DNA of 51,801 nt from Gemmatimonadales bacterium (GTDB lineage Bacteria; Gemmatimonadota; Gemmatimonadetes; Gemmatimonadales; GWC2-71-9), in the NCBI GenBank assembly GCA_035631795.1, contig DASQIB010000179.1:1-51801 (forward strand), in the 5' to 3' direction. Numbering within the stretch: the stretch's first letter is position 1; the number at the start of each line of letters is the position of its first letter. Positions 1 to 51,801 of this stretch are shown here, in pieces. The position numbers were made by a program, and so were the translations under genes. The notes beneath the pieces are model-generated. The model did no database searches and was not told where the DNA came from. It worked only from the letters and a program-made list of their open reading frames with translations.

Positions 1-102
1 GTTCTGCTTGCGCATGATCGGCAGGACGTCCGTTTCGAGCGTCCGGGTGAACTCTGGGGCCGCATTGGCCTTGAGGTGGAGCGTGACGTTGCGTGCGTAC
101 AT
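1..102 (-). CDS. Hypothetical protein, first 34 codons only (gene runs off the left edge)
   Basis: ATG at 102..100 has AAGGAG (complement of 108..113) 5 nt upstream. It reads MYARNVTLHLKANAAPEFTRTLETDVLPIMRKQN with G/C-rich third positions. A small ABM/ferredoxin-like fold is only an impression. Confidence 0.5.
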   Translation of the reverse strand, partial: MYARNVTLHLKANAAPEFTRTLETDVLPIMRKQN

Positions 103-185
103 ATCGACTCCTTGGCAACCAACATGAACCTGCGTTGCTACTGGTGCTTCTCGACTGGGCCAAGGTTAACACTGCTTTACTAAGT

Positions 186-225
186 TTGTCAAGTAATGTA
201 CGTCTTCGAAAGTCAAACTTGACAA
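186..225. promoter_or_regulatory. Perfect 9-bp inverted repeat TTGTCAAGT (186..194) / ACTTGACAA (217..225); candidate operator in a divergent promoter region
   Basis: Read directly from the sequence. It lies in the only clearly AT-richer stretch of the left end (about 120..250), and the right arm overlaps a TTGACA -35 box. Confidence 0.4.
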
Positions 226-247
226 CAATGGTACATTGGAGTATGCT
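219..247 (+). promoter_or_regulatory. Sigma-70-like promoter TTGACA-N17-TATGCT
   Basis: -35 TTGACA at 219..224, a 17-nt spacer, and -10 TATGCT at 242..247. Local AT-rich context. Confidence 0.45.
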
Positions 248-265
248 GTGGGAGAACGGCGACCT

Positions 266-286
266 GCCGGCGCGAACCGCGCCGGC
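266..286 (+). other. Strong GC hairpin GCCGGCGCG-aac-CGCGCCGGC at the 5' end of the predicted transcript
   Basis: Perfect 9-bp stem (266..274 / 278..286) with a 3-nt loop, about 12-20 nt downstream of the predicted -10. No U-tract follows. Confidence 0.4.
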
Positions 287-330
287 GGCGCACAAACGAG
301 CATGACGTCAACTGGAGGGGCTGGCACCTG

Positions 331-546
331 GTGGACATTCATTGCCACAGCTGTGGGGGCTTCATAAGCGACCCCGGCCCGATATCGTATCGAGTACCAC
401 CAGACTTGGCGCGCCCGGCAATCCCGCACAGCGGGTTGTGTGCGTGCACGCCGCCGATCGTGTACGGGCCCCCGCCGGGGTACCTGTCGTCGCCGGGCAT
501 ATCGACTGCCGACCATTCCTTTGACTTCCCCCGTGCATCGGACTAG
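331..546 (+). CDS. Possible small Cys/Pro-rich protein (71 aa; CHSCGG...LCAC); coding status uncertain
   Basis: GTG start with GGAGG (314..318) 12 nt upstream. It lies between the promoter at 219..247 and the terminator at 599..637. Third-position G+C is only intermediate (about 75% by hand count). A 53-codon antisense ORF (339..500) scores similarly. Confidence 0.25.
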   Translation: MDIHCHSCGGFISDPGPISYRVPPDLARPAIPHSGLCACTPPIVYGPPPGYLSSPGISTADHSFDFPRASD

Positions 547-598
547 CCTTGCAGGACGTTCGACACGCCCTCTGCGTGCCGGCACCAGCAAACGTCAA

Positions 599-637
599 GG
601 CGGGACTTGGCCAATGCGCGGGTCCCGCCTTTGCTTT
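599..637 (+). terminator. Rho-independent terminator-like hairpin just upstream of infA
   Basis: GGCGGGAC (599..606) pairs with GTCCCGCC (622..629) across a 15-nt loop, followed by TTTGCTTTGG (630..639). Confidence 0.45.
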
Positions 638-666
638 GGCGACGTCCTTCGTGTCACGGAGTCCTG

Positions 667-885
667 ATGTCAAAGGAAGAAGCGATCGAAATCGACGGCG
701 TCGTGCAGGCCGTGCTGCCCAACACCACGTTTCGCGTTCTCCTGGTGAACGGGCACTACGTGCTCGCCACCATTGCGGGCAAGATGCGTCGTTTCCGGAT
801 CCGCGTGCTCGCCGGCGACCGCGTCACGCTCGCCGTGTCCCCGTATGACCTCACTCGCGGGCGCATCACTTTCCGGTACAAGTGA
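667..885 (+). CDS. infA: Translation initiation factor IF-1
   Basis: [72 protein letters not shown] is an unmistakable IF-1 S1-like sequence of 72 aa. GGAG at 658..661 lies 5 nt before the ATG at 667. The track ORF start at 607 is an upstream extension. Confidence 0.96.
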
Positions 886-917
886 ACCGGTCGCGGCAGC
901 GACTGGGGCGCGCCGGG

Positions 918-1100
918 ATGGTGACCGACGGCGGTGCGCCACGGTGTGGCGATTGCGGCCAGCCCCTCCAGTTCGGCACCGACCGCCAGGGCCGGACGAC
1001 GGAATCCTGCGCCTGCGGATACCGCGGGTTCCTCAAGACGCGATCATTGCCGGCCTCGGTCGCCACCACAGTGCCGCCAAGCTCCGCGGGGACCCGATGA
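918..1100 (+). CDS. Possible small zinc-ribbon protein (CGDCG-x16-CAC), 60 aa (72 aa if started at GTG 882)
   Basis: High third-position G+C by hand count. Four Cys are arranged CxxC...CxC. An alternative GTG at 882 overlaps the infA stop (GTGA). No strong SD. Confidence 0.35.
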   Translation: MVTDGGAPRCGDCGQPLQFGTDRQGRTTESCACGYRGFLKTRSLPASVATTVPPSSAGTR

Positions 1101-1129
1101 CACCGGTAGGGAATCCCTATCCCTCCGGC

Positions 1130-1146
1130 TGCGCCCTTACGGGGCG
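1130..1146. terminator. GC hairpin between convergent genes (GCGCCC-ttacg-GGGCGC)
   Basis: 6-bp GC stem at 1130..1135 / 1141..1146. No U-tract on either side. Confidence 0.3.
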
Positions 1147-1187
1147 CTGCTAGGGCGGCTGATCCCCGGCTGATCCACAACGCTCCT

Positions 1188-1475
1188 CTAGGGTCGAATC
1201 GGACGCCACGCGCAGGGGAACACCCGTTGGCGGTCCACCTCGATCTGATACGTGATGGCGTCCACCGCACAGTAATGGATGCGTTCCTCGTCAATCAGCA
1301 CGCGATACGGGCCGAAGAACGGTGACCATAGCCGGTCGATGAAGTTGTAGGGAACGAGGGACACGTCCGCCCACTGCATGCCACCCGTCACGCGAAGCGC
1401 GTTCGACGGAGCCGGGCCGGGGACGTAGCACCCGGCGACCGCTGCGGCAACGAGAACGGCGATTGAGGGCTTCAT
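1188..1475 (-). CDS. Small secreted or lipoprotein-like hypothetical protein
   Basis: MKPSIAVLVAAAVAGCYVPG is a signal peptide with a lipobox-like AGC. The start at ATG 1475 is chosen because it gives a typical signal peptide. Confidence 0.6.
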   Translation of the reverse strand: MKPSIAVLVAAAVAGCYVPGPAPSNALRVTGGMQWADVSLVPYNFIDRLWSPFFGPYRVLIDEERIHYCAVDAITYQIEVDRQRVFPCAWRPIRP

Positions 1476-1529
1476 GCCCATATCAGATGGCACAGCCAGG
1501 GATGCGGTTGCTCGCCATCTGTGGGGTTC

Positions 1530-3233
1530 ATGTCAGGGAACGGCTGGGCTGCTAGCTTACGCGTCGTGAGCCCCACCGATCTGCTCGCCGCCGGTACCGC
1601 AGCCCTCGAGCGTGGAGCGTGGCAAGAAGCACGCACCCACCTCCAGGCGAGTGTCGCCGCCAGCGAGACGCCCCAGGCCTTGGAGCGGCTCGGTTTGGCG
1701 GCGTGGTGGCTCGATGACGCCGCGCTCACCTTCGACGCTCGCGAGCGCGCCTACCGGCTCTATCGCGAGCAAGGCGACGAGTTGAGCGCGGCCCGCGTCG
1801 CGCTCTGGCTCGTGTGGGACTGCCACGCCTTTCGCGGCGACACCGCCGTCGCCTCGGGCTGGCTCGAGCGCGCGCGCCGGCTGCTCAGCGGCCACGAGCG
1901 ATCGGCACAATACGGCTGGCTCCTCCTGCGGGAGGGCGAAGGCGCGCTGTTCCGCGGCCACGACCCCGCGACGGCCCGCGACCACGCGGTGCGCGCCGCC
2001 GCCCTCGGCCGCGAGACGGGCGACCCGGGCCTCGAGTTCCTGGCGCTCGCGCTCGAGGGCATCGCGCGCGTCAGTGCGGGCGACGTGACCGCCGGCATGC
2101 GGTGCCTCGACGAGGCCACCGCCGCGGCGACCGCGGGCGAAGTGAAGGAGCTCCACACGGTGAGCCTGGTCTGCTGCTGGCAGATCTTCGCCTGCGAGCG
2201 GATCCGCGACTACGACCGCGCCGCCCAATGGTGTGCCCGCGTGCAGGAGTTCGCCAAACGGTGGGGGCTGCGGCCGCTCTCCGCCACGTGCCGCACACAG
2301 TACGCCGGCGTGTTGATCTGGCGAGGTAAATGGGGCGACGCGGAAACGGAGCTCACCATTGCCTCCCGTGACTTCGAGCAGGCCCGGCCGCCCTTCGTGG
2401 GTCAGGCGCTCGCGCGGCTGGGGGAGCTGCGGCTGCGCCAGGGCCGGCTCGATGACGCCGAGCGGCTGTTCACCGCCTCGGGCACGCAGCCGCTCGCCCG
2501 CCTGGGCCTGGCGGAGCTGGCCTTGGAGCGCGATGCACCGGCCGAGGCCGCGGCCGAGCTGGATCGCTTCCTGGCGCAGGTGGGTGATGGCGAGCCCACG
2601 ATGCGCGCTGGCGCGCTCGAGCTGGCGGTGCGCGCGCACGTCGCTCGCGGAGAGGCGGCTGCCGCCGAGCGGGCGCATGACGAGCTGCGACAGATCGCTC
2701 GCGAAGTCGGCACCGTTCCGCTGGCCGCTTCCGCGGCAGCGGCGGAAGGCACACTACTCCGTTGCCGTGGTGACGCCGCCGCCGCCGTGAGCCGGCTCGA
2801 AGCGGCCGTGGCGAGCTACGAGGAAAGTGGTGCGCCGTTCGAGAGCGCTCGGACTCGGCTCGAGCTCGCGGACGCGCTGGCCGCGACAGGAGAGCATTCA
2901 GCTGCCCTGCGCGAGGCACGTCAGGCGCTCGATGGCTTCACGGCGTTGGGCGCGGACCGTGACGCGCGGCGCGCGAAGGACACCATTCGCCGCCTCGAGG
3001 AAGTAGCCGGTTCCGGGCGGGGCGGAGGTCGGAAGGGCAAGCGGCAGCTCACCGGCCGCCAGCTGGAGATCCTCCGCCTCGTGGCCCAGGGCTTGAGCAA
3101 TCCCGACATCGCGGCGCGATTGCACTTGAGCGACCACACCGTGAAGCGGCATGTGGCCAACCTGCTCACCAAGCTGCGGGTGTCGTCACGGGCCGCCGCT
3201 GCCGCGTACGCTGCGCACGAAGGCCTGATTTGA
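1530..3233 (+). CDS. LuxR-family transcriptional regulator with a long TPR-like helical N-terminal region
   Basis: The C-terminus LTGRQLEILRLVAQGLSNPDIAARLHLSDHTVKRHVANLLTKLRVSSRAAA is a classic LuxR/GerE HTH. The upstream part is Ala/Leu/Arg-rich and helical-repeat-like. The start is ambiguous (GTG 1521, ATG 1530 or GTG 1566). Confidence 0.85.
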   Translation: MSGNGWAASLRVVSPTDLLAAGTAALERGAWQEARTHLQASVAASETPQALERLGLAAWWLDDAALTFDARERAYRLYREQGDELSAARVALWLVWDCHAFRGDTAVASGWLERARRLLSGHERSAQYGWLLLREGEGALFRGHDPATARDHAVRAAALGRETGDPGLEFLALALEGIARVSAGDVTAGMRCLDEATAAATAGEVKELHTVSLVCCWQIFACERIRDYDRAAQWCARVQEFAKRWGLRPLSATCRTQYAGVLIWRGKWGDAETELTIASRDFEQARPPFVGQALARLGELRLRQGRLDDAERLFTASGTQPLARLGLAELALERDAPAEAAAELDRFLAQVGDGEPTMRAGALELAVRAHVARGEAAAAERAHDELRQIAREVGTVPLAASAAAAEGTLLRCRGDAAAAVSRLEAAVASYEESGAPFESARTRLELADALAATGEHSAALREARQALDGFTALGADRDARRAKDTIRRLEEVAGSGRGGGRKGKRQLTGRQLEILRLVAQGLSNPDIAARLHLSDHTVKRHVANLLTKLRVSSRAAAAAYAAHEGLI

Positions 3234-3364
3234 CCTCAACCGTGGCCTGAATGGGCCATGGCTCAGTCCTGTCGTTCGCATGGCTCCCTTGGGCGAAGAT
3301 GCGCGCCGCGCACGGGCCTACTCTCCTGACAGAGACACTTGTTCTCCTCTTACAGGGGGTCGTT

Positions 3365-3808
3365 ATGCGTACCCGTTTCGCCGTCGTTGCGCTCGCAGTG
3401 CTGTTGCCCGCCATGGCTCACGCCCAGGCGCCCGATCTCAAATGGGGTCCGGCTCCCGCCGTTTTCCCTCCGGGCGCCAAGTTCGCCGTGGTGCAGGGAG
3501 ATCCGAGCGGGTCGAACTTGTTCACCGTGCGGCTGACCTTTCCGAATGGCTACAAGATTCCGCCCCATTTCCATCCCACGGATGAACATGTGACGGTGAT
3601 CTCCGGGACGTTTCTCGTCGGGATGGGAGACTCGATCGACGTGGCGCACGCGCTTGTGTTGCCCGCCGGCGGGTTCATCACCGCGGAGGCGAACATGCAC
3701 CACTGGGCCGTGGCCCGCGGGCAGACCGTGGTGCAGGTGCACGCGATCGGGCCGTTCGCGTTGACGTATGTCCACTTGCAGGACGCACCGAAGGCCAGCG
3801 CGCAGTAA
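3365..3808 (+). CDS. Secreted cupin-domain protein
   Basis: Signal peptide MRTRFAVVALAVLLPAMAHA. Cupin metal motif PPHFHPTDEHVTVISGTF plus a downstream MHHW. Confidence 0.8.
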   Translation: MRTRFAVVALAVLLPAMAHAQAPDLKWGPAPAVFPPGAKFAVVQGDPSGSNLFTVRLTFPNGYKIPPHFHPTDEHVTVISGTFLVGMGDSIDVAHALVLPAGGFITAEANMHHWAVARGQTVVQVHAIGPFALTYVHLQDAPKASAQ

Positions 3809-3901
3809 GGTCCACGGGTCGGCGCACTGGGCTCTGGCCTCGTGCGCCGGCCCCGTAGTCCGTACCCTATCGAATCGTCCGGCTGGCGTTTACCATCACG
3901 C

Positions 3902-4615
3902 ATGCCGCCAACCTTCACCCCCGCCGCGCCGACTTTCTTCCGTGGCCTCGCCCGCAACAACGCGAAGCCCTGGTTCGAGGCACACCGCGCGGATTACGAA
4001 GACCACGTCGTCGCGCCGATGCGTGCCCTCATCGAGGAGCTCGACGTGCGCCTGGCGGGCTTCGCCCCCGAGATCACGGGCGACCCCAAGCGCTCGCTGT
4101 TCCGGATCTATCGGGACGTACGGTTCTCCAAAGACAAGTCGCCGTACAAGACACACGCCGCCTGCTGGTTCTGGCATCGGGACGCAGACCCGCGCGTCGG
4201 CGACAAGGCGGACGCGGGGGGCGCGGGTTACTACTTCCATCTCCAGCCCGGTAAGTCTTTCGTGGGCGGCGGAATGTGGATGCCGCCGCGTCCGATCCTC
4301 GACACGTTGCGCGAGGCCATCGCCGAAGATCTCAAGGGCTTCGAGCGGGTGGTCACGGATCGCGGCTTCGTGCGCCGGTTCGGCAAGTTCGACGACGAGT
4401 CGAAACTGAAGCGGATGCCGCGCGGCTACGACGAGTCCCACCCCGCCGCGCGCTGGCTCAAGTTCCAGTCGTTCGTCACCGGCCGCTCCATGAGCGACCG
4501 CGAGACCACGAGCCCACGGCTCGCGGCGCTCCTCGCCGCAGACTTCGAGCGGATGCTGCCGCTCGTGCGGTGGCTGAACGGCGCGTTGGGACATGCAGCG
4601 GCGAAGCAACGATGA
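3902..4615 (+). CDS. DUF2461 (TIGR02453-like) family protein
   Basis: N-terminus FFRGLARNNAKPWFEAHRADYEDHVVAPMRALIEEL and RIYRDVRFSKDKSPYKTH are characteristic of this family as I remember it. ATG at 3902. Confidence 0.8.
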   Translation: MPPTFTPAAPTFFRGLARNNAKPWFEAHRADYEDHVVAPMRALIEELDVRLAGFAPEITGDPKRSLFRIYRDVRFSKDKSPYKTHAACWFWHRDADPRVGDKADAGGAGYYFHLQPGKSFVGGGMWMPPRPILDTLREAIAEDLKGFERVVTDRGFVRRFGKFDDESKLKRMPRGYDESHPAARWLKFQSFVTGRSMSDRETTSPRLAALLAADFERMLPLVRWLNGALGHAAAKQR

Positions 4616-6183
4616 GAGGCAGAGGATCCCCGAGTCGTGGTTCTTGGTGGGCGGTCGCGCTCCTCGCAGTTGCTTCGCCTGGGCATCTCGCCGCCCAGAC
4701 CATCGATACGATCATCGTCGTTCGGCACAACGTGTACGATCGCAAGCGCGACGCGCCGAAAGTCGTCGCGAGCGTGGGGAATGCTCTGCACATCACCACG
4801 CGCGCGTGGGTGGTCCGGCGGGCGCTGCTCATCAAGGCGGGAGACGCCTACGACTCCGCCAAGGTCGCCGAGAGCGAGCGGGCACTCCGTGCGTTGACGA
4901 TCTTTCGTGCCGTCACGATCGACACGGAGCGCGTGGACGGGCGGCTCGCCCTGCGGGTGGAGACGGACGACGCCTGGAGCACGATTCCCGATTTCGACTA
5001 TTCGTCCGTGGCGGGCGACGTCTTGTGGGCCGTGGCGTTCACGGAAGGCAACCTGCTCGGCACCGGCACGGCGCTGACCGGGCGCTACGAGAAGACTCCC
5101 GATCGTCACAGCGTCAGTGTGGGATACACCAGCACCGGCGTGCTCAGTCGCCGCACCGCGCTCGCCCTGCAATACAAGGCTATTTCAGACGGCGATTCGG
5201 GCTCGTGGTCACTCGGCGTGCCCTTCTACGAGACGGTCGCGCCACGCTCCCTCGTGACGAACGGCGCCGCGGCGAAAGAGCGCGTGCTGCAGTTTCGCGA
5301 CGGCGTCCTGGCGGACAGCGTGCAGCACCGTGTGCTCATGGTGGGCCTGTCCGGTGGTGTGGCGCTCCAGACAACGCGCGCGAGCTATGCCCGCCTCTGG
5401 TTCGGGGCGAGCTGGCGCCGGGAGGATTTCGACTCGGCCTCGGCCGTGCCGTTCCCCCGCTCGCAATTCGGGACCGTGGGCGCAGGGATAGAGTTGAAGC
5501 AGGTGCGCTTTCAGGTGCTCGAGAACTTCAATGCCTTCGCGCACCAGGAGGACGTGGACCTCTCGCAGATCCTGCGGCTCGGGGTCTGGGCGGCGCCGCG
5601 CGCCTGGGGCTACAAGCCCGACAGTGCCGGCGTGGGTCCCGAGGCGAGCGGCCAGCTCTCCGCCATCTGGCACAACGGGTTCGCCGTGGTGCGGGGTCAG
5701 GCGGACGGCGTGCTCACCGGGGCGGGGGTGGACTCGGGGCGCGTGTTCGGCAGCATGACCGTCGCGAGCCAGAATCTGACCCGCCAGACGCTCGTCTTTC
5801 ACCTGGAGGGAGGCGCGCTACGCGGGCCCAAGCCCGGGGACGAGTTCGATCTGTGGCGCGATTCGAAAGGCCCGCGGCTGTTCGGTGCGCACGCCTTCAC
5901 GGGCACGCGCGAGGCGTGGGTCGCGCTCGAGGACCGCTTCGTCGTGAAGGATGAAGTGTGGGGGCTGTTCGGCGTCGGCCTAGCGCCGTACTTCGACTAC
6001 GGCGGTGCCTGGTACCAAGACGAGCCAACGCGACTCGGCGGGGACGCCGGTCTGGCACTCCGGCTCGGCCCCACGCGATTGACCATCACCGACGTCGGGC
6101 AGTTCGCGCTCGGCTATCGCTTCGGCAAGGGCTTCACCGGCCGCCATTGGGCGTTCACGGCGACCGGGAACATCCTGTACTGA
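4612..6183 (+). CDS. BamA/TamA-like outer-membrane protein (POTRA-like segment plus beta-barrel)
   Basis: Signal peptide WWAVALLAVASPGHLAAQ. POTRA-like IDTIIVVRHNVYD...VVRRALLIKAGDAYDSAKVAESERALRAL. Alternating-hydrophobic barrel sequence ending ...FTATGNILY with an aromatic C-terminus. ATG 4612 overlaps the upstream stop (ATGA). Confidence 0.75.
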   Translation: MRGRGSPSRGSWWAVALLAVASPGHLAAQTIDTIIVVRHNVYDRKRDAPKVVASVGNALHITTRAWVVRRALLIKAGDAYDSAKVAESERALRALTIFRAVTIDTERVDGRLALRVETDDAWSTIPDFDYSSVAGDVLWAVAFTEGNLLGTGTALTGRYEKTPDRHSVSVGYTSTGVLSRRTALALQYKAISDGDSGSWSLGVPFYETVAPRSLVTNGAAAKERVLQFRDGVLADSVQHRVLMVGLSGGVALQTTRASYARLWFGASWRREDFDSASAVPFPRSQFGTVGAGIELKQVRFQVLENFNAFAHQEDVDLSQILRLGVWAAPRAWGYKPDSAGVGPEASGQLSAIWHNGFAVVRGQADGVLTGAGVDSGRVFGSMTVASQNLTRQTLVFHLEGGALRGPKPGDEFDLWRDSKGPRLFGAHAFTGTREAWVALEDRFVVKDEVWGLFGVGLAPYFDYGGAWYQDEPTRLGGDAGLALRLGPTRLTITDVGQFALGYRFGKGFTGRHWAFTATGNILY

Positions 6184-6211
6184 CCGAACACCGGGAGCGG
6201 AGACCGGCCTT

Positions 6212-8863
6212 TCACAACCCGATCCAGTAGGTCGCCTTCACCGCCAGAACGTTGTTCGCCTGAGCATTGAGCAGCCCCGACAGGTCTCGACCCAGCCGGA
6301 AGTCCCCCAGGCCCGCTTGATCCTCCAGGGCCGGCTGCCACACGACGAACAGGGTCGACCCCGGCCGCCATTCCCAGCGCAACACCGCGTTGGCGCGGAG
6401 CGAGCGGAAATTGAAGTCCTGATTCCCGATGAAGAACGTCGCCCCGCCATCTCCCGGATGAATCGAGTCACCCGCCGCGGTCGGAACCACGCTGCCGCGA
6501 TCGCGGCCGTACACGACGAAGTCGAACGTCCGGGGCCGGGCCAGCTCTTTCAGGTCGCTGAACCGAGCCGCGGCGATGAGCGGCTGCAGGAACAGCTGCA
6601 GCGAGAGCCGCGGCGTGAAGGTCCAGTCGAGCCGTGCCAGGATCGCGAGCTGGGTCTGGTCGAGCGTGGCGAACACATACCGATGTTGGTAGGTCGCGAT
6701 GGCGGAATCGTCGGCGATCGTCGCGACGTACTGGGCCAGCGAATGGATCTTGCTGAAGCTCGGTCCGATGTTGATGTGGGCAGCGGCGGTGGGGCGCAGG
6801 TCCACCGTGAGGCTGTACTGCGCGTTCCATTGCCCCGCGCGGTCCCATTGGTAAAACGCGCTCCCCGACAGCTGTGTGGTACGCCGCGAATCGGACGTGA
6901 ACGTGATCGACGCGTCCTCATAGTGCGGAACCTCAGCGAGCGGCCCACCGCGCGTGAGCCGGTCGTCCAACGCCGTCACCGCATAGTCGTGGCGTAGCTC
7001 GACGTTCCAGAAGTTCGCGAAGTTGTAGTTGTTGAGGAGCCCGAAGCCTCCGAACACGAGATCCCCGTCGAAGTTCCAGGTATGGTTCTCGAACGGGATG
7101 AGAAACCAATTCCGCACCACTGCATGAGGGTGATTGTCCTGGTAGCCGAACAGGGTCGAGAGCGCCCGCCGGTCGGCCCCGGTTTGGAAGCCCAGGTCGT
7201 TGGACTCGAACCCCGGTCCCGTCTCCTGATACGCGATCGACCCGAGCCAATGCTCGGCGGAGTTCCGGGAGAGCGCCACCTGCCAGGCGAGGCCGTCGAG
7301 CGCGGTGCGCGACGGATCGTACACGAGGGTGCGCGCGTCCGGGCGCTGGTAATATCGCGCGCTCGAGCGCTGCGTGAGGGCGATGCTCGAATCCGTGCCC
7401 GCGACATGGCTCACGACCACCGCCCCGTCGAGCGACCAGGATCGATTCGACCAGCCGTGGGTGAAATCGATGCCCGTCACGTAGGCCTGAGCGTGCTCAA
7501 GGCTGACGAGCACGCTGTCCGAGAGCCGCCGATTGACGGCGGTCACGATGGCGCCGATGGTCGAGTTCCCCGCGTCGAGGTCTTTTCTCACCCGTCCCAC
7601 GAAATAGTTCGTCAGCGGCTCGACGGTGGTCAGGTGTTCGCGGCCGAGCGTGTCCTGCCACTGGGTCTCCTCGGTCGCGGTGACGCCATCGAGCACGCCG
7701 ACGGACCATCCGCCGCGGGTGTGCCCGGTGAGCTTCGCCGCGGTGCGGATCGCGGTCTGGGTCGGCGGGTCCGCGTACTTTACGCTGTCGCCATCGACGA
7801 TGCGCTCTGGCACGCGGCCGATCCGGCGTGAGAAGAAGAACTGGGGGAAGGTGAACAGGTTGTGAGCGCGGACATTGCCGAACTGGAACAGCCCGCCGCC
7901 TTCGACGAAGAACGGCCGCTTCTCCGGAAAGAAGGTCTCGAACGCGCTCAGGTTCACGACGGCCGAGTCGACCTCCACCTGGCCGAAGTCGGGATTGACG
8001 GTCGCGTCGAGCGTGAGGTCGCTCGTGACACCGTACTTCAAGTCAGCCCCGCCACTGCCGAAATAGTCGTGACCGCTCCGGAACGGGTCGCCCGCGGGCT
8101 CGTGGGTGTACTCGGCGCGGGTGACGCCGTAGGGCACGACCTCGAGGCGCCGCGCGTCGGGTACGCGGCCCAGGCCCGTCAGATGGCCGTAGCGATTCAC
8201 GCCCGCGTGCTCGCGCTTCGGCGTGAACGCGAAGAAGTCGTCCTCACCTTTCCGCAGGATGTAGCGCTCGAACTGAATGCCCCAGCGCGCATCGGCCTGG
8301 GAGTTGTACCGCAGCTGGGAGAGCGGAATCCTGAGCTCGACCGTCCAGCCGAGTGAGTCCACTCGCGCGGCGTACTCCCACACGGGGTCCCAGGAGACGT
8401 CGTCCGAGCCGCTCTGGTTGTCGACCAACGCATCCTGGATCGCGCCGCCCGGGGTAATGCGGAAGCGGGCAGCCGTCAAATGGTCGTGATACGAGTCGAT
8501 GAAGACCTGGAAGTAGTCGGAGGTCACGGCGTCGTCGCGCCGCGCGAGCACCGACTTGATCGAGCGGGGCGCGGAGTCGAACAGCCGGGCGCCGATGTAG
8601 AGGGCGTCGGACCCGATGAGCACGCGTACCTCGGTGCGCTCCGTTGCCGGTTGCCCCGGCTGAGGATCGAGCTGGGTGAACGAGGTGACCGGGGTCGCGC
8701 CCGCCCAGGCCGGCTCGTCGAGCCGGCCGTCGATCTTCATGTCGCCCGACGCCCGTCCGGCTCGAACTGCTGGCGCGGCATCATGGACGTAGGGCAGGGC
8801 TGAGGAGGTTGTATCACGTGACTGGGCGACCGCGAACAGGAGGAGACCCGCTACGAACGGCAT
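6212..8863 (-). CDS. DUF5916 / CBM9-like domain protein (large secreted or outer-membrane-associated protein)
   Basis: N-terminal module KIDGRLDEPAWAGATPVTSFTQLDPQPGQPATERTEVRVLIGSDALYIGARLFDS... followed by a long beta-rich region. Paralogous to 11235..13427. Confidence 0.8.
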   Translation of the reverse strand: MPFVAGLLLFAVAQSRDTTSSALPYVHDAAPAVRAGRASGDMKIDGRLDEPAWAGATPVTSFTQLDPQPGQPATERTEVRVLIGSDALYIGARLFDSAPRSIKSVLARRDDAVTSDYFQVFIDSYHDHLTAARFRITPGGAIQDALVDNQSGSDDVSWDPVWEYAARVDSLGWTVELRIPLSQLRYNSQADARWGIQFERYILRKGEDDFFAFTPKREHAGVNRYGHLTGLGRVPDARRLEVVPYGVTRAEYTHEPAGDPFRSGHDYFGSGGADLKYGVTSDLTLDATVNPDFGQVEVDSAVVNLSAFETFFPEKRPFFVEGGGLFQFGNVRAHNLFTFPQFFFSRRIGRVPERIVDGDSVKYADPPTQTAIRTAAKLTGHTRGGWSVGVLDGVTATEETQWQDTLGREHLTTVEPLTNYFVGRVRKDLDAGNSTIGAIVTAVNRRLSDSVLVSLEHAQAYVTGIDFTHGWSNRSWSLDGAVVVSHVAGTDSSIALTQRSSARYYQRPDARTLVYDPSRTALDGLAWQVALSRNSAEHWLGSIAYQETGPGFESNDLGFQTGADRRALSTLFGYQDNHPHAVVRNWFLIPFENHTWNFDGDLVFGGFGLLNNYNFANFWNVELRHDYAVTALDDRLTRGGPLAEVPHYEDASITFTSDSRRTTQLSGSAFYQWDRAGQWNAQYSLTVDLRPTAAAHINIGPSFSKIHSLAQYVATIADDSAIATYQHRYVFATLDQTQLAILARLDWTFTPRLSLQLFLQPLIAAARFSDLKELARPRTFDFVVYGRDRGSVVPTAAGDSIHPGDGGATFFIGNQDFNFRSLRANAVLRWEWRPGSTLFVVWQPALEDQAGLGDFRLGRDLSGLLNAQANNVLAVKATYWIGL

Positions 8864-9034
8864 CGGGAGACCCTCGGTGCGAAGGTGGAGACGGTCTCAT
8901 AGGCTGACGCCGGACGCGGGCGAATGGTTGCATCCCCGCGACGGTTCACAAAAAGCTGACAAACCGGGCGTCGCCGCTCGCAACAGGGGCCTCGGGCGTC
9001 GCGTATCCAGCGAAAGACGCGGAGGGCCGCACCA

Positions 9035-9511
9035 ATGCTTCGGATCACGAGTCTCGGGCTCGTCGCCCTGGCAGCAACCTTGGTATCCTCACCCGCGGCG
9101 GCGCAGGCTGGACCTGAAGGCTGCACCTACGTACGCTGCTTCCTCAGTCTGCAACGCCACCCGCCCCGCCTCGTACAGGGCGCGGGCGCCACACCGGTGA
9201 CCGACTTTGGGTTGTTCGCCCCGCGCATCGATCTCTTGTCGAGCAGCTCGGACAGCGCGCGGTTCCACTATCAGGCGTTTCGCGGCGACTACAATCGGGC
9301 GGGTGCGTTCAAGTTGATCAGTATCTTGACCGACGCCTCCGCTCTGATCGTGCTCGCGGGCAATCCACGGTCGAATTACCCGTACTCGCTCGGCTTGTTC
9401 GCCGCAGGTTTGCCGACCGCCATCGGCGCGCTCGTCTTTAGCGCCAAGGCGCAACGGCAGATCGAGCAGTCGATCGCAGACTACAACCGCTCTCTACCTG
9501 ACGCGCGATAA
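9035..9511 (+). CDS. Hypothetical secreted or membrane protein
   Basis: Signal peptide MLRITSLGLVALAATLVSSPAAAQA, a C-terminal hydrophobic segment LGLFAAGLPTAIGALVF, and coding-like third-position bias. Confidence 0.55.
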   Translation: MLRITSLGLVALAATLVSSPAAAQAGPEGCTYVRCFLSLQRHPPRLVQGAGATPVTDFGLFAPRIDLLSSSSDSARFHYQAFRGDYNRAGAFKLISILTDASALIVLAGNPRSNYPYSLGLFAAGLPTAIGALVFSAKAQRQIEQSIADYNRSLPDAR

Positions 9512-9515
9512 GCGT

Positions 9516-10019
9516 CTAGGCCTTTGTGCACGTGTGATGCTCCGTCACCATCCGCCCGGCTTGCGGATAGCTTGGCCCATCCACGGTGTACTCGGTATCC
9601 GACTTCTTCGTCCACACCACACTGCCTGACCGCCCGGGCAGGACGTAATTCCACGACCAGATGTTGCCGAGGCGCTCGCCCACCATGCCGTAGTACTGCG
9701 CGTTGCTGTGGGCGCCGAAGCGGACCCATTGCGGTATCCGACCGTCGTAGCTGAGAAAGTACTCGGCGTGAACGAGTGGCTCCGACGTAGTAGCGGGAAA
9801 GTCGTATACCTGCTCGATCCACGCGCCTCCCATAGCGGAGGTGTAGGTCGTGGTGTAAGTGCCAGAGAAGTCTCCGACGGTGTGCGTGCAGTCCCACTTA
9901 CCCACGAAGAACTGCGCGAATTGCATCTCGTCTTTGTCGTTCGCCCGTGTCTGCGCCGACGCTGGCACGACGGCGAGCACGGTGGCGAACGTCATGAGCC
10001 CGAAACATGTACGGTTCAT
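9516..10019 (-). CDS. Secreted hypothetical protein (167 aa)
   Basis: MNRTCFGLMTFATVLAVVPASAQ signal peptide from ATG 10019. Last gene of the ECF sigma operon, 10 nt after the upstream gene. Confidence 0.65.
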   Translation of the reverse strand: MNRTCFGLMTFATVLAVVPASAQTRANDKDEMQFAQFFVGKWDCTHTVGDFSGTYTTTYTSAMGGAWIEQVYDFPATTSEPLVHAEYFLSYDGRIPQWVRFGAHSNAQYYGMVGERLGNIWSWNYVLPGRSGSVVWTKKSDTEYTVDGPSYPQAGRMVTEHHTCTKA

Positions 10020-10029
10020 GCTACTCTCC

Positions 10030-10629
10030 TTACTCAGGTGCACTGTATTCCTCCCGCAATCGCTCGATGCTCTTGAGGTCCGCCCGCGCGCGTCCGCGTA
10101 GGCGCACGGACCATGCGAGCAGAACGAGCATCCCCACAATCGGCAGCCACACCGTGAGCCATGAGCTAGGGTCTGCGAACGTGCGATGGTGCACGCGGCT
10201 CCCGATCACCCACCACGGCGTGAGGAACGCGAGCTCGAGCGGGAGCACGATCCAGATGAAGTGCGCCAGGCGGATCTCCTGGCGCTTCACGCTCTCGAGG
10301 ACCGCGAGGTGCTGCGGGCTGCTCGTTCCCACGCCGGCGTCTTCCCGGTCACGAATCCGAGCCCGCTGGATCCAGAGCGCGCCGATGGCGATCCCGATGA
10401 CGAGTCCCAGGCCGGCTTCGAACGCGTTCCCCGCGTGCCTGAGCGCCGCGGCGGTGATGAGGATCGCGGCCGCGGCGACGATATTCTCGATAATCCGCGC
10501 AACGACCAGCCGCAGGCGAGCACGCACCAGGTAACGCGGGGCGCTGTGGGCCACCGCGTCGGCGCTTCCGGCACGGCGCCAGTCGGCCTGCCAGGATTCC
10601 CAACCGTTCGGCGGCGAATGCTCGCTCAT
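10030..10629 (-). CDS. Multi-pass membrane protein, putative anti-sigma factor partner of the upstream ECF sigma
   Basis: ATGA start/stop overlap with the sigma gene (10626..10629). Several hydrophobic helices (IVAAAAILITAAAL, LGLVIGIAIGALWI, FIWIVLPLELAFL, VWLPIVGMLVLLAW). The function is inferred from position only. Confidence 0.55.
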   Translation of the reverse strand: MSEHSPPNGWESWQADWRRAGSADAVAHSAPRYLVRARLRLVVARIIENIVAAAAILITAAALRHAGNAFEAGLGLVIGIAIGALWIQRARIRDREDAGVGTSSPQHLAVLESVKRQEIRLAHFIWIVLPLELAFLTPWWVIGSRVHHRTFADPSSWLTVWLPIVGMLVLLAWSVRLRGRARADLKSIERLREEYSAPE

Positions 10630-11153
10630 CGTTCCTCCCCCGCGAGGAGGGCGCGGAGCGCCTTGCGCGCACGAGTGAGCCGCACGCCTACGTTGGTCTC
10701 GCTCGTTTCCTGGAGCTCGGCGATCTCTCGCTGCGAAAGCCCTTCGAGCTGCAGCATGACCGCTTGGCGCTGCGCCTCCGGAAGCCGGCGGATGGCGCGG
10801 AACAGGCGGTCACTGTTCTGCCGCTCGATCAATCGCTCCTCGGCGAGGGGGGTGGGGTCGGGGAGCAGGCCCTCCTCGGGCAGGTTGTCGAAGCGGCGTC
10901 GCCGGGTGGCGAAGGTGATCGCGCGGTTGTGCGCTACCTGGAGCACGAAGGTGCGGAGCGACGCTTCGCCGCGGAACCGTGGCAGGGCGCGCCACAGCGC
11001 CATCAGAATCTCCTGCATGAGATCATCGCGGTCGGAGGCGTTGTCGACGTAGCCCCAGGCCACGCGCTCGAGTGCGTCCCCGTGCGCGCGAATCACCTGG
11101 TCGATAGCGTGGTCGGTGGCTCGGTTGATCGACTCGGGCATCGCCCTCCGCAT
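10626..11153 (-). CDS. ECF-type RNA polymerase sigma-70 factor
   Basis: Region 2 DLMQEILMALWRALPRFRGEASLRTFVLQVAHNRAI and region 4 QRQAVMLQLEGLSQREIAELQETSETNVGVRLTRARKALR. An alternative start is ATG 11141. Confidence 0.9.
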   Translation of the reverse strand: MRRAMPESINRATDHAIDQVIRAHGDALERVAWGYVDNASDRDDLMQEILMALWRALPRFRGEASLRTFVLQVAHNRAITFATRRRRFDNLPEEGLLPDPTPLAEERLIERQNSDRLFRAIRRLPEAQRQAVMLQLEGLSQREIAELQETSETNVGVRLTRARKALRALLAGEER

Positions 11154-11156
11154 CTC

Positions 11157-11229
11157 ATTAGTCCCTGCGATGCGGCGGTTTCTTACACCGGGTGTGCCGT
11201 GTAAGAAACGCCGCGCGGCGGGGACTAAT
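11157..11229. promoter_or_regulatory. Nested palindrome filling the divergent intergenic region
   Basis: Outer arms ATTAGTCCC (11157..11165) / GGGACTAAT (11221..11229). Inner arms GTTTCTTACAC (11178..11188) / GTGTAAGAAAC (11199..11209) around a 10-nt loop. Partially complementary GC-rich segments lie between them. Confidence 0.5.
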
Positions 11230-11234
11230 CCCGC

Positions 11235-13427
11235 GTGAAGCTACTGCTCCTGGCGCTCGCCGTGCTTGCCGGTGCGAGCGTGCGCACCGTTGCGGCACAG
11301 AACGTCGACCGACCACGGCTCCGCGTGGCCCCGCTCTCGGAGGCGATCGCGCTCGATGGACGGATGCGCGAACCGATCTGGAACACCGCCGACTCGGGCG
11401 TCTTGACGGAATACGAGCCCGAGCTCGGCATCATTCCGGCCGAGCGCACCGTGGTGAAGGTACTGGCGAATGCCGACGTGCTCGTATTCGGGATTCGCTG
11501 CGACGATCCCGCGCCGGATCAGATCACGAGCTTCTCGCGCGCGCGCGATGCCGATCTCTCGACGGAAGACCATGTGCGCATCGTCCTCGATCCGTTTCTC
11601 AATGAGCAGTCGGGCTACGTGTTCGCCGTGAACCCGAGCGGTGCGCGCTACGACGCCCTGATCAGCGAGCAGGCGCAGCGGCTGGGCGGACGCGAGAACC
11701 CCGACTGGGATACGATCTGGGAGGCGGCCACCGCCCGGTCGCCGCAAGGGTGGTCGGTCGAGATTCGCATTCCCATAAAGAGCCTGCTCTACAGGCCTGG
11801 CCGCGCGGAGTGGGGCTTCAACGTGCAGCGCCGGGTGCAGCGGAAGCTCGAGACGGAGCGGTGGGCGTTTCCTGGTCGAAACTTCCGCATCACCCAGATG
11901 AGCCGCGCCGGGCTGCTCGTCGACCTGCCGGACTTCAGCCTCGATCGCGGGCTCAGCGTGCGCCCCGCGCTGGTCATGGCGAGCGGGATCCTCGCCGCGG
12001 GGGCATCGCTGACCAGCAACGTAGCGGGAAGTCTCGATGCCACCCAGCGGATCGGCGCGAATACGCTCGCGTTCCTCACGGTGCACACCGATTTCGCGGA
12101 AACCGAAGTCGATCAGCGGCGCAACAACCCGAGCCGCTTCCCCCTGTTCTTTCCCGAAAAGCGCTGGTTCTTCCTCGAGGGCACCGACATCTTCGACTTC
12201 GGACCCGGCATTGCGCCCGACGTGATGCCGTTCTGGAGCCGCCGCATCGGCTTGTTCAACGGTCAGACGGTGCCGATCGACGTGGGCACGAAGGAGAGCG
12301 GCCGAGTGGGCCAGACGAGCTTCGGCTTGCTCGCGGTGCGCACCGAGGCGGTGCCCGGTCTCGTGCCCGCGACGGACATGGCGGTAGCGCGGGTGAAGCA
12401 GAACGTGCTCGGTGAATCGTGGGTCGGTCTCATCGGCACCGCCGGCGACCCGACGGGTGCGACGGGGAGCTCGCTCGGCGGCGCAGACGTCTTTCTGCAG
12501 AGCTCGCATGTGCTGGGGGACAAGAATGCGGCGCTCGGGCTCTGGGGTCTGACGACGGACGGTCGTGAACTCACTGGATCGAAGACCGCCGCGGGCGTGA
12601 GCCTGTTCTACCCGAATGACACGTGGAACAACTTTCTCGGCTATCGCCGCGTGGGCGACGGGTTTCAGCCGGCCTTGGGCTTCGTACCGCGCCCGGGCGT
12701 GCAGCAGTGGAACCTGGCGCTCAACTACCTGCCGCGCGCCACCGCCCCGTGGCTCGCCCGTTGGCTCTCCCGGGCGGCGTTCGAAGTCATCGGAGTGCTC
12801 GTCACCGATTTGAGCGGCCGATGGGAAACCGTGTGGGGGCGACTGTCGGCGTTCAATCTGGCCTTCCAGAATGGCGACCAGTTCGCGATCGCGGCCCATC
12901 CGGAGGCCGAGCGGCTGGACGTGCCGTTCGGGGTCGCGCCGGGCGATACGATTCCGATCGGCAGGTACACCTTTCTCCGATGGCGCGTCGACTACGCGCG
13001 CGCATCCAAGCGGCGCGTGAGCTGGGACTTCACGTACCTGGGAGGTGGGTACTATAACGGACGGATCGGGCAATACATCGGGACCATGGTGCTCAAGCCG
13101 TCGTCCTTGTTCATCGTGGAGCTGTCGGGCGAGCGCGACCAGGGAAGAGTGGCGCCGAGCACGGTGCAGGTCCCGTTCGTGCTGGAGCGCTACGGCGTGC
13201 GGCTGCGGGTGGACCCGTCTCCCGATCTCGAGTTCAACTCGTTCACGCAATACGACAACAGCACACGGCAGCTCGGGACGGACATCCGGATCCGATGGAG
13301 TTTCCGGCCGGGCGGAGACTTCTTCCTCACGTACACACACAATATCGATGTGCCGATCGGCGCCCAGCCATGGCTGTTCGACTCCAACAAGCTGTCCACG
13401 AAGGTCCAGTACGCGTTCCGGTATTGA
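11235..13427 (+). CDS. DUF5916 / CBM9-like domain protein (paralog of 6212..8863)
   Basis: GTG start and signal peptide MKLLLLALAVLAGASVRTVAAQ. LDGRMREPIWNTADSGVLTEYEPELG...VKVLANADVLVFGIRCDD mirrors the N-terminal module of the other paralog. Ends ...KVQYAFRY. Confidence 0.8.
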   Translation: MKLLLLALAVLAGASVRTVAAQNVDRPRLRVAPLSEAIALDGRMREPIWNTADSGVLTEYEPELGIIPAERTVVKVLANADVLVFGIRCDDPAPDQITSFSRARDADLSTEDHVRIVLDPFLNEQSGYVFAVNPSGARYDALISEQAQRLGGRENPDWDTIWEAATARSPQGWSVEIRIPIKSLLYRPGRAEWGFNVQRRVQRKLETERWAFPGRNFRITQMSRAGLLVDLPDFSLDRGLSVRPALVMASGILAAGASLTSNVAGSLDATQRIGANTLAFLTVHTDFAETEVDQRRNNPSRFPLFFPEKRWFFLEGTDIFDFGPGIAPDVMPFWSRRIGLFNGQTVPIDVGTKESGRVGQTSFGLLAVRTEAVPGLVPATDMAVARVKQNVLGESWVGLIGTAGDPTGATGSSLGGADVFLQSSHVLGDKNAALGLWGLTTDGRELTGSKTAAGVSLFYPNDTWNNFLGYRRVGDGFQPALGFVPRPGVQQWNLALNYLPRATAPWLARWLSRAAFEVIGVLVTDLSGRWETVWGRLSAFNLAFQNGDQFAIAAHPEAERLDVPFGVAPGDTIPIGRYTFLRWRVDYARASKRRVSWDFTYLGGGYYNGRIGQYIGTMVLKPSSLFIVELSGERDQGRVAPSTVQVPFVLERYGVRLRVDPSPDLEFNSFTQYDNSTRQLGTDIRIRWSFRPGGDFFLTYTHNIDVPIGAQPWLFDSNKLSTKVQYAFRY

Positions 13428-13470
13428 TGGTCCGTTGACGTGCCCCGCCGAGCCAGCCTACGTTCCGCCT

Positions 13471-13974
13471 ATGCCCACCAAGTCCAAGCCATCCGATCCG
13501 AACCGAGCTCTCCGCGACCACGTCGTCGCGTTGCTGGGCGAGAGCCACGCCCACGTGGGATTCAAGGACGCGATCGCCGACTGGCCGGTGGCGCTGCGCG
13601 GCGTGAAGCCTCAGGGCCAGCCGTTCACCGCTTGGCGCCTGCTCGAGCACATCCGGATCTCACAGTGGGACATTTTGGAGTTCACCAGGAGCGCGAAGCA
13701 CGTCTCACCGAAGTGGCCCGCGGGCTACTGGCCTGCCGGCGACGCGCCGCCCGATGGGGCGGCCTGGGACAAGAGCGTCGCCCAGGTAGAGCGCGACTTG
13801 AAGGAGATGGAGCGACTGGTGCGCAACGCGGAGGTCGATCTCTTCGCCCGCATTCCGCACGGCACCGGCCAGACGCCGCTGCGCGAAGCGCTCGTCCTCG
13901 CCGACCACAACGCTTATCACATCGGGCAGCTCGTGCTGCTCCGACGTCTGCTCGGCGCCTGGAAAGGAGACTGA
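13471..13974 (+). CDS. DinB-family (four-helix bundle, metal-dependent) protein
   Basis: ATG at 13471. WRLLEHIRISQWDILEF and LADHNAYHIGQLVLLRRLLG carry the His-containing helices typical of the DinB/YfiT fold. Confidence 0.8.
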   Translation: MPTKSKPSDPNRALRDHVVALLGESHAHVGFKDAIADWPVALRGVKPQGQPFTAWRLLEHIRISQWDILEFTRSAKHVSPKWPAGYWPAGDAPPDGAAWDKSVAQVERDLKEMERLVRNAEVDLFARIPHGTGQTPLREALVLADHNAYHIGQLVLLRRLLGAWKGD

Positions 13975-13977
13975 CGT

Positions 13978-15336
13978 CTAGCCCACCGACCGCGCGACGT
14001 CGATCATCGCCGCGAGGCTCCGCTCCACGTCGTCACCTGTGGTCGCCCACGACGACACGCTGATCCGCATCGCGGCCCGGCCCTGCCACATGGTCCCGCC
14101 GCACCAGCATGTCCGGTCAGCTTGAATGCCTTCGATCACCTTGCGGGTCCTCGCGTCGTCCCCAAAGCGAACAAGCACCTGATTGAGGGTGACGTCGTTC
14201 AATACTTCGTAGCCGGCTTCCCTGAGCCCTGTGGCGAATCGCGTCGCGTGGCGGCAGCAGCGCTCCACCAGCTCGGCGAGCCCCGAGCGACCGAGCGACG
14301 CGAGCGCCGCCCAGATCTCGAGGCCGCGCGCCCGGCGCGACAGCTCCGGTGTGTAATCGTCCGGCTCGCGCGCCGTGCCGCGCACGAGGTACGCGGCCGG
14401 CCCGGTGACCATGGCGCTCCGTAGTGCGGCGGCGTCGCGGCAGAGCGCCACTCCCGAGTCATACGGGACGTTCAGCCACTTGTGGGCGTCGAGCGCCCAC
14501 GAGTCCGCCTCCTCGACGCCGGCGGCCTGCGGCGCGCGGGCCGGCGCGGACCGAGCCCAGAGGCCGAACGCGCCGTCCACGTGCACCCACGCACCCACCT
14601 TGTGCGCCGCGCGGGACACTTCATCCACGGGATCGCATGCGCCGGTGTTCACATTGCCCGCCTGCGTGCACGCGATGGTGCGGGCGTCGAGCGCCGGGAG
14701 CTTATCGGCGCGCATTCGGCCCTGCGCGTCCGTCGGCACCCGCACTACCCGGCTCTGGCCCAGACCGAGCAGGCCGAGCGCCTTGATGACGCTGACGTGC
14801 ACCTCGTCGCCCACGACGACGGTGAGCGATGGGGCGCCGAACAGGCCGTTCGCCTGCACGTCCCAACCCGCGCGGGCGAGTAACGCGTACCGCGCGGCCG
14901 CGAGGCCGGTGAAGTTCGCCATCGTCGCCCCGGTGACGAACCCGCCGCCCGTTTCGGGCGGGAGGTGCAGCGCGTCGAGCACCCAGCGGAGCGCCACGGC
15001 CTCGATCGCGGCGGCGCCGGGCGCGAGCACCGTCATCCCCGCGTCCTGATCCCACGCCGCCGCGAGCACGTTCGCGGCGAGCGCGGCGGGCAGCGATCCC
15101 CCGACCACGAACCCGAAGAACCGGCCGCCGGCGCTCGCGATCGTGGCCGGAGATCCGCGCGCGTCAAGCTCGCGGAGCACCATCTCCGGATCGGACGGCT
15201 GCTCGGGGAAGGGGCGGTCGAGCGCGCGGAGCCCGTCGAGCGCCGCGGCAGTGGGCGCCACGCCGCGCGTGGGGAGCGAGTCGAGATAATCGGCGGCGAG
15301 CGTGGCCGCGGTCTGAAGCAGGTGACGGTGGGTCAT
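13978..15336 (-). CDS. PLP-dependent group II amino-acid decarboxylase family protein
   Basis: VTGATMANFTGLAAAR, WVHVDGAFG and the PLP-lysine motif SWALDAHKWLNVPYDSG. Confidence 0.88.
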   Translation of the reverse strand: MTHRHLLQTAATLAADYLDSLPTRGVAPTAAALDGLRALDRPFPEQPSDPEMVLRELDARGSPATIASAGGRFFGFVVGGSLPAALAANVLAAAWDQDAGMTVLAPGAAAIEAVALRWVLDALHLPPETGGGFVTGATMANFTGLAAARYALLARAGWDVQANGLFGAPSLTVVVGDEVHVSVIKALGLLGLGQSRVVRVPTDAQGRMRADKLPALDARTIACTQAGNVNTGACDPVDEVSRAAHKVGAWVHVDGAFGLWARSAPARAPQAAGVEEADSWALDAHKWLNVPYDSGVALCRDAAALRSAMVTGPAAYLVRGTAREPDDYTPELSRRARGLEIWAALASLGRSGLAELVERCCRHATRFATGLREAGYEVLNDVTLNQVLVRFGDDARTRKVIEGIQADRTCWCGGTMWQGRAAMRISVSSWATTGDDVERSLAAMIDVARSVG

Positions 15337-15372
15337 GTGGGGACGCTAACCCCGGGGGCAAGCCGGGAGGTG

Positions 15373-15930
15373 TCAGGATTTGGGAAGCTGCTGCACCCAG
15401 CTCTCGACGCTGAGCACGTCCGCCTGGCGGGGGAACACTTTCTCGGTCAGGACACGGTGCACCTCGGCGTCGCCGTCGAGACACGCGTCCGCCAGGACGA
15501 TGAGCTTGTAGTCCAGATCGGCGGCCTGCCGGAGCGTGGAGAGCACAACGCCGCTCGTGGCGATCCCGGTGAGAACGAGCGTGTCCACGTCCCCCGCGCG
15601 CAGCACCACGTCGAGATCGCTGCCTGCAAAGGCGCTGACCCGTCGCTTGGTGACGACGACGTCTCCGGGAGCGGGTGCGATGGCTGCGGGAATGGCCGTG
15701 GCGTCGCCCGCGACAAATCCGCCTGCTTGCCGGATCGCGGAGAAGCTCTTGTTGCGGGCGCTGACTTCGGGAAAACCCTGGCGGAACGAGACGGTCACGT
15801 AGATGACGCGGATGCCGGACCGGCGGGCGGCATCAATGGCGCGACGCACCCGTGGCAGATACTCGGGGTCGCTCGCGTAGCGACTGACGATGTTCTGCTG
15901 GACATCCATCACCAGGAGGGCGCTACTCAC
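15373..15930 (-). CDS. Isochorismatase-family hydrolase (Cys-less variant)
   Basis: ALLVMDVQQN (Asp) and VVTKRRVSAFAGSDLD (Lys) are present. The GxxTxxCV nucleophile motif reads GIATSGVV, so Val replaces Cys. GTG 15930 overlaps the upstream stop (GTGA). The 377-aa track ORF is an Arg-rich artefactual extension. Confidence 0.8.
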   Translation of the reverse strand: MSSALLVMDVQQNIVSRYASDPEYLPRVRRAIDAARRSGIRVIYVTVSFRQGFPEVSARNKSFSAIRQAGGFVAGDATAIPAAIAPAPGDVVVTKRRVSAFAGSDLDVVLRAGDVDTLVLTGIATSGVVLSTLRQAADLDYKLIVLADACLDGDAEVHRVLTEKVFPRQADVLSVESWVQQLPKS

Positions 15931-16334
15931 GGACGAGTCGACTTCTCGCGTTCCCCTCTGACCTTGCCGCTCACCTTGCCGGTCGCCGAGTATGTCGCCT
16001 CGAAGCTGCCCCACATCTCGGCGCGCTTGTAATGGCCGACGCTGCGGAGCAGAACGGTCTGACCGACCCTGCGCGTGCTCGGATACGGTCCTGCCTCCCA
16101 GACGACGCTGTCGCCGCCGACGGTCAGGACGCGCACGGGGACCCGCGGGTGATCGGCCAGGACCATCGACCATCCCTTCACGTTTGCCGTCTCGGTCAGC
16201 TCGAGTGTGGCGACCACGCTGTCGGAGGGGCCGATCGTGGTCTTGACGTGCCAGACGCCAGCGATGTCGGACAGCTTGACGCCGGGCTGCTGCGCGGCCA
16301 AGGCGAAGGCGATCAGGGCGAAAGGAGGATACAT
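15927..16334 (-). CDS. Small secreted hypothetical protein (135 aa)
   Basis: Hydrophobic N-terminus MYPPFALIAFALAAQQ and a beta-rich body. Stop overlaps the isochorismatase-like gene start. Confidence 0.55.
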   Translation of the reverse strand: MYPPFALIAFALAAQQPGVKLSDIAGVWHVKTTIGPSDSVVATLELTETANVKGWSMVLADHPRVPVRVLTVGGDSVVWEAGPYPSTRRVGQTVLLRSVGHYKRAEMWGSFEATYSATGKVSGKVRGEREKSTRP

Positions 16335-16495
16335 CGATGAGGAAGATAACAGGCCGTCTGTAAGTCACTGAGCTGCATGTGACTGCGCGCGCCACGTGAC
16401 CCAGCGCACAGAAGGCGCGTGTCGCCTCTCGTAAGCTGTCCGCCCCGCTTCCGGTGCGCCCCTGGGAGCCGCGGACAACCTCCCGGAGGTCACAT

Positions 16496-17053
16496 ATGAA
16501 CGCCAAGCTGTTCCGTGCGGTGCTGGCGCTCGCCTCGATTTCGGTCGGTTTTGCGGGGAACGCGCTGGCTCAGTATCAGCAGAATCGTCCCGATCAGTCA
16601 CGTCACGGCTTCTGGTTCAGCGCCGGCTTGGGCTATGGCTCACTCGGTTGCCAGGATTGCAGCGGTCGTACCGGCGGCCTGAGCGGCAACATCGCCTTCG
16701 GCGGCACGCTGAGCCCGAAGCTCCTGCTCGGCGTCTCGAGCAACGGATGGGTGAAGTCCGAGAACGGGACGACCCTTACCGTCAACGCGATCACCGCTGC
16801 GGCGCGTTTCTATCCGTCCGCGCGGGGCGGTTTCTTCCTGCTCGGCGGCCTGGGTCTCGGCACTGTGAGTGCCAGCATCACGGGCGCCGGCAGCGGCAGC
16901 GAGACGGGTTGGGGGGCGCTGCTCGGGCTGGGATACGACATCCCGCTGAGCCATTCGTTCCGTCTCACCCCGTACTGGAACGGCTTTGCGATGAACTCTT
17001 CGAACGTTGACGCGAACGTCGGCCAGATCGGACTGGGCATTACGGTGCAGTAA
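16496..17053 (+). CDS. Small outer-membrane beta-barrel protein (OmpW/OprF-N-like porin family)
   Basis: GGAGG at 16485..16489 lies 6 nt before ATG 16496. Signal peptide MNAKLFRAVLALASISVGFAGNALA. Gly/aromatic-rich alternating strands (GFWFSAGLGYGS, GALLGLGYDI). Confidence 0.75.
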   Translation: MNAKLFRAVLALASISVGFAGNALAQYQQNRPDQSRHGFWFSAGLGYGSLGCQDCSGRTGGLSGNIAFGGTLSPKLLLGVSSNGWVKSENGTTLTVNAITAAARFYPSARGGFFLLGGLGLGTVSASITGAGSGSETGWGALLGLGYDIPLSHSFRLTPYWNGFAMNSSNVDANVGQIGLGITVQ

Positions 17054-17072
17054 GGTGCTTCCGGCAAGAGCG

Positions 17073-17113
17073 AGAGGCCGCCGCGGACATCGTGACGGCC
17101 TCTTGTGTTTCTG
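17073..17113 (+). terminator. Rho-independent terminator after the porin-like gene
   Basis: AGAGGCCG (17073..17080) pairs with CGGCCTCT (17096..17103), followed by TGTGTTTCTGTG. Confidence 0.5.
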
Positions 17114-17550
17114 TGGATCAGCCTTGATTGAGCTGGACGCACCTACCCAGAGGCTGCTGGGCGGTGAGATCCGATCCATCCGCGCTCAGGAACTGGAACC
17201 AGATCCACGGATTGCCCCCGACGCCCCCCAACACCGGTTGCTTGGGGAATTGGTTGCGCGGCATCGACCACACGGTTGCTGGGCAGCGGATTGGTATGTG
17301 ACGCCCGCGACCGATCGAGCATCCTACGGGGTTGCGGCGACGAGGCGGACGGCTAAGACCGATTGAGTGCCGATTGATCCACGGCTCAGGAGCTGCGCTT
17401 CGAGGATGGCGCGCGCACGTACCGACAGACCCGGCAGGGACGACTGCAGGAGGGCGCCAACTGCGGAATTCACCACCTGAACGACACCGCACGAATGTCG
17501 CGCTCACGTTGCATAGTCCAACGTCAGGCCGCAAGGCCGCGCTCAAACCG

Positions 17551-18630
17551 TCATAGCGACACGCCCGACACGACTGACGGGGTCCACTCCACCATCGGGA
17601 CCGGATACCGCACCGTCGCCGCGAGCTGGCGGCGCTGCACCCTGGCGAAGAAGGACAGCACTCCCACCATGAGCAGCGGGATCGCCACGAACGCGAGCGG
17701 CAGCGAGCTCACCTGGCGTACCAGGAACGCGCTCGCCGGCTGGCTCGGATTCACGTAGGCGGTCACGGTCTCGCCGGGGTGGAAGCGGTCGCGCAGCCGC
17801 GTGGCCCACCCGTAGCTCGCCGAAATGGGGAGGGGGAGCACCTGGTTGGACACGTACTGGGCACCGTCGACGGAATACTGATAACGGATGACGGGCGTGT
17901 ACGACATCCCCTTGTCCCCGCGCACGGCCTTGATGTCCGTCTTCAGCACGCGCGCGCTCACGGGCCGCCACGTCTCAACGCGATAGACTTCCGACGCGAA
18001 GAGCCCGAGCCCCACGGCGACGAAGATCGCGAGGAATCCACCGACACAACCCCAGTTGGTGGCGACCGGGTGGCCGCTCACGCCGCCCGACACGGGCGCT
18101 CCGGCGAGCGCGCTCACCTTGACGTTTCCGTCCGCGCTGGCCCAACCGCAGAACGTGCGGACCGTGGATGCGCATGCTGCAAGGGTGCCCTCATCAGTCG
18201 TGCTGTAGGGGGTCCACGGTACGCGGTCGCCCGACTTGGTGAGAAATACGATGCGGAAGAAGGGGTTCGACTGGCGCGGACCACCGGCCGAGCGCTCGAG
18301 CGCCACGTCCTTCAGGTCGGCGAGCGGGTACTCGTCGGTCTTCCGGTGGGCGAGCCGCTGGACGGCGATGCGCACGGTGCCGGCGGCGCGATCGATCACG
18401 TAGCGGCGATCGGCGGAATACACGAGGGTCGCAATCCCTGCCAACACGAACACCGTGCCTACGACGTAGATCAGCCACGGACCTGCGTTCCCCGTCCACC
18501 CCGAGGGATCGGCGAGGCGAAGCACGATCAGGCCGCCGCCCCCGGCGACAAAGACCGCCCCCAACACGACGGTCTTGAGCGCACCCTCGTGCACGACGAG
18601 CTGCGTGGGAGTCTGCTGCACGACTTTCAC
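17551..18630 (-). CDS. Membrane protein with a C-terminal DUF3592-like module
   Basis: GTG start. The N-terminal half has two TM helices followed by a soluble segment. The C-terminal half has a TM helix, then ETWRPVSARVLKTDIK...YTPVIRYQYSVDGAQYVSN...GETVTAYVNPSQP, then a final TM helix, which is the layout I associate with DUF3592. Confidence 0.65.
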   Translation of the reverse strand: MKVVQQTPTQLVVHEGALKTVVLGAVFVAGGGGLIVLRLADPSGWTGNAGPWLIYVVGTVFVLAGIATLVYSADRRYVIDRAAGTVRIAVQRLAHRKTDEYPLADLKDVALERSAGGPRQSNPFFRIVFLTKSGDRVPWTPYSTTDEGTLAACASTVRTFCGWASADGNVKVSALAGAPVSGGVSGHPVATNWGCVGGFLAIFVAVGLGLFASEVYRVETWRPVSARVLKTDIKAVRGDKGMSYTPVIRYQYSVDGAQYVSNQVLPLPISASYGWATRLRDRFHPGETVTAYVNPSQPASAFLVRQVSSLPLAFVAIPLLMVGVLSFFARVQRRQLAATVRYPVPMVEWTPSVVSGVSL

Positions 18631-18723
18631 GGCCTACATGATACGTTCTCCGGCGAGGTTCCGCGTCCTACCTAGCGTGTCGGGACCTCGACGAGGAACA
18701 CGTCGGGGGTAACTTCACAGACC

Positions 18724-21700
18724 ATGAACCAGATCCGGTTGCTCGCCTCCCACGGCCCGCTCGTAATCGCGCTCGCATTCGCCAGTCCCTCGCTCGGACG
18801 AGCCCAGACGGTTCCGCCCGCCGCGTATGCCGCGCTGCGCTGGAGACTGATCGGCCCCCACCGGGGCGGTCGCGTGCTCGCGGTTGCTGGCGTGCCTGGC
18901 GACGCCGCGACGTTCTACTTCGGAGCCGTTGACGGTGGGGTGTGGCGCACGCGAAACGGCGGAGTCACCTGGGAGCCCCTGTTCGACGACCAGCCCATCA
19001 GCTCGGTGGGCGCGCTCGCGACCGCGGCCTCTGACCCGAACGTCATTTATGTGGGGACCGGCGAAGCGTCGATCCGGTCCGACATCACATATGGTGCCGG
19101 CGTATTCAAGTCCACCGACGGCGGCGCGCACTGGCGGTCGCTCGGCCTCGCCGACACGCGGCAGATCGGGAAGATCCTCATTGACTCCCGCAACCCGGAT
19201 GTAGTGCTCGTCGCGGCGCTCGGACATGCCTACGGCCCCAACCCGGACCGCGGCGTGTTTCGCTCCACCGACGGCGGCCGCTCCTGGACCAAGGTGCTGT
19301 ACCAGAACGCCGACATCGGCGCGATCGACCTGGCGGCGGACCCCGGCGATCCGGCGGTCGTCTATGCGGCCATGTACCAGGCACGTCGCACACCGTGGGA
19401 GCAGTACCCGCCCGATGAGGGGCCAGGGAGCGGGCTTTACAAGTCGACGGATGGCGGTGCCACGTGGAAGCCGATCACCGGGCACGGCCTGCCTGCAGGC
19501 CCCCTCGGCCGGATCGGTCTCGCCGTGGGACGGCGCGGTCGAGTCTACGCCCTGATCGGCGCGAGAACCGAAGCGGGACTCTACCGTTCGGACGATGCGG
19601 GCGAGACCTGGCAACTCGCCGGGAGCGATCCGCGTCTCACCAGCCGCAACTGGTACTTTTGCCGCGTCACCGTCGATCCCCAGAACCCCGATGTCGTATA
19701 CGTGCCGAACGTGGCGCTCCTCCAGTCGACCGACGGCGGCAAGACCTTGACCGTCCTCAAGGGCCAGCCCGGCGGCGACGACTACCACGAGCTCTGGGTG
19801 GATCCGCGGAACCCGGCGCACATGATCGTCGGCAGCGACCAGGGCACCGTGATCACGCTCGACGGCGGCCGTACGTGGAGCAGCTGGTACAACCAGCCCA
19901 CCGCCCAGTTCTACCACGTGGTCACCGACGACGCCTTTCCGTACCGGGTGTACGGCGCGCAGCAGGATGCGGGCACCGCCGCGGTCGCGAGCCGGAGCGA
20001 CTTCGGGGAGATCACCTTCCGCGATTGGGCGCCCGTCGGCGCGGGTGAGAGCGGCTACCTCGCGCCCGACCCGCTCGATCCCGACATCGTCTACGGTGGG
20101 GACACCTACGGCGGCGTACATCGCTTCGACCGTGTCACGGGCCAATCGCAGGATATCTCTCCGTGGCCCGTGTCCACGTTCGGTGTGCCGATGCCCCAAC
20201 GGAAGTATCGGTTCACGTGGACATCGCCGCTCGTGTTCGATCGCGTCGAAAAGCACACGCTCTACCTCGGCGCGCAAATGGTCCTGCGCACCAAGGACGG
20301 TGGCCTGCACTGGGAGGCGATCAGCCCCGACCTGACACGGGCGGCCGCCGTTGCTCGACAGGCGGCGACAGATACGAGTCCGACCACGATCGCGAACGCT
20401 GCGGCGCGGGGTTACGGCGTGGTCTACGCGATCGCGCCGTCACCGCTCGCCGCCGGGCTCGTCTGGGTCGGCTCGGACGACGGGCTGATTCACCGCACCA
20501 CCGACGGCGGCAAGCACTGGCAGAACGTGACGCCTCAAGAGCTGACACCGTGGAGCGCGATCAGCCTGATCGAGGCGTCGCCGTTCGACACGGCGGCGGC
20601 CTACGCGGCCGTGGACCGCCACCGGCTGGACGACTTCGCGCCGTATATCTATCGCACGCGGGACGGCGGCGCGCACTGGACGCGGGCCGATCAGGGTATC
20701 GCGCCGCAGGCATACGTTCAGGCGGTCCGCGCGGATCCCGGGCGCCGCGGGTTGCTGTACGCCGGAACGGAAACCGGTGTCTACGTCTCGTTCGATGACG
20801 GGGACCACTGGCAGTCGCTCCAGCTCAACTTGCCGGTCGTCTCGGTGCGCGATCTCGCGGTCCACGGCGGCGATCTCATCGCCGCGACGCACGGCCGCTC
20901 GTTCTGGATCCTCGATGATGTGACGCCACTCCGGCAGCTCACCGACTCGGCGCTACGCGCGCCGGCGTACCTGTTCGCTCCGGCACCGGCGATACGGCTG
21001 CGGCGCAGCGTCAGCAACGACACGCCCATCCCGCCTGAGGAGCCGCACGGTTTCAATCCGCCGGCCGGAGCCGTGATCGACTATCTCCTCCGATCGCCGC
21101 CGTCCCCCCCCGACTCGGTCACGCTCGAGATTCGTGACGCGCGAGGGGCTGTCGTGAACCACGTCTCCAGCAATGATCGCCCCACGCCACCGTCGGAGCG
21201 GCCGCAGATCGCCGACGAATGGTTGCCGCGCGCGGAGCCGCCCACGCTGCACCCTGGGTTGAACCGCTTCGTATGGGACCTGCGCTATCCGCCCCCGCCC
21301 ACGCCGAGCGAAAACCGTAACTACAGCATCGCGGTCGTGGCCGGTCAGGGGACCGTGGCCGAGCCTCAGGGTCCTCTCGTGCTGCCTGGCGAATATCAGG
21401 TGCGGTTGAGCGTCGGTGGGCAGGCCTACACGCAGCGACTGCGGGTCGAGCTCGACCCGCGGGTGCGCGTTCCCGATTCCGTTCTCGCCCGCCAGCTGCA
21501 ACTGGCGCTCGAGATCGCGAACGGCATGACGCGGCAACAGGCACTACAGGTCGGGCTGCGTGGCCTCCAGGGCGAGCTCCGGGTCGTCGGCCAGCGGGCA
21601 ATCGACAAAGGTGCGCGCGGTCGCCTCGCGGCACTCGAGCGCGTGGCGGACAGCCTCGCGCATGACGTGCGAGCCGTGGGCGGTGAGCTGGCGGGACTCG

Positions 21701-21912
21701 AGAGCGTGGTGGAGAGTGCGGATCGCGCGCCCACCGAGCAGGCGCACCAGGTCTTCGCCGGGCTACGCGACCGGTTGGGCGCCGCGTCGGAACGCTGGCA
21801 ACGAGCGCTCGCGACCGATCTGCCCGCGCTCAACTCGCAGCTGCAGCGCCAGGGCGTGCCCCCGCTGCGGGTCCCGGCTCAGGCTACTCGAGACTCGATC
21901 GGTCGCCCGTAG
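18724..21912 (+). CDS. Large secreted BNR/sortilin(VPS10)-like repeat glycoside-hydrolase-like protein
   Basis: Signal peptide, then repeated S/T-x-D-G-G-x-x-W motifs (TRNGGVTW, STDGGAHW, STDGGRSW, STDGGATW, SDDAGETW, STDGGKTL, TLDGGRTW, TKDGGLHW, TTDGGKHW, TRDGGAHW). Confidence 0.88.
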   Translation: MNQIRLLASHGPLVIALAFASPSLGRAQTVPPAAYAALRWRLIGPHRGGRVLAVAGVPGDAATFYFGAVDGGVWRTRNGGVTWEPLFDDQPISSVGALATAASDPNVIYVGTGEASIRSDITYGAGVFKSTDGGAHWRSLGLADTRQIGKILIDSRNPDVVLVAALGHAYGPNPDRGVFRSTDGGRSWTKVLYQNADIGAIDLAADPGDPAVVYAAMYQARRTPWEQYPPDEGPGSGLYKSTDGGATWKPITGHGLPAGPLGRIGLAVGRRGRVYALIGARTEAGLYRSDDAGETWQLAGSDPRLTSRNWYFCRVTVDPQNPDVVYVPNVALLQSTDGGKTLTVLKGQPGGDDYHELWVDPRNPAHMIVGSDQGTVITLDGGRTWSSWYNQPTAQFYHVVTDDAFPYRVYGAQQDAGTAAVASRSDFGEITFRDWAPVGAGESGYLAPDPLDPDIVYGGDTYGGVHRFDRVTGQSQDISPWPVSTFGVPMPQRKYRFTWTSPLVFDRVEKHTLYLGAQMVLRTKDGGLHWEAISPDLTRAAAVARQAATDTSPTTIANAAARGYGVVYAIAPSPLAAGLVWVGSDDGLIHRTTDGGKHWQNVTPQELTPWSAISLIEASPFDTAAAYAAVDRHRLDDFAPYIYRTRDGGAHWTRADQGIAPQAYVQAVRADPGRRGLLYAGTETGVYVSFDDGDHWQSLQLNLPVVSVRDLAVHGGDLIAATHGRSFWILDDVTPLRQLTDSALRAPAYLFAPAPAIRLRRSVSNDTPIPPEEPHGFNPPAGAVIDYLLRSPPSPPDSVTLEIRDARGAVVNHVSSNDRPTPPSERPQIADEWLPRAEPPTLHPGLNRFVWDLRYPPPPTPSENRNYSIAVVAGQGTVAEPQGPLVLPGEYQVRLSVGGQAYTQRLRVELDPRVRVPDSVLARQLQLALEIANGMTRQQALQVGLRGLQGELRVVGQRAIDKGARGRLAALERVADSLAHDVRAVGGELAGLESVVESADRAPTEQAHQVFAGLRDRLGAASERWQRALATDLPALNSQLQRQGVPPLRVPAQATRDSIGRP

Positions 21913-21926
21913 CCGTTCGAGCCCGA

Positions 21927-21943
21927 CTGCGGGCAGACCGCAG
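21927..21943 (+). terminator. Short GC hairpin CTGCGG-gcaga-CCGCAG after the BNR gene
   Basis: 6-bp stem, 15 nt after the stop codon. No U-tract. Confidence 0.3.
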
Positions 21944-22035
21944 AGTACCACGCTCCCCGTGAGGACGCTCACCGCCCGCTGCGGCGCTCGGGGCAAGCGT
22001 GCACATTCACCTATTCATTGACCGGAGCGTCACCA

Positions 22036-23394
22036 ATGTCCTCCGCTTCGCGGTCCCGTCACGCGGTCGGTCTCGCGCTCCTCCTAGCGCTCGTTGTCGC
22101 CTGTCGTGAGAGTCCCCGCACACGGCCACCGAGCCCACCCGTTGATCCGGCGGGCCCGAATGCCCCGACCGGGTTCGACAATTTGAGCAACGGCGTAACC
22201 ACCGACTCCATCCATCGCGCCGATCAAGAGACCTTCGATGAGGTCGAGGAGATCGGTGACGGCTTGGGTCCACTGTACAATGCCCAGTCATGCCGGGAGT
22301 GCCACCAGAATCCCGTTTCGGGGGGGCCGAGCCAGGTCACGGAGCTGCGCGTGGGACACAACGACCCGAACGGGCGGTTCGAGAGCCCCGACATTCCGAT
22401 CGGTCGCGGCACGACCGTCGTCAACGACCGGACTCTCGTCAACGACCGCGCCATCTGCCCGAACGCGCAGTTCCCCGATTCGGAGATTCAGGAGCGGGTC
22501 CCTCAGGTGGAGCACATCCGTACGACGCGGATCTCGCTCAACCTCCTGGGCGACGGGTTCGTCGAAGCCGTGGAGGATACGACCTTCGAACGCATTGGCC
22601 GTGAGCAATGCCGGAGCACGCACGGCAAGATCTGCGGGCAGGCTCTGCGAGTCCCGGTCGTCGAGGCCCCGGGCACGACCCGCGTCGGTCGCTTCGGGTG
22701 GAAGGACCAGCAGGCGAGCCTGCTGTCATTTTCGGGGGACGCCTACCTGAACGAGATGGGAATCACCAACCGTCTGTTTCCGGACGAGGTGACCAGCATC
22801 TGCAACACGACCACCGAGCCGAACGACGAGAGCGACGCGAGTGGGCTGGCCGACATCGACCGCTTTGCGCGGTTCATGCGCGCCACAAAGGCCCCGGCCC
22901 GCGACACCCTTCTCGCCGCGTCGTCGCAGGCCGTCCGCGGCTCGAGGCTCTTCGATTCGATCGGGTGTGCCACGTGCCATGTGCGGACGCTGACCACGGC
23001 ACCGGCGGGCACTGTGATCAACGGCGGCGTGGATACGGTGCCGGCCGCGTTGGGTTCGAAGACTTTCCACCCCTTCGGCGACTTCCTGCTGCACAATGTG
23101 GGCACCGGCGACGGCATCGTAATGACAATGCAGGAGCACTACGGACGGCGGGCGATGCAGCGCGTATGGAATAATTTCTCGCGACCGGCATTCGGCAACA
23201 CGCAATTCAAGATGCGGACGGCTCCGCTGTGGGGGGTGCGGCTCCGGCCTCGGCTCATGCACGACGCCGGGTCCCTGACGTTCCGGGATGCCATCGGACG
23301 CCACGGCGGAGAGGCGACGGCGGTTACCAATCGGTTTCTCCAGCTCACGACGCGCGAGCAGCTCGCGATCATCGAATTCCTGAAGTCGCTCTAG
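22036..23394 (+). CDS. Di-haem oxidoreductase family lipoprotein (DUF1111-like, putative peroxidase)
   Basis: Lipoprotein signal LLLALVVAC. Two CxxCH haem motifs (SCRECHQ and GCATCHV). FGWKDQ and LWGV segments are typical of the family. Confidence 0.82.
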   Translation: MSSASRSRHAVGLALLLALVVACRESPRTRPPSPPVDPAGPNAPTGFDNLSNGVTTDSIHRADQETFDEVEEIGDGLGPLYNAQSCRECHQNPVSGGPSQVTELRVGHNDPNGRFESPDIPIGRGTTVVNDRTLVNDRAICPNAQFPDSEIQERVPQVEHIRTTRISLNLLGDGFVEAVEDTTFERIGREQCRSTHGKICGQALRVPVVEAPGTTRVGRFGWKDQQASLLSFSGDAYLNEMGITNRLFPDEVTSICNTTTEPNDESDASGLADIDRFARFMRATKAPARDTLLAASSQAVRGSRLFDSIGCATCHVRTLTTAPAGTVINGGVDTVPAALGSKTFHPFGDFLLHNVGTGDGIVMTMQEHYGRRAMQRVWNNFSRPAFGNTQFKMRTAPLWGVRLRPRLMHDAGSLTFRDAIGRHGGEATAVTNRFLQLTTREQLAIIEFLKSL

Positions 23395-23435
23395 GAGCCG
23401 GCCTCCGGTCGGGTCACCGCCAGGGTCTAACCCGG

Positions 23436-24785
23436 CTACGGGATCTTCTTACAGACGAACTGGCCAGCCCAGTTCAGGTCGATCACCACCCCGGCCGTGT
23501 CGCGCTCGAAGCGGACCGGGACGTACAAGGCTCGGAAGAAGAAGGTGCTGTCCGACTCCGGCTCGAGAGGGAGGAAGTCGCCTTCGGGTCCGGCGAGCGC
23601 GAGGGAGCGTCCCTCTGCGCTTACGGTCATGACCAATCCGGGCCAGACCTGATACCGACCGGCGTACTGCTTGAGGACCGCCGGGCCCGGGTGAGCGCTG
23701 CTTCGCAGCTCGGGTACCCGATAGGGCTCGCCGAAGGCGAGGGCGGCGAGATCGCTCCGCATGCGATCGGTGGCCGCCGACTGAATGTTGCCGAGGATCA
23801 CGACGATGACCGAGTCCTTCGGGTAGATCGACATGTGACCTACGTATCCCAGCGCGATCCGTCCGTCTTGCTCGATCGCGTCGCGTCCCAACCAGGTGCG
23901 CTTGCCCCATCCATACGGGTAACCGAGCGCCTCGAGCCGAAACAATCGATCGTCCCTGATCGCCCGAGCCCAGCGCAGGAGGTCGGCGGCCGTCGAATAG
24001 AGAGACCCGGATCCCTCGAGCCAAGTCGCCGACATGCGCGGCGGCGCCTGCACGCCGGCCGGAGGGAATCCAGGGTCGTAACCAGTCGCGAGGCCCGGGA
24101 CCGGGCTCCCGTCGCTCAAGTCTCCCGTCTCCGTCATGCCGAGCGGCTCAAACAGATTACGGCGCAGGAACTCGCCGTACGCGAGACCAGAGACCCGTTC
24201 GATCACAAGGGCGAGGAGCGCGTACCCCGAGCTCGAGTAGGAGTCCTTCTCTCCGGGATGAAAATCGAGGGGCTTCGTACCCAGCCACGCCGCGAACTCC
24301 GCCAAGGTTGTCGGTTGCGCGCGCCGGGCGCGGTAGTCTGAGAGGGAGTGGTAGTCCGGGACGCCCGACGTGTGGGCGAGGAGATGTCGGATGGTGATCT
24401 CGCCACCGTGGGGAAATCTCGGGATGTATTTCCCCAAGGTGTCATCGAACGAGAGGGCTCCGCGTTCCCGGAGGATGGCGATCGCTGCGGCAGTGAACGT
24501 CTTGGTGAGAGAGCCGATCCCGAACCGCGTCGCGGGTCCGTTCGCAATGCCCCGCGCTCGGTCCGCTAGGCCGAATCCCGCGACGATCGAGTCGTGGCCC
24601 TCTCGGAGGACCAGGATCGTACCGCTGAAGTCGTTCATCTGCACGAGGGGCGCCACATAGGCCGCGAGGGCGTTCGTCCAGCTCGCTGGGGACTGGTGGC
24701 CCTGTGCGGGGCCGGGCACCATCAGTGGGATGAGGGCGACGGCTAGCCTGAGCGGAGAATGCGATCGTGTACGAGCGTCGCGCAT
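23436..24785 (-). CDS. Serine hydrolase of the beta-lactamase / PBP4*-like family
   Basis: SxxK motif in FGIGSLTKTFTAAAI and YSSSGYALL (YxN-like). Signal peptide from ATG 24785 (MRDARTRSHSPLRLAVALIPLMVPGPAQG). Confidence 0.85.
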   Translation of the reverse strand: MRDARTRSHSPLRLAVALIPLMVPGPAQGHQSPASWTNALAAYVAPLVQMNDFSGTILVLREGHDSIVAGFGLADRARGIANGPATRFGIGSLTKTFTAAAIAILRERGALSFDDTLGKYIPRFPHGGEITIRHLLAHTSGVPDYHSLSDYRARRAQPTTLAEFAAWLGTKPLDFHPGEKDSYSSSGYALLALVIERVSGLAYGEFLRRNLFEPLGMTETGDLSDGSPVPGLATGYDPGFPPAGVQAPPRMSATWLEGSGSLYSTAADLLRWARAIRDDRLFRLEALGYPYGWGKRTWLGRDAIEQDGRIALGYVGHMSIYPKDSVIVVILGNIQSAATDRMRSDLAALAFGEPYRVPELRSSAHPGPAVLKQYAGRYQVWPGLVMTVSAEGRSLALAGPEGDFLPLEPESDSTFFFRALYVPVRFERDTAGVVIDLNWAGQFVCKKIP

Positions 24786-24911
24786 GGCGTCGCAATCGGA
24801 GGGGAAGGTCCTTCTTGGATGCGGCGCCGAGTTCGAAGGTTGCAGCGCGTCGCGCAGACGGCCTGAGCTAGCCGCGGGGTGGCGCTCAAAACGCCACAGC
24901 AGCGACATTCG

Positions 24912-24935
24912 GGGTCACGTACACTATCGTGACCC
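24912..24935. promoter_or_regulatory. Perfect 8-bp palindrome GGGTCACG-tacactat-CGTGACCC upstream of the SH3b/patatin operon
   Basis: Arms at 24912..24919 and 24928..24935. It ends 20 nt before ATG 24956 and 7 nt before its GGAGG. Either an operator or a leader hairpin. Confidence 0.4.
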
Positions 24936-24955
24936 GCATGGTGGAGGAACGCCGG

Positions 24956-25636
24956 ATGGCTCCCGCCATACCCATCGTTTTTCTGGCCCTCGCCGGGCTC
25001 ACGGGGCCGGCGAGCCGCACGCAACCCTGCGACTCGGCTCTCAGGCGCACGAGCGCCCCGGTGCACGTGTATGACGCACCGCCGATCTTTTCGACCGGGC
25101 GCGGCTGGACGCTGGGTCGGCTGATCGCGACGCTCGCGTCGGGTACCTCGGTCACGACGTGCGAACCCCGATCCGTAGGGCTGCTCGGAGCTTCCAAGCC
25201 GTGGGTCCGCATCCGGTTCGACCTGAATGGAGCACGGACCGATGGGTGGATCTCGGGCGAGGGGACGCTTGCGGCGACGCGCGGCGGGTGGCGCGTCCTG
25301 ACCGCTTCCTTCGCCCCGGACACGTCGGCGAATCCCCTCCCCGACGTACCCAGCGCGTGGCCGACGTATGCGGTCATCTTCCTCGCGGTGTTGCTCGGCA
25401 TGGTGGCGAAGGGCGTGTTCGACCGCTGGCAGCACGGGGACCGGTTCGACATGCGAGCGTACGTTCGCAAGACGGCGCCATCGCTTGTCGTGTCGCCGAT
25501 CGTGTTCCTGACCTTCAATCAGGTCGGAGACTTTACGCTCGGCAGCGCGCACAGTGTGGTCGTGTACTTGTGTATGGCATTCCAGAACGGGTTCTTCTGG
25601 CAGACCGTGCTCGTGCGTGCCGGGGAGAAGGGCTGA
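24956..25636 (+). CDS. Membrane protein with an extracytoplasmic SH3b-like domain and three C-terminal TM helices
   Basis: GGAGG at 24943..24947 lies 8 nt before the ATG. Signal peptide MAPAIPIVFLALAGLTG. SH3b-like VHVYDAPP...GTSVTTCE...WVRIRF...GWISGEG. TM segments YAVIFLAVLLGMVAKGVF, LVVSPIVFLTF and VVVYLCMAFQNGFFWQTVL. Confidence 0.6.
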   Translation: MAPAIPIVFLALAGLTGPASRTQPCDSALRRTSAPVHVYDAPPIFSTGRGWTLGRLIATLASGTSVTTCEPRSVGLLGASKPWVRIRFDLNGARTDGWISGEGTLAATRGGWRVLTASFAPDTSANPLPDVPSAWPTYAVIFLAVLLGMVAKGVFDRWQHGDRFDMRAYVRKTAPSLVVSPIVFLTFNQVGDFTLGSAHSVVVYLCMAFQNGFFWQTVLVRAGEKG

Positions 25637-25639
25637 CGC

Positions 25640-26821
25640 ATGCCGCCGGGTGCCGATGCCGAATCCCGCTCCGGAATAGGGCTGTGCCTCTCGGGAGGCG
25701 GGTTCCGCGCCACCCTCTTCCACATGGGAGCGCTCCGGCGCCTGCACGAGCTGGGCGTGCTCTCCAAGCTCGACACCGTGTCGTCCGTATCGGGCGGGAG
25801 TATCACCGCGGCGGCGCTAGCGACCGCGCTCGCCACCGGTGCGCCGCTCGACTGGGACGCGCGCGTCGTCGCTCCCCTCCGGGCCTTCACGTCGCGCGAC
25901 CGGCGCACCGCCGCCGTGTTCGCTCGGCTCCTGCCGTGGAACTGGTTTCGGAGCGACACGGGGGTGCGCGCCCTCGAGCGTTCGTACGCCGCACACCTCA
26001 CCCCGGTTCGCCTCGCGGCGCTCCCTGCTCGACCAGCCTTCGTGCTGTGCGCGACGGACATGCAGTTCGGCGTGAACTGGGAGTTCGCGCGCGACCGCGT
26101 AGGCGACTTCCAGGCCGGGTACGCCCAACCGCCCGCCGAGTGGCCGCTCGCGCTCGCGGTCGCCGCGTCGTCGTGCTTCCCGCCGATCTTCAACCCGCGC
26201 AAGCTCCGCCTCGATCCGGCGCGGTTTGCCGGCGGGAAGTACGCCGCCGGACGAGTGCGCGACGGACTGGTCCGAGGCATGCGGCTCACCGACGGCGGGG
26301 ATTACGACAACCTCGGGCTCGAGCCGGTCTGGAAATCACGACTGGTCGTGCTCGTGTCGGACGGCGGCGCGCCGTTCGACGTGAGCCAGGACCGCGGCCT
26401 CATCTGGCGCGTCGAGCGTTACGCCGCGATCGCCCAGAACCAGGGACACGCCGTGCGCGTCCGCTGGCTGATCGACAGCTTCCAGAGCAATCAATTCGGC
26501 GGCGCGTACTGGGGTGTGGCGAGCGCTCCCTCGAGCTACGACGTGAGCTATCCGGGCTACTCCAAGGCACTCGCCACCGACGTGATCTCCCGGATTCGCA
26601 CCGACCTCGATGCCTTTTCGGACGCGGAGGCTGCGGTGCTCGAGAACCACGGGTACTGGCTCGCGGAGGCGGGGCTGCGAAAGCATGTCCCGGAATTGGC
26701 CGGCGCAAACCCGCTGCCGCCACGGGCCCCGCATCCCGAGTGGATGGACGAGACCAAGGTCCGCACCGCGCTCAGCGATTCGAGTCGCCGCGCGATCCCG
26801 TTCGGCCGGCACGGATCGTAA
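25640..26821 (+). CDS. Patatin-like phospholipase
   Basis: Oxyanion motif LSGGGFRA, nucleophile elbow SVSGGS (a GxSxG variant), and catalytic Asp motif LTDGGDYDNLG. The start is 3 nt after the upstream stop. Confidence 0.85.
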   Translation: MPPGADAESRSGIGLCLSGGGFRATLFHMGALRRLHELGVLSKLDTVSSVSGGSITAAALATALATGAPLDWDARVVAPLRAFTSRDRRTAAVFARLLPWNWFRSDTGVRALERSYAAHLTPVRLAALPARPAFVLCATDMQFGVNWEFARDRVGDFQAGYAQPPAEWPLALAVAASSCFPPIFNPRKLRLDPARFAGGKYAAGRVRDGLVRGMRLTDGGDYDNLGLEPVWKSRLVVLVSDGGAPFDVSQDRGLIWRVERYAAIAQNQGHAVRVRWLIDSFQSNQFGGAYWGVASAPSSYDVSYPGYSKALATDVISRIRTDLDAFSDAEAAVLENHGYWLAEAGLRKHVPELAGANPLPPRAPHPEWMDETKVRTALSDSSRRAIPFGRHGS

Positions 26822-26878
26822 TCGGACGCTTGGATCGTACAAGACAGGGCACCCCGTCCGCGTCCCATTTTCATCGCT

Positions 26879-28324
26879 GTGATACCAGACGACCTGGGGG
26901 GTCAGGTGCGTGCCGCCGGCCGGGTGCTGATCGTATCCTTCGCAGTCGGATGTGCCGCGACGGGGCAAGGGGGGTCCCGGTCGGGCGGAGTGCCCTCCTA
27001 TGGCATCTACTATCGGCTGACGGTTCGCCTCGACCCGGCCCGAGGAACGATTCGCGGTGACGTGTGGATCGCGACCCCCTCGTCGACGAAGGTGCACACC
27101 GAGCGGCTCTTCGCGGCGCCGACACTCGTGATCGACTCGATCCTCTCCGATCGCGTAGCGGCGACGGTCTTCCGGCGGGGCGACACCGTGACCTTCACTC
27201 CCCCGAGTGCGCGTCGCTCGGAGGTCGTGCAGGTGTTCTATCACGGTACGGCCAGTCCACCCGCACTCTCCATGGAGCCACACGCGGGCGCGCCGGCCGC
27301 GTCCACGTATGGACTCCCGTACGCGGCGCGCGCGTGGTGGCCCGCGCCGGGGTCCACCCTCGCCAAGGCCGACTCGGCGGATGTGACGATCACGGTGCCC
27401 GGGCACCTCACGGCCGTCTCGAACGGCCGTCTCGTCTCGCGATTCACCTCTCCCAACGGGTGGGTCACGAGCCACTGGGCGACGCGCCACCCGATCTATC
27501 CGGACGTGGTCTCGATCGCCGTCGGCGCGTACATCGAGCTCGACGACTCAGTCCAGGTTGCCGGCGCGCGCATCCCGCTTCGGTTCTATGTGTTTGCCGA
27601 CGATACGGCGAAGGCTCGCGTCGATTTCGCCCGCCTGCCGCAGATCCTCGGCTTCTTCAGCGATGTGCTGGGGCCCTACCCGTTCGAGGACGAGAAGTAC
27701 GGCGTGGCCGAGTTCACGACGCAGAGCTTCCGCGAGCATCAGACGATTCCCAGCCTGGGTCCGCGCTTCCTCACCGGGGACCGCCACAATGAGTGGATCC
27801 TGGCGCATGAGCTCGCGCATCAGTGGTTCGGGAACTCACTGTCGGTCAGGACCTGGTCGGACGCATGGCTCAACGAGGGGCTGGCGACGTATGCCGCCAT
27901 GCTCTGGAAGGAGCATGCCGAGGGGCGGGCCGCCTATGACGAGGACATCAGGGCGGCCCGCGCCCGGCAGTTCACCGGCACGCTGACGGTCGCCGATACG
28001 ACGGACCTCGACCACATGTTCGGCGCGACGACGTTCTTCAAGGGTGCGTTGATGCTGGATGCCCTGCGTCGCTCGCTGGGCGACGAGCGCTTTCTCGCGG
28101 CGCTCAAAGGGTACGTCTCCGAGCACCGCTACGGCCTGGTGACGGCCGAGGATTTCGAGCGCGCCATGGAGCACGCCTGCGGGCGCCCGCTGGCGGAGTT
28201 CTTCCGCGTCTGGCTCACGACCGAAGGCTTGCCGAGCAGCGGGGGAGCGTCCTCGTGCTCGAGCGAAGCCGGCGATGCCAAGCCCACGAGTCGCGCGACC
28301 CCGCCGCTGTTCCCCGCAGGCTAG
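26879..28324 (+). CDS. M1-family zinc metallopeptidase (aminopeptidase N-like), probable lipoprotein
   Basis: HELAHQWFGN plus WLNEGLATY (HExxH-x18-E). N-terminal VSFAVGCA lipobox-like signal. GTG start. Confidence 0.85.
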   Translation: MIPDDLGGQVRAAGRVLIVSFAVGCAATGQGGSRSGGVPSYGIYYRLTVRLDPARGTIRGDVWIATPSSTKVHTERLFAAPTLVIDSILSDRVAATVFRRGDTVTFTPPSARRSEVVQVFYHGTASPPALSMEPHAGAPAASTYGLPYAARAWWPAPGSTLAKADSADVTITVPGHLTAVSNGRLVSRFTSPNGWVTSHWATRHPIYPDVVSIAVGAYIELDDSVQVAGARIPLRFYVFADDTAKARVDFARLPQILGFFSDVLGPYPFEDEKYGVAEFTTQSFREHQTIPSLGPRFLTGDRHNEWILAHELAHQWFGNSLSVRTWSDAWLNEGLATYAAMLWKEHAEGRAAYDEDIRAARARQFTGTLTVADTTDLDHMFGATTFFKGALMLDALRRSLGDERFLAALKGYVSEHRYGLVTAEDFERAMEHACGRPLAEFFRVWLTTEGLPSSGGASSCSSEAGDAKPTSRATPPLFPAG

Positions 28325-28365
28325 GCTTGTAGGGCCGCAGGCCCGGAAGGTATCCTTGCGGGACC

Positions 28366-29163
28366 GTGGCACAGACCCCTCTTTCGGCACGCGCCGTCAC
28401 CGTACCATACACCGACGCTCACGGAGTGAGCGTGAGCGAGTCACGGTTCGCCGCGGGCCTGACGGTCCACGAGCATTGGCACATGACCGGCTATGCCTGC
28501 ATCACGCTCGCTGGCTCCGTCGTGGATACGATCGCATCCCGTGATCTACCGGCCGCGGCCGGATACACCTGTTACGTGCCGCCCTCCACTCCCCACGCAA
28601 ACGTGTTTGGGCCGGCCGGCGCCCGCTGCCTCCTGTTCGAGATCGATGGTCGCGCGCTCGAATGGTTGGGGGAAGCCGGTTCCGACACGATGCGTCCCTG
28701 GAGTGGGTTCGGCGGGCCGGCCGCCTGGGAAGGGTTCCTCCTGTATCGGGTGTTGCGCGCGGGGGCGGCGACGTCGCTCGACGTGGAAGCGTTCCTTCTG
28801 AGCGCGTTCGAGCGGCGGCCGGCCTCACCGCCCAAGGTCTCCATGGTTCCACGATGGCTCGGTCGGGTTCGCGAGCGGCTCGAGTGCGAGCTCAGGCGGC
28901 CGCCGAGCCTCGCGGCCCTCGCGCGTGAGGCGGACGTGCACCCCATGCACCTCGTACGCGTGTTCCGCGTGCATCGCGGGTGCAGCCCCGGCGAGTACGT
29001 TCAGACGCGGCGGATCGCGCACGCCTGCCGGCTGCTGGTCGACACCGATATTCCCCTTGCCCGGCTCGGCCTGGAGCTCGGGTACCACGACCAGAGTCAC
29101 TTCACGCGGGCGTTCACCGCGCGGTTGGGCGTGCCGCCGGGGGCGTACCGGGCGCTGCACTGA
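28366..29163 (+). CDS. AraC-family transcriptional regulator with a cupin-like N-terminal domain
   Basis: The C-terminus LAALAREADVHPMHLVRVFRVHRGCSPGEYVQTRRIAHACRLLVDTDIPLARLGLELGYHDQSHFTRAFTARLGVPPGAYR is a typical double-HTH AraC domain. Confidence 0.85.
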   Translation: MAQTPLSARAVTVPYTDAHGVSVSESRFAAGLTVHEHWHMTGYACITLAGSVVDTIASRDLPAAAGYTCYVPPSTPHANVFGPAGARCLLFEIDGRALEWLGEAGSDTMRPWSGFGGPAAWEGFLLYRVLRAGAATSLDVEAFLLSAFERRPASPPKVSMVPRWLGRVRERLECELRRPPSLAALAREADVHPMHLVRVFRVHRGCSPGEYVQTRRIAHACRLLVDTDIPLARLGLELGYHDQSHFTRAFTARLGVPPGAYRALH

Positions 29164-29165
29164 GG

Positions 29166-29606
29166 TCACGCCAGCGCCGAGTGGATGTGGATCTCGGACG
29201 TCAGCGTTCGGTGCACCGGACACATGTCCCCGATCTCGTGTAGTCGGTGCCGCTGTTCGTCCGTCAGCTCGCCATTCAATGCGACCACGACCTCGATGTG
29301 GTCGAGCACCCCCTGCTTCGTCTCGCACTCCGCGCAATCCTCGGCGTGAATCCGCGAGTGCCAGAGGCGCACCGTCACCTCACGGAGCGGCCAGCCTTTC
29401 CTTCGCGCATACAGCGCGATGGTCATGGACGTTCACGCACCGAGTCCCGCGAGGAGTAGGTCGTAGGGAGTGGGACCTGTGTCCGTGCCGCCCGACGAGA
29501 CGGGCTCATCTGCACTGAAGTGATGACTGCCGACCGCAATTCCCTGCGCGAATCCCTTTGCGCTCCCGGTTACTACGACCACACCGGGTCTTTTGCTCTC
29601 CTCCAT
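29166..29606 (-). CDS. OsmC/YhfA-family peroxiredoxin-like protein interrupted by an in-frame TGA (29435..29433) at the conserved peroxidatic Cys; candidate selenoprotein or pseudogene
   Basis: Track ORFs 29433..29675 and 29166..29426 are in the same frame. Together they read ...GPTPYDLLLAGLGA-[TGA]-TSMTIALYARRKGWPL...LHEIGDMCPVHRTL. The family consensus has Cys at the TGA position, and the resolving CPV Cys is intact. ATG at 29606. Confidence 0.75.
29403..29419 (-). other. SECIS-like hairpin UCGCGC-UGUAU-GCGCGA downstream of the in-frame UGA
   Basis: 6-bp stem, extendable by CC/GG across an A-A mismatch. The stem starts 13 nt after the UGA. The loop has G at position 2 and starts 19 nt after the UGA. 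Confidence 0.35.
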
Positions 29607-29637
29607 ATCGTCATTCCGGCTAGGGAGGGGGATGGCC

Positions 29638-30393
29638 CTAATGCTGTACGATCCGAGACACGGGGTGGATCTCATTCCAGTGCGCGTGATTCTTCTCCTT
29701 CACGAGCGTTCCCGTGATCGCGACGTGCGATCCGATCGGCGGGATCACGGTGTGGTCGGTGAACCCTTGGCAGCTGGGTTTCGCGTCCGCCTGCGACACC
29801 GTGTAATGGCACACGATCTCGAACACGAGATTGCCGTCCTCGTTCGATGTGTTGCCCGCGTTGATCAAATTCGCGAACTGGGGATCCACTTTGAGCCAGC
29901 CGTGCGTGTCGCCGTCCGGCTCGTGTCGGGCGCCGTCGGCCTGATGGTGCGACAAGTTTGCGGTGGCATCCACGATCGTCCCCGTGACCGTGACGCAGTC
30001 CTGCAGGATGAGCAGTCGCGAGGGGTGATAGACGTGCTGCCACAGCGAGTCGCCGCATCCCGCCATGCTCGTCGATCCAGGCACGCCGGGGCCGGGCTGG
30101 ATCACCGTGTCAGCGACGGTCGGGGATGCGTTGATTCGGACGTAGAGGCTCCACACGTAGCCCGTGTCTCCCCCGCTCGTGACGACCCGGTAGTAGCCGC
30201 TCTCCAGTGTCGGGTCGAGCAGCGTCAGCGGCGGCTCGGAAGGCGTGAGCAGGCGGATTGGCGGGTACTCACTCGACGGGTCGGAGCGGAGATTCACGTT
30301 GTGAATGACGCTCGCGGTCTGCGCCGGCGCGGGCGGGGGGCTGACAGACAACAAGAGGAGCGCGGTGGCCAGCAGGCTGATTGTGGTGCGCAT
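29638..30393 (-). CDS. Secreted protein with an N-terminal SH3b-like domain and a Cys/His-rich C-terminal domain
   Basis: Signal peptide MRTTISLLATALLLLSVSPPPAPAQ from ATG 30393. SH3b-like VNLRSDPSS...GYYRVVTSGGDTGYVW. The 479-aa track ORF is an artefactual extension. Confidence 0.65.
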   Translation of the reverse strand: MRTTISLLATALLLLSVSPPPAPAQTASVIHNVNLRSDPSSEYPPIRLLTPSEPPLTLLDPTLESGYYRVVTSGGDTGYVWSLYVRINASPTVADTVIQPGPGVPGSTSMAGCGDSLWQHVYHPSRLLILQDCVTVTGTIVDATANLSHHQADGARHEPDGDTHGWLKVDPQFANLINAGNTSNEDGNLVFEIVCHYTVSQADAKPSCQGFTDHTVIPPIGSHVAITGTLVKEKNHAHWNEIHPVSRIVQH

Positions 30394-30410
30394 AGTGTCC
30401 CTCCAGGACG

Positions 30411-30986
30411 CTAGCGAACTTCGGGCCCGCCCTTCCGATCGTCTAGGACGAATCGAGCACGAGCGGGCATCGCAATCCGGGGAAGGCTGCTCCGGTCGAT
30501 CAGCGTCGTATCGGCGATGATCTCGTTGCGCCACAGGAGCCAGGCCACCAGGCCGTACACCTCGTCGGGTCCGAGCGACCCCGGGGCGTTGAGCGGCATT
30601 GCCCGATGCACGTAGTCGTAGATCGTCGTGGCGTACGGCCAATAGTTGCCGATGGTGGGGACGAATCCCTGCGCCTTGCCGAAGGGGAATCCGTCGCGGG
30701 GCTCGCGGCCCACGAGCCGATCCATCGGTCCCTCCGTGCCCGAGCGTCCGTGACAGGCCGCGCATTTCGCCGCGTACACCGGGGCGCCGGTGCGCGCCGT
30801 GCCGCTTCCGGCCGGGAGCCCCGTGCCGTCGGGCGCGACGTCGATATCCCACGCGGCGATCTCGGCGGAGCTCGCGCCGCGCCCGAACCCGAACCGGGCG
30901 GGCGGCGCGGCGGACCCGCCTTGCTCGCGCGGTCTGCACGCCCCGGCGCCGATCCCGGCCAGGAGCAGGATCGCCAGGGGTCGCAC
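30411..30986 (-). CDS. Mono-haem c-type cytochrome, SoxD/SorB-like partner of the sulfite dehydrogenase
   Basis: CxxCH in YAAKCAACHG. Signal-like VRPLAILLLAGIGAGAC from GTG 30986, 2 nt after the upstream stop. Confidence 0.78.
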   Translation of the reverse strand: MRPLAILLLAGIGAGACRPREQGGSAAPPARFGFGRGASSAEIAAWDIDVAPDGTGLPAGSGTARTGAPVYAAKCAACHGRSGTEGPMDRLVGREPRDGFPFGKAQGFVPTIGNYWPYATTIYDYVHRAMPLNAPGSLGPDEVYGLVAWLLWRNEIIADTTLIDRSSLPRIAMPARARFVLDDRKGGPEVR

Positions 30987-30988
30987 GG

Positions 30989-32209
30989 TCAGCCCTCCAG
31001 TCCAAACACGACCGTGCCGTCCGATCGCACGCGCCAGGCTCTGATATTGTTGAAGTGGTAGTAGGTGCCGGGCCCACGCACCGCTCGGAGCGCCGCGAGC
31101 GTGGGTTGCACGTATCCCGTCTCGTCCATGGCGCGGCTCATGAGGAGCGTGTCGCGCCCGTCCCACCGCCAGAGCGAGCGGAACCGCGTGTGGCACTTGG
31201 CGAGGACCGGCTCCTGAAGCTCCGCAGGGCGCCAGCGTCCGCCGCCATCGGTGCTCACATCCACGCGCGTGATCCGGCCTCGGCCGCTCCACGCGAGCCC
31301 CGAGATCTCCCACCATCCTTTGTCGGGGAGCGTCACCGGATACGCCGGGAAGGTGATGATCGATTTCGCGTCCATGACGAAGCTGAACTGGCGCGCCGTG
31401 TCGTTCGGCAGGGGATCCGTGTACTTGGACGTCTCCTCGCGCGTCATGAACGGCCGGTCGGCCACTTCGATGCGCCGGATCCACTTCACGGAAGTATTCC
31501 CTTCCCAGCCCGGGAGCAGCAGGCGGGCCGGGTAGCCCTGCTCGGGCCGGAGCGCCTCACCGTTCTGGTCGTAGGCGATCAGCGCGTCGTCCCAACCTTT
31601 GTCGGTCGGAATGCTGCGGGTCATGACCGCCGCATCGCCTCCCTCGGCGAGAAACCACGTCGCTCCGGGCTTCACCCCCACCTCGCGAAACAGTGTGGCG
31701 AGCGGCACGCCGGTCCACTCGCTCGTACTGGTGAGACCGTCGACGAGCTGAGGTGTGAGGTTGGGCTTCAGGTCGCGGTAGGCGGAGAAGCCGTTCCCGG
31801 AACACTCGAGGAATGCGAGGCGGGAGACGGAAGGAAAGCGGCGCAGCGCCTCAAGGTCGAATACGGTGGGCCGCTCGACCATCCCGTGGATCAGCAGCTT
31901 GTAGCGATGTGGATCGATCGCGGGGACCCCCGCGTGATGGCGCTCGTAATGCAGGTCGGACGGCGTGATGATCCCGTTCAGGTCCTGGAGCGGCGTGAGG
32001 GAGATCCCCTGGTCGACCCCCGCGACCACGCGGCGTGGCCGCTCGAATGGGGCGCGCTGCCCGAGGTCGGACAGCGCACGGCCCGGGACTCTGGTCGGAT
32101 CGGGTGGTGCGGGTGACTGGGCGAATCCGGAGCGCTCGACCGCGACGGCACCGGCCGCGCCCAGTGCGCCGGCGAGCAGCGCGCGCCGGGAGATCCTCGT
32201 GCGACTCAC
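30989..32209 (-). CDS. SoxC/SorA-type molybdopterin sulfite dehydrogenase (sulfite oxidase family), Tat-exported
   Basis: Twin-arginine signal MSRTRISRRALLAGALGAAG. Mo-ligand Cys motif FLECSGNG. YPARLLLPGWEGNTSVKWIRRIEV is typical of the family. Confidence 0.88.
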   Translation of the reverse strand: MSRTRISRRALLAGALGAAGAVAVERSGFAQSPAPPDPTRVPGRALSDLGQRAPFERPRRVVAGVDQGISLTPLQDLNGIITPSDLHYERHHAGVPAIDPHRYKLLIHGMVERPTVFDLEALRRFPSVSRLAFLECSGNGFSAYRDLKPNLTPQLVDGLTSTSEWTGVPLATLFREVGVKPGATWFLAEGGDAAVMTRSIPTDKGWDDALIAYDQNGEALRPEQGYPARLLLPGWEGNTSVKWIRRIEVADRPFMTREETSKYTDPLPNDTARQFSFVMDAKSIITFPAYPVTLPDKGWWEISGLAWSGRGRITRVDVSTDGGGRWRPAELQEPVLAKCHTRFRSLWRWDGRDTLLMSRAMDETGYVQPTLAALRAVRGPGTYYHFNNIRAWRVRSDGTVVFGLEG

Positions 32210-32228
32210 GGGTGTCCCTCCTCTCGCT

Positions 32229-32894
32229 TCAGAAGCGATAACCGAAACCGAACGACAGGACGGGATACACCTTCAGATACTTGCGGACGTCGTGCTGCGT
32301 CTGAGCTTGCTGAGTCTGGATATCGGCGGCGAGCTGTGGAATGGAATCGGCACCGGTGGCATTCAGGAAGACCTTTGGCTTGCCGAGTACCGCCCCAAAG
32401 TCGAACAGGAACTTGAGGGCCTTGTGCTCGTTCGCCGGGGTGCCGAACCCGAGGCCCAGGTACGGGCTCGCGCTGGGAAATTTCCCCTGCGCGGTGAGCG
32501 TGCCGACCGCGCTCGCGGAATACTCTTTGCCGTTGATCTTGAAGCTGTCCGATGCCGCGGGTATGCCGGTGGCGCTGATGGTGAGCGGGTTCGTGACGAG
32601 ACCGGTGGTCACGTGGAAGCTGCCGCGGCGGCCGGGAAAAATATCGATCAGCGCCGTGAACGTGTGGAGCTTGAGCGACGCGTCGTAGCTGATGTCCGAC
32701 TGCGATTTGTTGGTGCTCCAGCTGAAGAAGCTGCCGCCCAGTCGGGCACCGATGTGCCCCGTGAGGAGCTTGGCGACCTCGACGCCGAATCCGGTCGTGG
32801 CCGCGCGCACGTCGATGGATGCATTGCTTTGGCCCGCGAGCGAGGCACAATCGAGGAGTACGACGGCGAGACCGAATCGCAGGACCCGTCTCAT
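32229..32894 (-). CDS. Outer-membrane beta-barrel protein (221 aa)
   Basis: GGAGG lies 7 nt upstream of ATG 32894. Signal peptide MRRVLRFGLAVVLLDCASLAG. The C-terminus YPVLSFGFGYRF ends in Phe. Confidence 0.7.
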   Translation of the reverse strand: MRRVLRFGLAVVLLDCASLAGQSNASIDVRAATTGFGVEVAKLLTGHIGARLGGSFFSWSTNKSQSDISYDASLKLHTFTALIDIFPGRRGSFHVTTGLVTNPLTISATGIPAASDSFKINGKEYSASAVGTLTAQGKFPSASPYLGLGFGTPANEHKALKFLFDFGAVLGKPKVFLNATGADSIPQLAADIQTQQAQTQHDVRKYLKVYPVLSFGFGYRF

Positions 32895-33003
32895 GTCAGA
32901 CCCTCCTGAATCGTCGTGAAGATGCTCCCCTCCGAGGCACAGTCGAATATGCCCCGCGCCTGCCGACGCGCGAGCGTTTCTCTCTGCACCGTCGTGAGAA
33001 GCC

Positions 33004-33552
33004 TTAGAGAGGGCGGAAGAGCGCCGCCAAAGAGAGGACGAGCGGGCCCGTGGCGCCGGAAGGAAGCCACGCGAGCTGCTCGTGTTCCACGGCCGGCAAC
33101 GCCAGCTCCGGCGTCCAGGTCTCCACGACGTGCTCGTCGGCGTCCACGATCCAGTAGGTCGGGACGCCCATGTCCTGGTACAGGCAGCGCTTTGCGAAAC
33201 GGTCCGCTCGGGCCGTCGCATCGCTTAAGACTTCGACCACCAGCTCGAGGTGCGTGAGCCGGGCCCAGTCGAGCGTGCGGGCTTCCTGCAGCGGAACCAC
33301 GAACAGATCCGGCTGCACGAGCACGTCGGGTCCCGGGGAGATATCGGCGGGGGCGGACAGGATGTACCAATCCGGATGCCGTGCCAGGTACACCTTGAGC
33401 GCGGCGCGCAGCCGCTCGAGGATCACCTGGTGCCACATCCGGGGCGCGGGGGTGACGAGCAGCTCTCCGCGCACCGTCTCGTACCGGTTCCCGTCCTCGG
33501 GGAGCTGCCGCACCATCTCCGCCGTGTAGTAGACCGGCGCCACCATGACCAT
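33004..33552 (-). CDS. Uma2-family (DUF820) restriction-endonuclease-fold protein
   Basis: YETVRGELLVTPAPRMWHQ, VQPDLFVV and VVEVLSDATARADRFAKRCLYQDMGVPTYWIVD match the Uma2 PD-(D/E)xK pattern. The start is uncertain (ATG 33552, 33546 or 33570). Confidence 0.78.
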   Translation of the reverse strand: MVMVAPVYYTAEMVRQLPEDGNRYETVRGELLVTPAPRMWHQVILERLRAALKVYLARHPDWYILSAPADISPGPDVLVQPDLFVVPLQEARTLDWARLTHLELVVEVLSDATARADRFAKRCLYQDMGVPTYWIVDADEHVVETWTPELALPAVEHEQLAWLPSGATGPLVLSLAALFRPL

Positions 33553-33568
33553 ATGATACATTCCCTGC

Positions 33569-34912
33569 ATGGCCCTCGCCGAGCGCGTCGTGTCTGGTAT
33601 CGACGCCAACCGCACCGTCAAAGATGAGCTCACCGAGGCCCTGAAGCGCCAGGGCCGGCGCCGCCGCATCTCGGTCACCGACCTCGTCAACCCGCGCCAG
33701 GCCTTCCACCAACGCGCCCGGCCCGACATCCAACCCGATCCCGAGCGCAAACAAGCGATGCTCGCGGGGACGGGTTTCCACGAAGTGTTCGGTCGGGCGG
33801 TTTCCACGGAAGAGTTCGTGGAGCAGTTCGTCGAGTTCCAGGGGGTGGTGGGGAAGATCGACATCTACGAGGACGTCCCAGTCGAGCTCAAGACGACCGC
33901 CTCGCTCCCCACAGGACTCGCCGCCGCGCGCGCGAGCTACGTGGACCAGCTCGGCATGTATTGCACGATGACCGGTCGCGACGCCGGTCGATTGTTCGTC
34001 TACAAGCGCGCCTTGTACGGCCGCCCCGGCGCGCTCCGGGCGTTCGACGTGCGGTTCCGGGACCTGCGATCGATCGAGCGGGAGATGGTGCGACGGCGCG
34101 ATCTGTTCCGCGAGGCGCTCACGCGGAACGATCCGAGCGGGTTGCCGCGCTGCGAGTGGTTCGACATGAATTGCGACTTCAAGGCCGTGTGTGGCTGCGC
34201 AACCGCGTCGCCGCTCACGCGCGTCGTTCCGGCCACGGCGATTCGGATCGCCGAAAACGCGGAGCTGGTCTCGGCCATGACGGCGCTCCTGACGGACGCG
34301 CCCAAGCCGGGCCCCCAGTTTCGGCTCAACGACCTCGTGTTTCCTCGGCGCGCCGCAATCGAACGCCAGGCGGTGGGCGAGACGAAGCCCGAGGAAGAGG
34401 ATCAGGGAGGAGACCTGGACTCGGCACTCGCCGGAATGGAGCGACTCGGGTTCGGCGACGCGCTCAAGGACGCGCTGTGGTACGGCGTACCCGGCGCGTT
34501 CGCGCGGATCCCCGTCTCGCTGCGGAGTCTCAAGGGTCGGGTTGGCACGTTCCGCGGCGTCCCTACGATCTTTCGGTCCACTCGCAGACCCAAAATGGTC
34601 GAGCGGTCACAGCTCGTCGAAGAGTTCCCCTACTACTTCGATCGCATCGCATTCGAGTGCGCGTTGAGCGGGCAGCACACGGGGCGGGTGGTGATCTACT
34701 ACGAGGCCGTGAAGGACGACAAATTCATGGTGTACGACGTGTATTTCCGCGATCTGGACGCGATCAACGCCGAGGCGGACCGTCGCCTGGCGTTGCTCGA
34801 GACCGGTGCCGCGCCCGACAAGCTGCCCCCGTGCGAGCCCTCGTGGATGCCCAACTATTGTCCCCATACCTCGCGATGCGCGTGCAAGCCGGCAACCGTG
34901 AACGCGCTATGA
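33569..34912 (+). CDS. Tandem-duplicated Cas4/RecB-like PD-(D/E)xK nuclease-fold protein (active N-half, degenerate C-half), each half ending in a 4-Cys cluster
   Basis: N-half has GFHEVF, GKIDIYED (D98), VELK (E106/K108), QLGMY (Q127..Y131) and CEWFDMNCDFKAVCGC. C-half aligns block by block but has lost the D/E/K/Q/Y residues. See findings. Confidence 0.7.
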   Translation: MALAERVVSGIDANRTVKDELTEALKRQGRRRRISVTDLVNPRQAFHQRARPDIQPDPERKQAMLAGTGFHEVFGRAVSTEEFVEQFVEFQGVVGKIDIYEDVPVELKTTASLPTGLAAARASYVDQLGMYCTMTGRDAGRLFVYKRALYGRPGALRAFDVRFRDLRSIEREMVRRRDLFREALTRNDPSGLPRCEWFDMNCDFKAVCGCATASPLTRVVPATAIRIAENAELVSAMTALLTDAPKPGPQFRLNDLVFPRRAAIERQAVGETKPEEEDQGGDLDSALAGMERLGFGDALKDALWYGVPGAFARIPVSLRSLKGRVGTFRGVPTIFRSTRRPKMVERSQLVEEFPYYFDRIAFECALSGQHTGRVVIYYEAVKDDKFMVYDVYFRDLDAINAEADRRLALLETGAAPDKLPPCEPSWMPNYCPHTSRCACKPATVNAL

Positions 34913-35427
34913 CGACTCTTCACCGTTTCGCCTCTCCCGTCGGCGAGCTCGTCCTCACGGCCTCGGCCTTGGGGCTGACCGCGATTTATTTCCCGACCTC
35001 GCGGCACGGCCCTCCCCGCGTGGAAAGCGAGGATTGGGTGGAAGACGACGGTCGAGGAGCCGCGGGGGCGATTCTCGCGGGCGCGCGTCAACAGCTGCAG
35101 GAGTATTTCGCCGGCGGGCGGACCGCGTTCGACGTACCATTGGCTGCTTCCGGTACCACGTTCGAGCGGCGCGTCTGGGAGCTGTTGCGTGGCATTCCCT
35201 ACGGCACTACGACGAGCTACGGCGTGCTGGCGCGCCGCCTCGGCGATCCGCGAGCGACGCGAGCCGTGGGCGCGGCGAACGGCAAGAACCCGATTCCCAT
35301 CATCGTCCCCTGTCACCGCGTGGTCGGCGCCCGCGGGGAGCTGACCGGCTTCGGCGGCGGCATCGACCGCAAGCGCTGGCTCCTGGAGCACGAGGGCGCG
35401 CTGATGCGGCTCGGGGGCGGGGGGTAA
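34909..35427 (+). CDS. ogt: Methylated-DNA--protein-cysteine S-methyltransferase
   Basis: Active-site IIVPCHRVV, TSYGVLARRLG and NPIPIIVP. The ATG at 34909 overlaps the upstream stop (ATGA). Confidence 0.92.
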   Translation: MTTLHRFASPVGELVLTASALGLTAIYFPTSRHGPPRVESEDWVEDDGRGAAGAILAGARQQLQEYFAGGRTAFDVPLAASGTTFERRVWELLRGIPYGTTTSYGVLARRLGDPRATRAVGAANGKNPIPIIVPCHRVVGARGELTGFGGGIDRKRWLLEHEGALMRLGGGG

Positions 35428-35463
35428 ACTCCGGGGGCTCGCCCCTCGTAGGACGACGGGCAC

Positions 35464-37050
35464 ATGACGGCTCCGATCAGCCACGAATTCTTGGCCCTCC
35501 AGGACGTCCTCGCGGGCCGCTATTCGCTCGAGCGCGAGCTCGGTCGTGGCGGTATGGGGATCGTGCTGCTCGCCCGCGACGTGGCGCTCGACCGGCCGGT
35601 GGCGATCAAGCTGTTGCCCCCGCATCTCGCCGCCATTCCCGAAGCCCGCGACCGCTTCCTGCAGGAGGCCCGGACAGCCGCGGGCCTGTCCCATCCCAAC
35701 ATCGTGCCGATCCACCTGGTCGAGGCGCGCGGCGATCTCGTGTTCTTCGTGATGGGATACGTGGATGGGGAAACCCTACGCGAGCGGGTCGAGCGCGCCG
35801 GACCGCTCTCCCCGCGCCTGGCGATGAAGCTCCTGCAGGAGGTGGCCTGGGCGCTCGCCTACGCACACCAGCGCGGCCTCATTCACCGCGACGTGAAGCC
35901 CGACAACATCATGATCGAGCGTGCCACGGAGCGAGCCCTCGTCACCGACTTTGGGATCGCGCTCGGCACAGAAGAGGAAGGGGCGCAAGCCGGCGGCGTC
36001 GTGATCGGCACGGCACGGTACATGAGCCCGGAGCAGGCCTGCGGAGAGCCGGTCGACGCGCGGAGCGACCTGTATTCGCTCGGCGCAACGTTCTTCTACG
36101 CCCTCACCGGGCATGCGCCGTTCGAAGGGAGGACGCTCCCCGCGATCCTCGCCAAGCAGGTCGCCGAGCCCGCGCCGCTGGTGCACGTCGCGCGCCCCGA
36201 GGTCCCCGCCAAGCTCGCGGCGGTGATCGATCGCTGCCTCGAGAAGCTCCCCGCCAAGCGGTTCCAGACCGGCGACGACGTGGCGCGCGTGGTGGGAGAA
36301 GCGCGAGGCCGGGACTTCCGCGCCCCGCCGCTGGTGCGGGCGTTCACCCGTAACGCGCAGGTCTCCACGATGGTGCTCTTCGCCATGATGCTCGCCGGCC
36401 AGTCCGTGACCATCGCAAGGACGGGCGTCACGGTCTCCATGGGCGGCCCCGGCGTCATCGGCATCATTTTGTTGTGCCAGCTGATGTTCGTGGCGCGTCG
36501 CCTCTTGAAGGACGGCTACGGCTTCAGCGATATCCGGGCTGCGTTGCTCGCCGAGGCGCAAGTGCAGGCAGAGGAAGCCGAGGTGATCAAGCAGCGCCGG
36601 TGGCTGCGGCGACTCGACACGCTGTGGTACAAGCTCTGGGCTGGGCCGGTGGGCCGGACGTTCTTCAAGGTCGCGGGTTGCCGTCTCAAGGTGTCCGCCC
36701 GGCCCGCGACGGCCTCCGTCGAGCGGACCGAGCTCGTGCTCGAGCGCTCGGCGCTCGCGGCCTTCAACGCGCTGCCCGAGGCCGACCGCCGCCAGACCTC
36801 GGACGTGCCGAGCGTTGTGCAGCGGCTCGAGGCGGGAGCGAAGGCGCTCAGGGCCAAAGGCGACACGGGGGAGCGGCTCACTGAAGCGGTGGCCGCCCTC
36901 GAGCGGTTGCGGCTGGCCCTTTTTCGGTTGCAGGCGGGCGACGGGTCGGTCGGGGACCTGACGTCGGCACTCGAGCGCGCGCGGGAGATCGGCGAGCACG
37001 TCGACGCGCGCCTCGAGGCGGCGCGGGAGGTCGAGAGCCTGCTCGAGTAG
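35464..37050 (+). CDS. Hanks-type serine/threonine protein kinase with two TM helices and a helical C-terminal region
   Basis: GRGGMGIV (P-loop), AIKLL (Lys), HRDVKPDNIM, DFG and SPEQ. TM region VSTMVLFAMMLAGQSV...GVIGIILLCQLMFVA. Confidence 0.9.
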   Translation: MTAPISHEFLALQDVLAGRYSLERELGRGGMGIVLLARDVALDRPVAIKLLPPHLAAIPEARDRFLQEARTAAGLSHPNIVPIHLVEARGDLVFFVMGYVDGETLRERVERAGPLSPRLAMKLLQEVAWALAYAHQRGLIHRDVKPDNIMIERATERALVTDFGIALGTEEEGAQAGGVVIGTARYMSPEQACGEPVDARSDLYSLGATFFYALTGHAPFEGRTLPAILAKQVAEPAPLVHVARPEVPAKLAAVIDRCLEKLPAKRFQTGDDVARVVGEARGRDFRAPPLVRAFTRNAQVSTMVLFAMMLAGQSVTIARTGVTVSMGGPGVIGIILLCQLMFVARRLLKDGYGFSDIRAALLAEAQVQAEEAEVIKQRRWLRRLDTLWYKLWAGPVGRTFFKVAGCRLKVSARPATASVERTELVLERSALAAFNALPEADRRQTSDVPSVVQRLEAGAKALRAKGDTGERLTEAVAALERLRLALFRLQAGDGSVGDLTSALERAREIGEHVDARLEAAREVESLLE

Positions 37051-37074
37051 AGCTCTCCCACCTGACATTGTGCG

Positions 37075-38178
37075 GTGGGGGACCGGCCCCCCATCTTCCA
37101 GGGCATGGTTGCGCGCGAGCACCATGCGGCCGAGCGCCGACTGTTGCCGCCACGCCGCACCGCGATCGAGCGGCGCATCGGCGAGCGGCGCCTCGAGCTC
37201 CTCGCGCTTCCCGACGAGCGGCGCGAGCAGACCGATCGGCGGCAGGGCGCGGAACGGCGCGAGCGAGCTGGTCGCCGCCAGGGTGACGTCTCGCGCCGCG
37301 GCCGGCTGGTCGTCCTGGTGGTGAGCGACCGTGACGCCGAGGTGCGGCAGGTGCGGGAGCTCCTCCACGGCGCGGCGCCGGAGCATTTTGACGTGACGGC
37401 GATAGCGCCGGACGCATCGCTCGACCGGCTCGCGCGGGGCGGGATCGATGTCGTCCTGCTGACGCTCTCCCTCTCCGCCCGGCGCGGCTTCAGCACCTTC
37501 GCCGAGCTGCGCGCCCTCGCGCCCGCCATCCCGTTCCTGTTTCTCTCGGATGCGAAGGACGCCCGTCACGGACTCGAGGCCGTCCGGGCGGGCGCACAGG
37601 ACTACCTCGTCACGGCCGAGCTCGACGGGCCCGGGCTCGCCCGCGCGGTGCGGCACGCCATCGAGCGGAACCGTCTCCACGCCGCGCTCCTCGACATGGC
37701 GCTCGTGGATGACTTGACCGGCCTCTACAACCGGCGCGGGTTCCTCACCCTGGCGACACGGGATCTGCGCTTGGCCCGGCGGGGTGATGAAACGCTGCTC
37801 GTGGCGTTCGCCGACATGGACGGCTTGAAGAGTGTGAACGATACCTCGGGGCACGCCGTGGGTGACCGCGCGCTACGAGACACCGCCGGGGTCCTGCGGC
37901 AAACGTTCCGCGAGTCCGATCTCGTCGCCCGGATCGGCGGTGACGAATACGCGGTGCTGGTGCGCCATGCGAAACCAGACACCGCGGGCGTTCTGGGCGA
38001 TCGCCTGAAGCGCCAGGTGCGCGAGTTCAACCGCCGCGCCGTCCGACCATACGAGCTCTCGATCAGCCTCGGCTTCGCCTTCCACAAGGCGAGCACGCTG
38101 GACTCGGTGACCGGCTTGCTCGACCGCGCCGATCGGGCGCTGTACCGCGACAAACGGCGTAAGCACGAGGAGGGCTGA
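37075..38178 (+). CDS. GGDEF-domain protein (diguanylate cyclase-like, GGDEY variant) with a degenerate receiver domain and an Arg/Glu-repeat N-terminus
   Basis: DDLTGLYNRRGF, RESD (I-site position) and RIGGDEYAVLV. The receiver-like segment has T at the phospho-Asp position (DVVLLTLSLS) and T at the Lys position (DYLVTAE). The start is GTG 37075 or ATG 37105. Confidence 0.82.
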   Translation: MGDRPPIFQGMVAREHHAAERRLLPPRRTAIERRIGERRLELLALPDERREQTDRRQGAERRERAGRRQGDVSRRGRLVVLVVSDRDAEVRQVRELLHGAAPEHFDVTAIAPDASLDRLARGGIDVVLLTLSLSARRGFSTFAELRALAPAIPFLFLSDAKDARHGLEAVRAGAQDYLVTAELDGPGLARAVRHAIERNRLHAALLDMALVDDLTGLYNRRGFLTLATRDLRLARRGDETLLVAFADMDGLKSVNDTSGHAVGDRALRDTAGVLRQTFRESDLVARIGGDEYAVLVRHAKPDTAGVLGDRLKRQVREFNRRAVRPYELSISLGFAFHKASTLDSVTGLLDRADRALYRDKRRKHEEG

Positions 38179-38179
38179 G

Positions 38180-38707
38180 GTGGAGCTCTCCCTGGATGCG
38201 GCACTCGAAATCCTTCCCCGCACGCCGGGCACGCTCAAGAGCATGCTGCGCGGGCTGTCGCCACAATGGACCACCGGCACCGAAGGGCCCGACACCTGGA
38301 GCGCCGAAGGGATCGTGGGTCATCTGATTCACGGTGAAGAAACCGACTGGATTCCGCGCGCGACCATGATTCTCACCAAGGGCGAGTCGCAGACCTTCAA
38401 GCCGTTCGATCGGTTCGCGCAGGCGGAACGCTTCCGCGACTGGTCGCTCGACCAGCTGTTGAACCGGTTCGCCGAGCTGCGCCAGGAGAGCCTGCGCACG
38501 TTGCGGGGATGGCGCCTGAAACCCGAGCAGCTGACGTTGCGGGGCCGGCATCCCGAGCTCGGAACGGTGACGCTGTCGCAGCTGCTCGCCTGTTGGGTGG
38601 TCCACGACCTCGGACACCTGGCCCAAATCTCTCGCGTGATGGCCAAGCAGTACACGGATGCGGTCGGGCCGTGGCAGGCCTACTTACCGGTGCTCACCCG
38701 CAAATGA
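38180..38707 (+). CDS. DinB-family protein (second copy in the window)
   Basis: GTG start 1 nt after the upstream stop. GHLIHGEETDWIPR and LACWVVHDLGHLAQISRV are His-bearing helices of the DinB fold. Confidence 0.8.
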   Translation: MELSLDAALEILPRTPGTLKSMLRGLSPQWTTGTEGPDTWSAEGIVGHLIHGEETDWIPRATMILTKGESQTFKPFDRFAQAERFRDWSLDQLLNRFAELRQESLRTLRGWRLKPEQLTLRGRHPELGTVTLSQLLACWVVHDLGHLAQISRVMAKQYTDAVGPWQAYLPVLTRK

Positions 38708-38711
38708 CGTC

Positions 38712-40283
38712 GTGATCCTCCGTAGTCCGTATCCCGACGTGCGGGTGCCAGATGTCCCGCTGCATCGCTTCGTGCTCGCCGAGGCGCGAGCCCTCGGCGA
38801 CAAGCCCGCCCTGATCGACGGACCAAGCGGCCGCACGCTGACTTACGCGCAGCTCGCCGCGGGAGTCGACTGCGTCGCGGCGGGACTCGACCGTCAAGGC
38901 TTCAAGAAAGGCGACGTGCTCGGCCTGTTCGCGCCGAACTGCCCCGAGTTTGCACTCGCTTTCCACGGCGCCCTGGCCGCCGGTGGCGTCGTCACCACCG
39001 TCAACTCGCTCTCGACTGTGCAGGACCTGCAATTCCAGCTCCACAACGCGGGGGCGCGGTTCCTCGTGACGGCCCCTGCGTTCCTCGACCGCGCCGTCCC
39101 CGCGGCCGGCCTGGCCGGGATCGAGCGCGTGTTCGTCCTGGGCGGCGCGCCGGAGTCGCCGGGTACGACCTCGTTTGACGCGCTGCTCGCCACCACGGCG
39201 CCCGCACCCGACGTCAGCATCGAGCCCGCCATTGATCTCGCCGCTCTGCCGTACTCGAGCGGGACCACGGGCCTGCCCAAAGGCGTGATGCTGACACACC
39301 GTAATCTCGTCGCGAACCTTGTCCAGACCGCCGCGCAACATCCCGTCGCAGGTGAAGACCGCATCGTCGCCGTGCTGCCGTTTTTCCATATCTATGGTCT
39401 GCAGGTGGTCCTGAACCTCGGACTTTGGCACGGGGCGACCCTCGTCACGATGCCGCGGTTTGAACTCGAAGCGTTCCTCGGCCTGTTGCAGCACTGGCGG
39501 ATCACGCGCGCCTTTGTGGTCCCTCCCATCGTGCTCGCCCTCGCGAAACATCCGGTGGTGGACCGTTACGATTTGTCGAGCCTGACGATGATGATGTCCG
39601 GCGCGGCCCCGCTCGACGCGGCGCTCGAGACGGCGTGCGGCCGCCAGGTGGGTTGCGAGATCGTTCAGGGATACGGGCTCACCGAGGCGAGCCCGGTCAC
39701 GCACGCCAACCCTGTTGGGCCCGGGAAACCGAAGCCCGGTACGGTAGGCCAGCTGCTGCCGAATACCGAGTGCCGGATTGTCGACGCGGCGGGCGGCGGG
39801 GATCTGGAGCCGGGTGAAGACGGGGAGCTATGGATCCGCGGGCCTCAGGTGATGCGGGGGTACCTGAACAACGGCGAAGCGACGTCCGCGATGCTCGACC
39901 GTGCCGGATGGCTGCACACGGGAGACATCGGTCACGTGGACCAGGACGGGTATTTCACGATCGTCGATCGGCTGAAGGAGCTGATCAAGTACAAAGGCTT
40001 CCAGGTCGCACCCGCCGAGCTCGAGGCCGTGCTGTGCGGCCATCCCGCCGTCGCCGACGCGGCGGTGGTGCCGATGGCGGACGACGAGTGCGGCGAGGTG
40101 CCGAAAGCCTTCGTGGTGCTGCGGGGCGCAGCGTCGCCGGCCGATTTGATGGCATACGTGGCCGAGCGGGTGGCGCCCTACAAGAAGATCCGCATGGTTG
40201 AGCTTATCGACGCGATCCCGAAGTCACCGTCTGGCAAGATCCTGCGGCGCGTGCTTCGGGACCGGGAGCACGCGATTCACTAA
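38712..40283 (+). CDS. AMP-binding acyl/aryl-CoA ligase (4-coumarate--CoA ligase / long-chain acyl-CoA synthetase-like)
   Basis: LPYSSGTTGLPKGVMLTHRN (AMP-binding motif), GYGLTE, WLHTGD and PKSPSGKILRR. GTG 38712 gives an N-terminus of ILRSPYPDVRVPD, which is typical of 4CL-like enzymes. Confidence 0.88.
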   Translation: MILRSPYPDVRVPDVPLHRFVLAEARALGDKPALIDGPSGRTLTYAQLAAGVDCVAAGLDRQGFKKGDVLGLFAPNCPEFALAFHGALAAGGVVTTVNSLSTVQDLQFQLHNAGARFLVTAPAFLDRAVPAAGLAGIERVFVLGGAPESPGTTSFDALLATTAPAPDVSIEPAIDLAALPYSSGTTGLPKGVMLTHRNLVANLVQTAAQHPVAGEDRIVAVLPFFHIYGLQVVLNLGLWHGATLVTMPRFELEAFLGLLQHWRITRAFVVPPIVLALAKHPVVDRYDLSSLTMMMSGAAPLDAALETACGRQVGCEIVQGYGLTEASPVTHANPVGPGKPKPGTVGQLLPNTECRIVDAAGGGDLEPGEDGELWIRGPQVMRGYLNNGEATSAMLDRAGWLHTGDIGHVDQDGYFTIVDRLKELIKYKGFQVAPAELEAVLCGHPAVADAAVVPMADDECGEVPKAFVVLRGAASPADLMAYVAERVAPYKKIRMVELIDAIPKSPSGKILRRVLRDREHAIH

Positions 40284-40936
40284 CGTTTCTCGCGCAGGAG
40301 TCTCCACGCGAGGTTCCAGCTGCCCCCCTGAATCGCGATCACGCAATAGAGCACGGCGAGTGGTTCGAGCAAGCGCGCCCCCGTCATCGGGCCGATGTCG
40401 ACGGGCACCCAGCCGAAGTTGCGGCAGATATCGGCCACGGTGGCGCGGGCCTGCGCGTCGTCGCCGCAGAGGAACATGTCGGGCGGGCCGCCCTCGAGCC
40501 GCGGCTTGTACATGTGCGCGTGGGTGACGGTGTTGAACGCCTTGACCACGTTGGCGCCGCGCAACCAGCGCTGCACCTGCTCCCCGGCGGAGTCGCTGAA
40601 TCCGATAGCGAGGCCCAGGGGCGCGTACGGGACCGGCGTCAGCGGGTTCGTGGCGTCGATCACAACCTTGCCCGCGAGGTTCTTCGGGTCCGCGAGCTTG
40701 ATCGCGTTCTCGGTCGCGCCGCCGTCCCATTTGGTGGCGAGCAGCGCGAGCTCCGCGAACTTCGCGGCGTCCGCGAACGTCCCCGCCGAGGCGTTCGGGC
40801 CCGCCTGCTTCACCCACTGGGTGACTTTCCCGTCGTCCGGCTTGCGGGTGCCAAGCTTCACCTGGTGACCCTCCTTGATGAAGGCCGTCCCCAGGGCCTG
40901 GCCGACCGGGCCGGATCCGATGATGCCGATTCTCAT
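40280..40936 (-). CDS. NAD(P)-binding oxidoreductase, NADPH-dependent F420 reductase (NpdG)-like
   Basis: Rossmann N-terminus MRIGIIGSGPVGQALGTAF from ATG 40936, and VVIDATNPL. Stop codons overlap convergently with the CoA ligase gene. Confidence 0.72.
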   Translation of the reverse strand: MRIGIIGSGPVGQALGTAFIKEGHQVKLGTRKPDDGKVTQWVKQAGPNASAGTFADAAKFAELALLATKWDGGATENAIKLADPKNLAGKVVIDATNPLTPVPYAPLGLAIGFSDSAGEQVQRWLRGANVVKAFNTVTHAHMYKPRLEGGPPDMFLCGDDAQARATVADICRNFGWVPVDIGPMTGARLLEPLAVLYCVIAIQGGSWNLAWRLLREKR

Positions 40937-40982
40937 GGGTGAGGGAACGGTAAGCGGTTGCGGGTAAATTTCCAACACGCCT

Positions 40983-42533
40983 GTGCTCCTCCACGACTTA
41001 GTTCAGACCTCGCAGCGGGTGGCCGAAACGAGCGGCCGGCTCGCGAAGATCGGCCTCCTCGCCGATCTGCTCGGGCGCGCCACGTCGGACGAGATCGAGA
41101 CCGCCATTGCCTTTCTCTCCGGGACGACCACGGTGGAACGCCTTGGCGTCGGGTGGGCCGCGCTAGAGACGGCTCGAGGCGATGCGACGGCCCAGACGCC
41201 AAGCCTCCAGCTCGGCACGGTGGTCGCGGCCTTGCGGCGTCTCGCCGAAACGAGCGGGCCCGGATCGGTCCTCACCAAGAAGCGGATCCTGAGCGAGCTA
41301 CTCGCGAGCGCGACGCCGGAGGAACAGGAATTCCTTATCCGCCTGCTCGCGGGTGAGCTCCGCCAGGGGGCGCTCGAGGGACTGGTGACAGAGGCCGTGG
41401 CCCGGGTCGCTGGTCAGGATGCCGAGGTCATTCGCCGCGCGACGATGGTGGCGGGAGACCTGGGAGTCGTCGCGCGAGCCGCCGTCACGCAGGGTGCGTC
41501 CGGCCTCGCGGCCTTCCGGGTGCAGCTCTTCCGCCCGCTCCAACCGATGCTCGCCCAGGCCGCGGACGACGTGGGGGACGCGTTCACGCAGCTGGGAGGC
41601 GGTGTGGCGGCGTTCGAATACAAGCTAGACGGCGCTCGCATCCAGGTGCACAAGTCGCTGGAGCGGGTGCAGGTATTCTCCCGCCAGCTGAACGACGTGA
41701 CGCAGGCGGTGCCCGAAGTGGTCGAGGTCGCCCGCGCGTTGAAGCCGCACGACGTCATACTCGACGGTGAAGCGATCGCGCTCCGGGCCGACGGAACGCC
41801 GCTGCCGTTCCAGGTCACCATGCGCCGCTTCGGGCGGAAGCTCGACGTGGATCGTCTGCGCGACGAGCTGCCGCTCTCGTCGTTCTTCTTCGACATCCTC
41901 TACGCGGACGGCGTCGCGTTGCTCGACGAGCCGTACCGCCGCCGGTTTGAAGCGCTCGCCGCCACCGTGCCCGCCTCGACGCTCGTCCCGCGGCTGGTGA
42001 CGGCGGACCCGAGTGAAGCAGCCGCGCTCTTCGAGCGAGCGATCGCCGCGGGTCAGGAGGGGCTCATGGCCAAAGCGCTGGACGCGCGCTACGAGGCCGG
42101 CGCGCGGGGAGCGGGGTGGCTCAAAGTGAAGCCTGCACAAACGCTCGACCTCGTCGTGCTTGCGGCCGAGTGGGGTCACGGCCGCCGCCACGGTCGCCTC
42201 TCGAACATTCACCTGGGCGCGCGGGACCCGACTGCCGGCGGCTTCGTCATGCTCGGCAAGACGTTCAAGGGCATGACGGACGCGCTGCTCGAGTGGCAGA
42301 CGGCCAGGCTCCTCGAGCTGGAGACGGGTCGCGCCGGGCATGTCGTCCATGTCCGCCCGGAGCTGGTCGTCGAGGTCGCGTTCAACGGCATCCAGACCAG
42401 CCCCACGTATCCGGGCGGGCTCGCTCTGCGGTTCGCCCGCGTCGTGTGCTACCGGCCCGACAAGGGCCCCGCCCAGGCCGACACGATCGACACCGTGCGC
42501 AAGCTGCACCGCCGGGGCCGAGGCGACGCCTGA
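40983..42533 (+). CDS. ATP-dependent DNA ligase (three-domain Lig1/LigB-like)
   Basis: Adenylation motif I FEYKLDGARIQVH (KxDG), ILDGEAIA, FFFDILY, EGLMAK and WLKVK. GTG start. Confidence 0.9.
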   Translation: MLLHDLVQTSQRVAETSGRLAKIGLLADLLGRATSDEIETAIAFLSGTTTVERLGVGWAALETARGDATAQTPSLQLGTVVAALRRLAETSGPGSVLTKKRILSELLASATPEEQEFLIRLLAGELRQGALEGLVTEAVARVAGQDAEVIRRATMVAGDLGVVARAAVTQGASGLAAFRVQLFRPLQPMLAQAADDVGDAFTQLGGGVAAFEYKLDGARIQVHKSLERVQVFSRQLNDVTQAVPEVVEVARALKPHDVILDGEAIALRADGTPLPFQVTMRRFGRKLDVDRLRDELPLSSFFFDILYADGVALLDEPYRRRFEALAATVPASTLVPRLVTADPSEAAALFERAIAAGQEGLMAKALDARYEAGARGAGWLKVKPAQTLDLVVLAAEWGHGRRHGRLSNIHLGARDPTAGGFVMLGKTFKGMTDALLEWQTARLLELETGRAGHVVHVRPELVVEVAFNGIQTSPTYPGGLALRFARVVCYRPDKGPAQADTIDTVRKLHRRGRGDA

Positions 42534-42645
42534 GGTTGTGTCAGGACGCGGTCAGGTCTTCTTCTCGATTCCCGAAACTCCCCGCCGGAACATTTCGTCG
42601 TCCCAACTGGTCCTTGGCTGTGGGCCGTCGGGTAGGCGTCTTCCG

Positions 42646-43338
42646 ATGCGAGGAGGAGTTGTGGAATTCAGGCTCTTGGAGACCAAGCGAAAAATCGACC
42701 GGCGGCTCTTCGGAACGGGATTCGGGACCCTGGCGGTACACGGCGGCGTGGTGCTCGCCGTCGTGTTCGGTACCATGCACGCCGGGCCTCTCGATACGAC
42801 GGTGAAGCTGGACACGACGGTCGTGCTCCTGACACAGGAACAAAAGCGGCCCGAAGCGCCCCCCCCTCCGGTGCAGATCACCGAGCCGCTGCGCGGGTTC
42901 CAGACCGTGGTCGTCCCGACCGAAATCCCGACGAGCATACCGTCGGTCGACCTGCAGCAGCACTTCGATCCCAAGGATTATTCCGGGATAGGCGTGGAGG
43001 GTGGGCGGGCCGACGGCGTGGTTCCCCGGGGAGACGCGGTGTACGCGGAAGCCGTTGTCGAGGAGCGGCCCGCGCTGCTCTCCGCGCCGCCTCCACCGTA
43101 TCCGGATCTCTTGAAGCAGGCGGGCATCCAGGGCCGCGTTTTGCTGCGCGCCATCGTGGACACGACTGGGCACGCGGAGCCCAATTCGGTGGAAATAATC
43201 TCGAGCCCCAATCCGGGCTTCAACATCCCCGCGCGGATGTGGGTGCTGCGCGCCGTGTTTCGGCCCGCTCGGTTGCATGGTCAAGCGGTGCGCGTGCACG
43301 TCACGTTGCCGATCGACTACTCGTTGCGGCGAGGCTGA
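42646..43338 (+). CDS. TonB-family energy transducer
   Basis: N-terminal TM helix GTLAVHGGVVLAVVFG, Pro-rich spacer RPEAPPPPVQ, and C-terminal TonB domain PPPPYPDLLKQAGIQGRVLLRAIVDTTGHAEP...GQAVRVHVTLPIDY. Confidence 0.8.
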   Translation: MRGGVVEFRLLETKRKIDRRLFGTGFGTLAVHGGVVLAVVFGTMHAGPLDTTVKLDTTVVLLTQEQKRPEAPPPPVQITEPLRGFQTVVVPTEIPTSIPSVDLQQHFDPKDYSGIGVEGGRADGVVPRGDAVYAEAVVEERPALLSAPPPPYPDLLKQAGIQGRVLLRAIVDTTGHAEPNSVEIISSPNPGFNIPARMWVLRAVFRPARLHGQAVRVHVTLPIDYSLRRG

Positions 43339-43380
43339 AGGTCAGCCTCCGGGCCTCGCGGCGCGTACTCCCCCAGGAGC

Positions 43381-44287
43381 ATGGCCTGGGGGAGTCTTCT
43401 TTGGAAACAGTGCGGGTGGTTGGTCGTCACGTCGCTCGCGGCGCTCGCTGGCTGCGCCGAAACGGCTTCAGCTCCCGTGTTGCCGCGCTGCGCGGAGAGT
43501 GTCGCCACGGCGATCACGCTCGCCGTCGGCGCGGACACGACGATCGACCTCGGCACCGACTCCGGGTGCGTGTCGTTGCCCCCCACCGGATTGAACACGA
43601 AGGGCGTCGAGTACCTCGTCGTCGCTCAGTCGGCGGGCGGTGTCCCCGGCGATAGCGCGCCTTTCGGGCTGCACGCGGAGTCGCTGCCATCCGCTTCGAC
43701 CGCATGTTACACCAGCAGGAGCGCTTGCGACGCGCGTTGGGCGGGGGCCACCTATCTCTCTGACCCGGGTGATCACTTCCTGCTGCAGACGAGCGATACC
43801 CATCATCGCGGACTTCGGGGCGGGTTGGCTGTACGCCCGGTACCTGGTGGATCAGTTCGGCGACTCGATCACCAACGAGCTGGAGCAGACGACGCTCGCG
43901 GGCACCGACAATGTCGCGGCGCAGACCGGGCTGCCCTTCATCACAACGGCGACCCGCTGGGCACTCGCGAACTGGGTCTCCGACCTCCCGGGCTTCGCGC
44001 CGCCCGCGGGCCTGTTCTACCGGTCGTGGTCGTTTCGGCAAGTGTTCGCGTCGTTCAACGCACAGGACCCCGTCGATTTTCCGGAACCGTTCCCGCTGAT
44101 GCCGCCCGTCGATGGCGAAGGCCAGGTCAACATCACGGGCTATTTGCATGGTGGGTCGGGGTTCTACGTCGACATCGTGGAAAGTCCCCAAAGCTCCGCA
44201 TTCGCCCTGGACTTTCGGGCCGTGGCGGGGGGGGGCCCGATCGCAACCTCGGTCGTGCCCCGGCTCGTCATCCTCCGGATTCGCTGA
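43381..44287 (+). pseudogene. Lipoprotein gene whose coding signal switches reading frame at least once (frameshifted gene, pseudogene or assembly indel)
   Basis: Frame of 43381 gives MAWGSLLWKQCGWLVVTSLAALAGC... (lipobox). From about 43800 the convincing coding frame is that of 43640 (IIADFGAGWLYARYLVDQFGDSITNELEQTTLAG...VVPRLVILRIR, stop at 44287). A third frame gives AAIRFDRMLHQQERLRRALGGG at about 43686..43748. Confidence 0.45.
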
Positions 44288-44295
44288 GCCGGCCC

Positions 44296-44320
44296 TCTCC
44301 CCCAGCGTCTCGGCGGGGGA
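44296..44320 (+). terminator. Hairpin CTCCCCC-(11 nt)-GGGGGAG after the disrupted lipoprotein gene
   Basis: 7-bp stem at 44296..44302 / 44314..44320. No clear U-tract. Confidence 0.3.
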
Positions 44321-44379
44321 GCGGCTGTCATATAGGTTCCCGTTCCGAGACACCAATTCCAGACATTCCCGAGCGCGCG

Positions 44380-44892
44380 ATGTCGCCCCCTCCCGAGGCC
44401 CTTGAGGTCGAGCTCGAGCGCCTGCACCCCGCGGCTTTCGGATGGGCGGTCGCGTGTTGTGGGAGCGACCGCTTGGCCGCGGAGGACGTGCTCCAGGCGA
44501 GCTACTTGAAGGTGCTGGACGGGCGCGCCCGGTTCGATGGTCGGTCGAGCTTTCGCACCTGGTTCTTTTCGGTGGTGCGCCGCACGGCGGCGGAGCATCG
44601 GCGCCGGAATGCGCTGTGGCGGATCTGGCCGCTGTCCCTGCTGGGAGCGGCAGCGGACGGGCGGCCCGATCCCGACGCGGCGGTCGTCCGCGCGGAAACG
44701 ACTCGCCGCTTGCTGGCGGCCCTCGGCCGGCTACCGCGCCGGCAGCGCGAGATGCTGTACCTGGTGTTCTATCAGGACCTGTCGATAGCCGAGGCCGCGG
44801 ACGTCGCGGGCATCTCGCTCGGCACGGCCCGCACCCATTACGAGCGCGGCAAGGCGGCGCTCAGGAAATGGCTGGACGGAGAACACGCATGA
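44380..44892 (+). CDS. ECF-type RNA polymerase sigma-70 factor (second in the window)
   Basis: AEDVLQASYLKVLDGRARFDGRSSFRTWFFSVVRRTA (region 2) and RQREMLYLVFYQDLSIAEAADVAGISLGTARTHYERGKAALR (region 4). It is the in-frame tail of track ORF 43381..44892. Confidence 0.85.
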   Translation: MSPPPEALEVELERLHPAAFGWAVACCGSDRLAAEDVLQASYLKVLDGRARFDGRSSFRTWFFSVVRRTAAEHRRRNALWRIWPLSLLGAAADGRPDPDAAVVRAETTRRLLAALGRLPRRQREMLYLVFYQDLSIAEAADVAGISLGTARTHYERGKAALRKWLDGEHA

Positions 44893-45224
44893 TCGACGGC
44901 GACGAGAACGGGCTTCGAGCACGATTCGCCGCCCTGGGGCGAGAGGAATCGGTGGGCGCTCCTGACTTCCGGCGGATGCTCGCCGCCGCTCGCACCCGTC
45001 CGCGCTCCGGCCGGCGCCACGTCCGCTTCGTGGCGGCGGCAGCGCTCGTCTTGGTCACGCTCGTCGCCATTCTGACGATGCGTCACGGGCATCGCACGCC
45101 GGTCGATCTCGCCGGCGTGCGGGTCCGTGTGCCGACTGACTTCTTGCTTCAGGTGCCCGGTGCCGAGCTGTTGCGCACGGTGCCGCGGCTTGGTGTGATG
45201 CGCTTCGATCGGAGGACTCTATGA
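44889..45224 (+). CDS. Single-pass membrane protein, putative anti-sigma factor
   Basis: ATGA overlap with the sigma gene. One TM helix FVAAAALVLVTLVAIL. The function is inferred from position. Confidence 0.55.
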   Translation: MIDGDENGLRARFAALGREESVGAPDFRRMLAAARTRPRSGRRHVRFVAAAALVLVTLVAILTMRHGHRTPVDLAGVRVRVPTDFLLQVPGAELLRTVPRLGVMRFDRRTL

Positions 45225-45664
45225 AGACGCTTTCCGCACTGGTGCTCGCGATGTTGGTCGGTGTGGCCGCGGTCGGGCAGCAACCGCCCGCTGGCCCGGG
45301 CGCGCCCCAGGACGATCCGTTGGCACGCGCGCTCTTCCCGCCTGAGCTCGTGATGCAGCACCAGCAGGACATCGCGCTGCGCGCCGAGCAGCGCGCCACC
45401 ATTACCAAGGCGATTCAGGATTTTCAGACCAAGATGGTCGATCTCCAATGGCGAATGCAGGACCAGGCCCAGCGGCTCGCGGCCCTGGTCGACAAGCCTG
45501 CGGTCGATCAGGCCGCGGCGCTCGCCCAGGTCGACGAAGTGCTCGGCGTCGAGCGGGAGGTCAAGCGGGCTCACCTGACCCTGCTCATCCAGATCAAGAA
45601 CACGCTGTCGGCCGAGCAACAGGCGAAGCTCGCGGCGGCGCGGGGAGCCGCGCCGCGATCCTGA
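45221..45664 (+). CDS. Periplasmic Spy/CpxP-like (LTxxQ-type) helical protein
   Basis: ATGA overlap with the upstream gene. Signal peptide MKTLSALVLAMLVGVAAVG. A helical, Gln/Ala-rich body with LSAEQQAKL (LTxxQ-like). Confidence 0.65.
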   Translation: MKTLSALVLAMLVGVAAVGQQPPAGPGAPQDDPLARALFPPELVMQHQQDIALRAEQRATITKAIQDFQTKMVDLQWRMQDQAQRLAALVDKPAVDQAAALAQVDEVLGVEREVKRAHLTLLIQIKNTLSAEQQAKLAAARGAAPRS

Positions 45665-45673
45665 GCGGGTGCT

Positions 45674-46651
45674 TTGCGCTGTAGCGAAAAGCAGGCCACT
45701 ATTGTCCGGGTGACCACCCGCCGATCTCACACCGCGGGGCCGTCGTCCCGTATCACGCCCCCCTCGGCCCCCCCCTCCCCCGCCCCCTCCCCGGCGGCAG
45801 CGGACCGCAAGCCGCGTGACGACGAGATCGACGTCTACGGGCTCACCCATCCCGGGAAAGTCCGGCGCACCAACCAGGATCACTTCCTGATCGGGTCGTT
45901 GCGCAAGCATATGCAGGTGCTGCTGACGAGCCTTCCGAGCATGAACGCGGCGACGGGGGATGTGGGTCGCCTGGCATTTCTCGCGATGGTAGCGGACGGG
46001 GTAGGCGGGACAGGAGGAGGAGAGGAGGCAAGCCGGCTCGCCGTCGAAGCGATCACCGAGTATGTGACGCATGCCGCCCACTGCTACTACTTGTCCGATC
46101 CAGCCGATGAGCAAACGTTCGCGCGGGAGCTGGAAGCCGCCGCGATTCAGGTCCACACCGACATCCTGCAACGCCGGGCGGCCGACCCGGACCTCGAGCG
46201 CATGGCCACCACGCTCACGATGTGGATCGGGGTGTGGCCCCGCTTTTACATCCTCCAGGTGGGTGATAGCCGCTGCTATCTGCTGCGCGATGGTCGGCTG
46301 ATCCAGCTGTCGCGCGATCAGACGCTGGCGCAGGATCTGGTGGATCGCGGGGTATTCCGGAGGAGTGAAGCGGTGCGCACGCCGCTGGCTAACGTGCTCT
46401 CGAGCGCGTTGGGCGGGCCGGAGTCGGCGCCGGTCGTCACCTCCATGCTGAACGACTGGAACAACGTCGGACTCCTGTGCTCGGACGGGCTCACCAAGCA
46501 CGTGCCCGACGAGCGCATCCGCGAGCGGCTCCGCTCGATGACCTCGGCGAAGAGCGCCTGCGAGAATCTGCTGCAGGACGCGCTCGATGCCGGCGGCACC
46601 GACAACATCACCGTGATCGTGGGACGGATGGTGCGTAAGGACGTCGCTTGA
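45674..46651 (+). CDS. PP2C-family serine/threonine phosphatase with a Pro-rich N-terminal extension
   Basis: GLTHPGKVRRTNQDHF, MVADGVGG, LQVGDSRCYL, LCSDGLT and GGTDNITVIV. The start is uncertain (TTG 45674 or GTG 45710), and no start codon lies after the Pro-rich tract. Confidence 0.85.
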   Translation: MRCSEKQATIVRVTTRRSHTAGPSSRITPPSAPPSPAPSPAAADRKPRDDEIDVYGLTHPGKVRRTNQDHFLIGSLRKHMQVLLTSLPSMNAATGDVGRLAFLAMVADGVGGTGGGEEASRLAVEAITEYVTHAAHCYYLSDPADEQTFARELEAAAIQVHTDILQRRAADPDLERMATTLTMWIGVWPRFYILQVGDSRCYLLRDGRLIQLSRDQTLAQDLVDRGVFRRSEAVRTPLANVLSSALGGPESAPVVTSMLNDWNNVGLLCSDGLTKHVPDERIRERLRSMTSAKSACENLLQDALDAGGTDNITVIVGRMVRKDVA

Positions 46652-48399
46652 AGAAGGTCTTGCTCCTCGCGCTCTGGACGGGAGCCGCGCCCGTTCCCGC
46701 AGCCTCGCAGGACGCGCAGTGGACCATGCCCGCCAAAGACTACAGCGCCACCCGCTACAGTGGCTTGGCGCAGATTACGGCGGCCAACGCCGGTCGCCTG
46801 CGACCCGTGTGGACGTTTTCCACGGGCGTCCTGGGTGGTCACGAGGGGCAACCGTTGGTCGTGGGCCACACGATGTACGTCGTCACGCCGTATCCCAACG
46901 TGCTGTACGCGTTCGACCTCACGCGGGACGGCTACCCGCTCAAATGGAAGTATCGTCCCAACGTCGATCCCAACGCCGTCGGGATCGCCTGCTGCGATGC
47001 GATCAATCGCGGGGCGTTCTACGCGAACGGCAAGGTGGTCTACAATCTGCTCGATGGTCGCACCGTCGCGATCGACGCGGCGAGCGGCCAGGAGCTGTGG
47101 CAGACCAGGATCGCCGACCTGGCACAGGGCGAGACCACGCCCGTAGCGGCATTTGTCGTGAAGAACCGCGTGATCGTCGGCGCGTCGGGCGGGGAATTCG
47201 GCATCCACGGCTGGGTGAAGGGGTTGGATCTCGCGACCGGTCGTATCGCCTGGACCGCCTACAACGTCGGTCCGGACTCCCAGGTGCTCGCCAAGCCCGG
47301 CACCTTCCGGCCGTTCTACGACAAGGGGGCAGACCTGGCCCTCACCACGTGGCCGGCGGACGTCTGGCGGCGGGGCGGCGGGCCGGTGTGGGGCTGGATG
47401 TCCTACGATCCCGCGCTCGATCTCGTGTACTACGGCGTGGGGAATCCGGGTCCGTACAATCCGGATCAGCGTGCGGGGGACAACAAGTGGACGGCGAGCG
47501 TCCTGGCGCGCCGCCCGGAGGACGGGACGCTGGTGTGGGCGTATCAGTTCACGCCGCACGACAGCTGGGATTACGACGCGAACGGCGAGATGATCCTCGT
47601 CGACCTGACCATCAACGGGCGGCGCCGCAAGGCGCTCGTGCATTTCGACAAGAACGGCTTCGCGTACACGCTCGACCGGGCCACGGGCGAAGTGCTCTCG
47701 GCCGAGCCGTTCGTCGAGGCGAACTGGGCGCGGCGCATAGATCTGGTCACCGGCCGGCCGGTGCTCGACTCGACCAAGCTCACCGGGGCCTCGCGCGGCA
47801 ACGTCACGCACATCTGTCCCACGCTCGAGGGCGGCAAGACTCCCGCCGCGCCCGCGGCCTATTCCGCGCGCACCGGCCTGTTCTACGTCTCGACCAACAA
47901 CATGTGCATGGACTATCTCGCGGCCCAGGCGACCTATATCGCCGGTACGCCCTTCATCGGTGCCACGACGCCGTATCATGCGGCGGCGGGCGGGGGCGGG
48001 AATCTGGGCGCGTTCATCGCGTGGGACGCCGTGCGCGGCCGCCGAGTGTGGGAGATCAAAGAGCGCTATCCCGTGTGGAGCGGCGTGCTCGCGACGGGGG
48101 GCGACGTGGTGTTCTACGGTACGCTCGATGGCTGGTTCAAGGCGGTGGATGCGAAGACCGGGCGCGTGCTCTGGCGATTCAAGGTGGGCTCGGGCGTGGT
48201 CGGCAATCCGATCAGCTTCACCGGTGCGGACGGAAAGCAGTACGTGGCGGTATACGCGGGGATCGGTGGCGATTGGTTCCTCCTGGCGGGCGACGTCCGC
48301 TCGGACGATCCCGCGGACGTGCGGCCGCCGGCGGACTTCTCGCCCGACCTCGCGCGCCATACCAGCCAGGGCGGCATCGTATGGCTGTTCGGTCTGTGA
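46648..48399 (+). CDS. xoxF: PQQ-dependent methanol/ethanol-family dehydrogenase, XoxF-like (lanthanide-type Asp present)
   Basis: Signal peptide. Vicinal Cys pair IACCDAINRG (46990..46995). Propeller W-motifs. HDSWDYDANGE has the extra Asp in WDYD (47569..47577) that marks Ln-dependent enzymes. TTG start overlaps the PP2C stop (TTGA). Confidence 0.85.
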   Translation: MKKVLLLALWTGAAPVPAASQDAQWTMPAKDYSATRYSGLAQITAANAGRLRPVWTFSTGVLGGHEGQPLVVGHTMYVVTPYPNVLYAFDLTRDGYPLKWKYRPNVDPNAVGIACCDAINRGAFYANGKVVYNLLDGRTVAIDAASGQELWQTRIADLAQGETTPVAAFVVKNRVIVGASGGEFGIHGWVKGLDLATGRIAWTAYNVGPDSQVLAKPGTFRPFYDKGADLALTTWPADVWRRGGGPVWGWMSYDPALDLVYYGVGNPGPYNPDQRAGDNKWTASVLARRPEDGTLVWAYQFTPHDSWDYDANGEMILVDLTINGRRRKALVHFDKNGFAYTLDRATGEVLSAEPFVEANWARRIDLVTGRPVLDSTKLTGASRGNVTHICPTLEGGKTPAAPAAYSARTGLFYVSTNNMCMDYLAAQATYIAGTPFIGATTPYHAAAGGGGNLGAFIAWDAVRGRRVWEIKERYPVWSGVLATGGDVVFYGTLDGWFKAVDAKTGRVLWRFKVGSGVVGNPISFTGADGKQYVAVYAGIGGDWFLLAGDVRSDDPADVRPPADFSPDLARHTSQGGIVWLFGL

Positions 48400-48842
48400 G
48401 ATCGCTCGTCGCCGGGCTCGCGCTGATCATCGCCTGCCGTGGGGGGGGGCCAGCCGCGGCGCCACCGGCAGTGACGTACGAGCAGCATGTGTTCGCGGGC
48501 GGTGCCGCGCCGGCGGGCGCGACCCTCCGGAACCCATACCGGAGCGATCGCGCCTCAGCGGCGCAGGGCGAAGTGATCTTCAGCGCGATGAATTGCGACG
48601 GCTGTCATGGAGGTGGAGGGGCCGGGTGGGTCGGGCCGAGCCTGGCGGACGGGCGCTGGCGCTTCGGCGGCTCAGACGGCGCGATCTATCAGTCCATCTA
48701 TTATGGCCGGCCGCACGGCATGCCGGCGTACGGTGGCTTGCTGCTTTCGTCGGACGCGGTCTGGAAGCTCGTGACGTATCTGCAGTCGCTCGCGCCCCCG
48801 GCGGACCTGCCCACGGAGGCCTGGGATACGACCGGGCGCTAA
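48396..48842 (+). CDS. Mono-haem c-type cytochrome (XoxG-like position)
   Basis: The GTG overlaps the xoxF stop (GTGA). Lipobox-like LALIIAC. CxxCH in MNCDGCHGGG and a downstream Met ligand region GRPHGMPAYG. Confidence 0.78.
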   Translation: MRSLVAGLALIIACRGGGPAAAPPAVTYEQHVFAGGAAPAGATLRNPYRSDRASAAQGEVIFSAMNCDGCHGGGGAGWVGPSLADGRWRFGGSDGAIYQSIYYGRPHGMPAYGGLLLSSDAVWKLVTYLQSLAPPADLPTEAWDTTGR

Positions 48843-49324
48843 TTGGCCTTGAGCACGTCTTCGATGAAGCTCAGGGCCTTGGTCTCCACCCACTCCGTCG
48901 TCACCCCTTCGACCTTCATCGTTCCCAGCCGGTCGGTGCTGGTGGAGACCACGCGTCCCTTGGTGGTGGGCACGCGCACGTCGCGGGCCACCGCGATCCC
49001 GCGGCGCGGGTCGCACTTGAACGCGAGCATGGACGCGAGCGCCGTCCCGGCGGACGTGCGGGGTGTGAAGGAGAGCGACACGCTCGGGTAGGCGTCCGCC
49101 GTGTCGGTGTGGTCTTCGACGGATGCCTGGTGCCCGGAGTTGCGTAGCTCGATGGCAAAGGTCTGCAGGACAGCGCGCACGACGGTTTGCAGCCGGCCGC
49201 CGCAGGCCCGGCGGCGCCGCTCGCCCTCGTCAGGCGTCGACTTGCCTGCGCCCTGAGCCTTGGCGAAGCGCTCGTCGTAGGTCTTGAGCAACGACCGCAG
49301 CTTCTCGAGCGTCTTGTCGGCCAT
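48839..49324 (-). CDS. Hypothetical protein (161 aa), last gene of a regulator operon
   Basis: Coding-like composition. It starts 2 nt after the response-regulator stop. I recognise no motif. Confidence 0.6.
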   Translation of the reverse strand: MADKTLEKLRSLLKTYDERFAKAQGAGKSTPDEGERRRRACGGRLQTVVRAVLQTFAIELRNSGHQASVEDHTDTADAYPSVSLSFTPRTSAGTALASMLAFKCDPRRGIAVARDVRVPTTKGRVVSTSTDRLGTMKVEGVTTEWVETKALSFIEDVLKAN

Positions 49325-49326
49325 TC

Positions 49327-49728
49327 CTACGCGTTGCCGCGCTCGCGGCTCGGCACTTCCAGCACGGTGCGCAGCCAGTCGCTGATCTCACGGAGATCGA
49401 ACGGCTTGCGCAGAACCTTGCAGGGGTTGCGCTCGACCCACGCCCGCACGTTCTCCGCGTCGGCGTCACCGGTCATGATCGCGATGCGGCCGACGAGCGC
49501 CGGCGACCGGTGGATCAACGCGAGGTACAATGCGAGGCCGGACATGGTCGGGAGCCGCACGTCGAGGAGCGCGGCGTCGGCGCGCTCGGTGGCGAGCAGG
49601 TCGTAGGCGGTCTCCGCGCTGGCGGCGCTCAGCACGCGGTGCCCGTCGCGGGCGAGCGCGCGCTCGAGCACGCGGCGGAGTGCGGCCTCGTCCTCGACGA
49701 TCAGGATGGTGAAGGGCTGCGCGCTCAC
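49327..49728 (-). CDS. CheY-like single-domain response regulator
   Basis: ILIVEDE, AALLDVRLPTMSG (phospho-Asp), IAIMTGD and VLRKPF (Lys). GTG start overlaps the upstream stop (GTGA). Confidence 0.85.
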   Translation of the reverse strand: MSAQPFTILIVEDEAALRRVLERALARDGHRVLSAASAETAYDLLATERADAALLDVRLPTMSGLALYLALIHRSPALVGRIAIMTGDADAENVRAWVERNPCKVLRKPFDLREISDWLRTVLEVPSRERGNA

Positions 49729-50522
49729 GACGCGGTGGCGTGTGCGCGCCGCACCGGCAGGAAGCCCTGCGCGACGCGCTCAAGCGCTTCCGCGGGCTCG
49801 AGCGTGATCCGCATCTCCCCCGCCGTCAGGCCCAGGTACGAGCGCGCGTGCAGCTGCAGGGTCTTGGTCTGGGCGTACCCCAGGCGTTGCGCGACGTCCT
49901 CGATGGTAAACCCCGGGTCCTGCAGCAGCCGGTGGGCGTACAGGACGCGAGCCACCGCGAGGAAGTGCCGGGGGGAGGGCAGGCCCAGTCGCGCGAACCA
50001 GCGCTCGAACGTGCGGCGGTCCACCCGGGCGCGCGCCGCCACCTGCTGCACCGTCTGGAGCTCCGCCGGGGAGCGTAGCACTTCCTCGAGGACCCAGCGC
50101 AGCTCGCTCGGGAGGGGCGCCAGGATGGCAGCGACCTGATCGAGCAGTTGCCGCGAGGTGGACCGGGCCTCTTCCTGCGCCAGGAGCTCGCGCAGGCGGC
50201 TGGGGTGATCGTCGTGGCGGAAGATGATCACCTCGCGGATCCCGGCGTGGCCGAGCGCAAGGAGGGCGCTGGCGGTGGCGGGCGAAAGGCTCGTGTACAG
50301 GAGGAGCGGCAGGGAGGGGAACAGGCGCCGCAGCCGCTCGATCTCCTGAGCGCTGGCCGTTCCCGAGAGCAATGGGTCGACGACGGCCAACTCGACGGGG
50401 CGGGCCCGGATAGCCGTCAGCGCCTCGTCCCAGGTACGGGCATGGACCACGGGGAACCGTGCCGCAATGGCACGGCGCAGCTTATGGTGTTGGACCTCGG
50501 GGACAGCCGCTAGAACGAGCAT
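49725..50522 (-). CDS. AraC-type HTH regulator with an N-terminal receiver-like domain
   Basis: The C-terminus LQTVQQVAARARVDRRTFERWFARLGLPSPRHFLAVARVLYAHRLLQDPGFTIEDVAQRLGYAQTKTLQLHARSYLGLTAGEMR is an AraC double HTH. The N-terminus has a flavodoxin-like pattern (LAVVDPLL, LLLYTS). Confidence 0.8.
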   Translation of the reverse strand: MLVLAAVPEVQHHKLRRAIAARFPVVHARTWDEALTAIRARPVELAVVDPLLSGTASAQEIERLRRLFPSLPLLLYTSLSPATASALLALGHAGIREVIIFRHDDHPSRLRELLAQEEARSTSRQLLDQVAAILAPLPSELRWVLEEVLRSPAELQTVQQVAARARVDRRTFERWFARLGLPSPRHFLAVARVLYAHRLLQDPGFTIEDVAQRLGYAQTKTLQLHARSYLGLTAGEMRITLEPAEALERVAQGFLPVRRAHATAS

Positions 50523-50526
50523 AAGT

Positions 50527-50562
50527 GTCGCAAAAACGCCCCCCGATGTCGCGAAAACGCCC
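50527..50562. promoter_or_regulatory. Two 15-bp direct repeats GTCGC(A/G)AAAACGCCC spaced 21 bp start-to-start
   Basis: Repeats at 50527..50541 and 50548..50562 are 14/15 identical. They begin 5 nt upstream of the AraC-like gene start (50522), in the divergent region shared with the small ORF. Confidence 0.4.
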
Positions 50563-50642
50563 TAAACAACCCCTTTCGCTCGGACGAGCTTAGCTGCGCT
50601 GCAAGCGGCCACTCGTCTCCTCACACCTTCGCGGAGGTTTGC

Positions 50643-50774
50643 ATGTCGCGCACAATTCGCACTCTCATCGCGTTGCTCGTCGTGTCGTTCGCGCTCGGCG
50701 CCACGGCGTGTGCCGACGCTACGGGCCCGCAGCCGCATGGTTGCGACTGGAACAGCAGCAACACGTGCCACTGA
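50643..50774 (+). CDS. Small secreted or lipoprotein-like Cys-rich peptide (43 codons; below the track's length cut-off)
   Basis: GGAGG at 50633..50637 lies 5 nt before the ATG. The product is MSRTIRTLIALLVVSFALGATAC|ADATGPQPHGCDWNSSNTCH, with a charged n-region, a hydrophobic core, a Cys after the ATA, and a short tail carrying two further Cys. Confidence 0.5.
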   Translation: MSRTIRTLIALLVVSFALGATACADATGPQPHGCDWNSSNTCH

Positions 50775-50801
50775 GGCGTTGCAACCCGCCTTACCTATAC
50801 A

Positions 50802-51801
50802 TCACGTTCCGAGATGCGCTAGCGCAGCGGAAACCTCGCGAACGGCGTCGTGAGTGCACGGTGGCTCCGCGACTGCTTCAGGAGTAACGTCGCATACCTG
50901 CTGGCAGTCGCGGAGCCCCTTCTTGATGCGTTCGATCCGGAAGGCGGCCTCGTGGAGGTGGGCAGCTTCGGCTATGCTGAGCGCAGTCGCCAACAAGATT
51001 TCGGCCCGCTCAAATTGCCCAAATCGAGCCCGACCAACTCCGATCTTCAGCATGAAGTCCGCTAGGATGTTCGGTGGCATGCGATCGCGTCGGACTTCGC
51101 ACCGCTCTCTCCAGCGCTCGAAGCCAACGCGATCTCCTCTTGACGCAGCGCAATGCATCAGCTCAATGAGTGCATTGGTGCCGACGTCCTGTTCACCGGC
51201 ACGCTGGAGGACCAGTAGAAGGGCACGCTCAGCGCCATGGACGTCGCCGACCATGAGAAGCATGCCACCGAGATCGCCAAGTGCCCGGTAACGGGAGACG
51301 TCGTCTTCATACAACTCGAATGCTCGCCATACGTGAGGAATCGCTTCGATCGGCTGCCCCCGCGTAACGAGAGCGACGGACATGACCTGATGTGCCCGCG
51401 CCTCGGCCTCCCGGTCTCCCGCCATCTGTGAATCGAGGAGCGCCTGCTCGAGCAGGCGCTCAGCATCCGTCAAGTTGCCGCGATTCAATACGGTGTTAGC
51501 ACGACCGATTCGGCTAAGGAGCTCCGAATGCCGGTCGCCAGTCATCGTCGCGAGGTGTTTGGCCTGGTCGTAGGCTTCCTCGGCAGCATCGAACTGGTTC
51601 AGCTTCCGCAGCACTCGTGCCACCCGCAGCCGGCCCGAGAGACGGTCCGAAGGTCTCAATGCGTCGCCGCCCACCCGCAGAACGGTCTCGAGCACGTCGC
51701 CCGCTTCGTTCAGCAAGAGCTCTTCTTCGAGATAGTGCGCGTATGCGAGCAACGCAGGCACTACGAGCTGCGGGTCACGCGCCCGGAACGCGTCTCCGGT
51801 C
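50802..51801 (-). CDS. TPR-repeat protein, 3' part (ORF stays open to the right edge)
   Basis: Repeated 34-residue helical motifs (A..Y..A...G....EA...L..AL). The reading frame has no stop between 51761 and 51801, so the listed start is probably internal. Confidence 0.72.
   Translation of the reverse strand, partial: TGDAFRARDPQLVVPALLAYAHYLEEELLLNEAGDVLETVLRVGGDALRPSDRLSGRLRVARVLRKLNQFDAAEEAYDQAKHLATMTGDRHSELLSRIGRANTVLNRGNLTDAERLLEQALLDSQMAGDREAEARAHQVMSVALVTRGQPIEAIPHVWRAFELYEDDVSRYRALGDLGGMLLMVGDVHGAERALLLVLQRAGEQDVGTNALIELMHCAASRGDRVGFERWRERCEVRRDRMPPNILADFMLKIGVGRARFGQFERAEILLATALSIAEAAHLHEAAFRIERIKKGLRDCQQVCDVTPEAVAEPPCTHDAVREVSAALAHLGT

What the first reader, a model, noticed from the sequence alone, without database searches (positions are those of the whole stretch)
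33569..34912. One polypeptide made of two Cas4/RecB-like PD-(D/E)xK modules, one intact and one catalytically dead, each capped by a CxnCx5CxC cluster
Reading the 447-aa product against itself shows an internal duplication, with aa ~30-212 aligning to aa ~248-441 block by block. The matching blocks are RISVTDLVNPRQ / FRLNDLVFPRR, GKIDIYEDVPVELKTTAS / GRVGTFRGVPTIFRSTRR, SYVDQLGMYCTMTG / YYFDRIAFECALSG, GRLFVYKRA / GRVVIYYEA, FDVRFRDLRSIEREMVRRRDLFRE / YDVYFRDLDAINAEADRRLALLE, and PRCEWFDMNCDFKAVCGC / PPCEPSWMPNYCPHTSRCAC. The first module keeps the nuclease signature: D98 (nt 33860), E106-x-K108 (33884..33892) and Q127xxxY131. The second module has T/I/R/R/E at those positions and should be inactive. 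In canonical Cas4/AddB one Fe-S ligand Cys sits near the N-terminus (CPR). Here that site reads NPR, and four Cys are bunched at the end of each module (C195/202/208/210 and C422/431/437/439). I cannot place a covalently fused active/inactive pseudo-dimer of this fold with this Cys layout in a named family.
Basis: partly seen in the sequence, partly recalled or inferred. Interest (0 to 1): 0.75.

Follow-up and report, generated by a model that had tools for sequence, protein, structure and literature searches.

The report
Tandem Cas4-like nuclease, one half dead
This gene encodes a DNA-cutting enzyme built from two copies of the Cas4/RecB nuclease fold, only the first able to cut; it belongs to a large unnamed family in uncultured bacteria and archaea that probably works in DNA repair.

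Summary
ORF 33569..34912 (+) encodes 447 aa, and its two halves are homologous (BLASTP E=5e-14; profile-profile E=3.8e-33, 211 columns). Each half models as a Cas4-like PD-(D/E)xK fold, with Cas4 SSO0001 as the top PDB match for both. In 321 full-length relatives the N module keeps E85, D98, E106, K108, Q127 and Y131 in all 320 with a residue aligned. The C module never has the acidic residues (G326, I334, R336). Each module ends in a conserved Cys cluster. The canonical N-terminal "CPR" cysteine is absent (N41-P42-R43).

The family has at least 706 clusters at 50% identity, nearly all full-length members about 440-490 aa. It occurs in MAGs of Gemmatimonadota, Armatimonadota, Chloroflexota, Sysuimicrobiota, ANGP1 and Thermoplasmata, with no curated Pfam or NCBIfam assignment and no name beyond "hypothetical protein". 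Single-module relatives with the same four C-terminal cysteines exist, at least one in an archaeal mobile-element-like locus.

The gene is chromosomal and usually stands alone. Here it overlaps ogt by 4 nt. In one bacterial clade it follows mrfA-mrfB.

Best reading: a single-active-site pseudo-dimeric DNA-repair nuclease. This is inferred, not shown. It is a new variant of a known kind.

The parts
33569..34912 (+). Whole ORF, 447 aa plus stop: tandem Cas4-like nuclease
   Evidence: ORF list and translation. 286 close homologues of the same length. 706 clusters at 50% identity with E<=1e-3.
33590..34234 (+). N module (aa ~8-222): intact Cas4-like PD-(D/E)xK nuclease domain
   Evidence: phrog_1706 E=7.5e-13 over aa 27-208. 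Profile against Cas4 SSO0001 E=7e-5. Foldseek top hit for the full-length model is 4ic1.
33689..33697 (+). N41-P42-R43, where canonical Cas4/AddB has the N-terminal Fe-S ligand Cys ('CPR')
   Evidence: The alignment to SSO0001 places 'VTDLVn.PR' against 'VTDLVRcPRR'. Column counts are N 148, D 35 and no Cys listed among 204 members.
33821..33823 (+). E85, conserved acidic residue upstream of the D...ExK core
   Evidence: Present in 320/321, the remaining sequence having a gap. It pairs with R313 in the C module.
33860..33892 (+). Catalytic core D98 ... E106-L-K108
   Evidence: D98, E106 and K108 each present in 320/321 full-length members, the remaining sequence having a gap.
33947..33961 (+). 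Q127-x3-Y131 motif of RecB/Cas4-type nucleases
   Evidence: Q127 and Y131 each present in 320/321. Aligned to 'QLQIY' of SSO0001.
34151..34198 (+). N-module Cys cluster C195-x6-C202-x5-C208-x-C210
   Evidence: C195 in 320/321; C202, C208 and C210 in 321/321.
34241..34891 (+). C module (aa ~225-441): catalytically dead copy of the same fold
   Evidence: Self-alignment. AF2 model pLDDT 84.5. Foldseek top hit Cas4 4ic1 E=7.6e-6. The catalytic equivalents are G326 (variable), I334 (L/I/V), R336 (R/K), R359 and E363.
34340..34348 (+). F258-P259-R260, C-module counterpart of the NPR/CPR site
   Evidence: P259 in 200/204 and R260 in 201/204.
34382..34453 (+). Acidic, low-confidence insertion (aa ~272-295) in the C module, variable in length
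   Evidence: pLDDT below 50 at aa 272-281 and 289-295. Gap-rich columns in alignment A1.
34832..34885 (+). C-module Cys cluster C422-x8-C431-x5-C437-x-C439
   Evidence: C422, C431 and C437 in 320/321; C439 in 291/321. Many members lacking C439 have C-x4-C-x2-C-x5-C instead.
34909..35427 (+). ogt (O6-alkylguanine-DNA alkyltransferase). Its ATG overlaps the nuclease stop codon (ATGA).
   Evidence: Sequence. Start coordinate. Pfam DNA_binding_1 E=1.2e-36 and Methyltransf_1N.
33004..33546 (-). Divergent Uma2-family gene. Possible starts at 33546-33570, 0-22 nt from or overlapping the nuclease ATG.
   Evidence: Pfam Uma2 E=8.3e-24. Start codons.

Best explanation
The gene encodes a chromosomal, stand-alone DNA nuclease that is a covalent pseudo-dimer. 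An ancestral single-module Cas4-like PD-(D/E)xK nuclease, which already carried all four metal-ligand cysteines at its C-terminus, was duplicated in tandem.

The N module kept the metal-dependent active site (E85, D98, E106-x-K108, Q127-x3-Y131). The C module lost every acidic ligand but kept the fold, its own Cys cluster and several basic residues (R260, R313, R336).

Inferred mechanism:
- The protein has a single active site, so it cuts one strand only. By analogy with Cas4-family enzymes the target is a 5' single-stranded end, flap or ss/ds junction.
- The dead module acts as a built-in partner that binds the other arm or strand of the substrate, or simply stabilises the enzyme. This is how inactive paralogues serve in XPF-ERCC1 or RecB-RecC.
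- The Cys4 sites most likely hold Fe-S clusters, as in Cas4 and AddB. They would hold together only the C-terminal segment rather than tying the N-terminal helix to the C-terminus.
- The cellular role is most likely DNA repair, not CRISPR adaptation or phage defence.

What is shown: the duplication, both folds, the conservation pattern, the taxonomic spread and the gene contexts. What is inferred: substrate, polarity, metal identity and pathway.
For: Duplication.

Folds.

Conservation: the catalytic residues and the N-module cysteines are effectively invariant in 321 full-length members. The C module never has D...ExK, yet it is kept in essentially every full-length member, from bacteria to Thermoplasmata, with conserved C422/C431/C437, P259-R260 and R336. 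It is therefore under purifying selection.

Ancestry: single-module relatives (P0231, P0240, P0266) have C-x4-C-x2-C-x5-C and no N-terminal Cys. They match both the N-module HMM (E about 1e-46 to 1e-52) and the C-module HMM (E 5e-24 to 2e-44).

Chromosomal, non-mobile setting:
- In Thermoplasmata the gene is a single unit in conserved housekeeping synteny, between an FAD flavoprotein gene and acetyltransferase / PRPP-synthetase genes, near eIF2-gamma and S6e.
- No match in PLSDB plasmids or IMG/VR contigs, and only one partial phage 'exonuclease' hit.
- No repeat array in the window resembles a CRISPR.

Repair links:
- A 4-nt ATGA overlap with ogt in the window.
- A DinB_2 gene nearby in the window and in L001/L002.
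- MrfA-like helicase plus MrfB-like exonuclease genes upstream on the same strand in 6 of 47 loci. Their stop lies within about 100 nt of the nuclease start in L024, L030 and L032. Assignments rest on precomputed Pfam hits for L003, fresh Pfam scans for L024, L030 (MrfB only) and L032, and BLAST clustering for the rest.
Against: - There is no biochemical evidence of any kind, and every organism carrying the gene is an uncultured MAG.
- Gene context is weak. Most loci show no conserved partner.
- The ogt link is limited to close Gemmatimonadales relatives.
- The MrfAB link is limited to one clade and may trace to a single ancestral juxtaposition.
- The relative orientation of the two modules is poorly predicted (full-length pTM 0.55), so a true pseudo-dimer interface is not shown.
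- Four cysteines within 16 residues could equally form a zinc knuckle.
- The nearest single-module relative examined (P0266) lies in a mobile-element-like archaeal locus, which leaves a defence or anti-defence ancestry open.
Confidence: 0.5

Rival explanations
1. It is an immunity or anti-mobile-element nuclease. In this reading it is a 'solo Cas4-like' effector or accessory that degrades invading DNA, as with ACE1 working with Argonaute or Cas4-like nucleases in defence islands. It would not be a housekeeping repair enzyme.
For: - Weak PADLOC hits to DruK (E=0.0014) and Cas4 (E=0.023).
- The closest profile is a viral PHROG, and the closest viral folds are Cas4-like nucleases of archaeal viruses.
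- The single-module relative P0266 sits next to an AEP-TOTE primase, a RecA/Rad51-family ATPase gene and TFIIB-like genes.
- The Uma2 'putative restriction endonuclease' gene is a divergent neighbour in the window.
- PIN/RHH toxin-antitoxin pairs and an AbiEi gene lie near some homologues.
- YprA-family helicases also build defence systems (10.1101/2025.09.15.676423).
Against: - No cas genes appear among the neighbours examined, and no CRISPR-like repeat array is in the window.
- No conserved defence partner was found in 47 loci.
- Thermoplasmata show stable housekeeping synteny.
- The family is absent from plasmid and viral-contig collections.
- The helicase neighbours are of the MrfA plus MrfB type, which the YprA survey places in the DNA-repair branch.
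- All PADLOC hits are far from significant.
Confidence: 0.2
2. The nuclease reading is the same, but the two Cys4 sites are structural zinc sites rather than Fe-S clusters. The family would then have lost the Cas4/AddB 'iron staple' altogether.
For: - All four ligands lie within 16-18 residues at each module's end (C-x6-C-x5-C-x-C and C-x8-C-x5-C-x-C).
- The N-terminal Cys that defines the iron staple is missing.
- The fourth ligand position drifts between family members, which is common for structural Zn sites.
Against: - The C-x5-C spacing is kept in this protein, and the full C-x2-C-x5-C triad is kept in single-module relatives and in some C modules. Both match the Fe-S motif of Cas4 and AddB.
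- Every characterised homologue with this motif binds [4Fe-4S] or [2Fe-2S] (PMC5704561; PMC12094033).
Confidence: 0.3
3. The protein is not a stand-alone enzyme. It is the nuclease subunit of a helicase-nuclease machine, and the dead module is the docking platform for the motor. The motor would be MrfA/MrfB where these are adjacent, or an unlinked helicase elsewhere. This would be analogous to AddB or RecC within AddAB and RecBCD.
For: - An mrfA-mrfB-nuclease gene order on one strand occurs in six loci, with gaps of 4 to about 100 nt in three of them.
- AddAB and RecBCD show that active and dead modules can combine around a DNA end (established knowledge; PDB hits to RecBCD and AdnAB appear).
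- The published MrfAB model contains no endonuclease, and the authors' screen found no further pathway members (10.1101/426304).
Against: - Most family members, including the window gene and all Thermoplasmata loci examined, have no adjacent helicase.
- The MrfAB-linked loci fall in one clade.
Confidence: 0.2

Closest known systems
Cas4 (e.g. Sulfolobus SSO0001, PDB 4ic1; type I-C Cas4, 8d3l)
   Same: - Best structural match for both modules and best PDB sequence match for the N module.
- Shares the D...ExK and QxxxY motifs, the 'VTDLV-PR' N-terminal helix motif and a C-terminal Cys cluster with C-x5-C spacing.
   Different: - Two modules in one chain, the second dead.
- No N-terminal Cys (NPR instead of CPR), with all four Cys at the C-terminus.
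- No hit to the Cas4 Pfam model, and no cas1/cas2 among the neighbours or CRISPR-like repeat array in the window.
Cas4-like nucleases of archaeal viruses and mobile elements (phrog_1706; AFV1 ORF223, SSV-RH C287, rudivirus DUF83 proteins) and the single-module relatives P0231, P0240 and P0266
   Same: - Closest sequence profile and closest viral folds.
- P0231, P0240 and P0266 share the layout of four C-terminal Cys with no N-terminal Cys, and match both module HMMs. They resemble the likely ancestor of the duplication.
   Different: - They are about 200-290 aa with one active module.
- Those whose origin is named are viral, and P0266 lies in a mobile-element-like locus. The two-module family is chromosomal.
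AddB / RecB / AdnAB nuclease domains (Pfam PF12705 PDDEXK_1)
   Same: - The only Pfam family touched (18.5 bits, E=0.002). Five of 19 N modules hit it at E<0.1, and some archaeal members carry a precomputed PF12705 hit.
- Fe-S-type Cys motif. RecBCD and AddAB also combine active and degenerate modules.
   Different: - No helicase domains.
- The score is below Pfam's gathering cut-off of 22 bits.
- The iron-staple N-terminal Cys is absent.
- The dead partner is fused in the same chain and is a full copy of the nuclease.
XPF-ERCC1 / Mus81-Eme1 (from general knowledge; not tested here)
   Same: An active nuclease paired with a catalytically dead paralogue of the same fold. The result is a single-active-site, structure-specific endonuclease used in excision and cross-link repair.
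   Different: - A different branch of the nuclease superfamily, with no detectable sequence relation.
- Two separate polypeptides, with no Cys clusters.
- The analogy is functional only.
MrfA-MrfB (YprA-YprB) mitomycin repair module
   Same: Encoded directly upstream on the same strand in six bacterial loci. It is a DNA-repair helicase plus 3'-5' exonuclease with no known incision enzyme.
   Different: - Not homologous to the nuclease.
- Not present next to the window gene or in most loci.

Membership tests
PD-(D/E)xK nuclease superfamily | Restriction-endonuclease-like alpha/beta core fold | tested here: met
   The full-length model and the C half modelled alone both retrieve Cas4, lambda exonuclease, RecE and MGME1. 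The N module is also supported by sequence.
PD-(D/E)xK nuclease superfamily | Catalytic D ... (D/E)xK motif | tested here: met
   Met in the N module: D98 and E106-L-K108 are present in 320/321 members. Not met in the C module (G326, I334-F-R336), which is therefore a dead copy.
Cas4 family proper (Pfam Cas_Cas4 PF01930 / COG1468) | Match to the curated family profile | tested here: not met
   No PF01930 hit for the protein or for any of 19 N or 19 C modules. The PADLOC Cas4 hit has E=0.023.
Cas4 family proper (Pfam Cas_Cas4 PF01930 / COG1468) | Four Cys arranged as one N-terminal plus three C-terminal (C...C-x2-C-x5-C), the 'iron staple' | tested here: not met
   N41 stands where the Cys is expected, and all four Cys are C-terminal. 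The canonical layout is as stated in PMC12094033 and PMC5704561.
Cas4 family proper (Pfam Cas_Cas4 PF01930 / COG1468) | QxxxY motif of RecB-type nucleases | tested here: met
   Q127 and Y131 are each present in 320/321 members in the N module. The C module has R359 and E363.
Cas4 family proper (Pfam Cas_Cas4 PF01930 / COG1468) | Association with cas1/cas2 or a CRISPR array (for CRISPR-associated Cas4, as opposed to solo-Cas4) | tested here: not met
   No repeat array in the window resembles a CRISPR. The neighbours are Uma2, ogt, a kinase, a GGDEF protein and DinB_2. No cas genes recur in 47 loci.
Cas4 family proper (Pfam Cas_Cas4 PF01930 / COG1468) | Fe-S cluster and metal-dependent ssDNA exo/endonuclease activity | not testable with these tools
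   Needs purified protein.
Pfam PF12705 PDDEXK_1 (AddB / Cas4-like) | Score at or above the gathering cut-off (22 bits) | tested here: not met
   18.5 bits, E=0.002, over aa 45-208. Five of 19 N modules hit at E<0.1, the best at 1.4e-4. A few archaeal members carry a precomputed PF12705 hit. The protein is a peripheral relative rather than a scored member.
AddAB/RecBCD-type helicase-nuclease | SF1 helicase (or helicase-like) domains fused to the nuclease | tested here: not met
   No helicase domain in the 447 aa. The whole length is accounted for by two nuclease modules.
MrfAB repair module (as a third component) | Conserved operonic linkage with mrfA and mrfB | tested here: inconclusive
   Linked in 6 of 47 loci, all in one clade. 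Absent in the window and in Thermoplasmata.

The most novel reading that the evidence does not exclude
The family is a previously unrecognised, cross-domain class of structure-specific repair endonuclease: a covalent prokaryotic counterpart of active/dead nuclease pairs such as XPF-ERCC1. The dead, cluster-bearing module would position a branched or adducted DNA so that the single active site makes one defined incision. In the lineages where the gene follows mrfA-mrfB, it would supply the incision or 5'-processing step that the published MrfAB excision model lacks.
Probability: 0.15. Interest if true: 0.75.

Novelty: new variant of a known kind. Interest (0 to 1): 0.5.

Why it matters
Cas4/RecB-type nucleases are central to CRISPR adaptation, double-strand-break processing and mitochondrial DNA maintenance. 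All described forms follow the same plan: one N-terminal plus three C-terminal cysteines, and a single domain or a helicase fusion.

This family departs from that plan in two ways.
- The fold tolerates moving the whole cluster site to the C-terminus.
- A tandem active/dead arrangement has been kept across several bacterial phyla and Thermoplasmata archaea. That retention argues that the dead module has a function.

The family offers three things:
- a natural system for asking what a Cas4 module does apart from catalysis;
- a candidate single-strand or structure-specific nuclease for enzymology;
- a testable lead for the missing nuclease step in MrfAB-type repair.

It also marks a sizeable family (at least 706 clusters at 50% identity) that current annotation pipelines leave as 'hypothetical protein'.

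Tried and rejected
- **Curated libraries.** NCBIfam gave nothing. A sequence search of the PDB with the single protein gave only noise. The C-module profile against the PDB gave nothing.
- **Conserved operon partner.** I looked for one across 47 loci by all-against-all BLAST of ORFs. The largest clusters were antisense shadow ORFs of the gene itself, an artefact of a 68% GC genome. Only MrfA/MrfB (6 loci), ogt (the closest relatives), a two-component pair (4-7 loci, lineage synteny) and an outer-membrane beta-barrel gene recurred.
- **Uma2 and ogt as conserved partners.** Rejected, because both are limited to relatives at roughly 90% identity or more.
- **CRISPR association.** Rejected.
- **Plasmid or phage carriage.** Rejected for the two-module form. 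The single-module relative P0266 had no match in GenBank phages.
- **C364 or C132 as alternative cluster ligands.** I tested whether C364 is kept when C439 is missing. The counts were 269 with both, 23 with C364 only, 22 with C439 only and 7 with neither. Many members lacking C439 instead carry C-x4-C-x2-C-x5-C. This gives no clear compensation, so no claim is made.
- **Literature.** Four searches for a described tandem or pseudo-dimeric Cas4 found none. The YprA-family survey does not mention such a partner.
Full report
**1. The observation**

The window is 67.7% GC. Many long overlapping ORFs appear in other frames, such as 33961..35427, and they are shadows.

The N-terminus (MALAERVVSGIDANRT...) aligns with the N-termini of homologues, so the start is right.

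**2. Is the internal repeat real?**

- BLASTP of aa 1-224 against aa 225-447 gives E=5e-14, with 27% identity over 196 columns.
- I built separate alignments of 19 diverse N halves (A2) and 19 C halves (A3) from bacterial and archaeal members. Their profile-profile comparison gives 99.9% probability, E=3.8e-33, over 211 aligned columns.
- The repeat unit therefore spans nearly the whole protein, about aa 8-222 and 225-441.
E85 pairs with R313, E106 with I334, K108 with R336, Q127 with R359 and Y131 with E363.

**3. What fold?**

- Curated libraries barely see the protein. Pfam gives only PDDEXK_1 (PF12705) at 18.5 bits, below its 22-bit cut-off. NCBIfam gives nothing.
- The N module matches phrog_1706 ('CRISPR/Cas system associated') at E=7.5e-13.
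- The N-module profile finds Cas4 SSO0001 (4ic1) in the PDB at E=7e-5. The alignment places 'VTDLVN-PR' against 'VTDLVRCPRR', D98 and ExK on the Cas4 catalytic strands, and QLGMY on QLQIY.
- An AlphaFold2 model of the whole protein (pLDDT 78.5, pTM 0.55) retrieves Cas4 SSO0001, MGME1, type I-C Cas4, lambda exonuclease and RecE.
- The C half modelled alone (pLDDT 84.5, pTM 0.76) retrieves the same set, with 4ic1 first at E=7.6e-6.
- Both halves are therefore Cas4-like PD-(D/E)xK domains. The C-module profile on its own finds nothing by sequence in the PDB or Pfam.

**4. The family**

- A word-indexed search found 286 relatives, nearly all full-length ones 436-460 aa, and named only as 'hypothetical protein' apart from one unrelated JGI label.
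- An exhaustive profile search of 1.84 billion cluster representatives found 706 at E<=1e-3 and 137 at E<=1e-30. Most full-length hits are 440-490 aa and are matched end to end.
- In species-representative genomes the closer relatives are all MAGs. They belong to Gemmatimonadota (97% identity in a Gemmatimonadales MAG), Armatimonadota, Chloroflexota/Dehalococcoidia, 'Bacillati bacterium ANGP1' and Candidatus Calidihabitans of Sysuimicrobiota.
- A more distant, large clade belongs to Thermoplasmata archaea. Another divergent member lies in an archaeal contig with TFIIB and an HFX_2341-type gene.

Conservation across 321 full-length members:

| Module | Position | Conservation |
|---|---|---|
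| N | E85, D98, E106, K108, Q127, Y131 | 320/321 each (one gap) |
| N | H71 | 316 of 320 with a residue aligned |
| N | C195 | 320/321 |
| N | C202, C208, C210 | 321/321 |
| C | equivalent of D98 (G326) | variable: G/A/L/P/V |
| C | equivalent of E106 (I334) | hydrophobic: L/I/V |
| C | equivalent of K108 (R336) | R/K |
| C | C422, C431, C437 | 320/321 |
| C | C439 | 291/321 |

No member has a D...ExK motif in the C module. P259-R260 and R336 are conserved there.

The C module diverges faster than the N module. Identities to the window protein across 18 comparators are 82-25% for N and 71-19% for C. The C module is nevertheless retained in essentially every full-length member, which argues that it has a function.

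**5. The cysteine layout**

The canonical Cas4/AddB layout has one Cys near the N-terminus and three near the C-terminus. Together they form an 'iron staple' (PMC12094033; PMC5704561).

- In this protein the N-terminal site reads N41-P42-R43, and each module ends with four Cys: C-x6-C-x5-C-x-C and C-x8-C-x5-C-x-C.
- Some members, and the single-module relatives P0231, P0240 and P0266 (224-228 aa), instead carry C-x4-C-x2-C-x5-C. That is the canonical C-terminal triad plus a fourth Cys five residues upstream, again with no N-terminal Cys.
- These single-module proteins match both the N-module HMM (E about 1e-46 to 1e-52) and the C-module HMM (E 5e-24 to 2e-44). They resemble the ancestor that was duplicated.
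- One of them, P0266, lies in an archaeal locus with an AEP-TOTE primase, a RecA/Rad51-family ATPase gene, a metallophosphatase and TFIIB-like genes. The locus looks like a virus or plasmid.
- In the viral structure library, named hits are single Cas4-like or PD-(D/E)xK nucleases of about 150-390 aa, several from archaeal viruses. None spans the query (TM normalised to the query is at most 0.34).
- Whether the sites hold Fe-S or Zn cannot be decided here.

**6. Genomic setting**

*In the window:*
- The gene's stop overlaps the ATG of ogt (ATGA at 34909-34912; Pfam E=1.2e-36).
- A Uma2-family gene diverges from it, with start codons only 0-22 nt away.
- Downstream lie a Ser/Thr kinase, a response-regulator diguanylate cyclase and a DinB_2 protein.
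- There is no tRNA, no Rfam match and no CRISPR-like repeat array.

*Across 47 loci:*
- ogt and Uma2 adjacency is limited to the closest Gemmatimonadales relatives.
- The only recurrent DNA-metabolism neighbours are an MrfA-type helicase (DEAD, Helicase_C, WHD_HRQ1, MZB) followed by an MrfB-type exonuclease (RNase_H_2 plus TPR).
- They lie upstream on the same strand in six loci: L003, L024, L027, L028, L030 and L032. The gaps to the nuclease are 4 to about 100 nt in three of them.
- The six fall within one clade of the protein tree. The linkage may therefore reflect one ancestral event, partly retained.

*In Thermoplasmata:* the gene is a single transcription unit in a conserved housekeeping neighbourhood.

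*Mobile elements:* the two-module form has no match in PLSDB plasmids or IMG/VR contigs. There is only one partial hit, to a phage 'exonuclease'.

**7. Interpretation**

*Shown:*
- a tandem duplication of a Cas4-like nuclease;
- an intact first active site and a second site that has been dead since before the family diversified;
- a conserved Cys cluster on each module, in a non-canonical position;
- a wide but patchy distribution across bacteria and archaea;
- chromosomal, mostly stand-alone genes.

*Inferred:*
- The enzyme cuts one DNA strand with its single active site, while the dead module supplies extra DNA-binding surface or stability.
- This parallels known active/dead pairs (XPF-ERCC1, RecB-RecC; general knowledge).
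- It works in DNA repair. The ogt overlap, the DinB_2 neighbours and the MrfAB linkage point that way.
- The published MrfAB model has a helicase and a 3'-5' exonuclease but no endonuclease, and the authors' screen found no other pathway members (10.1101/426304). The YprA survey places MrfB-linked helicases in the repair branch.
- These context signals are weak, and I put the repair-nuclease reading at about 0.5.

*Rivals:* a defence role (0.2), a role as a subunit of a helicase-nuclease machine (0.2), and Zn instead of Fe-S at the Cys sites (0.3, independent of the others).

**8. Novelty**

- No curated profile at its threshold, no informative source annotation and no paper found in four searches describes this architecture.
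- The components are familiar: the PD-(D/E)xK fold, a Cas4-like motif set, a Cys cluster, and an inactivated paralogue used as a partner.
- The family fails two defining Cas4 tests, the curated profile match and the iron-staple Cys layout. It is best described as a new variant of a known kind, not as a Cas4 and not as categorically new.

Noticed in passing
window 33530-33571: The nuclease ATG (33569) and the possible Uma2 start codons on the opposite strand (33546, 33552, 33561, 33570) lie within 25 nt or overlap, so there is essentially no intergenic region. A sigma-70-like site (TAGACC-16-TATGAT, 33530-33557) sits 11 nt upstream of the nuclease ATG, inside the Uma2 5' end. This would give a very short leader or a leaderless mRNA.
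   Followed up: partly
window 34909-34912: ATGA overlap between the nuclease stop codon and the ogt start codon implies translational coupling. ogt is directly adjacent only in relatives at 93-97% identity (L006, L007), and lies 1.4-4.2 kb downstream in three other close relatives.
   Followed up: yes
window 35464-38707: Downstream on the same strand lie a 528-aa Ser/Thr protein kinase with a long non-kinase C-terminal half, a response-regulator GGDEF diguanylate cyclase (37075-38178) and a DinB_2 protein (38180-38707). A DinB_2 gene also lies two genes downstream of the orthologue in L001/L002.
   Followed up: partly
window 29593-38000 (e.g. 33961-35427, 35776-37854, 30599-32116): Very long ORFs of 400-690 aa occur in several frames and on both strands over real genes. 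This is typical of a 68% GC genome. In the neighbourhood clustering, antisense shadow ORFs of the nuclease gene formed the largest 'conserved' clusters.
   Followed up: yes
L052 / L053, 1-14675 (hot-spring-type JGI metagenome contigs): The single-module relative P0266 sits in a same-strand block with a nucleoside 2-deoxyribosyltransferase-like gene, an NTP transferase, a metallophosphatase, a RecA/Rad51-family ATPase gene, an HTH_45 protein, a TFIIB-like gene and an AEP-TOTE primase. The block looks like an uncharacterised archaeal virus or plasmid replication/recombination module.
   Followed up: no
L003, L024, L027, L028, L030, L032 (upstream of the nuclease gene): mrfA-like and mrfB-like genes precede the tandem nuclease gene in Armatimonadota, ANGP1, Sysuimicrobiota and one JGI contig. 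In L003 and L027, a cation-efflux gene and a small outer-membrane-barrel gene are inserted between them (L003 also carries a Fic gene).
   Followed up: partly
L049-L051 (Thermoplasmata): There is tight conserved synteny around the archaeal orthologue: an FAD-binding flavoprotein gene diverges upstream, and an acetyltransferase gene converges downstream and overlaps the 3' end by about 30-60 nt. PRPP synthetase, Trm112, eIF2-gamma and ribosomal protein S6e genes are nearby.
   Followed up: no
window 30411-32209 (- strand): A molybdopterin oxidoreductase (Oxidored_molyb plus Mo-co_dimer, sulfite-oxidase-like, 30989-32209) is followed by an ORF containing a CxxCH haem-binding motif (30411-31484 ORF). 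This is probably a sulfite dehydrogenase-type pair and is unrelated to the finding.
   Followed up: no
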